Shown here one piece after another: positions 1-64,000 of a stretch of 64,000 nucleotides of DNA. The translations under genes and the position numbers were made by a program. The notes under the pieces were generated by a model that searched no databases, had not been told where the DNA came from, and saw nothing but the letters and a program-made list of their open reading frames with translations. This DNA is from Verrucomicrobiales bacterium. Lineage in GTDB: Bacteria > Verrucomicrobiota > Verrucomicrobiia > Verrucomicrobiales > SLCJ01. Each line of letters opens with the position of its first letter. The first letter of the stretch is position 1. The stretch is taken from the NCBI GenBank assembly GCA_046075565.1, contig JBJTQJ010000025.1, positions 32,001-96,000 on the forward strand, written 5' to 3'.

Positions 1-89
1 TGACCTTTATTTCCACCGGTGGCGGCGCATCGCTCGAACTGCTGGAAGGCCAGGAACTGCCCGGTGTGGCCGCCCTGTCCGAGAAGTGA
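1..89 (+). CDS. pgk: Phosphoglycerate kinase, 3' end only (partial)
   Basis: Frame from nt 3 reads TFISTGGGASLELLEGQELPGVAALSEK*, the conserved PGK C-terminus; directly upstream of tpiA. Confidence 0.93.
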   Translation, partial: TFISTGGGASLELLEGQELPGVAALSEK

Positions 90-138
90 TCCCGATTCCG
101 AGTTTCTAACAACGCACAACACACTGATCCATCCGCCA

Positions 139-921
139 ATGTCCCGCAAACCCATCATCGCCGCCAACTGGAAAATGCACATGACCCCGCTGGAAAGCGG
201 TGAGTTTCTCCGTCCGTTCCTCCGCCACTTCGCCAACCGCGAGGAGTATCCTGTGGAAGTGGTTATTTGCCCTCCCTTCGTTTCGCTTGCGGCAGCGGGC
301 GATTTGATTCGGGAAAGCCCCGTCGTCGAGTTGGGCGCGCAGAACATGTCGGCGGAGCCCGCCGGAGCCTACACCGGCGAAATCAGCGCGAAGATGCTGA
401 AGGAACTCAGCAGCAATTTTGTCATTCTCGGCCACAGCGAGCGCCGCCAACTTTTCGGAGAAACCGACGAGGGAATCAACCGCAAGATCCTCGCGGCCCT
501 GAGCGCGCGTATCAGGCCCATCTTCTGCGTCGGTGAAACCCTCGAGGAACGCGAAGGCGGCAAACTCGAGGAGGTTCTCCACCGCCAGATCACCAAAGGA
601 CTCGAAGGCGTGGGCCCGACGAAAGTCGAAGATATTGTTATCGCCTACGAGCCGGTTTGGGCCATTGGCACCGGACGCACGGCCACCGCCGAAATCGCGC
701 AAGAAACCCATGCCTACATCCGCAAGGTGCTGGGCGAAGTTTACGGCGAAAGCCAGGCCGCCAAGGTGCGCATCCAATACGGTGGCAGCGTCAAACCGAA
801 CAATGCCGCTGAATTGCTCGCCCAACCTGACATCGACGGCGCGCTTGTCGGTGGAGCCAGCTTGGAAGTCCAGGGCTTCTATGAGATCATCCGCAACGTG
901 GTGGAAGCCATGCCGCGTTGA
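139..921 (+). CDS. tpiA: Triosephosphate isomerase
   Basis: MSRKPIIAANWKM, GHSERR, IAYEPVWAIGTG, QYGGSVKP and GALVGGASL motifs; ATG at 139 preferred over ORF start 19. Confidence 0.97.
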   Translation: MSRKPIIAANWKMHMTPLESGEFLRPFLRHFANREEYPVEVVICPPFVSLAAAGDLIRESPVVELGAQNMSAEPAGAYTGEISAKMLKELSSNFVILGHSERRQLFGETDEGINRKILAALSARIRPIFCVGETLEEREGGKLEEVLHRQITKGLEGVGPTKVEDIVIAYEPVWAIGTGRTATAEIAQETHAYIRKVLGEVYGESQAAKVRIQYGGSVKPNNAAELLAQPDIDGALVGGASLEVQGFYEIIRNVVEAMPR

Positions 922-992
922 TCCGGCAAAGTCGCCCGAAGGCTGGAAAATTCTCGCCACGATCGATGGTTCGCGTGTAGGATGAGCCTGCC

Positions 993-2426
993 GTGAAACC
1001 GGAAAACGTTTATCAGATCCTGCTCGTGCGTGCGGTCGAGGAAGACGACCCCCGCGGGGATCGCCTGCCCTTCCCTTCGCGTGAGGATGCGGCCCGGCGC
1101 GCGGGAGAAGGTTATGAACCCTCCGACCCCGGCCCGGAGACGGCCCTTCGTGGAAAGGATTGGAACTTCCTTGCGCTTCGCGCGGCCTATTTGGCCTCGC
1201 CCGCGGCGGGCATCGCCAAGGTCTCCCCGAATCCGCCTTCGTTGCGCGGAGCCGCCATCTTCGGCCTCGTGGCGGCCGTCTTGCTCGGAGCGGCCAGCCA
1301 TACCGCCGGCCTCGCCCATCACTTTCATCTCTTCGCCGGGCCATTTCTCTTCGTGTTGATCTGGAACCTGTTGGTTGTCGGCTTCTTGATCTTCCGCTTG
1401 TTTCTGCCGAAGCACGCGGGCGCGAAACCATCATGGATGCTCCGCAGTTTGGAATGGTGGCAGGAGCTGCGGGCTGGCAGCCGCGATACCCCCGCCACTT
1501 CGCGGGCATTTCTCGCCCGCTGGCTGGAAACCACTTCCCCTGCGTTCACCGCCAAATTCGCCGCCTTCCTGCACGCCGCCAGCATTGCCTTTGCGCTCGG
1601 TCTGGTTGCCTGCGTTTACATCCGTGGTTTGTCTTCCCAATATGCGGCCGGATGGGAGAGCACATGGCTGGAAGCGAAACACGTGCGGCAGGTTCTCGGC
1701 ACGGTGCTTTATCCCGCCTCTTCCCTCACCGGCATTCCTTTACCGTCGGACAATCAGGAATGGGAAGCGCTGCGCTTCTCCCGCGCCGGAACCGGCGTGC
1801 CGGCCGGAAACTGGATCCACCTGCACGCGGTCACGTTGGGACTGTTCGCGATTCTTCCGCGGATGGCATTCGGATTGTTAGCATGGTTCAAAGGGATCCG
1901 GCTTGGACGCAAACCCCCGCCATGGAAACCGGGTGATGGATACGCCCGCCGTTTGCTCAGGGGATCCATCCTCGGGGGCACACTCGTCGGGGTTGTTCCC
2001 TATGGATTCAAAAGCACCGCCATTTTGACCAACGGAAGATACAAGGATGCCATCGCTCGTCTCTTGGCGGAAGTATGGGGGCGAGACGCCATCACGAGAT
2101 GGGAAGAACCGATTCTCTACGGCGGGGAAATCCCGAATCCCGACTCAGGCGCCACCACTTCGGGAATTCTCATTTTGTTCGATATCCGCGCCACTCCCGA
2201 AAGCGAAGTGCATGGCCAAGCCCTTGCCTCGGCACGCGAACTCTACCAAGGCCATTCGATGCTCGCTGCCATCGAGACCGCCGAATTCCCCGAGGAACGT
2301 CTCGACACGCGCCTCGCCGCCTGGACGGAAATGACACGCCAACTCGGCATTCAGCTTGTCGTCCTCGACGAAGGCATGCCCGTTGATAGCTGTCGTCCGC
2401 CCTCCGATTCTCTTATTCAACTATAG
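993..2426 (+). CDS. DUF2868-like multi-pass membrane protein
   Basis: Several hydrophobic segments; Y-x-AGWESTWL, ILPR and ATPESEVHG motifs; 5 nt upstream of a GTPase/DUF3482 gene, the usual partner. Confidence 0.75.
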   Translation: MKPENVYQILLVRAVEEDDPRGDRLPFPSREDAARRAGEGYEPSDPGPETALRGKDWNFLALRAAYLASPAAGIAKVSPNPPSLRGAAIFGLVAAVLLGAASHTAGLAHHFHLFAGPFLFVLIWNLLVVGFLIFRLFLPKHAGAKPSWMLRSLEWWQELRAGSRDTPATSRAFLARWLETTSPAFTAKFAAFLHAASIAFALGLVACVYIRGLSSQYAAGWESTWLEAKHVRQVLGTVLYPASSLTGIPLPSDNQEWEALRFSRAGTGVPAGNWIHLHAVTLGLFAILPRMAFGLLAWFKGIRLGRKPPPWKPGDGYARRLLRGSILGGTLVGVVPYGFKSTAILTNGRYKDAIARLLAEVWGRDAITRWEEPILYGGEIPNPDSGATTSGILILFDIRATPESEVHGQALASARELYQGHSMLAAIETAEFPEERLDTRLAAWTEMTRQLGIQLVVLDEGMPVDSCRPPSDSLIQL

Positions 2427-2431
2427 ACTTC

Positions 2432-3871
2432 ATGGAACGCATCGCCATCAGTTTGGCCGGGCATACCAACCTCGGAAAAACCACCCTTGCCCGCACCTTG
2501 TTGCGGCGCGACATCGGGGTCGTCGAGGATCGTCCGCATGTCACGGACCTCGCCGATGGCCACCGCCTTGCGGGGGATGCCGCCACCGAGATCCTGCTCT
2601 GGGATTTGCCCGGCTTCGGCGATTCGGTCAAGCTGCGCCAGCGCTTGGAAAAGACCGGATTTCTCGGCTGGCTTGCCCAGACTTTTGATCGTTTCCGCGA
2701 CCGGCCGCTCTGGTGCGCGCAGCAGTCGTTGAAGAATGCACGCGAACAAGCCGACATCGTGCTCTATCTCGCCGACGCACAGGCCGATCCATTTGTCAGC
2801 CCCGAAGTGCCCGCCGAACTCGCGGCCCTCGCCTGGACCGGCAAACCCATCGTAATTGTGCTCAACCAAGCCGGGCTCCCCGATACCGCCCGCGACGAGG
2901 CCTTGGTTGCGCGATGGACGGAAGCCATGGGCCGAGAACATCCGCCCGCGGGTGTCGTCGTGCTCGATGGTTGGTCGCGTTGCTGGGTGCAGGAGATCCA
3001 ATTTTTGCGCTCTCTGGAAGAGCATCTGCCTGAAACCAAACGATCTGCCTACCGTCGCGTGCTTGATGTTTGGGTCGAAGAAACCCACCACGCCGCGTTC
3101 CGTGAATCGGTGGAACACCTCGCCCGCAGCCTCGCCGGGTTGGCCCGCGACCGGGTCGCTGTCGAGGAGAGTTGGCTCGATATTCTCATGGCGAAAACCC
3201 AACGAAGGAGCACGCCGCAGACCGAGGAAGCGCGCGAACAACTCGCGCAGACACTCGTCGAACGCTCCCGCGCCGATATGGAAAAACTGCTTGCCATCCA
3301 TGGACTCGAAGGTGTGCCCCGCGAACGCGTCGAGTCGGTCATCGAAGGATTACGGGCCAAGGTTCCGGGTGCACCTCCGGAATTCTGGGCGGTGCTGGGT
3401 GGTGTTGGCACGGGCGCGCTCGGCGGACTTGCCGCCGATTTCAGTGCCGGTGGCCTGACCTTTGGCGGCGGTGCCGTGCTCGGTGCCATTCTCGGTGGAC
3501 TCGGGGCCTATGCCCTCGGCCAAGGCTACCGGAAATTGAAACGCGACGGACAGACGGTGGTCGAGTGGGATCCCGAATTCAAACTCGACGAGTGGCGCGC
3601 CGCCGCCATGCGTTACCTGCTCGTCGCCCACCTCGGTCGCGGACGCGGCCAATGGCAGGAACCATTGCCCCAGGAACAACCCTCGCTTTGGAAAGAAAAA
3701 ATCGACGATTGGATGGCTCGCCACAAAGCCGAGATCGAAGCCGCTCTCGAACCAGAAAAAACCGACGAAGGAAAAATCGCCGTGCTGCTCACCTGGATGT
3801 TGGATGACATCCTCGCCTCCCTCTATCCCGGGTGGAAGGAACCCGCGCGGGCGCGGGTGAGCATTGATTGA
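2432..3871 (+). CDS. GTPase / DUF3482 domain protein
   Basis: G1 GHTNLGKTT, G3 WDLPGFGD, G4-like VLNQ; C-terminal Gly-rich hydrophobic hairpin (GALGGLAADFSAGGLTFGGGAVLGAILGGLG); HLGRGRG motif. Confidence 0.8.
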   Translation: MERIAISLAGHTNLGKTTLARTLLRRDIGVVEDRPHVTDLADGHRLAGDAATEILLWDLPGFGDSVKLRQRLEKTGFLGWLAQTFDRFRDRPLWCAQQSLKNAREQADIVLYLADAQADPFVSPEVPAELAALAWTGKPIVIVLNQAGLPDTARDEALVARWTEAMGREHPPAGVVVLDGWSRCWVQEIQFLRSLEEHLPETKRSAYRRVLDVWVEETHHAAFRESVEHLARSLAGLARDRVAVEESWLDILMAKTQRRSTPQTEEAREQLAQTLVERSRADMEKLLAIHGLEGVPRERVESVIEGLRAKVPGAPPEFWAVLGGVGTGALGGLAADFSAGGLTFGGGAVLGAILGGLGAYALGQGYRKLKRDGQTVVEWDPEFKLDEWRAAAMRYLLVAHLGRGRGQWQEPLPQEQPSLWKEKIDDWMARHKAEIEAALEPEKTDEGKIAVLLTWMLDDILASLYPGWKEPARARVSID

Positions 3872-3875
3872 ACCA

Positions 3876-4848
3876 TCAACCCTTCTTCCAAGTTCCCGTC
3901 CGTGCGCTCTGGAGGGCCTGCACCCAGTCGGCTTCCAACCTCGGATAAAGCCGACCCATTCGGTGCTGCGTGCCGAAAGGCTGAAGGTGCCGGCCGTCGG
4001 GTTGATTTCGAGGAACGTGAAGAGCGCATCGCGGTAGGGAGCGGTGTAGGAAAGTTGGCGGTAGCGCTGGTGGATTTCCTCGCTGTATCGCTGGCGCTTG
4101 TAGTTGCTGCCCACCCAGTAGTAGGAAGCCGAATTGATATGAATGTAGGGAATCCCATCGATCTCACGGGCATGATCGAGATGGAAATGTCCATTCAGGC
4201 AGGCCGCGATCTTCCGCGTGCCATCGGCAAATCGCGCGGCGGCGATGATGGCGCGCGCCTTCTCCTGCGAGCGGATGCAGATCGGTCGCTCCAGGCTCTG
4301 ATGGGAAAAAATGAAGACGTTTTTTTCGCCATGGCGAGTTCGGCTTCGATCCAGACCAGTTGGTCGTCCGCGATGTTGCTCGGATATCCGCCCCGGCCAT
4401 CGGCCGCGCCATCGTTGCCATCCAGCACCATTCCCATCACCGATCCGAGATCCATGGTGTAGTAGCGCCCCGGCATTTTGTGGAAAGCCACCACGTGATC
4501 GCGGGTATAGCCTTCGTCCATCTCATGGTTTCAGATGATATGGTATCTCGGGCGAGGGAAGGCCTCGAACAAATCGGCAAAGGCGCGGTTCTCCGGTTTG
4601 GGAATACAAAAGTCACCCATTTCGAGGATCGCATCGGCCTTCTGTTTTTCGGCCTCGGCCAAGAAGACCTTCAAGCGATCGGAAGCGTCGTGGATCACAT
4701 CCTGATGGACATCGGTGATGATGCCCAGTTTGAAGGATGAACCCTCGGCACCGCGCACCGGACCACCGGGCAACAACCAGGTGGCAAGGGCGGCCCCACC
4801 GCAGGCGGCGAATCGACGGCGGTTGATGGAATTGGCTGGCTTCGTCAT
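3876..4848 (-). pseudogene. Disrupted Tat-exported calcineurin-like metallophosphoesterase
   Basis: RRRF Tat signal, DVH and GD motifs; GNHE motif reads *NHE (TGA at 4531-4533); frameshift at A7 tract 4320-4326 before VFIFSHQ...NGHFH; 3' end appears lost near 3950. Confidence 0.85.
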
Positions 4849-4951
4849 AGAGCTTTTTGACTCCCGTGGATACCTTAAGGAGCCGGTGGATGTTTCAATC
4901 TTTCCCCGAGGGCCCTGTGACTGAACCAGCGCCCACCGTTGTTTTGTGCGC

Positions 4952-4980
4952 TTGCCGCTGCCCTGATTACAAAGTAGTAT
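4952..4980 (+). promoter_or_regulatory. Putative sigma70 promoter of the S8 protease gene
   Basis: TTGCCG-N17-TAGTAT, 20 nt before ATG 5001. Confidence 0.55.
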
Positions 4981-5000
4981 TCCCGCTCAAACCTCTCCGA

Positions 5001-8000
5001 ATGAACCGCCTCTTCCTCCTCCTTTTGGCCGCCCTTTTGGCAACGGCGCTTTATTTCGGACAGACCTCCGGTTCGTCCGGCTTTGGAAATGTCGCTCCCA
5101 GTGGCGATGGGACCAACCCGGAGGGAGCAACGCCCGCCACACCCGAGGCCAGAGCTGCCGAAACCCGACCTGTTTTGGCAGAACCCACCAACCAAACGGC
5201 CCCTGTCGAAGAGCGCGCCGGAACGAAAGAAATCCCGGTCTCAGCGGCCCGTGAACGAGACCAGGCAGGAAAACCGGTTCCGCTTATGCCTGTCCGCTTC
5301 TCCTTTGGCGACCGTCCCGGCGCGCCAGAACTCGCCTTGGCCATGGATGAATATGTCCGCCGGGAGGAAGATGGCAGCCAACACTTGGAAAAGCTCGATC
5401 CCCCCGCGACTCCGGAGACCATGGCCGGACGGCTTGCCGCCATCGGCAACGGCAACACCATCATGCCGGTCGCTTATCCGGTCGAGGGCCCGAAGACGAC
5501 AGCTACCCGACGGCTTGTCACACCGGACATCCGGCTCCAGGCGACTGATGCGGCCACGACCAACCTCTCCGCCAAATACCAACTGCAGAGATTGTCCAGT
5601 CCCGCTCTCACCGGCGACGAAAGGTTGCTGCGGGCCCACGACCCGCTTACCGCACTATCCATCACCGGTGAACTGCGCGAGGAAGGCAAAGACGCCCGTG
5701 TTGTTCTCGCGGCCACACGTTTCAAGCGTGCCCTGCCCAACGACCCGCTCGTCACCAACCAATGGCACATCAAAAAAATCGCTGCTTCTACCGCGGGCAC
5801 GGATGTGAATATCGAATCGGCGTGGAATTATCCTGGCACCGGGATCCGCGGCACCGGTGTGCGCATCGGGATCGTGGATGATGGGGTCCAGACCGGCCAC
5901 CCCGACTTCGTCGGAAACATCGACACGACCAATGACAAAGATTGGGTCGGCAATGACAATGATCCCAATCCCGAAACGGGAGACGACCATGGAACGGCCT
6001 GTGCCGGCAATGCCGCCGCACGGGGCAACAACTCCATCGGGGTCACGGGCACCGCCCCCGAGGCCACCATTGTCGGACTCCGCCTCCTCGGTGCCTCCAC
6101 CACGGATATTCAGGAAGCCGAAGCGATGTTGCATCGGAATGACATCATCTCGATCAAGAGCAACAGTTGGGGTCCGGCAGATGATGGTTTGACGCTTGAA
6201 GCCCCGGGCCCCGATACCCTCGCGGCATTCCAAACCGCCACGACCAGCGGGCGCGGCGGACGAGGGACCATCTTGGTTTTCTCCGCAGGCAACGGAGGAC
6301 TGGAAGGCGACAACTCGAACAAGGACGGTTACGCGAATTCGATTTACACCATTGCCGTGGGAGCCATCAACAGCCAAGGCATCTATTCGGGCTACAGCGA
6401 ACGTGGAGCCAATCTCGCGGTCTGCGCGCCATCAGATGATGACGCGACAACCCTCGCCATCACCACCACCGACCGCACGGGCGCCAATGGATATAACACG
6501 GCGGCATCGGCGAGCGGAGGTGATTACACCACCAACAACGAAGCAACGGGCTTCGGCGGCACCTCTTCGTCCGCGCCGACGGTCGCTGGGATTATTGCTC
6601 TTATGCTCCAGCAAAACCCGAATCTCGGCTGGCGCGACGTGAAAGAAATCCTCATGCGATCGGCGGTGAAGATCGACCCGACCGACGGGGAGTGGATCAT
6701 CAATGCTTCGGGGATGCGCTTCAACCACAACTATGGAGCCGGACTTGTCGATGCCTCGGCTGCCGTTGCCCTTGCCGCCGCATGGACGAATCTCGGCACG
6801 GCCACCAGCACCGTGTCCAGTCAAACCAGTCTCTCTGTCGCCATTCCCGACAACAACTCCACAGGCATCACCCGCACCTTCAATCTTTCCTCCACCAGCC
6901 TGCGTGTCGAACACGTCACCTTGAAACTGAACATCAACCATACGGCCCGCGGTGACCTCGACCTCCGCCTGATCTCACCTTCCGGAACCGAAAGTCAACT
7001 CGCCGAAGTTCATGGTGATGCTGGAGCCAACTACGCGAACTGGACATTTTCCACGGTCCGTAACTGGGGCGAGGCCTCCACCGGGACATGGACACTGAGG
7101 ATCTCGGATCGTTCCGCTACCAACATTGGCACTCTCACCTCCGCCGTGCTCACGGTGTATGGATCCAATGGCAACCTGCCGCCGAAAATCACCGCCGCTT
7201 CCCTATCCGCCACCGGCAATGCCTTTGCCGATCAAGCCCTGAGTGTCGCGTCGATCACGGCCACGGACCCTGAGAATTCGCCTCTCACCTACGCTTACCG
7301 GTGGGAATCCAGCACCGATGGCGTGACCTACGCCGCAAACGGACCAACCACCGCTTCTCTTCCTGCGAACGCCGCCAATGCCGCCAAACTCTGGCGTTGT
7401 CTCATCACCCCTTCGGATGGCTCGGCCATCGGCGCACCCTTCACCACAGCAGCGGTCAACCTCTTGGCCCGTCCGCCGGCCTCTGCCAAACCGGGCGCCG
7501 CTTTCATCTACACCAGTGGCCTCGTGCTCCGCGCCGCCACAGCAGCGGCACCTCGCCCGGCGATCATCAATGAATTCAGCCAAGGGCCAAGCGGAGGGAG
7601 CAGCGAATGGATCGAAATTCTGACCCTCGAGCCAACCAGCCTCGCCTTCTGGGATCTGACCGAAAGCAACGGACAAACTCTCGTCTTCGCCGATTCCCCG
7701 GTCTGGGATGATTTACCGGCCGGCACCTTGATCGTTGTTTATAACGGTGGAGCAACCAAGGCCCCGGTTCTTCCCGCCGATGACTTCGATCCCGCCGACG
7801 GCAAGATGGTAATCTCCAGCACCAACGCCACCTATTTCGATAACACTTACAACACCTGGATTTCTCTCGGCAATACCGGCGGTGACGCCATCAACCTCAA
7901 TGACTCCAGTGGGGTTCAGGTTGATTCGATATCTTATGGCACCAACACCACCGGCACGCCCCAGTTGGCTATTGTCGGGTCCGCGAAATCGGCCCAGTTC

Positions 8001-8705
8001 AACGGGAATACTTCGGCCGCTGCCGACTTGCTGGCGAACTGGACTGTCGTCAATGAAAACACCGCCACACCCGGCCAGCCGAATGGCGGTGCGAACACCA
8101 CGTGGGTCAACTCCCTGCGCTTGCCGCCAATCGCTCCTTTCCGCATCGGCGCCGGCTCCAACGTTCCTTCCGCACTCAGCCTCAACACGACCACCGGTGT
8201 GCTCTCCGGCACCATCGGTTCCGGGGTAACGCTAGGGAATTACCTCATTATCATCGAACGCACGAATGATCTCGGCGAGATTGTATCCCAATCCTTTACA
8301 TTGGAGATCACCAACGCGAATACTTATGCCCAATGGATTGCCGGGTATCCCGGACTCGCCAGCACGAACGAAACCGCCGATCCAGAAAAAGACGGTCTGC
8401 CGAATCTGGTGGAATTCTTGCTCCATAACCAGCATCCTGGTGTATCCGACTCCGGTTCGGCCGTGACTCTTTCCAGTTCTGGCGGACAACTCCGCCTCAC
8501 GTGGCGCGAATCAAAAAATACCGTGGGGGCGGTTCTTGAGCCGCAGTGGTCGCCGGACCTCAAAGCCACGACCTGGCAAACGACTGGCATCACCCTCCAG
8601 ACCTTGGAGGACCTGTCGACCAACCGGCTTCGCCAAGCGAGCTTGCCCATCGATCCTGTTTTCCCAAAACGCTTCCTCCGGTTGCGCGCACGGACTACGC
8701 CGTAG
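5001..8705 (+). CDS. Secreted S8 (kexin/furin-like) serine protease with P domain, lamin-tail-like and Ig-like domains
   Basis: Signal MNRLFLLLLAALLA; catalytic IVDDG, HGTACAG, GNGG and GTSSSAP; P domain (VEHVTLKLNINHTARGDL...WGEASTGTWTL); IINEF...EWIEI lamin-tail start; C-terminal ADPEKDGLPNLVEF...FLRLR domain. Confidence 0.9.
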   Translation: MNRLFLLLLAALLATALYFGQTSGSSGFGNVAPSGDGTNPEGATPATPEARAAETRPVLAEPTNQTAPVEERAGTKEIPVSAARERDQAGKPVPLMPVRFSFGDRPGAPELALAMDEYVRREEDGSQHLEKLDPPATPETMAGRLAAIGNGNTIMPVAYPVEGPKTTATRRLVTPDIRLQATDAATTNLSAKYQLQRLSSPALTGDERLLRAHDPLTALSITGELREEGKDARVVLAATRFKRALPNDPLVTNQWHIKKIAASTAGTDVNIESAWNYPGTGIRGTGVRIGIVDDGVQTGHPDFVGNIDTTNDKDWVGNDNDPNPETGDDHGTACAGNAAARGNNSIGVTGTAPEATIVGLRLLGASTTDIQEAEAMLHRNDIISIKSNSWGPADDGLTLEAPGPDTLAAFQTATTSGRGGRGTILVFSAGNGGLEGDNSNKDGYANSIYTIAVGAINSQGIYSGYSERGANLAVCAPSDDDATTLAITTTDRTGANGYNTAASASGGDYTTNNEATGFGGTSSSAPTVAGIIALMLQQNPNLGWRDVKEILMRSAVKIDPTDGEWIINASGMRFNHNYGAGLVDASAAVALAAAWTNLGTATSTVSSQTSLSVAIPDNNSTGITRTFNLSSTSLRVEHVTLKLNINHTARGDLDLRLISPSGTESQLAEVHGDAGANYANWTFSTVRNWGEASTGTWTLRISDRSATNIGTLTSAVLTVYGSNGNLPPKITAASLSATGNAFADQALSVASITATDPENSPLTYAYRWESSTDGVTYAANGPTTASLPANAANAAKLWRCLITPSDGSAIGAPFTTAAVNLLARPPASAKPGAAFIYTSGLVLRAATAAAPRPAIINEFSQGPSGGSSEWIEILTLEPTSLAFWDLTESNGQTLVFADSPVWDDLPAGTLIVVYNGGATKAPVLPADDFDPADGKMVISSTNATYFDNTYNTWISLGNTGGDAINLNDSSGVQVDSISYGTNTTGTPQLAIVGSAKSAQFNGNTSAAADLLANWTVVNENTATPGQPNGGANTTWVNSLRLPPIAPFRIGAGSNVPSALSLNTTTGVLSGTIGSGVTLGNYLIIIERTNDLGEIVSQSFTLEITNANTYAQWIAGYPGLASTNETADPEKDGLPNLVEFLLHNQHPGVSDSGSAVTLSSSGGQLRLTWRESKNTVGAVLEPQWSPDLKATTWQTTGITLQTLEDLSTNRLRQASLPIDPVFPKRFLRLRARTTP

Positions 8706-8864
8706 GCTTGCAAGAGAATTGGAACCACCCGGGCGTCGCGAATGGTCAAGGTGTTGGAAGTCCGGTCCTCAGTAACCCGGCAAACGTGTTTGCACAGTGC
8801 CCGCTTAGGACTGCGCCGACAACCTGTCGGCTATAGCCCGAAGGGCGAATCGGGAAAAAGTTTC

Positions 8865-8889
8865 CGGCGGTCACAGACGCACCGCTACA
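8865..8889 (-). repeat. GTAG-type REP-like palindrome
   Basis: Minus strand TGTAGCGGTGCGTCTGTGACCGCCG: GTAG followed by an imperfect hairpin; between convergent genes. Confidence 0.55.
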
Positions 8890-8913
8890 ATGTTGGCTTG
8901 GGCCGTGGCCATG

Positions 8914-9028
8914 TTGGAGTGCGCCGGCAGAGGCAGCGTCAGCGACCATCGACGGCGCTTTCCGGGGGAGAGACGTCCCTTCACCAAAGCGGTGTGGCGT
9001 TCGTCCCTCACTTCCCACCGCACTCCCA
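8914..9028. repeat. GGAG-type REP/REPIN-like inverted repeat element
   Basis: GGAGTGCG...CGCACTCC terminal inverted repeats with an internal CGCTTT/AAAGCG pair. Confidence 0.55.
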
Positions 9029-9063
9029 CACCTGCGCTTGTCCTTCCCCTCCGCTGCCCCGCC

Positions 9064-9462
9064 TTAGCGGCGGCGGCGCTTGAGGTCGAGTTTTGCCAGG
9101 CTCTTGGCGAGGACGGCGCGCACGGCGGCTTCTTCTTCCGGCGTATGGTCGGCCTCGGCGAGGGCTTTCTTGGCCCGGGCGATGGCTTGTTCTTCCAAAT
9201 TCTCGTCGATTTCGCGTTCGCGGGCCGCCATGTCGGTGAGCACGATCACATTCATCTGCGTGACTTCGATGAAGCCCTCGCCAACGACGAGGTAGTGCTC
9301 GGCTCCCGCGTGTTTGTAGGAGAGTTCACCGGGCTGGAGCAAGGTCACGAGGTTGGCGTGTTTCGGCAACACGCCGAGTTGACCGTCGATTCCCGGAAGA
9401 ACAACCCCATCAATGGGTCCGGAAAAAACGAGGCTCTCGGGAGTGACAATGCTCAGCTTCAT
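9064..9462 (-). CDS. atpC: ATP synthase F1 epsilon
   Basis: LSIVTPE, GQLGVLPKHA; last gene of the atp operon. Confidence 0.95.
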   Translation of the reverse strand: MKLSIVTPESLVFSGPIDGVVLPGIDGQLGVLPKHANLVTLLQPGELSYKHAGAEHYLVVGEGFIEVTQMNVIVLTDMAAREREIDENLEEQAIARAKKALAEADHTPEEEAAVRAVLAKSLAKLDLKRRRR

Positions 9463-9492
9463 GGCGATAGCGGGGAATGCGGGCGGACTCGA

Positions 9493-10950
<1,458 letters not shown>

Positions 10951-11844
10951 TTAGCTGATGGCCATCTGGGCGGTGGTGATTTCGAGAAGCTCGTTGGTGA
11001 TGGCGGCCTGGCGGAGCTTGTTGTATTCGAGAGTGAGATCCTTGACGATGCCTTTGGCGTTGTCGGTGGCGCTCTTCATGGCGACCATCCGGCTCGAGTG
11101 TTCGGCGGCCCGCGATTCCAGCATCATCTGGAAAAGCAGGTAATCCACGTAGAGCGGGAGCAACTGCTCGAAAACCGTCGGGCGGTCGGGTTCGAAAAGA
11201 TAATCGGAATACACGGCGGCTTCCGGGCCCAACGGTTCCGGAACACCGGCCATGCCATCATAGTCGCGCTTTTCACCGACCTGGCTCGCATCGAGCGGCA
11301 GGAGTTGGGTGATGGTGGCGTGGTTGACGAGGGTGTTGACGAAATTGGTAAAGGCGACCTTCACCACGTCGATTTCCCCATCGAGGAATTTCTGCACGGC
11401 GAACTTGGCGACGCGCTTCACTTCGTTGAAGTGCACCGGGTCGCGCACTTGGAAGTCGGCGAGCAGATCCTTCTTCAACTTGGAAATGGCATTGCGGCCC
11501 TTGGCGCCGACACTCACATAGGAAGCGTCGGACGGGGCTTCGCGCAAGAGCTTGCGGAGCAGGTTCGTGTTCAGGCCGCCGCAAAGTCCCTTGTCGGTGG
11601 TGATGACGATGATCAACTCGCGTTTGCCCTCGCGTTCGACGAGCAACGGATGACCGCTGTTCTGCGCTTCTTCCTTGAGGTTGCGCAGAAGCGCCTCGAG
11701 GTGTTGCGCGTAAGCGCGGCTGGCCAACGCTTGGTCCTGCGCTTTCTTCATCTTCGAAGCCGCGACCAACTGCATCGCCCGGGTGATCTGGGCGGTGTTC
11801 TTGATCGACTTGATGCGTCGGCGGATGTCGCGGAGGTTGGCCAT
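10951..11844 (-). CDS. atpG: ATP synthase F1 gamma
   Basis: IKSIKNTAQITRAM, DKGLCGGLN, YNKLRQAAITNEL. Confidence 0.98.
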   Translation of the reverse strand: MANLRDIRRRIKSIKNTAQITRAMQLVAASKMKKAQDQALASRAYAQHLEALLRNLKEEAQNSGHPLLVEREGKRELIIVITTDKGLCGGLNTNLLRKLLREAPSDASYVSVGAKGRNAISKLKKDLLADFQVRDPVHFNEVKRVAKFAVQKFLDGEIDVVKVAFTNFVNTLVNHATITQLLPLDASQVGEKRDYDGMAGVPEPLGPEAAVYSDYLFEPDRPTVFEQLLPLYVDYLLFQMMLESRAAEHSSRMVAMKSATDNAKGIVKDLTLEYNKLRQAAITNELLEITTAQMAIS

Positions 11845-11881
11845 GGCGGTGGTTGGCGGAAGAAGATGCGCGCGGCGTTAC

Positions 11882-13423
11882 TCAGCTCCAGGTGCTCTTG
11901 AAGTCCTGGATGGCGGACTTGAGCGCTTCGACGGTGTCCTTGTCCTTCTTGAGGTCGGGCTTCTCGTCGGCGATCTTCTGGAGTAGATCGACCTTGCGGT
12001 TCTTGAAGTAGTCTCCCAGTTTGCCTTGGAATTCGCGCACGCGGTTGACCGGCACATCGTCGAAGTAACCGTTCATCATCGCGAAGAGGAAGACACCTTC
12101 CAATTCCATCGGGAAAGGGGAATACTGCGCCTGCTTGAACATCTCGACGATGCGCTGGCCGCGCTGAATTTTCTTCTTCGTCGCTTCGTCGAGGTCGGAA
12201 CCGAACTGGGCGAAGGCCTGCAATTCACGGAACTGGGCGAGGTCGAGTTTCGTCGTGCCCGACACCGACTTGATGGTCTTCGTCTGGGCGGCGGAACCGA
12301 CGCGGGAAACGGAAAGACCGACGGAAATCGCGGGACGGATACCTTGATAGAAAAGGTCGGTTTCCAGATAGATCTGACCGTCGGTGATGGAAATCACGTT
12401 CGTCGGAATGTAAGCGGAAACGTCGCCGGCTTGCGTCTCGATGATCGGCAAAGCGGTCAAGGAACCACCACCAGCTTCTTCACTCAGACGAGCGGAACGC
12501 TCGAGCAACTTGGAGTGGAGGTAGAACACGTCACCCGGATAGGCTTCGCGACCGGACGGGCGGCGGAGCACCAGCGACACCTGGCGGTAGGCCACGGCGT
12601 GTTTGGAAAGGTCATCAAAAACGATGAGGGCATCCATGCCATTGTCCATGAACCATTCGCCAACGGCAGCACCGGCGTAAGGAGCCATGTATTGCATGGT
12701 GGCGGAGTCGGAGGCGGAAGCGCTCACCACGACGGTGTAGGGCATGGCGCCGGCTTCCTCGAGGGTGGCGACGATACGCGCGACGTTGGCGTTCTTCTGA
12801 CCGATGGCAACGTAGATGCAATACAGCGGCTTGTGGTCCTTCAGACGGCCTTCTTCGGCGGCCTTGTTCTGGCGGGCCTGGGCGATGATGGTGTCCACGG
12901 CGATGGTGGTCTTGCCGGTGGAGCGGTCACCGATGATCAGCTCGCGTTGTCCGCGGCCGACGGGAATCATCGCGTCGATGGCCATGATGCCGGTCTGCAC
13001 GGGCACGGAAACGGATTTCCGCTTGATGATCCCGGGCGCGATCTTTTCCATCGGATAGAAAGCTTCGTTCTTCAGGTCGCCTTTGCCGTCCAGCGGTTGG
13101 CCGAGCGCGTTGACAACGCGGCCGAGCAGGCCTTTGCCAACCGGCATTTCCAGAAGACGTCCGGTGGTTTTCACCTCGTCGCCTTCGTTAATCTTGTTGC
13201 CATCGCCGAAGAGAATGACCCCGACGCTGGTTTCCTCGAGGTTGAGGGCCAGACCGGTGACCCCGTGAGGGAACTCGATCATTTCGTTGAGCTGGACGTC
13301 GCTCAAGCCTTCGACTTTGGCCACGCCGTCGCCGATTTCGCGCACAACACCGACATTGGTGCGGGTGGCGGATGTTTTCAGTCCGGCGATTTGGGATTCA
13401 AGTTCCTGCAGGATGGTGCTCAT
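11882..13423 (-). CDS. atpA: ATP synthase F1 alpha
   Basis: [31 protein letters not shown]. Confidence 0.99.
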
Positions 13424-13482
13424 GGTTTTCGGAATTGCGGGGATTCGGGAAGTCGTGATGAAAAATGGATACGGAAAATCTG

Positions 13483-13872
13483 TTAGCGGGTAACGGCGGC
13501 GGTCAGGGAGTCGAGGCGGGCACGGATGCTGCCGTCGAAGACATCGCTGCCGAGCTTCACGCGCAGTCCGCCGATCAAGCCGGGGTTGGTCTGGAATTCG
13601 GCGGTCACGTCGGCACCGTAGCGGGCGCGCAGACTGGCGAGGAGTTCACTCTGGGTATTGGCATCGAGGGTCGTAGCGCTCTCCACGATGGCGTGGCGGC
13701 GTTGTTTTTCCAGCCGCACGAAACGGGCGAAAGATTCCAGCACTCCGATATCGGACTTGCCGGCCAATTTCTCCATGACCTGGCGGGCACGCTCGTCGGA
13801 GAACTTTCCGCCTTCCGAACAGAAACGGAAGAGTTGGCGGGCGGTGCGCTGGGCTTCGCGGCTGGACTTCAT
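13483..13872 (-). CDS. atpH: ATP synthase F1 delta (short form)
   Basis: C-terminal [24 protein letters not shown]; lies between atpF and atpA. Confidence 0.9.
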
Positions 13873-13884
13873 GGTCGGGAAAAA

Positions 13885-14415
13885 TCAGGCTCCGATTTGG
13901 GAGGCGGTTTCGCGGGTCAGGCGCTCTTGGTCGGCGGGAGTGAGTTCCTTGCCGATCACCTTGGCGGTGGTCGCGACCACGAGGCGGCCGACTTCGCCCT
14001 TGAGTTCGCGCATCATCGAGTCGCGTTCCAGAACGCTGGCCTCGCGGGCTTTCTCGAGAATGGCGGCGGCTTCGCTGATGGTGGCCTGGCGTTCGCGTTC
14101 GGCGATGGCGTGGGCGCTGTCCTTGGCTTCGGAGAGCATCGCTTCGGCTTTGCCATTGGCTTCGCCGAGCATTTCGGAAATTTTCTTCTGCGCCTCGGCG
14201 AGTTGATCGCGCATCTCGGCGGCATTCTTCTGCCCTTCCTCGATGGTGCGGCGGCGTTCTTCGAGCATCGCCTGCACGGGGCCGTAGGCGAACTTGTAAA
14301 GCAAAGCCGCCACGAGCAGGAAGCTCACCACTTGCGAGATGAAGATCTGCGGGTGAAACCCGAATTTCTCCGCTATTTCGGCGACGTCTTCGGAAATCGT
14401 GGCTAGGAAGAACAT
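13885..14415 (-). CDS. atpF: ATP synthase F0 subunit b
   Basis: N-terminal TM followed by coiled coil; MLEERRRTIEEG. Confidence 0.93.
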   Translation of the reverse strand: MFFLATISEDVAEIAEKFGFHPQIFISQVVSFLLVAALLYKFAYGPVQAMLEERRRTIEEGQKNAAEMRDQLAEAQKKISEMLGEANGKAEAMLSEAKDSAHAIAERERQATISEAAAILEKAREASVLERDSMMRELKGEVGRLVVATTAKVIGKELTPADQERLTRETASQIGA

Positions 14416-14460
14416 TGGAATCGAGACGGTAGAATGAGAATGGGAAACGGTAAAACTTGG

Positions 14461-14495
14461 TCGCCCGGGGGAATCACTGGATAGCCCCCGGGCGA
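14461..14495 (-). other. Strong stem-loop between atpE and atpF
   Basis: TCGCCCGGGGG / CCCCCGGGCGA 11-bp perfect stem; no U tract, so possibly an mRNA stability or processing element. Confidence 0.5.
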
Positions 14496-14503
14496 TCGGA
14501 ACA

Positions 14504-14713
14504 TCACTTCGCGAGGTAGATCGCGAAGAAGACGATACCTTCGGCGAAGGCGGTGCTCAGAATGGCTTGGGTCAGGATTTGGCCGGAAGCTCCGGGATTG
14601 CGGCCCACGGCCTCGGAGGCCTTGGCGCCGATGATGCCGACCGCGAGGGCGGAGCCGATGGCGGCCAGACCGATATGGAGGTTGCCCGACAGTTCTGCAA
14701 GGATGTTGAACAT
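14504..14713 (-). CDS. atpE: ATP synthase F0 subunit c (probably H+ type)
   Basis: Hydrophobic hairpin with GRNP loop and AFAEG carboxylate; lacks the Q...ES/T Na+ signature. Confidence 0.95.
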   Translation of the reverse strand: MFNILAELSGNLHIGLAAIGSALAVGIIGAKASEAVGRNPGASGQILTQAILSTAFAEGIVFFAIYLAK

Positions 14714-14788
14714 GGTAGTGGTTTCTTGGTTTGTTGTTTTTCCCCCGGCGGCCCCACACGTTGCGCATGGTCAACCGCCGGAAATTTT

Positions 14789-15757
14789 TCAGTGATGGGA
14801 TGTCTCGGCGTGATCGTGGTCGTCGCCGTGGGCGCACATGAGTCCGGTAAAGACCGCCGTGAGCAGCATGAAGACGAGAGCCTGGACCGCTCCGACGAGC
14901 AATTCCATGAAGTAGAATGGGATGGCCGCCAGCCAGCCGAACTTCGGGCTGATGGCCAGCATCGTTTCGAGCAGGTTCTCACCCGCGAAGATGTTGCCGT
15001 AGAGACGGAAGGAGAGGGAAACCGGCCGGAAGGCGATGGAAATAACCTCCAGCAATCCCGCGAAAAGGAACGGAAGGGCCAGCACGGCGGCCAAGCCCAT
15101 GCCCATCTTGTCTTTGGCCGGCCAGAAAATGTGCTTCAGGAAGCCGACGACCCCGGCGCTCTGGATCGACCAGACCAACCACAGGAGCATGAAAACCACC
15201 GAGAGCCCGAGGGTCATGTTCAAGTCGGCATTCGCGCCCCGGAAAATCGGTCGTGGAACATACTTGAGGAAAATCGAGCCTTCGGATGTGGGGAGGCCGT
15301 AGCCGATGCTGCCCACGCCGGGAACCAGACCGAACCAGTTCGCGCAGAGCACGAAGATGAAAATCGTGGCGAAGAACCAATAGGTCTTGCGCGCCAATTC
15401 CCGGCCGAGGATGCCCTGGAGAAATCCCTGCAACCCCTCGACAATCGCCTCGATCAGATTCTGCAAACCGGTGGGCACCAGCGTCATCTTCCTGGTAGCA
15501 AGCTGGGCGACCAGGATGAGGCAAATCGCCACCACCCACATGGTGATCATGGAGTTGGTGATCTTGAACCACCCGAGTTCCATGACGATGGGCGGGGCGG
15601 TTGGCAGACCGTGGTGGCCACCCGCGGCCAGCATCGGAACGAAGGCTCCCGGCATTTGAATTCCCCCGGCCCCCGTCATCGCATGGCTCCCTGTTGCAGA
15701 TGCCAAAAAGACAATGGCGAGGGCGATGCGGCAGAGGATGGCGATTGGACGCGACAT
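14789..15757 (-). CDS. atpB: ATP synthase F0 subunit a (start uncertain)
   Basis: PTGLQNLIE, NWFGLVPG, RPVSLSFRLYGNIFAGE, ELLVGAVQALVF. Confidence 0.96.
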   Translation of the reverse strand: MSRPIAILCRIALAIVFLASATGSHAMTGAGGIQMPGAFVPMLAAGGHHGLPTAPPIVMELGWFKITNSMITMWVVAICLILVAQLATRKMTLVPTGLQNLIEAIVEGLQGFLQGILGRELARKTYWFFATIFIFVLCANWFGLVPGVGSIGYGLPTSEGSIFLKYVPRPIFRGANADLNMTLGLSVVFMLLWLVWSIQSAGVVGFLKHIFWPAKDKMGMGLAAVLALPFLFAGLLEVISIAFRPVSLSFRLYGNIFAGENLLETMLAISPKFGWLAAIPFYFMELLVGAVQALVFMLLTAVFTGLMCAHGDDHDHAETSHH

Positions 15758-16008
15758 GCGGAAAATTCGGGGAATAGGAAAGGGAGCGCCTAATGTCCGA
15801 AATCGCGAGATGTTGGCAAGTTGAATTTGTGAAATTTTTCACAAGCTCGCCCACGACGTCAAAAGAAGTTGAAAATCAACACTATTAAACTTTGTCGGCT
15901 AACATACCCACCGGCCCCACTCCAGCGGCGATTCGCCCGAAGGAAGGAAGGCAGGTTCCCGAATCTTTTTTGAAAATTCCCGCCCTCCCCGCGAGTAATG
16001 GTGAGTCC

Positions 16009-17097
16009 ATGAAAAACCATTACCGAAATCTGATCTCCGCCTGCAGCCTTTCCCTGCTTGCGACCTCCGCGCTCCATGCCGCCGACCTCCCCGACCCCGA
16101 CGGCAAACCCGCCGACATGACCAAACCGGTCCAGGTCTTCATCATCATGGGCCAGTCCAATACCCTCGAAATGGGCAAGGTGACTCCCGATCTGGGCACA
16201 CTCTATCCTTTCCTCGTCGATGACGCCGGCAAGGAAACCGTCCGTCAGGACGTCCGCAACGTCTCGGTGATGGAAAAACGCGGCAGCATGAATGTCTATC
16301 GCAACGAATGGCTCACCCTCGCCGGCAAGGGCAAGATCGGCATCGAAACGGGCATCGGCCACCAGCTCGGCAATGCCATCGACGCCCCGGTGATGGTGCT
16401 GAAAAGCTCCATCGGCAACCGCAGCCTCGGTTGGGACCTCCTGCCCCCGGGCAGCAAGCGCGCCCTCGCGGAAGTCACGGAAAAAGACGGCACCAAGGTC
16501 ACCAAGGTCGTCGCGGGATACAAGGAAGCGCCGGACGTCTGGGTCGCCGACCCTGCCAAGGGCATCGACACCCCCCCGCCCCCGTTTGTCGACAAAAATG
16601 GCAAACCCATCGAGTGGTATGCCGGCAAACAATGGGACGACGACATCCGCAACGCCAAGAAGATCCTCGAGGACCTGAACACCTACTACCCCGATGCCAA
16701 AGGCTACGAAGTGGCCGGTTTCCTCTGGTGGCAAGGCGACAAGGACCGCTACAATGTCGCCCACGCCAGCCGCTACGGGGAAAACCTCGTCGCCCTCATC
16801 AACGCGCTGCGCAAGGAGTTCAATGCCCCCAATGCGAAGTTCGTCTGCGGCACCCTCGGCCAAACCGCCAAGGACTCCGAACCCGGCAACGACAAAATGA
16901 TCTTCGACGGCCAAATGTCCGTCGATGGCGAGACCGGCAAGTATCCCGAATTCAAAGGCAATGTCTCCACCGTCTACACGCACCCGCTCAGCAAGGGCGG
17001 AGCCTCCAATGGCCACTACAACGGCAATGCCGAGACCTACATGAACGTCGGTCTCGGATTGGGCGAAGCGATGGCCAAGCTGATCAAGGGCAACTAA
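16009..17097 (+). CDS. Secreted sialate O-acetylesterase-like (SASA/SGNH) carbohydrate esterase
   Basis: Signal peptide; VFIIMGQSN, GFLWWQGDKD and GHYNGNAETY motifs. Confidence 0.8.
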   Translation: MKNHYRNLISACSLSLLATSALHAADLPDPDGKPADMTKPVQVFIIMGQSNTLEMGKVTPDLGTLYPFLVDDAGKETVRQDVRNVSVMEKRGSMNVYRNEWLTLAGKGKIGIETGIGHQLGNAIDAPVMVLKSSIGNRSLGWDLLPPGSKRALAEVTEKDGTKVTKVVAGYKEAPDVWVADPAKGIDTPPPPFVDKNGKPIEWYAGKQWDDDIRNAKKILEDLNTYYPDAKGYEVAGFLWWQGDKDRYNVAHASRYGENLVALINALRKEFNAPNAKFVCGTLGQTAKDSEPGNDKMIFDGQMSVDGETGKYPEFKGNVSTVYTHPLSKGGASNGHYNGNAETYMNVGLGLGEAMAKLIKGN

Positions 17098-17220
17098 TCC
17101 ACACCGACGAATCTCGTCAGGTTTTACAACGGCGTGCGGGGTCTCCCCGCGCGCCGTTTGCCTTACAAGCGGCGAAATTCCCCGCTTGCCATGGCGCGCG
17201 GAATGCTTTCCAATGCCCCC

Positions 17221-17904
17221 ATGAAAGTGGTGGTCTTGGTCAGCGGCGGCATGGATTCGGTCACGGCGCTCTACCGGGCGGCCCGTGAGCATGAGGTCGT
17301 CGCTGGCTTGAGCTTCGATTACGGCTCGAAACACAACCACCGGGAAATTCCCTTCGCCCGCTGGCACTGCGACTCCCTCGGCATCCCGCATCACGGGATC
17401 GACCTCGGTTTCATCGGCGAGACATTTTCCTCCGATCTCCTCCGCTCGGGCGGGGAAATCCCGGACGGCCACTACGCGGAGGAAAACATGAAACGCACCG
17501 TCGTCCCTTTCCGCAATGGCATCATGCTCGCCATCGCGTGTGGTTTTGCCGAAAGCATCGGAGCCGGGGGCCTCGTCATCGCCGCCCACTCCGGCGACCA
17601 CGCCATTTATCCCGATTGCCGGGAGCCGTTCATGGAAGCCATGGCTGCCTCCATGAAACACGGCACCTATGCCGGCGTCGAACTGCTGCGCCCGTTCATC
17701 GCCATGGACAAAACAGGGATAGCACGCGAGGGCGCGACCCTCGGGGTGGACTACTCGCGCACTTGGTCCTGCTACAAAGGCGGGGAAATCCACTGCGGCA
17801 CCTGCGGCACCTGCGTCGAGCGCCGCGAGGCCTTTCTTCTGGCCGGGCTCCCCGACCCGACCACCTATCTCGCCACCCCTCCCTTGCCAAGCGCACCGGG
17901 TTGA
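17221..17904 (+). CDS. queC: 7-cyano-7-deazaguanine synthase
   Basis: SGGMDS, VPFRNG, YPDCR, TWSCY...[11 protein letters not shown]. Confidence 0.97.
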
Positions 17905-17976
17905 GACCAGAATCCGGGGTTTCTCGGCACGAAAGGCGGCGATTCGCGCGGTTTCCCGGGAATCTAGAAAAATCCT

Positions 17977-18005
17977 TTGCAAGCCACGACCGGGCGATGT
18001 ATTCT
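17977..18005 (+). promoter_or_regulatory. Putative sigma70 promoter of rplS
   Basis: TTGCAA-N17-TATTCT. Confidence 0.55.
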
Positions 18006-18049
18006 TTGCGCCCTTCAAATTTCCAGCCCCCAACCGGGAGGACCCCGCC

Positions 18050-18397
18050 ATGAGCGCCATCATCAAGAAAATCGAGCAAGAACAAATCAAATCCGACATC
18101 CCCGAGTTCGATGTCGGCGACACCGTGAAGGTCCACACCCGCGTCAAAGAAGGCAACAAGGAGCGCGTCCAGCTCTTCGCCGGCGTGGTCATTGCCAAGA
18201 AGTCCACCGGCGTGAACCAAGCCTTCACCGTCCGCAAAATTTCCTACGGCGAGGGCGTCGAGCGCTCCTTCCCCGTCCACACCCCGCTCATCGCGAAGAT
18301 CGAAGTCACGGCCAAGGGCAAGGTCCGCCGCGCCCGCCTCCACTACCTCCGCGAACGCGTCGGCAAACAAGCCCTCGCCGTCAAGAGCGCGGACTGA
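18050..18397 (+). CDS. rplS: 50S ribosomal protein L19
   Basis: [37 protein letters not shown]. Confidence 0.98.
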
Positions 18398-18422
18398 GTT
18401 GGCTTCCCAACGAATTTCAAAG

Positions 18423-18452
18423 AACCGGCCCGGGCAACTTGGCCGGTTTTTT
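18423..18452 (+). terminator. Intrinsic terminator after rplS
   Basis: AACCGGCC-loop-GGCCGGTT followed by a T run. Confidence 0.8.
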
Positions 18453-18485
18453 GTTGCCAAGATGGGGCGATGAGCGCCACCGGCT

Positions 18486-18706
18486 CGATTGAAGATTGCC
18501 GATTTCCTGAAGGCCTTAAAACGCTAAAGAGAAACGTGCGGAAAATCGTCAATCCTCTGTGCGCTGCATGAACTTGCTTCGCTTGGCGACGGCTTCCCCG
18601 TTGGAGTTCGGGCTTCAGCCCGTCGGGGGCTGGCCTTCATTGACGATTGAAGATCGAAGATTTCAGATTTCCTGAAGACCTTGCACCTCCAATCTCCAAT
18701 CTTGAA
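18486..18706. repeat. Degenerate heptamer (GATTNNN) repeat cluster with a duplicated block and a REP-like hairpin
   Basis: CGATTGAAGATTGCCGATTTCCTGAAGGCCTT (18486) vs CGATTGAAGATCGAAGATTTCAGATTTCCTGAAGACCTT (18644); complementary AATC units follow each; GGAGTTCGGGCTTCAGCCCG at 18603. Confidence 0.6.
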
Positions 18707-18783
18707 AGGAAAATCGAACCACAGATCATCAGATGGTCACGGATTTTCAAAGACTTGCAACATGTGCTTCGCTCATCTGCCGG

Positions 18784-19038
18784 ATGAAAAATCCTTCTCC
18801 CCAAGGTTGGGGACTGATTCAGCTTCAGTGCAACTTCCGGAATTTTCCCTCCATCGAGTGCAGAGTTGCAGTGAATTCCGATGTCAGGGCCCAATACTGG
18901 TCAGGAACTTATCCCGAGATGGGGTCGCCCGATCTTTGGAACTGGGACGTGATCAATCGCCACGCAGGACGTCTTGTAAAACTACTCAGAAAGCTATCCA
19001 AACAAGCCCAGGTTCAAGCGCGAAGTGCAACAGAGTGA
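18784..19038 (+). CDS. Hypothetical protein (lower GC, doubtful)
   Basis: Open frame of 84 codons; no recognisable motif. Confidence 0.3.
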   Translation: MKNPSPQGWGLIQLQCNFRNFPSIECRVAVNSDVRAQYWSGTYPEMGSPDLWNWDVINRHAGRLVKLLRKLSKQAQVQARSATE

Positions 19039-19080
19039 AGATTAATTGAAGAGCTGCGACTGCTCGCGCGTAGTCCTGCC

Positions 19081-20562
19081 ATGTTCCGTTTCCTTCTTTT
19101 TCCGGCCGCCTCTTTGCTCCTCGCCCCATTGGTTTTGGCGGATGCTCCCCGCGGCCCAACAACGCCCCCTGCAAAAAAGGCGGAACCCACGGAGGCCAAA
19201 ACCATCGATGACCCGAAACTGCCCCGGGTGCTGGTCATTGGCGATTCCATCAGCATGAACTACCACCAGGCTGCCAAGTCCGCTCTTGCTGGTGTCGCCA
19301 ATTACCATCGCAACGAGGGCAATGCCGCCTCCACCGAAAACGGACTGCGTAACGTGGAGGGCTGGCTCGGGAACTATCAGGAAAAAGGCTCCCGCTGGGA
19401 CGTGATCCAATTCAACCACGGGCTTCACGACCTCAAACAAACTTACGATGCCGCCACCGACACGTGGGGAGAACACTCTATCCCGCTCGCCACCTACAAG
19501 GCGAACATCGAAAAGGAGATCGCCATTCTCAAAAAGACCGGGGCCAAACTCATCTGGTGCTCCACTACGCCGGTTCAGAATGATAACAAAAGCAAGTATG
19601 CCCGCCGGAAAGGGGAGTCGAAGGTTTTCAACGACGCCGCCCTCGAAGTGATGCGCAACCACCCCGAGATCCTCATCACCGATCTCCATCGCGTCGTCGA
19701 TGAATCACCGGTCTTCGACAACTGGCGCACGGCCAAGGATGTCCACTTCTACAAATCGGAGGAACAAAAAGTCCTCGGTGAAGCGGTTGCCGCCGCCATA
19801 CGCAAGGCCCTGGAAAAACCCGCGAAGAATCTCCCGCTGCCCGGCGAAACATTCCTCGTCGATGGCCATACCGCCTTCGTGATCCTGCCGGAGAAACGCG
19901 ATACCTCGAAACCGACGCCGTGGGTTTGGTATGCGCCGACCTTGACGAAACTTCCCGGGCCGGAAGAACGCTGGATTTGCGAGTCGCTGCTCGCCCAAGG
20001 TGTCGCCATCGGTGGCATCGATGTCGGTGAGTCCATGGGCAATCCACAAGGCCGCACGCTCTTCAACGCCTTCCACAAGGAAATGACCGCCAATCGCGGC
20101 ATGTCCGCCAAACCCTGCCTGCTCGCCCGTAGCCGCGGAGGGCTCATGCACTACAACTGGGCGGCGGAAAATCCATCTTCCCTTGCCGCCATCGCCGGCA
20201 TCTACCCGGTCGGCAATCTCGCCAGTTGGCCCGGCTTGGCCCAGGCGAAAGGTGCTTACGGACTCGATGAGGCGGGCCTCGCCGCCGTGCTGGAAAAAAA
20301 CAATCCCATCGACCGCCTCGAACCCCTCGCCAAAGCCGGTATTCCCCTCATGCACATCCACGGAGATAAAGACGGAACCGTTCCGCTGGAGAAAAATTCA
20401 GGCCTCATCAAAGAACGCTACGACAAACTCGGCGGAAAAATGATCCTCGAAGTCATCCCCGGCGGCGGACACGACATGAACCCATCCTGGTTCCGCAACC
20501 AAGGCCTGGTGGTCTTCATGATCGAACAGGCGAAAAAAGGAGCGGACGCGGGAACGCGCTAA
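19081..20562 (+). CDS. Secreted SGNH/GDSL hydrolase fused to an alpha/beta hydrolase
   Basis: Signal peptide; IGDSIS, FNHGLHD and DVHF (SGNH); WVWYAP, ARSRGG, HGDKD and GGH (alpha/beta). Confidence 0.85.
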   Translation: MFRFLLFPAASLLLAPLVLADAPRGPTTPPAKKAEPTEAKTIDDPKLPRVLVIGDSISMNYHQAAKSALAGVANYHRNEGNAASTENGLRNVEGWLGNYQEKGSRWDVIQFNHGLHDLKQTYDAATDTWGEHSIPLATYKANIEKEIAILKKTGAKLIWCSTTPVQNDNKSKYARRKGESKVFNDAALEVMRNHPEILITDLHRVVDESPVFDNWRTAKDVHFYKSEEQKVLGEAVAAAIRKALEKPAKNLPLPGETFLVDGHTAFVILPEKRDTSKPTPWVWYAPTLTKLPGPEERWICESLLAQGVAIGGIDVGESMGNPQGRTLFNAFHKEMTANRGMSAKPCLLARSRGGLMHYNWAAENPSSLAAIAGIYPVGNLASWPGLAQAKGAYGLDEAGLAAVLEKNNPIDRLEPLAKAGIPLMHIHGDKDGTVPLEKNSGLIKERYDKLGGKMILEVIPGGGHDMNPSWFRNQGLVVFMIEQAKKGADAGTR

Positions 20563-20679
20563 CCCGCCGCCAAAGCCCGCACTGTTCCGGGCATGGCTGA
20601 TTCATTTTACGAAAAGCGCACCATCAAACCTACCGGTGGCTTATTCCATCGAAGGCAGTTTCGTTACAATAAGCCCGAC

Positions 20680-20715
20680 TCTTATTCAATCGAAGTTGAC
20701 TTCGATTGAATAAGA
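20680..20715. repeat. Perfect AT-rich inverted repeat (17-bp arms, 2-nt spacer)
   Basis: TCTTATTCAATCGAAGT-TG-ACTTCGATTGAATAAGA. Confidence 0.9.
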
Positions 20716-20817
20716 TGAAGGTCTATGCTCTTGAAACACCCTTCAGGGAAGTTCGAAGACCAGTTTCCCAATTTCCTGATCCTGGGTTTCGGCCAAGCAA
20801 AGCCGGGCACGTGCTCC

Positions 20818-21210
20818 TCACCACAAAACGCGCTGTCCGTATTCCGATGCCGACCAATGGGGATCATTCGTGACAGCGACCAGCTTCTCCGTCCGGCATT
20901 GGCTGATCAGCAGGCGATCGAAAGGATCGCCGTGCACCTTGGGAAGAGCAAAGACCCCGGCCGCATGGCGGTAATTCACGTCGAGCAGGATAAAGCCCTC
21001 GCGTTCCAGCCGCTGCTCCAAGCCATTTTCGAATTCCTCCGGTGCCTTTAGCTTGCCCAATCCGGCCTTGATCGCGATCTCCCAGATACTGACGACGCTC
21101 ACGAACACCTCGTTGGCCGGATCCTCAATGGCCGAGGCGGCGGTCTCCGAGAGGTCAGCGTCATCCCGCAAAAACCAAAGCAGAGCACAGGTATCGACCA
21201 GAAGTCTCAT
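20818..21210 (-). CDS. VapC-family PIN domain toxin
   Basis: MRLLVDTCALLW, SIWEIAIK, HGDPFDRLLISQ, VTND; ATGA overlap with the antitoxin. Confidence 0.93.
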   Translation of the reverse strand: MRLLVDTCALLWFLRDDADLSETAASAIEDPANEVFVSVVSIWEIAIKAGLGKLKAPEEFENGLEQRLEREGFILLDVNYRHAAGVFALPKVHGDPFDRLLISQCRTEKLVAVTNDPHWSASEYGQRVLW

Positions 21211-21434
21211 TGATAGTCGGCGAAGTCCGCCAGTGGCTCGTTGAAATCCTTGGGAACCGGCCCAAAGGCGTGCTTCATCATCCCGCGCTTGCGTTGTTTG
21301 CCCGCGGGCGGACAAGGCCGCAACTCGGCCATGCGCTGGCCGTTGCGGGTGATCACAAAAACCTCCCCCGCCGCAGCTTCCCGCAGGATCTCGGAGAATT
21401 TGGACTTGGCCTCGTAGGCGGCGATCAATTTCAT
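21207..21434 (-). CDS. Phd/YefM-family antitoxin
   Basis: EAKSKFSEIL...GEVFVITRNG...DFNEPLADF. Confidence 0.92.
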   Translation of the reverse strand: MKLIAAYEAKSKFSEILREAAAGEVFVITRNGQRMAELRPCPPAGKQRKRGMMKHAFGPVPKDFNEPLADFADYQ

Positions 21435-21440
21435 GGATAA

Positions 21441-21469
21441 AACATATATCGACCGGTCTGACCGGTCAA
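21441..21469 (-). promoter_or_regulatory. TA promoter with tandem palindromic operator
   Basis: TTGACC-N17-TATGTT, ATG 6 nt later; GACCGGTC-T-GACCGGTC (21451-21467) overlaps the -35 and spacer. Confidence 0.7.
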
Positions 21470-21578
21470 CAAGAGATCCTCACACGTTTGGGTATTTGGC
21501 TTGCCCTTCGTAGCCTTGGCGAAGTAGGGGTATTTCGTCGTTCGTCATTTTCCGCCTCCCGGCGAGGACCGGTCGGGC

Positions 21579-21611
21579 TTGCAAATTTTTCATATCATCA
21601 TATCTTGATGC
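21579..21611 (+). promoter_or_regulatory. metH promoter with possible SahR/ArsR-type operator
   Basis: TTGCAA-N16-TATCTT; imperfect palindrome ATATCATCATATCTTGATGC (21592-21611). Confidence 0.4.
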
Positions 21612-21615
21612 GTTT

Positions 21616-24600
21616 ATGTATGGTTTTCAAAATCTCTCCCCGGTCGAACAGGAGCTCCGCGCCGAGCTGGCGCGGCGGGTGGTCATGCTCGATGGGGCCA
21701 TGGGCACGACGATCCGGGGTTACGGGCTGGATGAGGCGGCGGCGCGGGGCAAAAGGTTTGCCGACGCACCCAAGGATCTCCTGAACAACGGGGATATCCT
21801 CTCGTTGACGCGCCCGGACGTCATCGGCGACATCCACCGGCGGTTCGTCGAGGCCGGTTCGGATATCATCGAGACGAACACCTTCTCCGCCACGGCTATT
21901 GCCCAGAGCGAGTTTTTCATCGAAGACCCGCGCGAACACGGCGGGCGCAAGGACCCGGAATTTTTCCAAAAAATCCTCGAAAATCCCTTCCTGCGGGATC
22001 TGGCCTGGGAGATGAATTACGAGTCGGTCCGCCTTGCCAAGAAGCAGACGGAAGAGGTAGGAAACAGAACCGGGCGCAAGCGGTACGTGGCCGGGGCCAT
22101 TGGGCCGCTCACGGTTTCCTTGTCGGTTTCTCCGGACGCAAATGATGCCGGCTTCCGCGTGGTAACTTTTGATCAAGTGAAAGAGGACTACCGCCGCCAG
22201 GCCGAGGCGATGGTGGCGGCGGGTGTGGATATCCTGATGGTCGAGACGATTTTCGATTCGCTCAATGCACGGGCCGCCTTGGTGGCGATTCAGGAAATGT
22301 TCGAGTCGAAGGCCTGGGGAAATCGCCCGCGCATTCCGGTGATTGTTTCGGCGGCGGTCGGACGCGGCGGCGAAACGATGATCTCCGCGCAGACGAGCAC
22401 GGCCTTTGCCACGGCGGTCTCGCATATCAATCCATTGGCCATCGGTCTCAACTGCTCCCTCGGTCCCGATTTGATGCGTCCGTTCCTGGAAGAACTGCGC
22501 GCCAGCGCCGGGACATTCGTTTCCTGTTATCCAAATGCCGGGTTGCCAAATCCGCTATCGCCGACGGGTTTCGATCTCTTGCCGGAGGACATGGGAAATT
22601 GGCTGCGTGATTTCGCGAGTGAAGGTCTCATCAACCTCGCGGGCGGATGCTGCGGTAACACGCCCGAGCACGTGGCCGCCATTGCCAAGGCCGTATCGGA
22701 GATCGAACCGTCGGCCCCGCCGCGACTGCCAAATGCCCTGCGTCTTTCCGGATCGCAGCCCTATGATCACACGGAGGAGAAACGCTTCCTCGTCATCGGC
22801 GAACGCACGAACGTGGCCGGATCGCCGCAGTTCGCGAAGTTGGTGCGCGCCGGCGACCTTGAGGCCGCCTTGACCGTGGCGCGTCAGCAAGTGGAGAATG
22901 GCGCGAACGTGATCGACATCTGTTTCGACGACGGACTCATCGACGGCATGGCCATGATGAGCCGCTTCCTGCAATTGATCCAATCCGAACCGGACATCAA
23001 CAAGGTGCCCATCATGGTGGACTCCTCGAAATGGGAGATCCTCGAGACCGGCCTGAAATTCCTGCAAGGCAAAGGCATCGTGAATTCGATCTCGCTCAAG
23101 GAAGGCGAGGAGAAATTCCGCGAACAAGCCGGCATCATCAAACGCTACGGGGCCGCCACCGTGGTCATGGCTTTCGACGAGAACGGCCAGGCCGCGACCT
23201 ACGAGGACAAAATCCGCATCTGCGAACGTGCTTACCGCATCCTCGTGGACGAAGTGGGCTTCAACCCGGACGACATCATCTTCGATCCGAACATCCTCAC
23301 CGTCGCGACGGGCATGGAGGAGCATAACAACTACGCGGTGGACTTCATCAATGCCACGCGCTGGATCAAAGAGAACCTGCCCGGCGCTAGAGTTTCCGGT
23401 GGCGTCTCGAATATTTCCTTCTCCTTCCGTGGCAACAACGTGGTCCGCGAAGCCATGCATTCGGCCTTCCTTTACCACGCCGGCAAGGCCGGTATGGACA
23501 TGGGCATCGTGAATGCCGGCATGCTGGAGGTTTACGATGAAATTCCACCGGCCTTGCTGGAGCATGTCGAAGACGTGGTGCTCAACCGGCGCTCCGACGC
23601 GACCGAGCGCCTGCTCGAATTCGCCGAACAATTCAAAGGCCAGGGCGGCAAGAAAACCGAAGAAGATCTTTCTTGGCGCGAGGACCCGGTCGAGAAACGC
23701 CTCGAACACGCCTTGCTCAAGGGCGTGGATCGTTTCATCGAGGAAGACACGCGCGAGGCACTCGAAAAATATGGCAAGCCGCTCAAGGTCATCGAAGGAC
23801 CGCTCATGGATGGCATGGGCATCGTCGGGGATCTTTTCGGGGAAGGAAAAATGTTCCTGCCCCAGGTGGTGAAGTCGGCGCGCGTGATGAAGAAGTCGGT
23901 GGCCTGGTTGGAGCCGTATATGGAAGCCGAGAAAAAGGCGAATCCGAACCAACGCTCGGCCGGCAAATTTCTCATCGCCACGGTAAAGGGCGACGTGCAC
24001 GATATCGGCAAAAACATTGTCGGAGTCGTGCTCGCCTGCAACGGCTTCGAGGTGCGCGATTTGGGTGTCATGGTTTCCTGCGACAAGATCCTCGCGGCGG
24101 CCCGGGAAATGGGCGCCGATGTGATCGGTCTGTCGGGATTGATCACGCCGTCCCTTGATGAGATGACCCATGTGGCCAAGGAGATGGAGAAGCAGGGCTT
24201 CAAAGTCCCGTTGCTCATCGGTGGCGCCACCACTTCCGCCGCCCACACCGCCATCAAAATCGCGCCGCATTACTCCGGCCCCGTCGTGCATGTGCTCGAT
24301 GCCTCGCGTTCCGTTCCCGTGACCACCTCCTTGCTGTCGCACGAGCAGCAGGAGAAATTTGTCCGCGAGAATGAGGAACGCCATTCCACCTTGCGCGCGC
24401 GCCACGCCGCCAAGGACAAGCCGGTCGTCGGTCTCGAGGCCGCACGGGCCAACGCGCCCGCGCCTTCGGATGTCGAGCCAGCCGTGCCCTCCTTCCTTGG
24501 CACCCGCGTTTTCACGAGCCAACCCGGAGCCGAGAACCTTGCCCATGCCGATGCCTCCATCGAATCCGCTGCCACGGGGGCCATTTCCGTTTCGCTGGCC

Positions 24601-25473
24601 GAATTGTGTGAATACATCGATTGGACGCCCTTTTTCCACACCTGGGAATTGCGGGGCGTCTGGTTGCGCCAGGAAAAGCGCTTCAAGACATCGAATCCCG
24701 AAGCCGCGGAGCAAGCGCACAAGCTGCATGCGGATGCGCTCGTCATGCTCGACCACATCGTGAAGGAAAACCTTTTTACCGCGCGCGGAACCTGCGGGTT
24801 CTGGCCGGCCAACCGCGATGGTGATGATATCGCGGTCTGGAGAGATGAATCGCGCAAGTCGCACACCGCGACCTTCCACACCTTGCGCCAGCAGATCCAG
24901 AAAGAGACCGGCAAACCGAATGTCGCCCTCGCCGACTGGATCGCGCCGCTGGACTCGCCCCATCCGCTCGATTACATCGGTGCGTTTGTCGTGGGTATCC
25001 ACGGCGGCGACGAACTGGCTGCCGAATACGACAAACAGAATGACCCCTATTCGAGCATCATGGCCAAGGCCCTGGCCGATCGTCTGGCCGAAGCCTTCGC
25101 CGAACTTCTCCATCACCGCGGGCGCGTGGCCTGGGGCTACGAGCAACCGGATCAGTTTGGCCATGATGAGCTGATCAAGGAAAACTACCGCGGTATCCGC
25201 CCCGCACCGGGCTACCCGGCCCAGCCGGACCACACCGAAAAAGAAACCCTTTTCCGCTTGCTCGATGCGCCCGCCGCGACCGGTGTAACCCTCACCGAAT
25301 CCATGGCCATGCATCCGGGTGCCGCCGTCTGCGGTCTTTGGATCTCCCATCCCGACAGCCACTACTTCATGATCTCCGATTTGCAAAAGGACCAACTCGA
25401 AGACTACGCCTACCGCAAAGGCCATGGAGTCGAAACCATGGAGAAATGGCTCGGCCCTTGGCTGGGGTATTGA
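21616..25473 (+). CDS. metH: Cobalamin-dependent methionine synthase
   Basis: [48 protein letters not shown]. Confidence 0.99.
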
Positions 25474-25534
25474 CCTGAGGTGGCCCGCCTAACTTGGCAT
25501 TCTACACAGCCCGGATTGATTTGTCCCCGAAAGC

Positions 25535-26038
25535 ATGGAAGGAGTTCGTCTGAACCCGGCCATGTTTGTCGTTCAATCCATCGATCCCGATTCGCCGGCC
25601 TACCGACTGGAGTGTGATCTGCGCCAGCGCGTTCTGCGTGGGCCGCTCGGTCTCGATCTCTTCGATGAGGATCTGGCCGTCGAACGAGAACAATTCCATC
25701 ACGGTCTCTTTGAGGGCGAAAGGTTGATCGGCTGCGCGATCGCCGTCCGCCTGACGCCGGAGGAAATCAAGATCCGCCAAATGGCGGTGGATCCCGACTA
25801 TCAAGGCCGGGGATGCGGGCGCCAGTTGTTGGATGAGGTCATGGCCATCTGGAAAGACCGTGGCATCCGCCTCGTCTCCCTCAATGCCCGCTTGTCCGTA
25901 GCACGATTCTATGAGCGACTCGGCTTCTCACGCACCGGAGCCGAGTTCACCGAGGTCGGTCTTCCCCATGTGAAAATGATCAAGCAATTGCACGGAATTA
26001 CGCTTGCCGGGCCGCGGGGAATCGGACATGATTCTTGA
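25535..26038 (+). CDS. GNAT family N-acetyltransferase (alternative start 25562)
   Basis: RQMAVDPDYQGRGCG acetyl-CoA motif; FYERLGF. Confidence 0.88.
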   Translation: MEGVRLNPAMFVVQSIDPDSPAYRLECDLRQRVLRGPLGLDLFDEDLAVEREQFHHGLFEGERLIGCAIAVRLTPEEIKIRQMAVDPDYQGRGCGRQLLDEVMAIWKDRGIRLVSLNARLSVARFYERLGFSRTGAEFTEVGLPHVKMIKQLHGITLAGPRGIGHDS

Positions 26039-26151
26039 GGCAAATGGGGAGTGGTCCTTTCAGGCAAGCTGCGAACCCCGGGACATGCCGTGTCAGAAAG
26101 GGAAGCCCAATCCGGCCGCCCGGCCTGACCATCACCAATCACGCTAACACC

Positions 26152-27579
26152 ATGAAACACCAACTCCGCGTCGGACTCTTCGGCATCGGCCTCGACACCT
26201 ATTGGCCGCAATTCAAAGGCCTCAAAACCCGCCTTGAACGTTACGTGCAGGAAGTGAAGAAAAAACTCGACCGGCCGGGAGTGGAGGTGGTGAATCTGGG
26301 GCTGATCGACAATCCCGTGCGGGCGCTCGAAGCAGGTCACGAGTTCCGCGCCGCCGATGTCGATCTCATTTTCCTGCATGTCACGACCTATGCGCTTTCC
26401 TCGACCGTTCTCCCGGTCGTGCAGCGGGCGAAAGTCCCGGTGGTGATCCTGAACCTTGCTCCCGAAGCGGCCATCGATTACGAAAAGTTCAATGCCATGG
26501 GCGACCGAACCGCCATGACCGGCGAGTGGCTCGCCCATTGTGCCGCTTGTCCCGTGCCGGAAATCGCCAATGTCTTCAAACGCGCGGGCATTGATTTCCA
26601 CCAGATCACCGGAATGTTGCACGACGACCCGGTTTGCTGGAACGAAGTGGATGCGTGGATGGAAGCAGCCCGCGTCGCCAACACGATGTTCCACAACCGC
26701 CTCGGTTTGATGGGCCATTACTATTGCGGAATGCTCGACATTTACTCCGACACGACCCTGCAATGCGCCACCTTCGGCGGGCATCTGGAAATCCTCGAGG
26801 TGGACGAACTCTCCGCCTTGCGCCGCAGCGTGACCGCGAAGCAGATCAAAGATCGGGTGAACCATTTCCGCAAGGCCTTCGCCGTGCAGAAGGATTGCCC
26901 GCAGCCGGAACTCGAGCGCGCGGCCCGCACGTCCGTTGCCCTCGACTGTTTGGTGAAGATCCACGACCTCGGCTCGATTGCTTATTTCTACAACGGCACG
27001 GGCAACGCGGAGAACGAAGACGCCATCAGCTCGATCATCCTCGGGAACTCTCTGCTCACCGCCCGCGGCATCCCCGTCGCAGGCGAATACGAGGTGAAGA
27101 ATGCACAGGCGATGAAAATCATGGACAGTTTCGGCGTCGGCGGGTCCTTCACCGAATACTACGCGATGGACTTCAAGGAAGACGTCGTGCTCATGGGACA
27201 CGACGGGCCGGGCCATATCGCCATCGCGCAAGGCAAACCCAAAGTGCGCCCCCTGCAGGTTTACCACGGCAAGGTAGGACGCGGACTCTCGGTCGAAATG
27301 TCAGTGAAACACGGGCCGGTGACGCTGCTTTCGGTGGTCGAAACCACCCACGGCAAACTCAAGCTGGTGGTGGCGGAAGGAGAATCGGTGCCCGGTGCCA
27401 TTTTGGAAATTGGCAACACCAACAGCCGGTACCGTTTCCCCATCGGGGCGCGGAAATTCGTCACCGATTGGAACGCGAACGGCCCGGCCCACCACTGTGC
27501 GGTCGGCGTTGGTCACATTGCCCACAAGATCGACAAATTAGGCAAACTACTCGGCGTCGAGGTGACAAGGGTTTGCTAG
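26152..27579 (+). CDS. L-fucose/L-arabinose isomerase family protein
   Basis: GLDTYWPQF, AGEYEVKN, MGHDGPGH, GPAHHCAVGVGH. Confidence 0.85.
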   Translation: MKHQLRVGLFGIGLDTYWPQFKGLKTRLERYVQEVKKKLDRPGVEVVNLGLIDNPVRALEAGHEFRAADVDLIFLHVTTYALSSTVLPVVQRAKVPVVILNLAPEAAIDYEKFNAMGDRTAMTGEWLAHCAACPVPEIANVFKRAGIDFHQITGMLHDDPVCWNEVDAWMEAARVANTMFHNRLGLMGHYYCGMLDIYSDTTLQCATFGGHLEILEVDELSALRRSVTAKQIKDRVNHFRKAFAVQKDCPQPELERAARTSVALDCLVKIHDLGSIAYFYNGTGNAENEDAISSIILGNSLLTARGIPVAGEYEVKNAQAMKIMDSFGVGGSFTEYYAMDFKEDVVLMGHDGPGHIAIAQGKPKVRPLQVYHGKVGRGLSVEMSVKHGPVTLLSVVETTHGKLKLVVAEGESVPGAILEIGNTNSRYRFPIGARKFVTDWNANGPAHHCAVGVGHIAHKIDKLGKLLGVEVTRVC

Positions 27580-27848
27580 CCCGCGCTCAAGGCCGATTTC
27601 GCCTGTTTCCTGCTCTGCCACCACCCTAACAAGAGAAATACACCGCCGACGGAGGTGAATCCGGCCGGGAACTCGATGCCGGGCACGAAGCGTTTCTCTT
27701 TCACAACGTAAGGAATCTCCGTGATTTCGTCGATCTTCTCGACGTGCACCACGGTCTTGGTCCAGCCCCGGTTGGCTCCCTTGGAATACCACCAGGACCA
27801 TCCGGTGAGGAGGATGATGGAACCAAGGAGAAGCCAGACCGAGCGCAT
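27576..27848 (-). CDS. Small two-TM hypothetical membrane protein
   Basis: Two hydrophobic segments flanking GANRGWTKT...DEITEI...RFVPGIE. Confidence 0.7.
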   Translation of the reverse strand: MRSVWLLLGSIILLTGWSWWYSKGANRGWTKTVVHVEKIDEITEIPYVVKEKRFVPGIEFPAGFTSVGGVFLLLGWWQSRKQAKSALSAG

Positions 27849-27862
27849 GGGAGTAAACGGGT

Positions 27863-28480
27863 TCAGGCTTCAGGGGCCGAACCTGCGATGGCGAGCGAGA
27901 TTTCCACTTCGTCGGAAACCTTGTCCGTCGGGGCGGCAGGGTTGATGTCGAAATCGGCGCGCTTCACCTTGAAGGTGCTGCGGACAACCAGCAGATCACC
28001 TTTCATTTGGCCGCCGGTGCGGTCGGCGAGTTTGCCTGGAAGAAGGGTGACCTTGGCCGGCACCGAGATTTTCTGGGTCTTGCCCTTCATGGTGAAATCA
28101 CCCTCGACGGTGGCTTCGACCACGTTGCCGTTCTTTTTCACGTCCTTGAGTGCGCCGACTTTGAAGGAGATTTCCCCATGAGTGGAGGTGTCCATCCAGT
28201 CCTTGCCATGCATGTGTTCCTTCATGACCGGGTTTTCAACGCTCAGGGATTTGGCATCGATGGAGATGGTGCCGGTGGTGGCCTCGGGCTTGTCGGCATC
28301 GATGACAAGCGAACCGGAAACGCCATTGGCAACGCCGGAGATGGTTTCGAGAGGGGCGTCGAGTTTGAAGGTGGCATTATTGACACCCTTCGGATCCTTG
28401 AAGTCGAAGGACTTGGGTGCCGCAATGGCGGGGAGGGCGGCGAAAGCGGCGATAGCAGAGGTGATAAGAAGCGATTTCAT
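27863..28480 (-). CDS. YceI family protein
   Basis: Signal peptide; LDAPLETISG, GDFTMKGKT, RADFDI...DEVEISL. Confidence 0.88.
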   Translation of the reverse strand: MKSLLITSAIAAFAALPAIAAPKSFDFKDPKGVNNATFKLDAPLETISGVANGVSGSLVIDADKPEATTGTISIDAKSLSVENPVMKEHMHGKDWMDTSTHGEISFKVGALKDVKKNGNVVEATVEGDFTMKGKTQKISVPAKVTLLPGKLADRTGGQMKGDLLVVRSTFKVKRADFDINPAAPTDKVSDEVEISLAIAGSAPEA

Positions 28481-28692
28481 GGTATGGGGGCTGGTGTTGT
28501 GGGGGCTGTTGCGCCGCAAGCCGGCGCCCGGATTCATTTTAATGAAGGATCTTCCGCTGATCGATCCCCCGGGGTCACCGCATTCCCTTTCCCCGCCAAA
28601 GCAGGGTTATTCACGCATTTTCAACCCAGCCTCTAGGTTCGAGACCCTTTCTTTGACTCCGGGGCCGGTTTGGGCCAGATTCCCTGGTCCCC

Positions 28693-29637
28693 ATGAAAAT
28701 TCTCATTACCGGAGGCGCCGGATTCATCGGTTCGCATGTTGGACGTCAGCTCACCGCTGACGGACACGAGATAATCGTGCTCGACGACTTCAACGATTAC
28801 TACGATCCGTCGATCAAGCGAGCCAATCTGGCCGAGCGTCTGCCGGGAGCCACGGTGATCGAAGGCGACATCCGGGATCGCGATGCGGTGCGCCGCGCCT
28901 TTGCCGAGAATCCGGGGGCGGTGATTCACCTCGCAGCCCGTGCCGGAGTGCGTCCTTCCCTGAAAGACCCCGAGCTTTACCTTTCGACCAACATCAATGG
29001 CACCTATAACTTGCTCGAAGCAGCGCGGGAAAATGGCGTGAGGAAATTTGTGTTCGCTTCCAGCTCGTCGGTCTATGGAGTGAATCCGAAAGTGCCCTTC
29101 TCTGAAGACGACACCCTTCAGCGCACCATTTCGCCGTATGCCATGACCAAACTGGCGGGCGAACACCTTTGTTCGAACTATTCCCACCTGCACGGCCTCC
29201 AGACGATCTGCCTGCGTTTCTTCACCGTCTATGGCGCGGGCCAACGCCCCGATCTCGCCATCCATAAATTCACCCGCTGGATCCAAGAAGCCAGACCGGT
29301 GGACATGTATGGTGATGGCGATACGGAGCGCGATTACACCTACATCGACGACATCGTGCAGGGTGTCATTGGCGCGTTCCAATACGAGGATGCCGCTTTT
29401 GATATTTTCAATCTCGGCGAGTCGCAGACCACGAAACTCCGCGACTTGATCGCCACCATCGAGTCCGCTCTGGGCAAAAAAGCGGTCATCAACCGCATGC
29501 CAGAACAGCCCGGCGACGTGCCCCGCACCTTCGCCGATATCAGCAAGGCAAGGAAATTGCTCGGATATCAACCGACGACGAAGATCAAAGACGGTATTCC
29601 GAAATTCGTGGAGTGGTTCCTCTCGAAACAGAAGTGA
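28693..29637 (+). CDS. NAD-dependent nucleotide-sugar epimerase (UDP-glucuronate 4-epimerase-like)
   Basis: TGGAGFIG, HLAARAGVRPS, YAMTK, RFFTVYG...RPDLA. Confidence 0.9.
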   Translation: MKILITGGAGFIGSHVGRQLTADGHEIIVLDDFNDYYDPSIKRANLAERLPGATVIEGDIRDRDAVRRAFAENPGAVIHLAARAGVRPSLKDPELYLSTNINGTYNLLEAARENGVRKFVFASSSSVYGVNPKVPFSEDDTLQRTISPYAMTKLAGEHLCSNYSHLHGLQTICLRFFTVYGAGQRPDLAIHKFTRWIQEARPVDMYGDGDTERDYTYIDDIVQGVIGAFQYEDAAFDIFNLGESQTTKLRDLIATIESALGKKAVINRMPEQPGDVPRTFADISKARKLLGYQPTTKIKDGIPKFVEWFLSKQK

Positions 29638-29664
29638 GGTTCCTCGACGCCGGAAAAATGTCCT

Positions 29665-31260
29665 TCACCATCTGGTGATGCGGGTCGGCGAGCGAAGGCT
29701 TTCCACCGGCTCGGGATAATCCATGGTGTAATGGAGGCCGCGGCTTTCCTTGCGCCGGAGGGCGCTATCCACGATCAGGGCGGCGGTATCGACAAGATTG
29801 CGCAGGTCGAGCATGTCCGATGTGACGCGGAAGTTCCAGTAAAACTCCTGGACCTCGCGGCGCAAGTTGCGGAGCCGGGCGGTGGCACGGAGCAGACGTT
29901 TGTCGGTGCGCACGATGGAGGCGTAGTCCCACATGCAACGGCGGATCTCATCCCAGTTGTGGTAAATGACCACCAACTCGTCGAGGTCGGTGGCATCGCC
30001 GCTCTTCCATTCCGGAAGCGTGATTTCTTCGCCCTTTCTTTCGATGGGCAAGCGGCGCTTCATATCCTCGACCGCACGATGAGCGACGACCGCTCCCTCA
30101 AGCAGCGAATTGCTGGCGAGGCGATTGGCTCCATGCAATCCGGTGCAGGCAACCTCGCCCACCGCATAGAGTCCAGTCAGTGTGGATCGGCCATTGATGT
30201 CGGTTTCCACGCCACCGCACATATAGTGGGCGGCCGGGACGACCGGGATGGGCTCCTTGGAGATATCGATACCGACCGAAAGGCAGGTTTCGTAAATGTG
30301 GGGAAAACGCTCGATAAGGAAATCCTTCGGCTTGTGCGAGATATTGAGCCACATGCAACGGCTGCCCGTGCGTTTGATCTCGCGGTCAATGGCGCGGGCG
30401 ACGATGTCACGCGGGGCCAGCGATTCCCGTTCGTCGTATTTGGCCATGAACGGCTGGCCATCCGGACCGACGAGCACGCCGCCTTCTCCGCGGACGACTT
30501 CGGAAATCAGGAAGTTCGTGATCTGATGGTGGTAGAGGCAGGTCGGGTGGAACTGGATGAATTCCATGTTTGCGATGCGGGCCCCGGCGCGCCAGGCCAT
30601 GGCCACCCCGTCGCCGGTCGCCGTGTCGGGGTTGGTCGTGTAGAGATAGACTTTTCCGCATCCGCCCGTGCAGAGGATCATGCGATCGCTGCGCAGGACA
30701 CCGACATCGCCCGTGATCTCATTGAGCACATAACATCCGAGCACGCGATCGAGGACCCCGAGGCCAAGCTTGCCCGCCGTGATGAGATCAATGGCGCAGT
30801 GATTCTCCCTCATCACGATACCGGGGTGGGCGCGGACGCGGGCCAGCAGCTTGTCGGAGATTTCCTTGCCGGTCGTATCTCTGGAGTGTAATACACGTCG
30901 TTTGGTGTGTCCTCCCTCGCGCCCGAGATCGAGTTCTTCATGGCCGTTGATCTCACGGCGGTCGAACTCCACGCCGAGTTCCATCAGCTCGCGGATACGG
31001 GCCGGACCCTCCTCGACGATCGCACGCACGACGGCCTCGTCGCAAAGCCCGGCACCGGCACCGAGGGTATCCTGCACGTGCAGGTCGAAGCTGTCCTCCG
31101 TGCTGGTGACGCAGGCGATGCCGCCTTGGGCCCAAGCGGTGTTGCTATCCTCGCCGCGTTGTTTGGTGATGATACAAACACTGCCGAGTTCGGCGGCCTT
31201 GAGGGCTACGCTGAGCCCGGCGATGCCGCTGCCGACGATGACGAAGTCAAAGGTTTCCAT
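29665..31260 (-). CDS. nadB: L-aspartate oxidase
   Basis: GSGIAG, WAQGGIA, REGGH, QFHPT, TGLHGANRLASNSLLE, ESRGLHY. Confidence 0.97.
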   Translation of the reverse strand: METFDFVIVGSGIAGLSVALKAAELGSVCIITKQRGEDSNTAWAQGGIACVTSTEDSFDLHVQDTLGAGAGLCDEAVVRAIVEEGPARIRELMELGVEFDRREINGHEELDLGREGGHTKRRVLHSRDTTGKEISDKLLARVRAHPGIVMRENHCAIDLITAGKLGLGVLDRVLGCYVLNEITGDVGVLRSDRMILCTGGCGKVYLYTTNPDTATGDGVAMAWRAGARIANMEFIQFHPTCLYHHQITNFLISEVVRGEGGVLVGPDGQPFMAKYDERESLAPRDIVARAIDREIKRTGSRCMWLNISHKPKDFLIERFPHIYETCLSVGIDISKEPIPVVPAAHYMCGGVETDINGRSTLTGLYAVGEVACTGLHGANRLASNSLLEGAVVAHRAVEDMKRRLPIERKGEEITLPEWKSGDATDLDELVVIYHNWDEIRRCMWDYASIVRTDKRLLRATARLRNLRREVQEFYWNFRVTSDMLDLRNLVDTAALIVDSALRRKESRGLHYTMDYPEPVESLRSPTRITRW

Positions 31261-31278
31261 GGAGAGGGTAAAACGGGA

Positions 31279-32151
31279 TTACGCGGCCGGTGGCCCGCCG
31301 GGTGGAACCAAATCGATGTTGTCGATGAGCCGGACGTGACCGAAGAAGACGGCCGCGGCGAGAAAGGCCGGTCGATTGATGATTGGCAAAGGAATCAGGG
31401 TCTCCTCATCGACAATCTCGAGGTAGTCGATTCTGGCCATCGAGGAGGAGGCGATCGGTTCCCTTGCGAGGGCGAGCAGAGAGGCTGCATCGGTTTCTCC
31501 GCCGGCAAGCGCGTCGGCTGCAGCGAGCAGGCCTTTTCGGATGGCCGGGGCTTGTGCACGGGACACCGGGTCGAGGCGGCGGTTTCGTGAACTCATGGCC
31601 AGGCCATCGTCCTCCCGCACCGTATCAGCACCAAGGATCTCGACCGGAATATCCAGATCGCGGACCATCCGGCGGATGACCGCGAGTTGTTGTCGGTCCT
31701 TTTTTCCGAAGATGGCGATGTCCGGCTGGACGAGGTTGAATAGTTTGCTAACAACCGTGCAGACACCGGAAAAATGGCCGGGACGGCTGGCCCCGCAGAG
31801 CGGCAAAGAGACTTTTTCTTCGTTCACCCGGGTGGAGGCATCGGGTGCATACATGGCCGCGACCTCGGGCGAAAAGAGCAGGTCGGTTCCGTTGGCGGAG
31901 GCAATGCGCGCGTCCTCATCCGGTGTGCGTGGGTAAACGGCAAAGTCTTCCTTGGGGCCGAACTGGGTGGGATTCACAAAAAGCGTCGCGACCACTGTTC
32001 CTTTCTCCCCGGCTTGCCGACGGGCTTCCCGGATGAGGCTGGCATGGCCCTCGTGCAAGGCACCCATGGTCGGGACCAACACCACCGGGCCGGAGCTCCG
32101 GGAGGCGCGGAGGGCCTGCCGGATTTCGGGCACGGTGTGGGTGATTTGCAT
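31279..32151 (-). CDS. panC: Pantoate--beta-alanine ligase
   Basis: VPTMGALHEGH, FVNPTQF, RPGHF, GLAMSSRN, RLIDN. Confidence 0.97.
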   Translation of the reverse strand: MQITHTVPEIRQALRASRSSGPVVLVPTMGALHEGHASLIREARRQAGEKGTVVATLFVNPTQFGPKEDFAVYPRTPDEDARIASANGTDLLFSPEVAAMYAPDASTRVNEEKVSLPLCGASRPGHFSGVCTVVSKLFNLVQPDIAIFGKKDRQQLAVIRRMVRDLDIPVEILGADTVREDDGLAMSSRNRRLDPVSRAQAPAIRKGLLAAADALAGGETDAASLLALAREPIASSSMARIDYLEIVDEETLIPLPIINRPAFLAAAVFFGHVRLIDNIDLVPPGGPPAA

Positions 32152-32263
32152 GGGCAAGGATAGGGCGATCCCTGTCGGGATCAACTGCCTTGCGGGTGGC
32201 ACCACCCTACCCCAATGCTTTTTGCGTGGCGCCAGATTCAATGAATGGCGATCAGTTCCCAGT

Positions 32264-32359
32264 GCAAGACCGAGACGGTCTTGCTACGCCTTCGATGTAC
32301 GCTCACAGGCCACTTCCACCTGAGTTTCCATGTCAATCGTAGCCAGAGCGTCCCGCTCT
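32264..32359. repeat. Pair of oppositely oriented GTAG-type REP-like hairpins
   Basis: Minus GTAGCAAGACCG-TCT-CGGTCTTGC (32264-32287); plus GTAGCCAGAGCG-TCC-CGCTCT (32339-32359). Confidence 0.6.
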
Positions 32360-32432
32360 TGCCCCGAAGGGATAGGACACCCGAGAGGCCAAAAAATCAC
32401 CGATGCTCCTTCTACATCAAAAGGCCAAAGCA

Positions 32433-33533
32433 TCACCGCCCGCCCTCGGCCTTCACCTTGCGGGTTTCACCTCCGCTGGCCCGGGCGATGCTCCGGAGCA
32501 TGCGCTCCTCCTCGCGTTTGTCGTCGGCATTCACGTAATAAATGGTGTGGATCTTGGGCACCCGACCCTTCGCCTCTTTCTGTTTCTCCACCATGTCGGT
32601 CAATTCCTTTTCTTCGATCACATCGAGACCACCGCCGGGAACCGATCGCGTGGCATTGCCATCGGTGAGCATGAAGGCGATTTCGGGATCGAGTTTGAAC
32701 AACTCTTCGAGGGCATAATCGTGGCGGGTGCCGCCGGGCCGACCGCCTTGCGGTTTGGCACTATTCGCATCCACTTCGTCCTGAATGTGTTCTTTGGCCA
32801 GGCGTTTGTTCTCGTCGGTGGCGGGCACAAGTTCCTCTTTCCATGCCCGGGCGCTGCCCGACCATCGGATGATGCCGAAGCGGGCATTCACATCAAGTCC
32901 GTCCACCAGTGCCATGGCTTCGTCGCGGATGCGTTGGAATTTCTGCTCGCGTCCGGTGCGAACGAGTTTGTTCGTTCCGAAATCATAATCGCCGGTGCGG
33001 GAGAACATCGAGGTGGAGACATCGATCATAATCACGACACTCTGGCCTTTGTCGCGGATGCCGAAGAAACTCATACCCGAGCCGGTGCCGCCTCCGCCCG
33101 TGAGGCCGGTCGAATTCCCGAATCCAGCCGCGCCGGCCAAGCTGGCCGCGTTCAAGCCTTGCAAAGGATTCGTGTCCATGACCAAAGCCTGGTCGACGTC
33201 AACCGGGGGAAGCTCGGGCAGGGAAATGGCGGACGGTCGTGTGCTGACGAGCCGTTTTTTCATCACCGGCTTAGGTGCCATGGCCTGGTGTTTGGCCATG
33301 TTCAATCGATGCTCTGGCGGTTGGGGTGGGATCCGCACTTCGGGCTTCATCTCGAAGACCGCCGCCGGTTCCTGGAAATACTTCGCTACCACCCAGAGTC
33401 CGAAAAGCACCAGCGCGACGACGTGGGCGAACACACTGAAAATGATGATCCCACTAACAAGTGCACGTTTCTTTCCTGGGCGACGATCCTGTCCCGGTTG
33501 CGCGCTGACGATCGGCATGGCGGGCGCGCTCAT
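32433..33533 (-). CDS. Membrane-anchored vWA-like domain protein
   Basis: One N-terminal TM, Pro/Gly-rich linker, MIDAS-like DVSTSM, GGT and LTDG. Confidence 0.75.
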   Translation of the reverse strand: MSAPAMPIVSAQPGQDRRPGKKRALVSGIIIFSVFAHVVALVLFGLWVVAKYFQEPAAVFEMKPEVRIPPQPPEHRLNMAKHQAMAPKPVMKKRLVSTRPSAISLPELPPVDVDQALVMDTNPLQGLNAASLAGAAGFGNSTGLTGGGGTGSGMSFFGIRDKGQSVVIMIDVSTSMFSRTGDYDFGTNKLVRTGREQKFQRIRDEAMALVDGLDVNARFGIIRWSGSARAWKEELVPATDENKRLAKEHIQDEVDANSAKPQGGRPGGTRHDYALEELFKLDPEIAFMLTDGNATRSVPGGGLDVIEEKELTDMVEKQKEAKGRVPKIHTIYYVNADDKREEERMLRSIARASGGETRKVKAEGGR

Positions 33534-33970
33534 GGTTCGCCCTCCCCGGATGTTTGATCGACAAACGTCACACCCGTCACACCGGCGGCGGCGCAGGCAT
33601 CGAGCACGTCGACGAGTTTCTGGTGGGGCACGGAATCGTGGGGAGCCACGCTGACCAAGGCTTCGCCGCGGTTTGCATCGGCGGCCTCCTTGAATCGGCG
33701 CAGCATGTCGCGCAAAGCGGGTAAATCGAGGGGTTGTTCATTCACCACCACACCGCCGCTGGCGTTGATTTCGACGGTGATTTCCTCCGGGATATCGACC
33801 GGGGCGTCCTGGGTGAGCGCTCCCGGCAAGCCGATGCCAATGTCCGCCTCCTGCTTCACCGGTTTGGCCGAAACCATGAAGAAAACCAGGAGCAAAAAGA
33901 CCATGTCGATCATCGGCCCCATCTGCATTTCGACGGAACCGGAACTTTGGGATCGACGGCGGCGGCGCAT
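33530..33970 (-). CDS. Biopolymer transport protein, ExbD/TolR family
   Basis: PMIDMVFLLLVFFMV; HQKLVDVLDACAAAGV; overlaps the next gene by 4 nt. Confidence 0.88.
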   Translation of the reverse strand: MRRRRRSQSSGSVEMQMGPMIDMVFLLLVFFMVSAKPVKQEADIGIGLPGALTQDAPVDIPEEITVEINASGGVVVNEQPLDLPALRDMLRRFKEAADANRGEALVSVAPHDSVPHQKLVDVLDACAAAGVTGVTFVDQTSGEGEP

Positions 33971-34157
33971 GGCGGGCGGGCGGAGAGATATCATCATGAA
34001 GCCGCCGCGCCCATGTGGCAAGCAAAAGAGTCGTGGCAATGGTGGCAGATTGCCGCTGCGCTCGGGCCTACGCGACGGCCTGTGGCATCTTTTCTGACAA
34101 AAAACCTCCGGAGCCTTCGTCATAGTCCCTGCGCATCTTTCCGGCGCGTCCCTCACC

Positions 34158-35447
34158 ATGCCTACTTCCCTTTCCCGCCGTTCCCTGCTAGCCAAGGCTG
34201 CCACCCTTGCCGTCGCCCCGATGATTGTTCCCGGCCGCGTGCTCGGTCTTGATGGCGGGGTCGCGCCCAGCAACCGGATCGTGCTCGCCGGGGTCGGTAT
34301 CGGCAATCGGGGGCAGCAGGTATTGAACGCCTTCCTGAAGCAGCCGGACGTCCAAGTCGTGGAAATCTGCGATGTGCAGGAAAAGCGGCGGAGCTACTCC
34401 CGGGGTTTGGTCAACGGCCACTACGGCAGCCGCGATTGCCGCATGGAAAGGGACATGCTGGCCACTTACTCCCGCGAGGGAATTGACGCCGTGCTCATCG
34501 CCACCGGTGACCGTTGGCACGCCTTGGCCAGCGCCCTCGCCGCCAAGGCCGGACTGGATGTCTATTGCGAAAAACCCTGCGGCATGCACATCCAGGAGCA
34601 TCGCCAGCTGGCGGAGACCTTCGCCCGCCACAAACGCATCTTCCAAGCCGGCACCCAGCGCCGCAGCGTTCCCAATTTCCAGTATGCCGTGTCCCTGGCC
34701 CGCGACGGAAAGCTCGGAAAGCTGAAAAAAGTTCATGGGGCAGTCGTGCAGCCGGTTTCCTGGAACACACCGCTTCCCGCGCAAGAACTGCCTGACCCTG
34801 ATGTGATCGATTGGGAACGCTGGGTCGGCCCCGCCCCGATGCACCCTTATAACGAGGAGTATCTGCGCCGCTGGAATGGGTTTGATGATTTCACCGCCGC
34901 GTGGAAATTGCCGGACTGGGCGGCCCACACCGCCGACTTGTGCCAATGGGCGGCGGGTGCCGACGGCAGCGGACCGGTTTCCTTCGAAGCCGAGGGACTG
35001 AACATCCGGGGAAAATACGAGAACGGTATCGAACTCGTGCTCCGGCTCGGTGGTTTCAGCAATGAGGGTGATTGGAACGGACTCGGGACCTGCCCGGTTC
35101 GCTTCGAGGGCGAGGACGGTTGGGTTGAAACCGCCGATTCCGGGAAAATCATCGCTTCCCGCCCCGAACTTCTGAAGGCAAACGAAGGAGCTGCCGTGGT
35201 CCGCGGCACCGATCCGGAACTCCACGTGCGCGACTTCCTCGACGCCGTGCGCAGCCGGGGCACCACGCGCTGCAATGCCACCAATACCCGCTTCAGCCAC
35301 AACACCTCCTTCGCCGCCGCCGTCACATGGAAACTCCAGCGCGGTCTCCGCTTTGACCCCGCCGCCGAGTCCTTCCCCGATGATGCCGAAGCGAACAAGT
35401 TCCTCAGCCGCCCGCCGCGGGCGCCCTGGGCTTTCCCGGTGGATTGA
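34158..35447 (+). CDS. Tat-exported Gfo/Idh/MocA oxidoreductase
   Basis: SRRSLL Tat signal, GIGNRG, DVYCEKP, QAGTQRRS, WERWVGPAP. Confidence 0.92.
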   Translation: MPTSLSRRSLLAKAATLAVAPMIVPGRVLGLDGGVAPSNRIVLAGVGIGNRGQQVLNAFLKQPDVQVVEICDVQEKRRSYSRGLVNGHYGSRDCRMERDMLATYSREGIDAVLIATGDRWHALASALAAKAGLDVYCEKPCGMHIQEHRQLAETFARHKRIFQAGTQRRSVPNFQYAVSLARDGKLGKLKKVHGAVVQPVSWNTPLPAQELPDPDVIDWERWVGPAPMHPYNEEYLRRWNGFDDFTAAWKLPDWAAHTADLCQWAAGADGSGPVSFEAEGLNIRGKYENGIELVLRLGGFSNEGDWNGLGTCPVRFEGEDGWVETADSGKIIASRPELLKANEGAAVVRGTDPELHVRDFLDAVRSRGTTRCNATNTRFSHNTSFAAAVTWKLQRGLRFDPAAESFPDDAEANKFLSRPPRAPWAFPVD

Positions 35448-35501
35448 GAAGCGCTCATTTTTCCCTTTTTCCGATCGGGGATCAGCGGCATGGTGGCTGC
35501 C

Positions 35502-37718
35502 ATGCCAACGATTTCCGAAACCAGTATTTCGCGACTGCTCGGCGGGGCTCACGATGATCCGTTTTCCGTGCTCGGTCGCCACCGTGATCATGGGATTCCC
35601 GGTTTCCGGGTGCGTGTTTGCCGGCCTGATGTGGCGTCGGTGGAAGTGGTCTTGTTAGGAGCGGATGGAATCGAAATGGCACGCCACCCGGCGCATTCTC
35701 TTGGTGGGTCCGGTGTGTTCGAAGCGGCTTTCGAGTGGTATGCTGCGGTTGCCCCTGCTTACCGGTTGATTTTCCATTTTCCGGACGGGAACCGTCTCGA
35801 AACTGCGGACCCGTATTCGTTCCCGCCCATGCTCGGAGAACAGGATGTGTGGCTTTTCGCGCAGGGTAACCATTACGAACTGCATCGTGTGCTGGGCAGC
35901 CACACAGACGAAATCGCCGGTGTGACCGGCACAAGGTTCGCCGTCTGGGCTCCGAATGCCCGCCGGGTCTCGGTGGTCGGCGCTTTCAACGGCTGGGACG
36001 GGCGATGCCATCCCATGCGCAAACGCCTCGAATGCGGCGTTTGGGAAATCTTCATCCCCGGTATTGGTTGCGAGGAACTCTACAAATTCGAGGTCATCCA
36101 GGCCGACGGCCGCCTCTGCCTGAAATCGGATCCCTTCGCGCGTTTCGGCCAGCATGGCCCCGAGACCGCGTCCATCGTCTGGGAAAGCGAATACACGTGG
36201 AATGATGAAGCCTGGATAAAACAACGCGCGTCCCACGATCCCTACCACAAACCGATGAGCATCTACGAATGTCATCTCGGATCGTGGGCGAGGATTCCTG
36301 AGGAAGGGAACCGCATGCTCACCTACCGCGAACTGGCGGAGCGCCTGCTTGATCACGTCGAGAAACTCGGTTTCACCCACATCGAACTGATGCCCATCAC
36401 CGAGTATCCATTCGATGGCTCCTGGGGCTATCAGGTCACCGGATTTTTCGCGCCCACCTCGCGCCACGGCTCGCCGGACGACTTCAAGTATTTCGTCGAT
36501 GAAGCGCACCGTCGCGGCATCGGCATCATCGTCGACTGGGTCCCTGCCCACTTCCCGAAGGATGACCACGGGCTCTCCCGCTTCGACGGCACGGCGCTCT
36601 ACGAACACGCCGACCCTCGCCAAGGCGAGCACATGGACTGGGGCACCTCCATCTTCAACTTCGGGCGCAACGAGGTGAAGAATTTTCTCATCTCCTCAGC
36701 CCTGCTCTGGCTGCGCGAATATCATATCGATGGATTGCGCGTGGACGCCGTGGCTTCCATGCTTTACCTCGACTACTCCCGCGAGAGCGGCCAATGGGTG
36801 CCCAACCAACACGGCGGACGCGAGAACCTCGAGGCCATCGCGTTCCTGCGTCACCTCAACGCTATCGCCTATCAACTGAATCCCGGCATCATCATGATCG
36901 CCGAGGAGTCCACCGCCTGGGGGGGCGTGTCACGCCCGACCGACTCCGGTGGACTCGGATTCGGTTTCAAATGGAACATGGGGTGGATGAACGACACCCT
37001 GCGCTACATCGAACACGAGCCGATCCACCGCCAATACCACCACGGCGAGGCGACATTCTCGATGATCTACGCTTACGACGAAAATTTCATCCTCGTGCTC
37101 AGCCACGACGAGGTCGTGCACGGGAAAAAGTCGTTGTTGAGCAAAATGCCCGGCGACCGCTGGCAGCAATTCGCCAATCTGCGTATGCTCTACGCGTGGA
37201 TGTGGGCCCATCCCGGGAAAAAGCTGCTTTTCCAAGGTAGCGAAATCGGCCAGTGGGACGAGTGGACCGAACAGCGCTCCGTCGATTGGCATCTGCAAAT
37301 CGGCGCCGAACATTCGGGTGTGCGTGATTTGTTAGGCGACTTAAACCGGCTCTACCGGAGCTTGCCCGCACTGCATGCGCTCGACCACGAACCCGGCGGG
37401 TTCCGCTGGCTCGACCATGGTGACGCCGGGAGATCGATTTTCGCCTTCGAACGCTCGGCTCCCGGCGGCGGCAGCGTGATCGTGCTCGTGAATGCCACTC
37501 CGGTCCCGCGACCGGGCTACAGAGCCGGCGTGCCCAAGGCCGGGGCCTGGCGCGAAATCCTCAACACCGATACCGTGGCTTACGGAGGCAGTGGTCTCGT
37601 GAACGCTCGCCCAATCATGGCCGAGCCACAGCCTTGGCACGGTCATCCGCAGTCGTTGCCAGTGGATTTGCCGCCCCTTGGTGTCGTCTGGTTGCACCAG
37701 GGAAGACCCGTGGGCTGA
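35502..37718 (+). CDS. glgB: 1,4-alpha-glucan branching enzyme
   Basis: [44 protein letters not shown]. Confidence 0.98.
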
Positions 37719-37772
37719 CGGCGTTTCAGATGATTTCCGCGCCCTCTCGCACCCAGGCCGCGTAGTTTCATC

Positions 37773-38009
37773 ATGCGCTACCTCCGTCATCCTGCCGTCA
37801 AAGCCGCTTTGCTCATCTGGGCGCTCTTGTTGCCCTTGGCCTGGCTAGCGGATCGGCTGTCCTTTGAAGCCGTTCCCCCTCCGGTCGGCCCGTGGCTGTT
37901 GCTTGTTCTCATGGTCGGCCCGCTGATTTTCAGTGCCGCCTTCTCTCTCGCCGTATTGCGATTGCCCGCCGTGGCTCCAGCCCGCGATAGAACCTGGCGG
38001 AAGCGGTAA
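37773..38009 (+). CDS. Small two-TM hypothetical protein
   Basis: Two hydrophobic segments; fills the gap between genes. Confidence 0.55.
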   Translation: MRYLRHPAVKAALLIWALLLPLAWLADRLSFEAVPPPVGPWLLLVLMVGPLIFSAAFSLAVLRLPAVAPARDRTWRKR

Positions 38010-38011
38010 AA

Positions 38012-39725
38012 TCAATTGCCCTTCATTTTGGCCCGCACTCTTTTCAGGTCGTAAAGGCGTTCTCCGCTCAAGGCTTCATCGACTTCAAGTTCGCGGATGG
38101 CATCTCCATAGAGCCCCATTTCTTCGTAAACAAGGCCCCGGGCATGGCTAAGGGCGAACCAGTGCACTTTCTGCGGCGGTGGTTGCACACGGTGGAGCGC
38201 CGCTTCAAGTTGGGTCAGCAATTGGATGGATTGGCGACCTTGTTCGGTCGCGGCTAGTGCCCGTGCGTAGCAGCCGTAGGAGCCGATAAGGGCGAGGGCG
38301 TGACGTCCGGTTGGTAACTCGCGTGCAGGAACCAACTCACCATTCATTTGCTGGAGAGTTTTGTCCACCTTCGGGAAAAGATCCCGTTGCCGCGCCAGGA
38401 TCTTGTCCCACCGCCCGGCCCGCGCGTCTGTCGATTGCATGACCCACACCGAGCGCAGTTGTCCCGGATAGCGCGCGAGCACGTCGCCCATGAGCTTGTC
38501 CATGTCGTGCCAAAGCAACGAACGTTGAATGGATAGCCAGCAAAAGATCGCCACAATCGTTCCAACTGCTCCCACGCGGACGATGGTGGAAAGCCGCCGA
38601 CCCGCCCATGCCAAGGCGATGGCAGCGGATAGGCAGAACCACGGCAGCCCCGGATAAATTCGGTATTCCGGCATATACTCGGCGATAATGTAGAAGACAC
38701 GCATGGCCAGGGTCAGACCAAAGACGAGCAAACCGAGACCGAACTAACGGGTGGAGTTTCTCCAGCTCAACCACGAGGTTGCCAGCAAATAGAGCACAAG
38801 CCCTGCCGCCGCGAAGAGGGCGATCCGGTCGGGAACGGAAAACCACATCTTGCCGGCCGGCACCAAGGTTTCCGCCACATGATGATCCGCGCTGAGGGCA
38901 ACGGGAACAACCGCCCGCCACGCGAATTCCCAGAAGGATCGGCAAACCGTCAAGCCGTGTCCGGCGAACGTTGGCTCGCTCCAGCGGCTCATCACGAACC
39001 CAACCCTCCACCACCAGCCCGAGACAAAAAGAATGCCCACCATCACCACGACACCCGACACGATCCACGGCCAACGACGTGTCCATGAACGCAGCACGGA
39101 TCTTTCGACGGAGAGCAAAAGAATCGGCACGACCGCTATCATGGCATACACGATGCCAGGTCCTTTGGAAAAGGTCGCACCAAGAACACAAACGGGCAGC
39201 GCAACCCACGACCAACGGTTTCCGCCTGTGGCCGCCACCCGCGCTGCCCAGGCCGCGCCAAGGGAAAACAAAGTCACCCACGCGAGATCGTGGGCGCGTG
39301 CGTAATTCGGTATCTCGCTGCCCAGTGGATGTGCTGCAAAAAGCAAAGCCGCCACCAGTGCGATGCCCTGGTTCTCCGCCCCAAGCAGCGAGCGGGCGAG
39401 GGCCCATAAAATCAAGACATTCCCGGCGTGCAATAGCCAGTTGACAGCATGGAAGACCACTGGATTCGCCTCGCCGCCACAGCCGGTCTGCAGCCAATAA
39501 CCGAAATGCGTCCAAGTGAGCACATCGCTGCCCCAGATCCTCCCCTCTCTCACCCAATCGTTGAAAAGAATACTCAACGGGTCATCCATATAGAACTGCG
39601 ACCTCAGACACGCGCCATGGGCCAAAGCCGTCACCGCGAGAAGAAGCAAAGCCGGCCACAAACGCCCGCTCCACCAACTTGCGGTGGTGGGGGGGAGAAA
39701 CCTTCTTGGATTTTACGCCAGCCAT
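38012..39725 (-). pseudogene. Disrupted TMTC-like (GT-C fold) membrane glycosyltransferase with TPR-like C-terminus
   Basis: FYMDD, FHAVNWLLH, LFAAHP, EYRIYP motifs; in-frame TAG at 38744-38746 joins ORFs 38744..39661 and 38012..38731; ATG 39725 is one base out of frame across a C7 tract (39689-39695). Confidence 0.8.
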
Positions 39726-39908
39726 GGGAGTCTCTTATGTAGCAGGATTCCGGGCATCACGCATCGGGAAAATCAAGGCCCGTCCCAGAACGGGTGCAAG
39801 AGACGCGGGTTAGGGTCTTCTTGCGGCGGGAGCAGTTTCTTGCCACATCATGGAAGAAGTTGGGCCTCCAAACTTGCGCGACGGTTCGAAACACCCTAGG
39901 ATACCGCT

Positions 39909-40133
39909 ATGAATCCGGTGGAGAGTGCAGACCTAAAGCACCAGTGGACAGCCGTGCGTTGCCATAGCTTGGACGACATGCGGGATCAGAACATTCTTTT
40001 CTGGCAGGCGCAGGGACCATCCGCAATCCGGAGAGCTGCCTGGCAGATCGTGGTCGATTACTGGCAGGCCAATCACCTCAATCCAGATGAACTCCGATTT
40101 TCGCGATCTTTTACGGTTGCTGGGCGAGCATGA
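39909..40133 (+). CDS. Small protein of the type found upstream of minimal nucleotidyltransferases (putative TA partner)
   Basis: FWQAQGPSAIRRAAWQIVVDYW...RFSRS pattern; promoter TTGCGC-N17-TAGGAT 6 nt before ATG; overlaps the NTase remnant. Confidence 0.65.
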   Translation: MNPVESADLKHQWTAVRCHSLDDMRDQNILFWQAQGPSAIRRAAWQIVVDYWQANHLNPDELRFSRSFTVAGRA

Positions 40134-40144
40134 GGTGAGCTACC
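40087..40144 (+). pseudogene. 5' remnant of a nucleotidyltransferase-like gene
   Basis: MNSDFRDLLRLLGEHEVSY resembles the N-terminus that normally continues into ..VGGYAV; similarity ends next to the hflX stop. Confidence 0.55.
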
Positions 40145-40155
40145 AGAACGCCTCC

Positions 40156-41460
40156 TCACCCCGCGAATCCCGCGAACAAGTGTTCGAGTTTTTTCGGGAC
40201 GATGGCGGTGACGACAGCGACAGCGTCGTCGTAGTCGAGCGATAGCACCTTGCCCTCGGCATGGAGGCGGGCGAGCAGGTCGCCGCGGGAGGGCGGGATG
40301 CGGTAGTGTTTGCGGGCAACACGGTCGCGCAGGATGTCGTGGATTTCTCCTAACAAACGATCCATTCCGATACCCTCGCGAACGGAAACCGGGATGGCAT
40401 CGGGGAAGATGGTGGCGAGGCGGCGGTTCTCTTCCTCACCGAGCAGGTCGATTTTGTTGAGCACGACGAGCATTCTTTTGTCGGCGGCCCCTAGTTCGCC
40501 GAGCACGGCGAGGGTAGTGCGGTAATGGATTTCCGCTTCGGGAGAGGAGGCATCCACAACGTGGATGAGGAAGTCGGCGAGAGTGGACTCCTCAAGCGTG
40601 GCCTTGAAGGCCTCGACAAGACGGTGGGGCAGGTTGCGCACGAAGCCCACGGTATCGGTGAGCAGGAGTTCCTGATTGTCGGGCAGGACAATGCGGCGGG
40701 TGGTGGTATCGAGGGTGGCGAAGAGTTTGTCTTCGGCCAGCACATCGGCACCAGTGAGTTTATTGAGCAGGGAGGACTTGCCCGCGTTGGTGTAACCGAC
40801 AATGGCGGCCACGGGCAGGCCGTTGTCGATGCGTTCCTTGCGCTGGGTGGCACGGATACGGCGAACTTCCTCGAGTTCGTCTTTCACTTTGGCAATGCGG
40901 TCGCGAGCGAGGCGTTTGTCCACTTCGATTTGTTTCTCCCCTTCACCGCGGGCCGCTCCTCCTCCACCTTTGCCTCCGCCGGCTCCGCCGCCCTGACGGT
41001 CGAGGTGGGTCCACATGCGCGCCATCCGGGGCAGCGCGTATTGCATGCGGGCGAGATCGACCTGCAAGCGTGCCTCCCGGGTGCTGGCGCGGCGGGCGAA
41101 AATGTCGAGAATGACTTCCTCGCGATCGATGACCGTCAGGTCGCTGTCTTTTTCCCAAGCCCGCTGCTGGGCGGGAGTTAAATTGTTGTCGAAGATGATA
41201 CAATCACATTCGAGCGAGCGGGCGTGTTCAATCATCTCGGCGGCCTTGCCCGTGCCCATGAGGTAACGCGCGTTGTGCTGCGGTGCCCGCACCAGCGTGG
41301 ACTCAACGATGCCGATCCCGAGTGTCGTCACGAGCTCCTCGAGTTCGACGAGCAAAGCGCGTGCGGCTTCCTCGTCGCGACGGCTTTCGTGCACGCCGAT
41401 CAGGAAGGCGCGTTCGACCTGTTCGGGCCGTTCGCGGATCTCAAACATCTGGAGGCTCAT
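40156..41460 (-). CDS. hflX: GTPase HflX
   Basis: VILDIFARRA, GYTNAGKS, LFATLD, DTVGF, NKID. Confidence 0.97.
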   Translation of the reverse strand: MSLQMFEIRERPEQVERAFLIGVHESRRDEEAARALLVELEELVTTLGIGIVESTLVRAPQHNARYLMGTGKAAEMIEHARSLECDCIIFDNNLTPAQQRAWEKDSDLTVIDREEVILDIFARRASTREARLQVDLARMQYALPRMARMWTHLDRQGGGAGGGKGGGGAARGEGEKQIEVDKRLARDRIAKVKDELEEVRRIRATQRKERIDNGLPVAAIVGYTNAGKSSLLNKLTGADVLAEDKLFATLDTTTRRIVLPDNQELLLTDTVGFVRNLPHRLVEAFKATLEESTLADFLIHVVDASSPEAEIHYRTTLAVLGELGAADKRMLVVLNKIDLLGEEENRRLATIFPDAIPVSVREGIGMDRLLGEIHDILRDRVARKHYRIPPSRGDLLARLHAEGKVLSLDYDDAVAVVTAIVPKKLEHLFAGFAG

Positions 41461-41469
41461 GGGAGTGGG

Positions 41470-42210
41470 TCAGGGAAGTTTCCACGGTCCGCGCAGACGG
41501 GCATATTCCGCGCGGGGTAGCAACAGATACATCGGCTTGGCCTGCGGGTCCAACCAGGCGATCATTTCGCGCAAACGCCACTCCGGCATGGTGGTGCAGC
41601 CGGTTGTCGCTTTGGCTCCGTTCGATCTCCAGACATGGAAAAAGATCGCACTGCCCCCGTTGAGCACGACATTCGGCGGGGCGTTGTGGTTGACGAAAAG
41701 TTTGAGGTTGTGCGCGGGGTCGTTGAGTTTCATCTGCTGCTTCTTTTCCCATGCGGTGCGGGGCTCGGCATGGGGCAGCTTGAGATGGCGGTTGTAGTGA
41801 GGAGAGGTCGGATCCTCGACCCAGAGGTCGCGGGGACCGATTTGTTCATAGACCATGCCGCGCTTGCGCGCGACCTGATCCGGACGGTACAGGCCATAGG
41901 CGTGGCCGAGCGTGAAGACCCCGGCGGGCGCGCGGCTGTCCCCTTCGACCTTGAGTTTCGCGTCCTTCGGCGCGGCGTGGAGTCCGCGGCCCCAGACGAG
42001 GCCGGAGCGCCCGAGGCGTCCATTCCAAGGGGTGCCAATCGCCTGCCAGCCTTTGCCTTTCCTTTCATATCGCTGGAGTGCAACATAGCTATCGTCCCAA
42101 TTGCGGGCGATGCCCACGATGAGCTGTCGGGTCTCGGCGGGAACAGGAGACTCCGCACGAGCCATCAGGGATGGGAAAACGACAAGCAGCAGGAGCAGAC
42201 GGAGGGGCAT
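41470..42210 (-). CDS. L,D-transpeptidase (YkuD-like) family protein
   Basis: Signal peptide; EGDSRAPAG; GSAIFFH...TTGCT His/Cys motif. Confidence 0.82.
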   Translation of the reverse strand: MPLRLLLLLVVFPSLMARAESPVPAETRQLIVGIARNWDDSYVALQRYERKGKGWQAIGTPWNGRLGRSGLVWGRGLHAAPKDAKLKVEGDSRAPAGVFTLGHAYGLYRPDQVARKRGMVYEQIGPRDLWVEDPTSPHYNRHLKLPHAEPRTAWEKKQQMKLNDPAHNLKLFVNHNAPPNVVLNGGSAIFFHVWRSNGAKATTGCTTMPEWRLREMIAWLDPQAKPMYLLLPRAEYARLRGPWKLP

Positions 42211-42302
42211 GCTGGAATGAAACGCATTTTGAGGAATCGTGCAAGACATCCCGGAAATTCCTTGATTGCCAGACGGGTGGATTTTTCTTAGATTAGGCCT
42301 TC

Positions 42303-43289
42303 ATGAGGTCCCGCCTCCTCGCCATCGTGGTTTTCTCGATTGCCGTGCTCCCGGCGCGGGCGGTGATGTTTTTTTCGACTGGCGATCCGACGCACAACCT
42401 GAATACAGCTCCGACAGGCCCGCTGGCCGGCTCGGGTTGGCAATACCAGGGCTATTTCGGAAGTTTTCTCGGCACGGCCATCTCCCCGAAACATTTCATC
42501 ACCGCCGCCCATGTCGGCACTTCCCCAACCTTCGTGTCGAAAAGCTTTTTCAATGGAGGCTCTGATGTGACGTATACCGTCGATACCACATTCAATGGCG
42601 GCATTGGATACAAGACACTTTCCGGCACGGATCTGAGGGTTTTCCAGATCACCGGAACCTTTCCGGCTTATGCGCCGCTCTATACAAAAACCGACGAGGT
42701 CGGTAAAGGACTGGTGGTAGTGGGAAGGGGCACACAACGCGGGGCCGAGGTGATCGTGAGCAGCGAATTGAAGGGCTGGAGGTGGGGAGCGGCCGACGGG
42801 CAGGCCCGCTGGGGCACGAATACGGTTTCAGCGGCCGTATCCAGCGGTGCCGGGGATTTGCTCCTCGCCGAATTCAATTCCGATGCCGGCGGGGACGAGG
42901 CCCATTTATCGGGAGGTGATTCCGGTGGCGCGGTTTTTATCAACGATGGTGGAATTTGGAAATTGGCGGGCATTAATTTTGCTGTCGAGGGGAGCTTCGA
43001 CACGAACAATGTGGTCGATACGAATGAATTCGAGGCCGCGCTTTTTGATATGGGCGGGCTCTACATCGGGAGGGACACACCGTCCCCGGATTGGACGTTC
43101 ATTCCGGATCTGGCCACCGACATTCCAAGCCAATTTGCGGCCAGCCGCATCAGCAGTTCCGTTGGCGCGATCCTCGCTATCCCGGAAGTCGGAGCGCTGA
43201 TCCCCGAGCCGGAGAACGGTGCCCTCCTGCTAGTGGCTTCCTCGCTGCTGTTTCGGAGACGGCGTGGGCGCCCCTTATCGCCCATGTAG
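42303..43289 (+). CDS. Trypsin-like serine protease with PEP-CTERM sorting signal
   Basis: Signal peptide; TAAH, DL and GDSGG triad; C-terminal IPEP + TM + RRRR. Confidence 0.88.
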   Translation: MRSRLLAIVVFSIAVLPARAVMFFSTGDPTHNLNTAPTGPLAGSGWQYQGYFGSFLGTAISPKHFITAAHVGTSPTFVSKSFFNGGSDVTYTVDTTFNGGIGYKTLSGTDLRVFQITGTFPAYAPLYTKTDEVGKGLVVVGRGTQRGAEVIVSSELKGWRWGAADGQARWGTNTVSAAVSSGAGDLLLAEFNSDAGGDEAHLSGGDSGGAVFINDGGIWKLAGINFAVEGSFDTNNVVDTNEFEAALFDMGGLYIGRDTPSPDWTFIPDLATDIPSQFAASRISSSVGAILAIPEVGALIPEPENGALLLVASSLLFRRRRGRPLSPM

Positions 43290-43319
43290 GACGACGACAA
43301 GGAGTCGCCGACGTTCACC

Positions 43320-43712
43320 TCAGGCTTTCAATGCGGCGAGCCATTTGTGGATGACTGGATTCAGATCGGGAGCTTCGTTGGCATCGCGGGTGAAATACTT
43401 CGTCTCGATGGATGCAATCTCGGCTTCGAGTTCGGCGGCGCGTGTAGCATCGAGTTTTGGCGCCAACGCCTGTTTTATCCGGCGCAGGAAAGCGACGGTG
43501 GCGAAAGGGGTGGCTTCCGATGGCGGGAAAATTTCACCCACGCTTTCGACAACGGGTTTTGGTTTCCGTTTCATCCAGATGACGATCCCCACGAGAAGAA
43601 CCAGGAGAGGAACAAGCACAAACCAGAGCTTATTGCCTGCGCCAGTTCCCGGGAGGACCACCCCCTTGGCGGCATCGGCGGGCGTGAGTTCGATGAGGTC
43701 GGCACAAAAGCC
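43320..43712 (-). pseudogene. C-terminal remnant of a larger membrane-anchored protein
   Basis: Protein-like sequence (ADLIEL, TM, TPFATVAFLRRI...IETKYF) with no convincing start; upstream codons look non-coding. Confidence 0.5.
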
Positions 43713-43841
43713 CCAAAGCCAGACACGCACCGATCAGAGGTTGTTACCATGGCCCAGCCCTCTCGATGCGCTCAGCGGTCAGGCCCCTCGAATGTGGCAA
43801 AAAGCCGTTGCCGGTAGCGGCTCAAGGTGGTTTCCTGTGCC

Positions 43842-44471
43842 ATGAAGACTGCCGGTTTGTTTCTGCCCCTGCTGGTCCTGTTCGCTGCTTGCGGACGCGA
43901 GACCAAAGAACCCGCCAGTCCGCCGCCAGCGGCGCAGTTGCAAATCCCCGCTGGGGCGGAAGCGGAAACCACCAAAGCCCGGGAAGCAGTCGCCTCCTAC
44001 GCGGGCGAGTTGAAGGCAAAACTCATGGCCGCCCTGGGGGAAGGTGGCGCGGTCGGGGCCATCGAAGTCTGCTCCAAGATTGCACCCGAATTGGCCACTG
44101 CCCACGGGGAAAAATCCGGCCTCACCATCCGGCGGGTGACCACACGCAGTCGCAATCCCGACGCCGAGCCCGACGAGTGGGATCTGTAAACCATCGATGC
44201 CTTCGCCAACCGCCTGCGCATGGGAGCCTCCCCTCTCAATCTTGAACGCGCCGAAACCGCCACCATGGAGGGTCAGCCGGTGCTCCGTTATGCCAAGGCC
44301 ATCCCCGTCGATGCCCTCTGCCTCACCTGCCACGGGAAAGAAATCGCCCCGCCCATCGCCCAAAAACTCCGCGATCTTTACCCGGACGACAAGGCCACCG
44401 ACTATCAGGTCGGCGACCTGCGGGGCATCTTCTCCGTCGTCGTGCCCATGGCGCAGGGCTCGGCCAACTGA
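43842..44471 (+). pseudogene. DUF3365/Tll0287-like c-type heme lipoprotein interrupted by a nonsense codon
   Basis: Lipobox LFAAC, RNPDAEPDEW, CLTCH, GDLRGIFSV; single in-frame TAA at 44187-44189. Confidence 0.85.
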
Positions 44472-44573
44472 GGTGGAATTTCCCGGCGGCGGCACCCAGA
44501 TTCCACCAAGATTGCCCTTTTCCCCGGGTCCGGCATCGGTCCTGCTTATCCAAACACTCCATCCCTTTCCCCA

Positions 44574-47318
44574 ATGCCCGAAAATCAAACGGAAAAGCCA
44601 CTGCTCAACGACGGATTCCAGCTCCTGGAATCGGAACTTTCTTTCGCCCTGGAAGTTTTCGCCGGGGTTCTGGAACGGCTCGGGCAGGCCGGGTTGGCGG
44701 GCAAATTGCCATGGACCGGCAAGGCTTTGCCGGTGGTTGAAGGCCCGGATCGCTCGCTCGGGCAGGCGTATTCCATCGCCTTCCAGCTCCTGAACATCGT
44801 CGAGGAACGCGTGGCCGCTCAAGTCCGCCGCTGGCGGGAAAAACAGCAAGGACCCCAGGCTGAGAAAGGGCTCTGGCCGGACAAACTGGCCCAGATGCAA
44901 CGATTGGGTTTGGATGAAGCCGCCCTGCTCGAGGTGCTCTCCGAGATCCGCGTCGAGCCGGTGCTAACCGCCCATCCAACGGAGGCGAAACGCGGCACGG
45001 TGCGCGAACGCCACCGCGAAATCTACGATCTCATCCAAGCCCGCGAAAATCCCGCCTATACCGAACGCGAGCGGGAACGCGGACGTCGCTTTCTTGAAAA
45101 CCAAATCGAGGCGCTCTGGCGCACGGGCGAAATCCATGTGACTCGCCCGACCATCGCGCAGGAACTCGACAATGCCCTCTTCTATCTGCGGGAGGTTTTC
45201 CCCGAAGCGGTTTCGCGTGCGCACACCCATCTGCGCGAAGCCTGGCAGGCGGCCGGTTTTGATGTGAGCAAATTGGATGCGCTTCCCCCGATGGTTCGAT
45301 TCGGCACGTGGATCGGAGGCGATCGCGATGGCCATCCGGGTGTGACCGCCGATGTGACACGCGACGCGCTCGCGAGTTTGCGTTACAACTCGCTGCGATT
45401 GTTTGCCCGCCAGCTCGAGCGCCTTGCCCACCATTTGCCGCTGAGCCGGTATTTCCAAACCGTCCCGCCCGCGCTCGAGAACCTGCTCGGAAAATTGCAC
45501 GAGGAACTGCGCGCTGCCGGCAACAGCGAGGCCGACACACTCGTTGAACAACACCGCGAAGAACCATGGCGCGCGGTCGCCCATCTCATGCGCCAGAAGA
45601 TCCTGCTTTCCCGCGACCAGCCTTCAGCGCCGTCGATCTATAGAGCTCCCGAAGATCTCCTAACCGATCTGGAGATCCTGGCAAAATCCCTCGAAACGGC
45701 GGGCGCGACCACCGCAGTTGCGGAATTCATCGCGCCCTTGCGGCGTCAGCTCGCGACCTTTGGATTCCACTCGGCCATCCTCGATGTGCGTCAGAACTCC
45801 GCCTTCCACCAGAAGGCGCTCGGGCAGTTGCTCGCCAAGGCCGGTGTCCTCGGCGCGGAATCATTCGAAGCCTGGACGGAGGAGGACAAACGCGCCTTCC
45901 TCGAAAAGGAACTGCGCTCGCCGCGGCCATTTCTCGCTCCCGGCATGGCGGCGGGACCGGAAGCCGATGCGGTGCTGAATTGTTATCGGGTGCTGGCGAA
46001 GCACCGGGCACGTCATGGTGGCGCGGGACTGGGCGCGCTCATTGTCTCCATGACGCGCGGCGTATCCGATCTCCTCACGGTTTATGTGCTCGCTCGCGAA
46101 GCGGGGTTGATGGAGTTGGCGCACGGCGGCTTGCGGTGCCCGCTGCCCGTGGTGCCGCTCTTTGAAACCATGGACGATCTCGAGGCCGCGCCCGCCATCG
46201 TCGATCATTTCCTTGCCCATCCGGTCACTCGCCGCGGCTTGGGCGAGGATGCGGACTTCCAAATGATGCTGGGCTATTCCGACTCTAACAAAGACTGTGG
46301 TATTCTCTCCAGCCAGTGGGCATTGCACAAGGCGCAAAGAACTCTCGCGGAAACCTGCGCCCGCCATTGCATGCGGCCGGTCTTTTTCCACGGGCGCGGA
46401 GGCACCGTCGGGCGGGGCGCTGGACCGACCCATTGGTTCATGGAAGCGTTGCCCCATGGCGCGCTCGGCGGAGCGTTCCGCATGACCGAACAAGGGGAAA
46501 CCATCGCGCAGAAATACGCACACCTCGGTGCCGCGACCTACCATACCGAATTGCTCGTGGCATCGGTGAGCGCCGCCACCGCCAAGCACCGGAAAGGCAA
46601 GGCACCCGGCGAAGCCGACCCGGCTCTTTTGGAGAAACTTGCGGGTTGGAGCCGAGCTGCTTATCGCGAATTCCTCCACGCGCCCGACTTCATGGCATTC
46701 TATCGCACGGCCACACCGATTGACGCGCTGGAAAATGCCCGCATCGGTTCACGGCCCGCCCGCCGCACCGGACGCGCCACCTTGGAAGATCTTCGCGCCA
46801 TCCCGTGGGTATTCTCGTGGACGCAGTCGCGCTTCTATCTCCCGGGATGGTTCGGCGCCGGCTCCGCTTTCCAAAAATTGCGCGAGGAAGATCCGGACGC
46901 TTTTACCCGGTTGGGTGAACAAACACGCGGCGATGCCTTCCTGCGTTATGTCCTGACCAATATCGATGGATCTCTCGCCAGCACGAACGAGAAAATCATG
47001 ACCGCCTACGCGGCCCTTGTGCCCGATGCGGAAATCCGGGAAAATTTCCTCGGCACGATCCTGCGGGAACTCACCGCCACTCGTCAGGCCTTACATGATC
47101 TTTTCCGGGGCAGCTTCCAGGATCGCCGTCCGCGGATGGCCCGCACCCTCGCCATCCGTGAGGAACCGCTGCGCGTGCTCCACATGCAACAAATCTCGTT
47201 GCTGCGCGAGTGGCGTGCCCGCCTTGCCGCCGGCGATGCCAGTGGTGCCGACAGCATGGTGCCGGATTTGCTCATCTCCGTGAATGCTATCTCTTCCGGC
47301 CTGCGCACCACGGGGTGA
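44574..47318 (+). CDS. ppc: Phosphoenolpyruvate carboxylase
   Basis: VLTAHPTE, GGDRDG, MLGYSDSNKD, FHGRGGTVGRG, LRAIPWVFSWTQ, GLRTTG. Confidence 0.97.
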   Translation: MPENQTEKPLLNDGFQLLESELSFALEVFAGVLERLGQAGLAGKLPWTGKALPVVEGPDRSLGQAYSIAFQLLNIVEERVAAQVRRWREKQQGPQAEKGLWPDKLAQMQRLGLDEAALLEVLSEIRVEPVLTAHPTEAKRGTVRERHREIYDLIQARENPAYTERERERGRRFLENQIEALWRTGEIHVTRPTIAQELDNALFYLREVFPEAVSRAHTHLREAWQAAGFDVSKLDALPPMVRFGTWIGGDRDGHPGVTADVTRDALASLRYNSLRLFARQLERLAHHLPLSRYFQTVPPALENLLGKLHEELRAAGNSEADTLVEQHREEPWRAVAHLMRQKILLSRDQPSAPSIYRAPEDLLTDLEILAKSLETAGATTAVAEFIAPLRRQLATFGFHSAILDVRQNSAFHQKALGQLLAKAGVLGAESFEAWTEEDKRAFLEKELRSPRPFLAPGMAAGPEADAVLNCYRVLAKHRARHGGAGLGALIVSMTRGVSDLLTVYVLAREAGLMELAHGGLRCPLPVVPLFETMDDLEAAPAIVDHFLAHPVTRRGLGEDADFQMMLGYSDSNKDCGILSSQWALHKAQRTLAETCARHCMRPVFFHGRGGTVGRGAGPTHWFMEALPHGALGGAFRMTEQGETIAQKYAHLGAATYHTELLVASVSAATAKHRKGKAPGEADPALLEKLAGWSRAAYREFLHAPDFMAFYRTATPIDALENARIGSRPARRTGRATLEDLRAIPWVFSWTQSRFYLPGWFGAGSAFQKLREEDPDAFTRLGEQTRGDAFLRYVLTNIDGSLASTNEKIMTAYAALVPDAEIRENFLGTILRELTATRQALHDLFRGSFQDRRPRMARTLAIREEPLRVLHMQQISLLREWRARLAAGDASGADSMVPDLLISVNAISSGLRTTG

Positions 47319-47470
47319 GCGCGTTACTTTTCATAAGCGTGGCCTTGGATTGCCACGAACAGGCGTTCGAATCAAGCAGAATCGGAAAATTCACGTCTTT
47401 CCCGTGGCGAAACCCAGCCTCAAGCAATCGCGTGATGTGCGTGACTCCGACTTCGCTGCCGCCTCACAGG

Positions 47471-47499
47471 AAGCCGACTACTGGTGGGTCGGGTTTTTT
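47471..47499 (+). terminator. Probable intrinsic terminator between ppc and the convergent vapC
   Basis: CCGAC...GTCGG stem followed by GTTTTTT. Confidence 0.5.
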
Positions 47500-47926
47500 A
47501 ATCGAGCGGATTGATCCAGCGCAGGCTTGGGAAGCGCAGGAAATCGGAATCGGTGCTGTGGAGTTCACCCTGGTGTTCGACGGCCAGCGCAGCGAGTTGA
47601 GCGTCTGTTGTCAAATTTCCCGCTGTGCCAAGCAGGATCAGATACTCAAGAAATAGTGATTCGAATTTGGCGCCGGGGTGGATGATGCGAACGGGTTCTT
47701 GGGCCAGCCAGGAGCGCACATGTGCGACCGCTTCCCCCACGTCTAGCGGATGGGAAAGCACTCTGGGATGGGTCATCAGCCGGAGGAACCCGCTCATGCA
47801 CACCCAGGGCAATCCCACGGGGACTCTGCCGTTCAGCAATCCTTCCCACCACGCTTTGGCCTTTTCGTGCTGCGGGGCCCGTTTGTTGTGGGCATAAATG
47901 AGAAGGTTGATATCCGGAATGATCAT
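47498..47926 (-). CDS. VapC-family PIN domain toxin
   Basis: MIIPDINLLIYA, FLRLMTHPR, DAQLAALA, TDSDFLRFP. Confidence 0.93.
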   Translation of the reverse strand: MIIPDINLLIYAHNKRAPQHEKAKAWWEGLLNGRVPVGLPWVCMSGFLRLMTHPRVLSHPLDVGEAVAHVRSWLAQEPVRIIHPGAKFESLFLEYLILLGTAGNLTTDAQLAALAVEHQGELHSTDSDFLRFPSLRWINPLD

Positions 47927-48186
47927 GGCCGCGGGCCCTGTTTGGCTAGAAACTCTCCGGCCTCGATTTCATCCACCAGTTGATTCAGTTTTCCAGAATC
48001 GATGCCGGGGAGGAATGCGGACGAATGGGGTTTCACCCGGTAAGGTTTCGGGCGTTTCGCTGCTGCCAAGCCCAGCCCTCTGCGCAGAGCCTCGTTGACA
48101 ATCACCTTCAAAGGGCGCTTGCCTAACGCCGCTTCCTGCTTGAGCCGGTCGGCTACCTCAGGATCTATCGTTAACGTTGTGCGCAT
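47923..48186 (-). CDS. VapB-like RHH antitoxin
   Basis: MRTTLTIDPEV...VNEALRRGL; 4-nt overlap with vapC. Confidence 0.9.
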   Translation of the reverse strand: MRTTLTIDPEVADRLKQEAALGKRPLKVIVNEALRRGLGLAAAKRPKPYRVKPHSSAFLPGIDSGKLNQLVDEIEAGEFLAKQGPRP

Positions 48187-48188
48187 GA

Positions 48189-48230
48189 GGCATCTTCGCA
48201 TCAATCTTTTTGATGTCAAGACATCAAAAA
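48189..48230 (-). promoter_or_regulatory. VapBC promoter/operator
   Basis: Perfect IR TTTTTGATGTC-AA-GACATCAAAAA (48207-48230) containing TTGACA on the minus strand; further GATGC half-sites up to the ATG. Confidence 0.75.
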
Positions 48231-48323
48231 TCGGAGGGAACCTCGCGGGGAAGCGGCGCATTTCACCATCGGCCGCAGTTGCAATCCCCGGGTATTTCGG
48301 CAAGACTGGGTCCACGACGGTTC

Positions 48324-48836
48324 ATGATTCCGCAGCATTATCCCATTGAAGACGGAAAACTTTATGGCGGGGAGTATCCCGCCGATAGGGATCCGAAAGT
48401 CGCAAGAGAACGCCTGTGGCCACTGGTCACTCTGGGCATCCGCACCTTCATTGACCTCACAAGCCCCGCTGACCGCATGGCTCCCTATGAAGCGATTCTC
48501 GGGGAATTGGAGAAAGAAGCCGGATGTCATCTCCGCCGGATATCCGTGCCGATTGTGGACATGGGGATCCCCGAGAACAGCACGACGACGAAAACGATTC
48601 TTCAACATGTGAACGATTGTAAAATCCACGCTCCGGCTGTCTATGTGCATTGTTGGGGCGGGATCGGTCGCACTGGCACGGTCGTCGGCTGTTGGCTCAG
48701 GGAATGTGGTTATGATCCGGAAGCCGCCTTGGCCCGTGTCCAGCACCTGTATGCCACGAACATGCCGAAAGTCCGCTTTCACCCGGAATCACCGCAGACG
48801 CCCGCGCAGAAGGATTACATCCGGAAGTGGTCGTAG
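48324..48836 (+). CDS. Dual-specificity/tyrosine phosphatase family protein
   Basis: CX5R loop VHCWGGIGRTG; GGEYP and SPQTPAQ motifs. Confidence 0.88.
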   Translation: MIPQHYPIEDGKLYGGEYPADRDPKVARERLWPLVTLGIRTFIDLTSPADRMAPYEAILGELEKEAGCHLRRISVPIVDMGIPENSTTTKTILQHVNDCKIHAPAVYVHCWGGIGRTGTVVGCWLRECGYDPEAALARVQHLYATNMPKVRFHPESPQTPAQKDYIRKWS

Positions 48837-48859
48837 CAGTCGCGGATTCGCGATCACCG

Positions 48860-51346
48860 CTATTTGATCAACACTTCGCGAGGTTTCGCGCCTTCGCCGG
48901 GACCGACGTAGCCGCGTTGTTCCAGCAGATCCATCATTCGGGCGGCCCGTGTGTAACCGAGACGCAAACGCCGCTGGAGCAACGAGGTGGATGCACGCTT
49001 TTCCTGGATGATGACTTCCACGCACTTCTGCAGCATTTCTTCATCCTCGTCGCTCACTTCCTCGCCATCATCGGAGTCACCGCCGGCGAGCACCTCTTCG
49101 ATGCGGGTCTCGAATTTCTGTTCCCCTTGGCTGGAACAATGGTGGACCATACGATGCACTTCCTCGTCCGTTATGAAGGCGCCTTGGCAACGCAGGAGTT
49201 GCGCCGTGCCCGGCGGGAGATAGAGCATGTCGCCTTTGCCGACGAGTTTCTCCGCGCCATTCGCATCGAGGATGACCCGTGAATCGATACCCGAGGAAAC
49301 TTGGAAGGCGATGCGGCTTGGGATGTTCGCTTTGATCACGCCGGTAATGACCGTTGAACGCGGCGTCTGGGTCGCGATGATCAAATGGATGCCGGCAGCA
49401 CGGGCCTTCTGGGCGATTCGTGCGATCAACATTTCAACATCCGCCGAAGCCGTCTGCATGAGGTCAGCCAACTCGTCGATGATGACCACGATGTAGGGGA
49501 TCCGCTCTGGAATCGCTTCCTCTTCCGGTTCCGGTTCTTCATCAAAGTCCGGGCCGAACAGTTCTCCATCCTCGAGGGCGCGGGCCACGGATTCAATGGC
49601 TTCCTCATCCACTTCTTTGGATTCTTCTTCCGGTTCCGGTTCGGGCTCGACCGCCTTTTTCTCTTCTTGCGGTCGGTTGTTGAAGGAATCGAAGTTTCGC
49701 ACTTTGACTTTGGCGAAAATCCGGTAGCGCCGTTCCATCTCAATCACCACCCAGCGCAGCGATTGAATCACCTTCTTCGCATCCGTTACCACCGGAGCGA
49801 CGAGGTGAGGAAGTGTGTTGTATTCCGCCATCTCCACGACCTTCGGGTCCACCATGATCAACCGCAGCTCATCCGGCGTGAATCGGAACAACATCGACGC
49901 GATGATCGAGTTGAGACAGACCGACTTACCCGAACCAGTGGAACCAGCCACGAGCAAGTGCGGCATGGCCGCGAGATCGCCCACGATGACATTCCCATAC
50001 ACATCCTTGCCGAGGGCGAGCGGGATCTTTTTCTTCGACGAGGTGAACGCCGGATCCTCAAGCAACTCGCGCAGGGGCACCAGCACCTTCTTCGAATTCG
50101 CAATCTCGATGCCGACGGTATCCTTACCGGGAATGGGCGCGATGATGTGGATGCGTTCAGCGCGGGTGGCCCGCGCGATATCGGCTTCAAGGGCGGCGAT
50201 GCGGCTCACACGCAGGCCGGCCGTGGGATAAATTTCGTAGCGGGTGACGGTGGGGCCGCGGGTGATGTCGCCCGGTTTCACCATGATGCCGAACGTGGCC
50301 AATGTGTTGATGATGGTTTCCTGCGCGGCGATCAGCTCGTTTTTGTCGGCGGGCGTGTTGCCGGTCGGATCGCTCCAGTCGAGGATTTCCAATGTCGGCG
50401 TGGTGTAGCCGGGGAATTGCGCGCTCTCGAGTGGCTGCGGTTTCTTCTCCGGGAAGAGCACCGATCGTCCCGCCGGTTTTGTGGGTTGGCGGACGGACGA
50501 GTCAATGATCCGGCGCTCCGGCGCGAATTCGAGCGGTAATTCCGCCGGGACCGCTTCCGGCTCGGCCGGGGCGGGAATGACCACATCTTCCGGCAGGGGA
50601 TCCTTCACCCGGCGCTGGCGTGTAGCTTTCGCAGGCGGGGGAGGCATCACGGGAGGAGCGACGGGCTGCGATGCCGTTTCTCGCTCGGCTTCCTCGCGGG
50701 CAAGTCGACGCTCTTCCAGCTTGTCAGCGAGCCCGCGTTTGCTCATTCTTGCGAATTGCCATGGGTGAATACCCGTGAAGAGCGGCAAAGCAACCAGATA
50801 AATCCCCACCAAAATCAGGATGGCACCGACCTGTCCGAGCAGGCTCTCGAGCACCATCCCGCCGATGGCTTTGCCGAAGAATCCCCCGGGCGAATCCCCG
50901 AGTTGGTTGTAAATCGTGCCGTCGCCGTGCAGGAAAAGCCGCTGCACATGCAGCAAAGCCGCCGAACTGAGCAGCAGCAATCCCCAGCCCAGGAGCATTT
51001 TGCCCTGTTCGCGGCTGAGGCCCATCAACCGACTCAAGCCCAGCCAGGCCATCCCAGCCGGCAAGAGATAAGCCGCCGCCCCGAATAGCAAATAGGCCCC
51101 AAGGGCCAGCACCGCCCCCACCGGACCGATGAAATTCCTCGCTGGATGGTGCGGCTCGGCCAGGCTATTAAAACGAGTCCATGCCGGGAGGTCGCCGGCA
51201 TCGAAGGAAATCAGGGCCAGGAAGACCGCCAACGCGAAGATGCACAGCAGCACCGCGAAGATTGCACCTCGCTTCGGATGTTCGTCGGGACCATCCTCCT
51301 CCTCGAGTGGACGGGGATGGCGGAAGGTGTTCCTCGATGGTGCCAT
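48860..51346 (-). CDS. ftsK: DNA translocase FtsK
   Basis: N-terminal TMs; PHLLVAGSTGSGKS, IIDELADLM, gamma domain LQRRLRLGYTRAAR. Confidence 0.97.
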   Translation of the reverse strand: MAPSRNTFRHPRPLEEEDGPDEHPKRGAIFAVLLCIFALAVFLALISFDAGDLPAWTRFNSLAEPHHPARNFIGPVGAVLALGAYLLFGAAAYLLPAGMAWLGLSRLMGLSREQGKMLLGWGLLLLSSAALLHVQRLFLHGDGTIYNQLGDSPGGFFGKAIGGMVLESLLGQVGAILILVGIYLVALPLFTGIHPWQFARMSKRGLADKLEERRLAREEAERETASQPVAPPVMPPPPAKATRQRRVKDPLPEDVVIPAPAEPEAVPAELPLEFAPERRIIDSSVRQPTKPAGRSVLFPEKKPQPLESAQFPGYTTPTLEILDWSDPTGNTPADKNELIAAQETIINTLATFGIMVKPGDITRGPTVTRYEIYPTAGLRVSRIAALEADIARATRAERIHIIAPIPGKDTVGIEIANSKKVLVPLRELLEDPAFTSSKKKIPLALGKDVYGNVIVGDLAAMPHLLVAGSTGSGKSVCLNSIIASMLFRFTPDELRLIMVDPKVVEMAEYNTLPHLVAPVVTDAKKVIQSLRWVVIEMERRYRIFAKVKVRNFDSFNNRPQEEKKAVEPEPEPEEESKEVDEEAIESVARALEDGELFGPDFDEEPEPEEEAIPERIPYIVVIIDELADLMQTASADVEMLIARIAQKARAAGIHLIIATQTPRSTVITGVIKANIPSRIAFQVSSGIDSRVILDANGAEKLVGKGDMLYLPPGTAQLLRCQGAFITDEEVHRMVHHCSSQGEQKFETRIEEVLAGGDSDDGEEVSDEDEEMLQKCVEVIIQEKRASTSLLQRRLRLGYTRAARMMDLLEQRGYVGPGEGAKPREVLIK

Positions 51347-51468
51347 GGGGGCTGGAATAATAAAGCTCACCGAACCATCATGGTAGTAAAAATATCCCGC
51401 AAGGCAAAGCCGGGATTTTTCGAATTTTGAGAACTTTTACCAATCCGGAGAATTTTCGACCGCGTCTC

Positions 51469-51969
51469 TCACCTCTTCCCGCTGATCGGTCTTCTCGATT
51501 CGACAAGCAATCGTGAACGCCGGTCACGGCGGAGGGTGAACCGTTCGCGCAGGACACCGCGGGGTTTGTCTCCATGTTCGACCTCGATGGTGACCATCAT
51601 GGGGAGGGCCTGGAAAGAAAGCACCCGGAAGAGAGGCGTGCGACGGGACCGGAGGAAGCAATGGAAAGGCACATCCTCATGGCGGGCATTCCAGAGGAAA
51701 CCCGAAGGCGGAAAGTCGGATTCCTCGGAGAGGGCGGCGAAGGTTTCCCGCAGGATTTCCTCACCGTGTTCGCGCGCGAGTTTGGCGGCCTCGCGGCGGT
51801 TGAGGGCTTCTTCGATGGCGGCGGCGGGTCCGAGCCGGCGCGACTCGGCGATTTCGACGAGCAGGAACCGGGCGTGCGCGTCGATGGCGGCATGCAACTC
51901 TCGCCGGCTGATTTTTCCCAAATCATACATCCGGAAGAGTTGGGCGGGGGTCGGCGGGGAGCGGAGCAT
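51469..51969 (-). CDS. Hypothetical protein (start may be 52002)
   Basis: Co-oriented ORF in the mpl cluster; no known motif. Confidence 0.65.
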   Translation of the reverse strand: MLRSPPTPAQLFRMYDLGKISRRELHAAIDAHARFLLVEIAESRRLGPAAAIEEALNRREAAKLAREHGEEILRETFAALSEESDFPPSGFLWNARHEDVPFHCFLRSRRTPLFRVLSFQALPMMVTIEVEHGDKPRGVLRERFTLRRDRRSRLLVESRRPISGKR

Positions 51970-51994
51970 CACGGCGGCGACAACAATACGCGGT

Positions 51995-52774
51995 TCAGGC
52001 ATCCATGGCGCTTTCGACGGCGCGAACAAACGCGGCCTGCGCGAGCACGCGGCGGTAGAGCGAAAACTCCGAGGGCGTCTCGAAGGTCAGCACTTGCCAG
52101 GCCCAATGGGTGTAAAGGGAAAAGGCCTCCGGCCATCCATCCATCCGGGGCAAGGCGGCGCGGCGAATCAATCCATCCTCGGCGGCCCGGCCTTCGATAA
52201 CGTGGCGCGGATCATTCGGGATGTGCACGGTGGCGGCATCCATTGTCTCGCGTGCGAAGGCGCGGCGTCTGCGCCGGTAGAGTTCATAACAATAGTTGCC
52301 GCGCGCGTCGAAATCCTCGTGCAGACAAACGGCGGTGTGGAACCAGCCTTCCGGGGTGTAACGCTCAAGCACACGTTCCCAGCGACGCACCAACGCGGGC
52401 ATGGGGCTGGTGAAGGTCCGGTTCAGATCGCGGCCCCGGCGATCCTCGCGGCGATTGTGGACGAGACCCCATGGATTGAGGCAGGGAAAAATGAGCAACG
52501 GACGCTTCTGGCAGGCGAGGCGCAGGCGCGCCCATTCGATCAGGCCCCACACCGATGCCGGTTCGTCGCCGTGAATGCCCGCGCTCAGGTAGAGGCCGGG
52601 CTGGTCTGGATCACCCTCCTTGGCCACCCAGATCACGGGAAAACCACCATCGGCGGCGAAGACTCCGATCTCAGCGCCCGCGTCGGAGGCCAGCACGCGC
52701 CATGCTTCAACCACGCCGCGATAGTCATGCGCGCGGTGGCGGGCGAGAAAATGATCTTCTTTGCGGGCGGGCAT
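51995..52774 (-). CDS. M14-family metallocarboxypeptidase (MpaA/AstE-like)
   Basis: SAGIHGDEP, NPWG, DLNR, LHED, TFETP; 12 nt downstream of mpl. Confidence 0.85.
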   Translation of the reverse strand: MPARKEDHFLARHRAHDYRGVVEAWRVLASDAGAEIGVFAADGGFPVIWVAKEGDPDQPGLYLSAGIHGDEPASVWGLIEWARLRLACQKRPLLIFPCLNPWGLVHNRREDRRGRDLNRTFTSPMPALVRRWERVLERYTPEGWFHTAVCLHEDFDARGNYCYELYRRRRRAFARETMDAATVHIPNDPRHVIEGRAAEDGLIRRAALPRMDGWPEAFSLYTHWAWQVLTFETPSEFSLYRRVLAQAAFVRAVESAMDA

Positions 52775-52786
52775 GCGATGGAAAAA

Positions 52787-54172
52787 TCAGAGACGCGCGA
52801 GCAGCTTGCCGTGGATACCACCGAAGCCGCCATTGCTGAGGACAAGCAAGACATCCCCATCGCGGGCAGCGGGCGCGACGCGCTCGACGATGGCATCAGC
52901 TCCACCCTCCAGCCAAGCCGGAATGCCGCGTATGGAAATCGATTCCACAAGGGCTCCGGGATCGAGGCGTTCGTCCTCCGGCACCTTGCCCGGATCCTCG
53001 ACACGCGATATCACGGCGAGGTCTGCTCCTGCCACGGCATCGGCCAATTCGTTTTGGAAGACCTTGCGGCGGGTCGTGTTCGAACGCGGCTCGAAGATGG
53101 CCCACAACCGAGAACCAGGAAAACGCTGCCGCATGCTCGCGATGGACAGACGAATGGCGGTCGGATGATGGGCGAAATCATCGATCACCGAGACGCCATT
53201 TTTCACGCCGCGCAATTCCTGGCGTCGACCGACGCCATTGAATCCATCAAGAGCTTCTTGGATCTGCACATCGGTCAATCCCGCGTGCCTCGCGGCGGCG
53301 GCGGCCATGGCGGCATTCCGGATGTTGAATTCGCCATCCATGGGCACGGTGAAGACGGCTTCCCCGAGTCGGAAAGTTCCGCGTCCGGGCGCTGCTTCGT
53401 TCATGATGATGCGGTCGGTATTGTTTTCCCCGAAGCCGACCGATCGCACGGGAGCCGGGGACTGGGCCGTGACTTCGAGGCAGTTGGCGTCGTCGCCATT
53501 GATGATGACCAGTCCCCCGCGCGGAACAACGCGCAGCAGACGCGAGAAGGTCAGTTTGACATCATCGATGGATTTATAAATATCGACGTGATCGAACTCG
53601 ATGTTGTTCATCACGACCACTTCCGGCAGGTAGTGGAGGAACTTCGAGCGTTTGTCGAAGAACGCGGTGTCGTATTCATCGCCCTCGAGCACTGTCCATG
53701 GTGAGTCGGTGAAACGCGCGCCCATGCCGAAGTTGCGCGGCATGCCACCGATGAGGAAACCCGGCTCACGCCCGGCATGCTCGAACATCCACGCCAGCAT
53801 GCTCGTGGTCGTTGTCTTTCCGTGTGTGCCGCAGACCACGTAGTTGTGTTTGCCAATCAGGAAAAACCTCCGCAGCGCCTCCGGTAGCGATAGGTAGTCC
53901 ATTTTCCGATCCAGCATGGCCTCGACTTCCGGATTGCCGCGGCTGAGCGCGTTGCCAACCACCACCAGAGTGCCTTCGGGCGGAAGATTGGCCGGGTCAT
54001 AGCCATCAAACAACCGGATGCCCGTGGTGCGCAGGAAATCCGACATGGGGGGATAACATTGGGCGTCGGACCCCGTGACTTGCCAGCCCCGGCGGGCCAT
54101 GGCCGCCGCCACGGCCCCCATGGCCGTGCCGCAGACCCCGATAAAATGAATGGCGTTCGCGCCGTTTTGCAT
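52787..54172 (-). CDS. mpl: Murein peptide ligase
   Basis: HFIGVCGTAMG, YPPMS, GTHGKTTT, EGDEYDTAFFDKRSKF, DDFAHHP, FEPRSNT, SNGGFGG. Confidence 0.95.
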   Translation of the reverse strand: MQNGANAIHFIGVCGTAMGAVAAAMARRGWQVTGSDAQCYPPMSDFLRTTGIRLFDGYDPANLPPEGTLVVVGNALSRGNPEVEAMLDRKMDYLSLPEALRRFFLIGKHNYVVCGTHGKTTTTSMLAWMFEHAGREPGFLIGGMPRNFGMGARFTDSPWTVLEGDEYDTAFFDKRSKFLHYLPEVVVMNNIEFDHVDIYKSIDDVKLTFSRLLRVVPRGGLVIINGDDANCLEVTAQSPAPVRSVGFGENNTDRIIMNEAAPGRGTFRLGEAVFTVPMDGEFNIRNAAMAAAAARHAGLTDVQIQEALDGFNGVGRRQELRGVKNGVSVIDDFAHHPTAIRLSIASMRQRFPGSRLWAIFEPRSNTTRRKVFQNELADAVAGADLAVISRVEDPGKVPEDERLDPGALVESISIRGIPAWLEGGADAIVERVAPAARDGDVLLVLSNGGFGGIHGKLLARL

Positions 54173-54324
54173 GCCCGGTATTCAAACCCCGGCAAGGCCC
54201 ACCGGCAAGGGGAAAGGCGGGGCTTGCCTAGGGTCACCACAAATAAACCGCATTTCCGGGCAGCCTGCCACTCGGCCCAGAAAGCAGATATTGATCCCAG
54301 GCGATTGCCAGCCATGCTTCGGCC

Positions 54325-55377
54325 ATGGCCATCCACATCATCGTGCCACCCGAAAGCCGCGAACGCGCGGAGGAGCTGCGCGGCCGATTGCTGGCCGGTA
54401 GCACCATACCCGGCGCCCGGCTATCGGAGAAGCTAGGCACCGGGCCACCACCGGGCGACACCCCCGATTTCCTGCTCCGGCTGATCGCAACAAAAATGCC
54501 GAGGATCTTCGCGGAAAGTGAAATCAGCGGTGATGGCAGCGACTGGACACAGGAAGAGCTTCGTTTGTTAGGCGATGTTTCGGTGGCCGTAGATACGACC
54601 ATCTTCGATGATGGCCGCCACCACTCGCCCCGTGTACATGAGAGGCGGTTCGGGGGCATGCTGGTTTTCACGCCGGGAGCGCTGTTGCGTGGCAATGGCA
54701 TTTCACCACCTTGCGATCTCGCTGAAGTAACCGACTCCGCCGGGAACTTGGACGAGGATGCATTCACCGGCCTTTACCTCCGCCGCCTCAGCCCGGTTTT
54801 CGATTTCATTCATCATCGTGCTCTCGCTTTTGGCCAACGCGCTCTCGTTACCATGCCGGGACTTGGCTGCGGGCAATTTGCCGGGCGATTTGCCGGGAGG
54901 CTCGGGGCCATGCTTGGTCGCGCCCTTCACCACATCCTTTTGGTGAATGCAGCTAAATGGCCTGGCCTCGGCGCTGTTTATTACGATCCCTATTCCGAGG
55001 GGAAGAACGAACGTCATCGTATCGGAGAGACGGACTTTCTCATCCGCCCCTTGTGCCATGGAAACGAAGACAAGCCGCAGCTTTGTCCGCCGGAAAGTTA
55101 TGCAGAAGCCGGAGATGATTTTTCCGGATTTCTTTTCCACGGCATCGTGGCATGGGACCATGTCTCCTGGCCCGGCAATGACTTCTGGGGAGGCGCTCGC
55201 GCGACGGATGACGGAGTCAAAGCCGCCGCGACCGATGTAATGAAATCCCTCACCGGAGTCGAAGGTTCCTACGATCCCGCGACCCATACCTACAAGCCAC
55301 CGGGTCCTTGGCGAACCTGGGAAGAAGTCGCCAGTGCACACCACCCGGAATGGTGGCGAACGAATCTAAACCCCTAA
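54325..55377 (+). CDS. Macrodomain-like protein, putative MavL-type ADP-ribosylhydrolase
   Basis: PRIFAES, PGLGCGQFAG and AWDHVSWPGNDFWGGARATDDGVKAA motifs; family recognised from memory. Confidence 0.7.
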   Translation: MAIHIIVPPESRERAEELRGRLLAGSTIPGARLSEKLGTGPPPGDTPDFLLRLIATKMPRIFAESEISGDGSDWTQEELRLLGDVSVAVDTTIFDDGRHHSPRVHERRFGGMLVFTPGALLRGNGISPPCDLAEVTDSAGNLDEDAFTGLYLRRLSPVFDFIHHRALAFGQRALVTMPGLGCGQFAGRFAGRLGAMLGRALHHILLVNAAKWPGLGAVYYDPYSEGKNERHRIGETDFLIRPLCHGNEDKPQLCPPESYAEAGDDFSGFLFHGIVAWDHVSWPGNDFWGGARATDDGVKAAATDVMKSLTGVEGSYDPATHTYKPPGPWRTWEEVASAHHPEWWRTNLNP

Positions 55378-55413
55378 ATCACCGGCCTGACAGCCCGCTC
55401 GAGAGGATCCCCA

Positions 55414-58400
55414 TTACTCGAAGCGGCAAATGGCCTCAATTCCGGCGGCCGAGCCGTCGCGTAACCAGCCATCGAGTTGCGATTGATCCTTGAGTTGCTG
55501 GCCACGCGGGCGGGGCACGGCGAGGAAGCGGACTGCGGCATCGGGCAAAGTGGTCATGTCGCCCCAAAGCTTCTCGAACTGCGCCACCGGCAGGATGTCT
55601 TCTTGTCCATTGCCCCAGCGTTTCTTCACATCCTTAAGGGTCACATAAGTCGGCATACGTGCGGCCAGGGCCCGCACCCCGGCGGTCACGGCGTCGGCAT
55701 CACCGAGCGACGCTCGATCGAGTTCGAAGAGGGCGAGCATCCGGTCGATGTGGATCCAGTTGGTGGCAGAGTTATAAAAGGTGAGTTTGAATTCGTCGTC
55801 GTCGCGCGCCATGGCGAGTCCTTCGACCAAACGCAATTGCCCGTTGATGCGGGCGAGACCGCCGCCCCGGTCTTCGATGCGTCGGCGGATCACTTCGACA
55901 CTCAAGGCCGCGCCTTCGAGAATGTGGCGGCCGAAGACTGTCGGATCGAGGTTCGCGCCGAGCGTGTCGATGTTGTGCAATAACAAATGCTCGAGGCGCG
56001 GGTTTTCCTTCACCATCGCGGCGAGTGTGCCATTGAGCAGAAGATTGGCGATCTCATACCAATGCCCGACTGGGTGCAGGCATTGCAAGGGCACATTGTC
56101 GGTGTAATCGCTGGCTTCACCATTTTGAATCGCCCAGTCGATAAGCGCCTTTTGCAAGCTGCGCCGGTTTTTCTCCTTCTGCGGATCGAGCTGTTGGTGC
56201 GCGACTTCTTCAAAAGCAAAGCGCAGGTCACGCGCCGTCGGAACCATACGCAAGCCGATGGATCGCCCCGGCGAAAGGATAACCTGACCGCCGTAGCCGA
56301 ACTGCTCGTGTGTATCAAGGAACTCGCGGGTCGGCCCCTGCGTGAGGAAACTCGTGGTGAACACATGCGCCGGCAGACAGCCGTATTCCATGCCGATAGC
56401 CCGGCTCTTTGCCAAATGGGTCTCGAGGAAACTGCGGTGGCGGCCGGACAACTTCGCGAATGGATGCAAGGCCTTGACCGTGCCCGCGCCCTGGGTCCAG
56501 CGGCTCCCGGCTCCGGCGGCGAGTGTCACGACGGCAATCCGGCCTTCCGACAAGGCTTGCTCGCCGATGCGTTTGGCTTCCTCATCGGCATGGTAAAGTG
56601 AAACCACATCTCCCTCGCGCGCATCTTCCACGGTCGTGGTGACCGGCAATCGATTCTGGGCCAAGCCGATGCGCCCGGACCGCAGATCCTCGCGGATGCG
56701 TTCGTGCTGCACGGCATCAAATCCCTGTGCGGCCAACAACTCGGCGAGGTTGCCCTGTGGTTCGCCGCCTTTGCGTTCGGCGGGCGGGAAAATCCGGTGG
56801 ATCAACGGGCCAACCAACGGGCGTTCACCCGCCATGAGGCTGCGTTCGGCGAAAGCATCCATCTCCTGGCGCGTTGTCGCCTTGAGCGTGCGCGGATCCT
56901 GGCGAAGCCAACGCGGCACCATCATCAGATAATACTCCGAAGACAACATGGCTTCACTGCCAGTTAGGAGAACGGAGGTCGATCCATTCTCATTGATGGT
57001 GAAATCATAGACCACAGGATCCATGGCGAAAGGCAATGCATTCTCCAGTTCACCTTTGCTGCGCCGCATGATTTCCAGAATGGCGGCGCGGGCCGATGCC
57101 TTTTGCGCGGGATCAACCCAGAAGCCCATGCCGCCGCCGGACATGCCCCCGAGCATGACGAAACCACGGAAGGCGTCGCCGAGCGCTTCCTTCGCGCGTG
57201 CGATGAGCCATTCGGTGTAAGCGTTGCTCGCCCACGGGATGATGGCTTGCAGCGGACCGAAGAAATTGCGGGTGGTGAGTTCGGCCACACGATCCACTTC
57301 ACCTGCTTGCAAGGCATTGACGATCCCATGCAGGATTTGCTGCGCTTCCAATCGTGCCTCCCACTCCTTTTCCAGTTTGAGCAGGTATTTCTCCGTCACC
57401 ATCTCGAGAATGGGGCCGACATTCTGCGACATCCCGCCGTGCACGAGGATCAAGCTGTCCTGCAATTGCTGGCGCGTTTCCGGAGAAATGCGATCCTGCC
57501 CAAACAAAGTATGGCGTGGCAACAAACGGCCGCGGCTGATACCGCATTCGGTATCACCATCAACCGCCGCCTCGCCTTGGATCAACTTGATGCCCGGCCA
57601 GACCCCGCCGGAGTCCTGCCATCCGCCGCCAGAACCACCCAGCCATTCGCCAAGAATGGCGCGGCTCGCGATGGTGCGGCGTTCATCTTCGCTCAGTCCG
57701 CCGGTCAGGCTTTCCGTCTGCCCGCTTGCCCGCATACAGAGCGCGATGAGGCATCCTAACAAATTGGTCGACACCGCCAGGCGCGAACCCTTCGGGATAT
57801 CGCGCACCTGGGAAACAATTTCCAGGCCCTTGCCGGGTCCGCAGAGCGCGGCCAGCACATCCGACAAGGCATGACCAGAGCCCTCCATGGCTGATGGGAT
57901 GATGCCGGAGGCAATGACGGCCGCCTTGAGCAGCCCGAGGTAATCCTTGGCAAAGTCGAACAAATCATCCAGCGAATCGACATCGGCAATGGCCCCGAGA
58001 TCGACGCTGGCCAACCGCAGCACTGGCTCATCGATCACGCGCAGGTAAGCACCGACCGGCGGCAAGGTCGAGGTATCGCGACCGTGCACACCGAGATCGA
58101 CGGAGATATTGAGCACCTTGGCTCCCTCCGGATAATCCATGCCAAGGAAAAAGATATCCGACCAAGCGGCATGACTCAGGTCCATACGCACCGAGGTTTG
58201 CTCGCGCAGCACCGGATACACGCCGTGTGCGCCGCCGCTTTGCAAAAGCTCCGGGCGCAGGCGCAAGGGATAGTCGGAAGGATGCCCGGTGCGGAACATC
58301 CATTGGTTTCCCTTCACCTTGCGCACGGTTTTCTGCACCTGCTGGGCGAGAGTCTTGAATGCCAATCCATGATAGGCGGAGGCCAGCGCGCTGCTGAGCG

Positions 58401-58731
58401 GGTCACTCGCTCCTTGGATGCGCTGGTGCTCCAGATAAACAGAAATGGCTTCCTCGAACCGCCGCGAGAGGCAAAGCTCGTGGCCTTCGTAAGGAATGGT
58501 CCCGGTGGTGTCGGCCGGATAATGAGGAGGCAAAAAATATCGATGGATCGCTTCGAGGAAAAAGATGGCGCGGACGCGATGATAGAAGTTTCCCGCTTCG
58601 AGGCGGAAAGACTCGAAGGCGTCGGCCATCGCCTCCAAACCGGATCGATCCGACGATCGACAGAGGGCTTCGAATGATATCCCGTCGGCGGCGTTTCCTT
58701 CCACCAGGGATTGCAGGCGTGGGTCCAACAT
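55414..58731 (-). CDS. GHMP sugar kinase fused to a UDPGP-family pyrophosphorylase
   Basis: VRMDL, PKGSRLAVS, GGGWQD, GGMSGGG (GHMP/fucokinase-like); LAAGAGSRW...K, PVGH, HNIDTL, GGGL, QFEK, LK (UDPGP/UAP-like). Confidence 0.8.
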   Translation of the reverse strand: MLDPRLQSLVEGNAADGISFEALCRSSDRSGLEAMADAFESFRLEAGNFYHRVRAIFFLEAIHRYFLPPHYPADTTGTIPYEGHELCLSRRFEEAISVYLEHQRIQGASDPLSSALASAYHGLAFKTLAQQVQKTVRKVKGNQWMFRTGHPSDYPLRLRPELLQSGGAHGVYPVLREQTSVRMDLSHAAWSDIFFLGMDYPEGAKVLNISVDLGVHGRDTSTLPPVGAYLRVIDEPVLRLASVDLGAIADVDSLDDLFDFAKDYLGLLKAAVIASGIIPSAMEGSGHALSDVLAALCGPGKGLEIVSQVRDIPKGSRLAVSTNLLGCLIALCMRASGQTESLTGGLSEDERRTIASRAILGEWLGGSGGGWQDSGGVWPGIKLIQGEAAVDGDTECGISRGRLLPRHTLFGQDRISPETRQQLQDSLILVHGGMSQNVGPILEMVTEKYLLKLEKEWEARLEAQQILHGIVNALQAGEVDRVAELTTRNFFGPLQAIIPWASNAYTEWLIARAKEALGDAFRGFVMLGGMSGGGMGFWVDPAQKASARAAILEIMRRSKGELENALPFAMDPVVYDFTINENGSTSVLLTGSEAMLSSEYYLMMVPRWLRQDPRTLKATTRQEMDAFAERSLMAGERPLVGPLIHRIFPPAERKGGEPQGNLAELLAAQGFDAVQHERIREDLRSGRIGLAQNRLPVTTTVEDAREGDVVSLYHADEEAKRIGEQALSEGRIAVVTLAAGAGSRWTQGAGTVKALHPFAKLSGRHRSFLETHLAKSRAIGMEYGCLPAHVFTTSFLTQGPTREFLDTHEQFGYGGQVILSPGRSIGLRMVPTARDLRFAFEEVAHQQLDPQKEKNRRSLQKALIDWAIQNGEASDYTDNVPLQCLHPVGHWYEIANLLLNGTLAAMVKENPRLEHLLLHNIDTLGANLDPTVFGRHILEGAALSVEVIRRRIEDRGGGLARINGQLRLVEGLAMARDDDEFKLTFYNSATNWIHIDRMLALFELDRASLGDADAVTAGVRALAARMPTYVTLKDVKKRWGNGQEDILPVAQFEKLWGDMTTLPDAAVRFLAVPRPRGQQLKDQSQLDGWLRDGSAAGIEAICRFE

Positions 58732-58745
58732 GATTCCGGAGTGGG

Positions 58746-59594
58746 TTAGCGGCGGGCGGCGTCGAGGGAAAGTTCTTCGGCGAGTATGGCGAGCAACTCG
58801 GCCCGCGCAGGGCCGGCCAAGCCCAGCGCCAATTGGGCGCGCAAGACCCCGAAGCGTGCCTCCAGGTCAGCCCGTCTTCCGCGCAATTCCGCCGCCAGGT
58901 ATTTTTCCCGCGAGGCAAGGCGTGCGAGCGCCGGGGTGAGTCCGGCTTTTCCATCTTTGGCTCGCGCCGCTTCTTCTTCTAACAAGGTGAAGATGCTCGG
59001 TCCGAGCACGTGCATGCCGAAAAAGCAGAGGTAAAATCCGCTCCGCAATCCCGGGACGACACATGATTGTTCGGCCAGCGTCGGGGTCGGCTTCTCATAG
59101 ACATTCTCCACCGTGTAGAGGCCGGACCGACCGGGGCACAGCAATCCCGCCACCGTGCCATAGTAGCGCAACTGGCTCTCGTGCGTGGCTTGCACCGCCG
59201 AGACCGAACAATCCTGCTCGGCAGCGATCTCCAGCAACTGCCGGGTGCAACTCGCCTCGACTTCGCTCACATAAAGATGGTCGCTCACTTGCAGCAGGAA
59301 AGGTTTGCCGGCGGTGAAATCCTTGCCGCAAAGCACCGCCTGGCCATAGCCGGAAGGTTTCGCCTGCTCGATGAGGGTGACTTTTCCCCCGAATCCGGAG
59401 AGAAGCTGCTCGTAGGCGGCCCGCTCCGATGGCTTCACCACCACCCCGGCTTTTTCAATCCCGGCCGAGAACAGTTCCTCCAACTGGATGACCATGGCCG
59501 CCTTCCAATCGCCCTGGCGATCATTCAGGTTCTGCATGGGCAGGCGGCGGGAATCCGGACCGGCGGCGGTGATAAGGGCATGTTTAGCTTTCAT
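58746..59594 (-). CDS. Sugar-phosphate nucleotidyltransferase (GalU/GalF-like)
   Basis: ALITAAG, EELFSAGIE, QAKPSGYGQAV, VYEKP, LTPAL. Confidence 0.8.
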   Translation of the reverse strand: MKAKHALITAAGPDSRRLPMQNLNDRQGDWKAAMVIQLEELFSAGIEKAGVVVKPSERAAYEQLLSGFGGKVTLIEQAKPSGYGQAVLCGKDFTAGKPFLLQVSDHLYVSEVEASCTRQLLEIAAEQDCSVSAVQATHESQLRYYGTVAGLLCPGRSGLYTVENVYEKPTPTLAEQSCVVPGLRSGFYLCFFGMHVLGPSIFTLLEEEAARAKDGKAGLTPALARLASREKYLAAELRGRRADLEARFGVLRAQLALGLAGPARAELLAILAEELSLDAARR

Positions 59595-59696
59595 GATAGG
59601 CGCTGAGGGCAGTGGCCCGCCACTATCCGAAATATTGCCTCAGGAAACAAGTGATTTTAGCGCCATTCCGTTCGCCCGGAGGCGGGGGAAACGCCC

Positions 59697-60146
59697 TCAC
59701 ATCTTGGCTGCCACCGCCCGGCCAATCTCCATCAGTCGCGCCTTTTCTTCGTCCGAGAAATCATGGGGCACCATCAGGCCCACGCCAAGCGTGCCCCGTA
59801 AGCTGCCGGTGTGCAGACAAGGCACGGCCAGCGAGCCTTGCACGTTGGTCGCCCGCGCTCCGGGCTTCGCCACCCCTCCGAGGTCCGCCTGCAAATTGCA
59901 CAATTCCACCGGCTCCCGGCGTTCGGCTGCCGCGCCCGCGATGCCCTTGCCTATCGGGATTTTTTCAATGACCGGCATCAATTGCGGCGGAATACCGCGC
60001 TGCGCGACCAGTGCCAGCAAATTCGTCTCCTCATCGAGCCGATGCAGCGTCCCGGTTGTCCCATTGAAGGAGGCGATGGTGGCATCAAGCACTTCCTGCC
60101 AATCGATGATGGGTGAGGATAAGAAATCGTTAATCTTGGAATCCAT
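59697..60146 (-). CDS. GAF domain protein
   Basis: IPIGKGIAGAAAERREPV, SLAVP, HDFSDEE. Confidence 0.82.
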   Translation of the reverse strand: MDSKINDFLSSPIIDWQEVLDATIASFNGTTGTLHRLDEETNLLALVAQRGIPPQLMPVIEKIPIGKGIAGAAAERREPVELCNLQADLGGVAKPGARATNVQGSLAVPCLHTGSLRGTLGVGLMVPHDFSDEEKARLMEIGRAVAAKM

Positions 60147-60172
60147 GGTGATTGTGTCGGCAATGTATGTTC

Positions 60173-60499
60173 TCACCTTTCCTCCATCTCGCGCAGTTTG
60201 TCGCCGATTTCGCGCAGATAGCCGTAGGAATAGATGCCGGTCCGGTGGCCGTCGGAAAAAGCGATGGCAAGAGCATATCCACCAACCGTCTGCCAGGAAA
60301 TGACGCGCACTCCGGAGTGGTCGCGCTTTTCCTCGCCCCCGTATTGTTTTCCTAACAAATCACGTTCACCCATGGTTTCCGCGCTAGGCGACCACGCCCG
60401 CAGGCGGTCCATGGGATAAATGTCTTCCCTTCCATCGGACCAGCGGATGGCGAGAAAGTCGCCGATGGCCTGCACGTCGTCGGGGAGAGGAACTGACAT
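60173..60499 (-). CDS. DUF971 family protein
   Basis: LAIRWSDG, LRAWSPSAE, VGGYALAIAFSDGHRTGIYSYGYL. Confidence 0.88.
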   Translation of the reverse strand: MSVPLPDDVQAIGDFLAIRWSDGREDIYPMDRLRAWSPSAETMGERDLLGKQYGGEEKRDHSGVRVISWQTVGGYALAIAFSDGHRTGIYSYGYLREIGDKLREMEER

Positions 60500-60506
60500 G
60501 GCGGGC

Positions 60507-61505
60507 TCACGCGTGGTTTTGCAGCAGACGCGCGGCTAACGGCGCGTGGTAAGTGAGGATCATGTCGGCCCCGGCACGTTTGATGCCCACCAATGATTCG
60601 AGCACGACCTTGTCGCGGTCGAGCCAACCGGCGGCGGCGGCCGCTTCGATCATTAGGTATTCACCGCTCACCTGGTAGGCGGCGAGTGGCAGGGTGGTGG
60701 ACTCGCGCAAGCGGGCCAGCACGTCGAGATACGGCCCGGCAGGTTTGACCATGAGAATATCAGCACCCTCTTGCTCGTCGAGCATCGCCTCGCGTATGGC
60801 CTCGCGGGTGTTGGTCGGGTCCATCTGATACGTCATCTTGTCGCCTTCCTTGGGAGCGGAGTCGAGAGCCCCGCGGAATGGACCGTAGTAAGCGGACGCA
60901 TATTTCGCGGTGTAGGCGAGGATGTTGATTGAGTCGAACCCGGCATCGTCGAGGCTGAAGCGCAGGGCCCCGACCCGACCGTCCATCATATCGCTGGGGG
61001 AAATGATATCGGCTCCCGCGCGGGCATGGCAAAGGGCCTGCTGGCAAAGCGCATCAACCGTCGCGTCATTCACGATTTCCAGCGAACCATCGGCGGCTCG
61101 TTTGACCAATCCATCATGGCCGTCGGAGTTGTAGGGATCGAGCGCGACATCGGTGATGATACACAATCCCGGATGCGCCGACTTCAAGGCGCGGATGGCC
61201 CGCGGGATGAGACCATCGTCATTCCAAGCTTCTTCGGCACCCGGTGTTTTCAGTTCCGCCGCGATGGCCGGAAAAAGCACCACCGCGGGGATGCCAAGCG
61301 CGTGGGCCCGTCCGGCCTCGGCAACGAGACCCTCCAGCGACCAACGGGTGCAACCCGGCATCGAAGCGATGGGCTGGTCGTCGTTTCCCGCATGCAGGAA
61401 AAGCGGGTAAATGAGGTCGCCGGGCGCGAGTCGTGTTTCCCGCACGAGCGAGCGGATCGCGGGAGTCCGCCGGTTGCGGCGCGGACGGATGGGGAGGTCG
61501 AGCAT
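60507..61505 (-). CDS. hemB: Porphobilinogen synthase (Asp-rich site, Zn-independent type)
   Basis: RPRRNR, DVALDPYNSDGHDG, SDMMDGR, YGPFR, MVKP, AYQVSGEY. Confidence 0.97.
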   Translation of the reverse strand: MLDLPIRPRRNRRTPAIRSLVRETRLAPGDLIYPLFLHAGNDDQPIASMPGCTRWSLEGLVAEAGRAHALGIPAVVLFPAIAAELKTPGAEEAWNDDGLIPRAIRALKSAHPGLCIITDVALDPYNSDGHDGLVKRAADGSLEIVNDATVDALCQQALCHARAGADIISPSDMMDGRVGALRFSLDDAGFDSINILAYTAKYASAYYGPFRGALDSAPKEGDKMTYQMDPTNTREAIREAMLDEQEGADILMVKPAGPYLDVLARLRESTTLPLAAYQVSGEYLMIEAAAAAGWLDRDKVVLESLVGIKRAGADMILTYHAPLAARLLQNHA

Positions 61506-61531
61506 CGCGATGACGAGGTGCCCGTTTGTCC

Positions 61532-62116
61532 TCAGGCGCGCACCGGGCTTGCCGACGGTGTCGACTGCCGGGCGGGCGCGAGGGCCACGAGGAAGAGGGC
61601 GGCGAAACCGAGGTTACCAGCCAGCGACTTGAGCAGGAAGGCCCAACTCGGGAGGAACCCGGGCAGCCCGGTGGTGTGCGCTTGCACGAGACCGGTCACG
61701 GTCTTCGGATAAAGCGGATTCACGGCCCAAGAAACCGAGTTGGCCAGCAGGTGGAAAGCAACCACGGCCAAGACCGTCGAACCGAGATAGGGAAGGGCCA
61801 GTGAAGCGCGGCGGGCCAGCGGGCGACCGGCCAAAAATAGCACGGAGTAGAACCCGATGGTCAGCAGCATGTAGGGGTGGAAAGCCGAGGTCTTGTAAAC
61901 CACGACATTCAGAATGAGATCCGAAATCAGGAACGCGGCGGCAGGGACCCAGGCCAGGCGGGCGTTCGGGGCGAGCACGGCAGCTCCCAGCACGAGGGCG
62001 GCGAAAGGAGCGAAGCCGGACAATGGGGCGGCAAGGTCGGCGGAGGCAAATCCTGTCCCCACACGGTAAACCACAACAGCAACTAGGAGAAAGAGAGCAG
62101 TCAGTCGCGAATTCAT
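61532..62116 (-). CDS. DUF6580-like putative transporter membrane protein
   Basis: Five to six TMs; FAPFAAL, ISDLI, YPKTVTGL...GLP motifs. Confidence 0.7.
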   Translation of the reverse strand: MNSRLTALFLLVAVVVYRVGTGFASADLAAPLSGFAPFAALVLGAAVLAPNARLAWVPAAAFLISDLILNVVVYKTSAFHPYMLLTIGFYSVLFLAGRPLARRASLALPYLGSTVLAVVAFHLLANSVSWAVNPLYPKTVTGLVQAHTTGLPGFLPSWAFLLKSLAGNLGFAALFLVALAPARQSTPSASPVRA

Positions 62117-62327
62117 AGCCCCACAAAGTGAACGACACCGTGCCCCTGCGCAAGGGCGGAATGGGAAAATTTGAGGAGAAAGGGAAGAACCGATATCGGT
62201 TTTTCGCTTTCCATCATCCCAGCGATCCGGAAGCCCTCCCGCCTTGATTTGCCCGATAAACGCAACTCCACGGGGTTTCGGCAATTCCCCTTGGCAATCG
62301 GGGCCAATCCGTGGCAGTCTCGTGCTC

Positions 62328-62732
62328 ATGGCGAACGAGATACCTTGGGAGCGATTGGTGGCTTTGGCGTGGGAGACCCGCGAGCGGGCCTATGCGCCGT
62401 ATTCCAAATTCCATGTCGGAGCCGCATTGCTGGCTGCAGATGGCCGCGTTTTCACTGGATGTAATGTCGAAAACCTGAGTTACGGGTTGACGATCTGCGC
62501 GGAGAGAGTGGCCATCGGGAGTGCAATCGCGGCAGGAGCGCGAGAATTCCTCGCCCTGGCCGTGGTGGCGGATACCAATGAGCCGATTTCGCCCTGCGGG
62601 GCCTGCCGTCAGGTCATGGCGGAGTTCGGCGATTTCCCGGTGCGAGCATCCAACCGCGCGGGGTTGATGTTCGAGCAGATGGTTTCAGCCTGGCTGCCAC
62701 GTGGTCACACGGGGATTCTTGACCGCGCCTGA
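62328..62732 (+). CDS. cdd: Cytidine deaminase
   Basis: AYAPYSKFHVGAA, NVEN, CAER, PCGACRQ. Confidence 0.96.
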   Translation: MANEIPWERLVALAWETRERAYAPYSKFHVGAALLAADGRVFTGCNVENLSYGLTICAERVAIGSAIAAGAREFLALAVVADTNEPISPCGACRQVMAEFGDFPVRASNRAGLMFEQMVSAWLPRGHTGILDRA

Positions 62733-62761
62733 GCAAAAAAAATTCCGGAGTGCCCGCAAGG

Positions 62762-62893
62762 TCACTCCGGAACAAAGCGCACGGAATTGAACCGGTTGGC
62801 TCCCCAACAGAGTCTTGACCCGGACCGGTTTGAATTGTTTCCGGGGTCGGAGTTTGTTGACCGCAGAAGTTGGGTGAGGAGTTGGTCGTTCAT
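62762..62893 (-). CDS. Putative 43-aa small protein
   Basis: ATG preceded by an A/C-rich unstructured leader like that of atpE. Confidence 0.4.
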   Translation of the reverse strand: MNDQLLTQLLRSTNSDPGNNSNRSGSRLCWGANRFNSVRFVPE

Positions 62894-63055
62894 GAATTTG
62901 GTTCTGATTGGTTTTGTTTTTGTGGGACGGTCGGGCAGCACGGAATGTTCTTGCACAGATCCCGAGGGTCTTTTGGCGGGTTTTCTCCAGCGAAAGCATT
63001 AAAGTATCTTGGATTCCCCTTGTCGGCGGCGGTGCCAAAGTCTAGGCTCGGCGCG

Positions 63056-64000
63056 TTGGCGGACTTGCCGACGAGAATCCATTTTACCGGGGCCTGTGGG
63101 CGGACGGTCGGGTCGTTGGCCGTTGATTTGAAGCGTCGCGGCCTGGATATCACCGCCAGCGATGGGGTGTTCCACTCTCCCATGGATCGGGTCTTGGCCG
63201 ACGCTGGACTGAAAATCCGGGCAAAGTTTTCCGCCCGGAATGTGGCGGCTGGCACCGAGATGGTCGTGGCCGGGGGGATGGTCGGGCCGGACAACCCCGA
63301 ATGGCGGGCGGCGAGACGGCGGGGTATCCCGGTTCTGCCGATGGCGGAATTTCTCGGGAAACATTTTCCCGCCGGGCAGAAGCGCCTGGTCGTGGCGGGC
63401 ACCAAGGGCAAGACGACCACCACCGCCATGCTCGCGTGGATCCTGCGGCACGCGGGCAAAGACCCGGATTGGTTGCTCGGCGGACTGTGTCCTCATTTCG
63501 AAATGCCGGTGCGATTCCGGGGCTCCCGCCGCATGGTGCTGGAGGGCGACGAGTATCCAACCGGGGTGACCGATCCCCGCCCGAAATTCCGCCACTACCG
63601 TCCGCATGTCCTCGTGGTCACGAACCTCCATTTCGACCATGCCGAGGTCTTCTCCTCGCTGGATGAAATCCGGCGTCATTTTGTGGATGCGGCACGGGAA
63701 TTGCCCGCGAGTGGCTTGCTGTTGTTAGGGCCGGATGTCGAAGGATGGAAAGAGATCGCGTCCGCATCCCGCGCTCCGGTTGTCCGCGTGGGATGGGGGA
63801 AAAGGTTTGATGCCATGCTTTCAGGATTCCGCGTCCACGGCAAGGAAATGGTCTTCGGGGTTGGCGGGAAGGTTTTCAGCGTGCCCGGGGCAGGGCGGAT
63901 GCTGGCGGTGGATGCGGCATTGGCCGCGCTTGCCGCCGCCCATATTGGAATCTCTTTGGAAAAATCGATGCAGGCGATGGCGGAGTTTCAGGGGGTGGAG
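63056..64000 (+). CDS. Divergent Mpl/MurC-like Mur ligase (runs off the window end)
   Basis: RIHFTGACG, GTKGKTTT, LEGDEY, TNLHFDH; TTG start supported by TTGTCG-N17-TAGGCT 7 nt upstream; absent from the ORF track because it has no stop in the window. Confidence 0.85.
   Translation, partial: MADLPTRIHFTGACGRTVGSLAVDLKRRGLDITASDGVFHSPMDRVLADAGLKIRAKFSARNVAAGTEMVVAGGMVGPDNPEWRAARRRGIPVLPMAEFLGKHFPAGQKRLVVAGTKGKTTTTAMLAWILRHAGKDPDWLLGGLCPHFEMPVRFRGSRRMVLEGDEYPTGVTDPRPKFRHYRPHVLVVTNLHFDHAEVFSSLDEIRRHFVDAARELPASGLLLLGPDVEGWKEIASASRAPVVRVGWGKRFDAMLSGFRVHGKEMVFGVGGKVFSVPGAGRMLAVDAALAALAAAHIGISLEKSMQAMAEFQGVE

Follow-up and report, generated by a model that had tools for sequence, protein, structure and literature searches.

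The 64,000-nucleotide stretch of Verrucomicrobiales DNA analysed here (the window) encodes a cytoplasmic single-domain macrodomain enzyme of the MavL family. Given that the protein belongs to Pfam family PF24754, that its structure and fold matches are MavL and that the residues proven by mutagenesis are all kept, we predict from sequence and structural model that it is very probably an arginine-specific mono-ADP-ribosylhydrolase, and we hold it highly likely to be active as such. Joined to the role that we favour, that of a repair eraser, the whole statement appears to us a little more probable than its negation.

The MavL-family protein and its predicted active site

54325..55377, + strand: MavL-family macrodomain gene, 350 aa, single-domain (ORF and translation, PF24754, PDB matches, AF2/Foldseek)
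54493..54519, + strand: loop K57-S65 (KMPRIFAES), with F62 at MavL F105 and E64 at E107, two residues reported to set the position of the arginine (PMC10951314, PMC11251166)
54856..54879, + strand: diphosphate-binding loop P178-F185 (PGLGCGQF), corresponding to MavL P220-F227, with F185 at F227
55150..55227, + strand: catalytic loop and next segment, A276-A301, AWDHVSWPGNDFWGGARATDDGVKAA (alignment to MavL)

The ORF is open from an ATG and translates into 350 aa; upstream of this ATG its frame stays open for about 10 codons only (360 aa). The protein matched the Pfam MavL model with 379.3 bits (cut-off 27; E 1.6e-113), residues 5-327 aligning to model positions 3-323 of 325, and it ends 22 residues past the aligned core; among NCBIfam models none matched. 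This Pfam match and at least 1423 homologous sequence clusters in public data place the ORF far beyond chance, and the long antisense ORFs over the gene (54234..54767 and 54703..55344) appear to be shadows of a G+C-rich genome. Searching the PDB retrieved six distinct MavL chain sequences (E 6e-60 to 7e-59), and Foldseek analysis of the AF2 model (pLDDT 84.4, pTM 0.88; lowest confidence in the two substrate loops) placed MavL chains at ranks 1-15 as listed, with TM 0.85-0.87 and E ~1e-30, followed by CG3568 (rank 17, the next listed row) and then by CG2909 and Larg1. The first-pass annotation had described a 350-aa ORF that lacks a signal peptide, carries three motifs and resembles MavL. All three motifs are present in the translation, the likeness is borne out by Pfam, PDB sequence matches, predicted fold and one-to-one residue conservation, and the fold check that it had proposed returned a MavL-type macrodomain. 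The stated lack of a signal peptide fits the model as well, in which the N-terminus (strand 3-6, helix 9-23; pLDDT 85-95 for this block) lies within the predicted fold.

Residues were mapped by alignment to 8xep_A, the chain numbering of which equals native MavL numbering, and conservation was assessed in 20 homologs of 49-76% identity. AWDHVSWPGNDFWGGARATDDGVKAA comprises residues 276-301 with the spacing D278-x6-N285-D286-x7-T294-D295-D296, in which D278, N285 and D286 fall at MavL D315, N322 and D323, and T294, D295 and D296 at T331, D332 and D333. The published catalytic-loop motif WDxx[S/A]xPGN[D/E][F/Y][F/W/Y] is found here as WDHVSWPGNDFW (W277-DHVSWPGNDFW288). The diphosphate-loop motif, [V/I/L]xGxGxGx[F/W/Y] in PMC10951314, reads M177-P-G-L-G-C-G-Q-F185, in which all three glycines and the final aromatic are kept; its first position is M rather than V, I or L, and each of the 20 homologs has one of these four residues at that site. 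F62, E64, H99, G179, G181, G183, F185, D278, N285, D286, T294, D295 and D296 are invariant in all 20. D278, N285, D286 and D296, the catalytic Asp/Asn residues whose failure to align was to count against the initial proposal, all correspond to MavL. According to PMC10951314 and PMC11251166, the MavL equivalents of these residues bind ADP-ribose or arginine, the mutants D315A, D323A, D333A and F227A lose most of the activity, and F105 and E107 mutants show a noticeable loss.

By analogy with the MavL structures, the enzyme would bind an arginine side chain that carries mono-ADP-ribose and cleave the N-glycosidic bond joining the distal ribose to the guanidinium group, leaving ADP-ribose and unmodified arginine. 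The loop P178-F185 would seat the diphosphate, H99 and Y223 would sandwich the adenine by stacking, D278, N285, D296 and F185 would grip the distal ribose, and F62, E64, D286 and T294 would grip the arginine. The MavL literature names several Arg-modified proteins as substrates (ubiquitin, ANT1 and actin) and reports cleavage of an Arg-ADPr peptide, not of Ser, Thr, Cys, His-mimetic or thymine substrates.

MavL itself (Lpg2526 of L. pneumophila; PDB 8DMP, 8DMR, 8IPJ, 8XEP, 6OMI) shares with the window protein the Pfam family, about 35% sequence identity across the full core, both signature motifs and every residue for which mutagenesis or structures have proven contact with ADP-ribose and arginine. 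MavL residues 1-41 and about 70 residues at its C-terminus have no counterpart in the window protein, which has G194, C182 and Q184 in place of K236, T224 and C226. Unlike MavL, it implies no SidE-type system, and since this bacterium has no ubiquitin, the recycling of ADP-ribosyl-ubiquitin by MavL in the host does not apply here. The ribose contact K236 of MavL is glycine in this protein and in 20/20 homologs. Macrodomains include readers, and the missing lysine could indicate a catalytically dead reader of ADP-ribose; against this, the three catalytic aspartates as well as N285, F185, F62 and E64 are all retained without variation among homologs, and G194 is itself invariant across the environmental clade, indicating a clade feature rather than decay. 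We regard a dead reader as extremely improbable.

Related classes and distribution of the family

The DUF4804/MavL-like class (PF16062; Drosophila CG2909 and CG3568, and Larg1, which is Lpg0081) belongs to the same macrodomain class and performs arginine-specific de-MARylation, according to the literature. These three proteins are the next-best structural matches but remote ones (TM 0.45-0.59, 10-14% identity), and the PF16062 model did not match the window protein even at E<=1. The ARH/DraG family (PF03747; DraG, ARH1, Tri1), of which this genome carries one gene, likewise removes ADP-ribose from arginine, as described in the literature, but its fold is unrelated to the MavL-family macrodomain and its mechanism is metal-dependent. 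The macrodomains of MacroD, PARG and TARG1/DarG type (PF01661 and relatives) have in common with the window protein the superfold and ADP-ribose binding; their main substrates are O-linked or thymine-linked ADP-ribose, and the MavL class is reported to lack their signature motifs. A PF01661 profile search of this genome found nothing.

MavL-family loci number at least 244 in species genomes of many phyla, with hosts including cyanobacteria, Chloroflexota, sulfate reducers, methanotrophs and Verrucomicrobiota, among others. The first-pass annotation had presented a MavL-like protein outside Legionella. Such a protein is indeed present, although it is not new: in public databases, proteins of this kind already carry the name MavL- or DUF4804-domain protein, and for the wider class the observation is in print. 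The window gene thus adds no new kind of system and is an ordinary family member. Close to home it is rare, being found in 2 of 41 relatives and in 2 of 401 genomes of the phylum, this genome included (1 of the other 400), with no synteny between this locus and that of the sole relative carrying it. The genome is 100% complete and holds one copy. A metagenome scan for close relatives gave 12 loci, all at <=61% identity; closer relatives, at 67-76% identity, exist among the homologous clusters. No MavL homolog was found in 50,697 phage records.

The homology to a Dot/Icm effector suggests a secreted protein that would act on ADP-ribosylated proteins of a eukaryotic host, as MavL does on ubiquitin, and some long homologs with ankyrin repeats or from Legionella-like or Berkiella-like organisms, together with a homolog on a Piscirickettsia plasmid, point the same way. 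Against this reading stand the spread of homologs over cyanobacteria and the other environmental groups, the presence of this DNA in freshwater metagenome runs (no RNA run is among those listed) and the predicted fold, in which a signal peptide is not evident. Moreover, the proposed translocation motif (E-block) is reported to lie in the C-terminus of MavL, and the window protein has neither this C-terminal extension nor a run of three glutamates. We find an effector role barely credible, and among the three roles put forward in the first-pass annotation (immunity to foreign toxins, an endogenous circuit, action on a eukaryotic host) the eukaryote-directed one is the least likely.

Writers, neighbours and a phosphatase partner

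Our search for a writer covered seven Pfam families of ADP-ribosyltransferases (ART, ADPrib_exo_Tox, Enterotoxin_a, PARP, ART-PolyVal, Pertussis_S1 and DRAT), which divergent or undescribed transferases would escape. Six of these models had no match in the genome at E<=1, and the sole match of DRAT reached 10 bits at E 0.5. The claim that the window lacks an ADP-ribosyltransferase therefore extends to the whole genome for these families. We also surveyed the neighbourhoods of 80 loci, comprising 133 ORFs adjoining MavL homologs: an ART domain was present in 0/133, and no neighbour was shared across phyla. Tri1 is an ARH-type immunity protein against the Arg-modifying interbacterial toxin Tre1 (according to a review); it is encoded beside its own toxin, which it also blocks by binding. 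The window gene has no such neighbour, as it is flanked by mpl and a sugar kinase/nucleotidyltransferase, with no adjacent transferase toxin.

54173..54324, strand not assigned: 152-nt spacer that separates the MavL-family gene from the divergent mpl and presumably holds the promoter (read from the sequence)

No sigma-70-like consensus site and no inverted repeat were seen in this spacer, and no Rfam family matched within the window. The genes around it serve housekeeping functions (FtsK, mpl, sugar-nucleotide enzymes). The G+C of the MavL-family gene (0.58-0.61) lies within the local range (0.56-0.66), giving no sign of recent transfer. PADLOC-DB 2.0 models did not match the MavL-family protein or the phosphatase described below at E<=0.01, and PADLOC on 108 neighbour proteins gave nothing beyond generic matches at domain level (helicases, ATPases, WYL, kinase), with no system recurring. 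Among the long homologs, 39/66 are fused to ARH (PF03747), a second eraser and the commonest fusion partner.

A writer could also be a sirtuin. Some sirtuins ADP-ribosylate arginine, and arginine auto-ADP-ribosylation by a mycobacterial sirtuin as well as the DraT/DraG pair, the classic Arg ADP-ribosylation switch, are described in a review. The enzyme could thus be the eraser half of an endogenous circuit, in which a sirtuin or divergent ART of the same cell would write the mark and the MavL-family enzyme, with or without the phosphatase, would reverse it in the way that DraG acts on nitrogenase. Consistent with this, the genome has one sirtuin, and a Sphaerotilus plasmid carries a WYL regulator and an AAA ATPase, then SIR2 and, directly downstream, a MavL homolog and a phosphatase, an order that looks like a writer-eraser arrangement. 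In addition, an NrtR-type regulator or NUDIX gene adjoins the homologs in L067 and L074, suggesting a link to NAD/ADP-ribose homeostasis. Several observations speak against a circuit: no writer is common to the 80 neighbourhoods, DRAT was not found beyond the weak match above, and the sirtuin of this genome lies on another contig than the MavL-family gene, shares only 27% identity with the plasmid SIR2 and is nearest to CobB-type deacylases in NCBIfam (293.6 bits, below the model cut-off of 318). Given that sirtuins are nearly universal (10/14 control genomes) and the MavL-family gene is rare in the relatives, the two do not track each other. We consider an endogenous circuit unlikely, while giving it appreciable weight.

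48324..48836, + strand: Cys-based dual-specificity/PTP-type phosphatase, 170 aa, HCWGGIGRTG motif (Pfam, homolog identity, model)

This phosphatase gene lies 5.5 kb upstream of the MavL-family gene; the mechanical ORF starts from TTG at 48210, and homologs begin at M39, that is, at 48324. Its product matched the Pfam families PTP-SAK, Tc-R-P and PTP-NADK and no NCBIfam model, and its predicted structure (pLDDT 87.9) is nearest in fold to DUSP23/VHZ and SsoPTP. It shares 62-70% identity with phosphatases encoded next to MavL homologs, which were found in 6/80 loci (and 3 partial) and on one plasmid; a tblastn re-scan places the gene at loci L010, L023 and L053. The phosphatase occurs also in genomes without the MavL-family gene, and complex prediction for the two proteins scored 0.00, which counts neither way. 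For MavL, the accessible part of the literature mentions no phosphatase partner gene such as the window protein has, and our literature search on the phosphatase families (DSP-PTPase, Swiss Army Knife) found nothing relevant. The description of the window gene as an orphan eraser therefore stands in part: no writer of the seven ART families was found, but the phosphatase, a direct neighbour in relatives, lies in the same window.

The phosphatase raises the possibility that the substrate is not protein arginine but a guanidine-like or phosphate-linked adduct (for example ADP-ribosyl-guanine in DNA or RNA, an ADP-ribosylated nucleic-acid end or a free NAD-derived metabolite), with the phosphatase processing phosphate left on or beside the adduct. 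Its Pfam models are named for nucleotide-centred contexts (PTP-SAK, PTP-NADK), several homologs lie beside SRAP, UDG, HhH-GPD, UvrD, SbcC, Y-family polymerase, RuvA or RtcB, and the substrates assayed in PMC10951314, a text in which the word 'guanosine' does not occur, included no guanine adducts. On the other side, the arginine-holding F62, E64, D286 and T294 are invariant, 4/4 tested members of the wider class are reported to cut the Arg substrate only and not ADP-ribosyl-thymine DNA, and the phosphatase fold is nearest to ordinary protein phosphatases. Repair-type neighbours account for 9/133 adjacent ORFs, which by rough estimate is not clearly above chance. A non-protein substrate is very unlikely in our judgement. 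A DNA-damage regulon, considered separately, was rejected on the same count of repair-type neighbours, judged not above expectation.

A proposed repair eraser and its meaning for the family

Given that the gene is a rare accessory one with a phosphatase partner and no recognisable writer, we favour a repair eraser that would act without a cognate writer, a role to which, taken alone, we assign slightly less than an even chance. The enzyme would clear ADP-ribose from arginine residues in proteins of its own cell, where the marks would have been put by foreign transferases (phage enzymes, competitor toxins) or by side reactions, and would not be half of a dedicated writer-eraser switch. Tri1 is a precedent for an eraser of this type giving protection from a foreign Arg-transferase. 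The gene bears no defence mark, however: the PADLOC result, the lack of phage homologs and the housekeeping neighbours all speak for this. Against our reading as a whole, enzyme and role together, also count the sirtuin of this genome with the Sphaerotilus SIR2 arrangement, the change of MavL K236 to G194 and the low model confidence in the two substrate loops, and the scheme leaves the phosphatase partner without an explained task.

In a bolder reading, the two enzymes would form a self-contained repair module without a writer of its own, removing both plain and processed or phosphorylated marks, for example phosphoribosyl-arginine scars, 2'-phospho-ADP-ribosyl adducts and guanine adducts on nucleic acids. 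We think such a module quite unlikely; if it existed, it would be the free-living counterpart of the multi-step ubiquitin-repair logic of Legionella and the ancestral job behind the recruitment of the effector.

What is newly added here is the recurrent Cys-based phosphatase partner and the frequent ARH fusions, both of which offer concrete experimental handles. The only MavL-family enzyme studied is a Legionella effector that works in host cells, and the present data make this effector the exception in a family found mainly in free-living bacteria. Rare, patchy and without a neighbouring writer, the family suggests that environmental bacteria are repeatedly confronted with arginine ADP-ribosylation, be it self-inflicted or the work of phages and competitors.

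The 350-residue protein belongs to the MavL family

Exploring the open frame at 54325..55377, we found that its translation contains all three motif strings quoted in the first-pass annotation:

54325..55377, plus strand: ATG start, open frame, 350 residues
residues 57-65: KMPRIFAES
residues 178-185: PGLGCGQF
residues 276-301: AWDHVSWPGNDFWGGARATDDGVKAA

The start codon is sound, given that the frame stays open for only ~10 codons further upstream and that homologs start at the same position in the alignment. Long antisense ORFs overlap the gene; we read them as shadows cast by a G+C-rich coding region. Pfam MavL (PF24754; cut-off 27 bits) matched residues 5-327 against model positions 3-323 of 325 with 379 bits; no model in NCBIfam covers the protein. 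A sequence search of the PDB returned six distinct sequences, all of them L. pneumophila MavL chains (E 6e-60 to 7e-59; residues 2-328), and no other match. An AlphaFold2 model computed from a 20-homolog alignment (mean pLDDT 84.4, pTM 0.88) predicted a macrodomain fold, for which Foldseek ranked MavL chains at the top (TM 0.85-0.87, ~35% identity), followed by Drosophila CG3568 and CG2909 and Legionella Larg1 (TM 0.45-0.59) and beyond these by unrelated folds with E >0.01. The least confident parts of the model were the C-terminal tail and the two substrate loops, residues 61-66 and 280-285; the stretches with pLDDT <50 (54505-54522 and 55162-55179) correspond exactly to these arginine-positioning and catalytic loops. 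For MavL itself, the available text of PMC11251166 sets the apo structure beside the ADPR-bound and ADPR-Ub-bound ones and reports that the binding pocket is kept open, and that C226 and Q330 hinder ubiquitin binding to apo-MavL.

Active-site residues of MavL and their counterparts in the 350-residue protein, from the alignment with the PDB MavL chain 8xep_A (native MavL numbering, verified by counting to F105 and E107)
F105, E107: F62, E64
H142: H99
G221-F227: G179-F185
P264, Y265: P222, Y223
D315: D278
N322, D323: N285, D286
T331, D332, D333: T294, D295, D296

According to the accessible parts of PMC10951314 and PMC11251166, D315, N322, D323 and D333 of MavL hold the distal ribose, one side of which is blocked by F227, and F105, E107, D323 and T331 position the arginine; most activity is lost in D315A, D323A, D333A and F227A, and a noticeable share in F105 and E107 mutants. 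The catalytic Asp and Asn residues align between the two proteins (D278, N285, D286 and D296 with D315, N322, D323 and D333). The protein fits both published signature motifs, the sole deviation being M at position 1 of the diphosphate motif, and differs from MavL at K236 (G194), T224 (C182) and C226 (Q184). Across 20 aligned homologs (49-76% identity) no catalytic position varies, and neither does C182 or G194; that the protein is a dead reader is among the less likely readings and scarcely credible. Together, the Pfam score, the PDB matches, the fold and the aligned active site bear out the MavL-like identity proposed from the first reading; the observation is confirmed and its interpretation supported, the enzymatic activity being predicted. 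By analogy with MavL, a water molecule that the alpha-phosphate activates would attack C1'' of Arg-linked ADP-ribose in a substrate-assisted reaction. The protein would work like DraG, ARH1 and Tri1, on an unrelated fold.

Distribution and genomic surroundings

The MavL family has many members, most of them from the environment. In a word-indexed search covering 5.8 billion clusters, 8000 candidates were scored and gave at least 1423 homologs at E<=0.001, the closest at 76% identity and the best 120 all carrying PF24754; exhaustive phmmer against 1.84 billion 50%-identity representatives gave 512, 398 and 192 homologs at E<=1e-3, 1e-10 and 1e-30, and pattern scanning, with each species represented by one genome, gave at least 244 confirmed stretches. 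The best 80 of these loci, assigned by record title, comprise Verrucomicrobiota (17), Chloroflexota (15), Desulfobacterota-type (8), cyanobacteria (7), Gammaproteobacteria-labelled records (7, mostly Methylococcales-type) and Bacteroidota (6, mostly Aureispira), with Planctomycetota, spirochaetes, Acidobacteriota and others. One planctomycete-like record (L066) holds two copies 2.4 kb apart (7971-9017 and 11396-12409), one Luteolibacter record set contributes two loci (L008 and L017), and a 465-aa homolog (P0120) has an N-terminal extension resembling a lipoprotein signal. Databases already use the names 'Macrodomain effector MavL domain-containing protein' and 'DUF4804 domain-containing protein'. 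The available text of PMC8699189 places MavL, within Legionella, only in L. pneumophila and L. quateirensis, and has most homologs begin at MavL M41. A Legionella-type translocated effector was rejected, both terminal extensions of MavL being absent; a secreted effector is likewise among the less likely readings, and a very improbable one.

No homolog occurred among 50,697 phage records, and two were found among 72,556 plasmids. The gene is rare within its own lineage, being present in 2 of 41 relatives' genomes and in 2 of 401 of a phylum sample (both counts include the genome studied here), and the sole other relative carrying it has none of its neighbouring genes in common with the window. 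Its G+C is ordinary for the region; the window DNA was found in four freshwater metagenome runs, all of one study. On one side the gene diverges from mpl (a match above cut-off to TIGR01081), which is followed on the minus strand by an MpaA-like amidase gene, a 186-aa ORF that fits no family, and ftsK; on the other side it converges with a fucokinase-like/UDPGP-like gene:

51469-54172, minus strand: mpl, then an AstE/AspA-fold gene with weak MpaA likeness, then the 186-aa ORF without any family
55414-58731, minus strand: gene for a 1105-aa protein, one part fucokinase-like (80 bits to NF009948, well short of the cut-off) and another weakly UDPGP-like
58746-59594, minus strand: GalU/RmlA-like nucleotidyltransferase gene, next after the 1105-aa gene

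The first two minus-strand genes look like a murein-peptide recycling pair, and the 1105-aa and GalU/RmlA-like genes like an unusual sugar-activation pair. With no toxin neighbour, a cognate immunity gene was rejected.

The absence of an ADP-ribosyltransferase, initially claimed for the window, extends to the whole genome (marker-gene completeness 100%) for the seven families searched: ART, ADPrib_exo_Tox, Enterotoxin_a, PARP, ART-PolyVal and Pertussis_S1 had no match at E<=1, and DRAT only a 10-bit match (E 0.5). The genome has one sirtuin, nearest CobB-type models and below their cut-off, a single ARH-family gene, whose 2.7-kb contig offers no informative neighbour, and no canonical Macro domain. 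Across 80 homolog loci, 67 of them with >=550 nt on both sides, no neighbour family was common to different phyla (the largest neighbour cluster, 8 loci, is all Chloroflexota), and none of 133 adjacent ORFs carried an ART domain. Nucleic-acid repair genes (SRAP, RNase T, NERD helicase, HhH-GPD, UvrD, UDG, SbcC, Y-family polymerase, RuvA, RtcB) adjoin homologs in L003, L004, L007, L046, L057, L059, L069, L078 and L079 and lie within 8 kb in L019, L030 and L071; at 9 of 133 adjacent ORFs, their frequency was judged not clearly above chance.

A recurring phosphatase neighbour

A small Cys-based phosphatase (Pfam PTP-SAK / Tc-R-P / PTP-NADK; motif HCWGGIGRTG) recurs in the survey of the best 80 loci, directly adjoining the homolog on the same strand:

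L003: full-length, downstream of the homolog
L005, L010, L012, L023, L053: full-length, upstream
L008, L019, L033: part-length
L007:7899-7952: C-terminal relic of 18 residues, upstream (weak, E 0.017)
48324..48836, plus strand, for comparison: window copy, at a distance from the MavL-family gene, 62-70% identical to the adjacent copies

Apart from L033, every full- or part-length case falls in the 17 Verrucomicrobiota-labelled loci (eight of nine). In L008 (423-1652) some 70 N-terminal phosphatase residues, lacking the catalytic Cys, continue in frame into the start of MavL; this remnant and that in L007 look like decayed genes. In the window, 5.5 kb with the four minus-strand genes separate the phosphatase gene from the MavL-family gene downstream of it. 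Examination of five further MavL-carrying Verrucomicrobiota genomes showed the phosphatase adjacent in L010 and not adjacent in L007, L013, L018 and L020; three of the five encode it (59%, 59% and 48% identity), namely the L010 copy and two on other contigs. A phosphatase homolog (<=51% identity) occurs without a MavL gene in 9 of 40 relatives, and the one relative with a MavL gene has no phosphatase. The phosphatase tree groups all MavL-linked Verrucomicrobiota copies with two from genomes without a MavL gene (clade 99/99). The link is not obligatory. By fold the phosphatase comes closest to DUSP23/VHZ and archaeal SsoPTP, which does not reveal its substrate.

Fusions to a second eraser and a proposed role

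Fusions to an ADP-ribosylglycohydrolase domain (ARH, PF03747) account for 39 of the 66 homologs that exceed 613 residues, the few named ones being from spirochaetes, and none is fused to a transferase. Examples, with a plasmid cluster, are:

L067:1796-3856 and L068:1457-3736, spirochaete records: ARH fused N-terminally to the homolog
L075:9091-9882, cyanobacterium: split ARH just downstream of the homolog
L105:2641-8963, Sphaerotilus plasmid NZ_CP035707.1: WYL-WCX regulator, double AAA ATPase, SIR2, MavL homolog, phosphatase, 125-aa protein

In L067 the fusion gene is preceded, at a distance of 10 nt, by a gene for an NrtR-type NUDIX regulator. The plasmid cluster, in which the phosphatase again adjoins the homolog, is flanked by brxD and a DUF262 gene; in L078 a homolog of its 125-aa protein (E 4e-19) is encoded immediately upstream of the MavL homolog, and of the whole cluster the window genome holds the MavL and phosphatase genes only.

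As the most likely of the readings we infer a repair eraser without a writer of its own, which would act against foreign or accidental Arg-ADP-ribosylation. The gene's rarity as an accessory gene, the lack of a writer nearby and of seven transferase families in the genome, and the commonest fusion being to a second eraser all point this way, as does the ability of MavL to clear several Arg-modified proteins (available text of PMC11251166); a non-protein natural substrate is a less likely reading and improbable. The ARH-type Tri1, an eraser protecting against a foreign Arg-transferase (accessible part of a review), is a precedent. However, PADLOC detected no defence-system signature, the phage records hold no copies, the neighbours here are housekeeping genes and the transferase search was confined to seven Pfam families, all of which count against a repair eraser. 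So does the SIR2 neighbour on the Sphaerotilus plasmid, which favours the alternative that the gene is the eraser half of an endogenous writer-eraser circuit; we regard this as possible and rather doubtful. In the portions of the literature consulted, members from free-living bacteria receive one sentence on their occurrence, and no mention was found of the phosphatase partner or of ARH fusions. The interest of these data lies in what the MavL family does outside pathogens rather than in the window gene itself.
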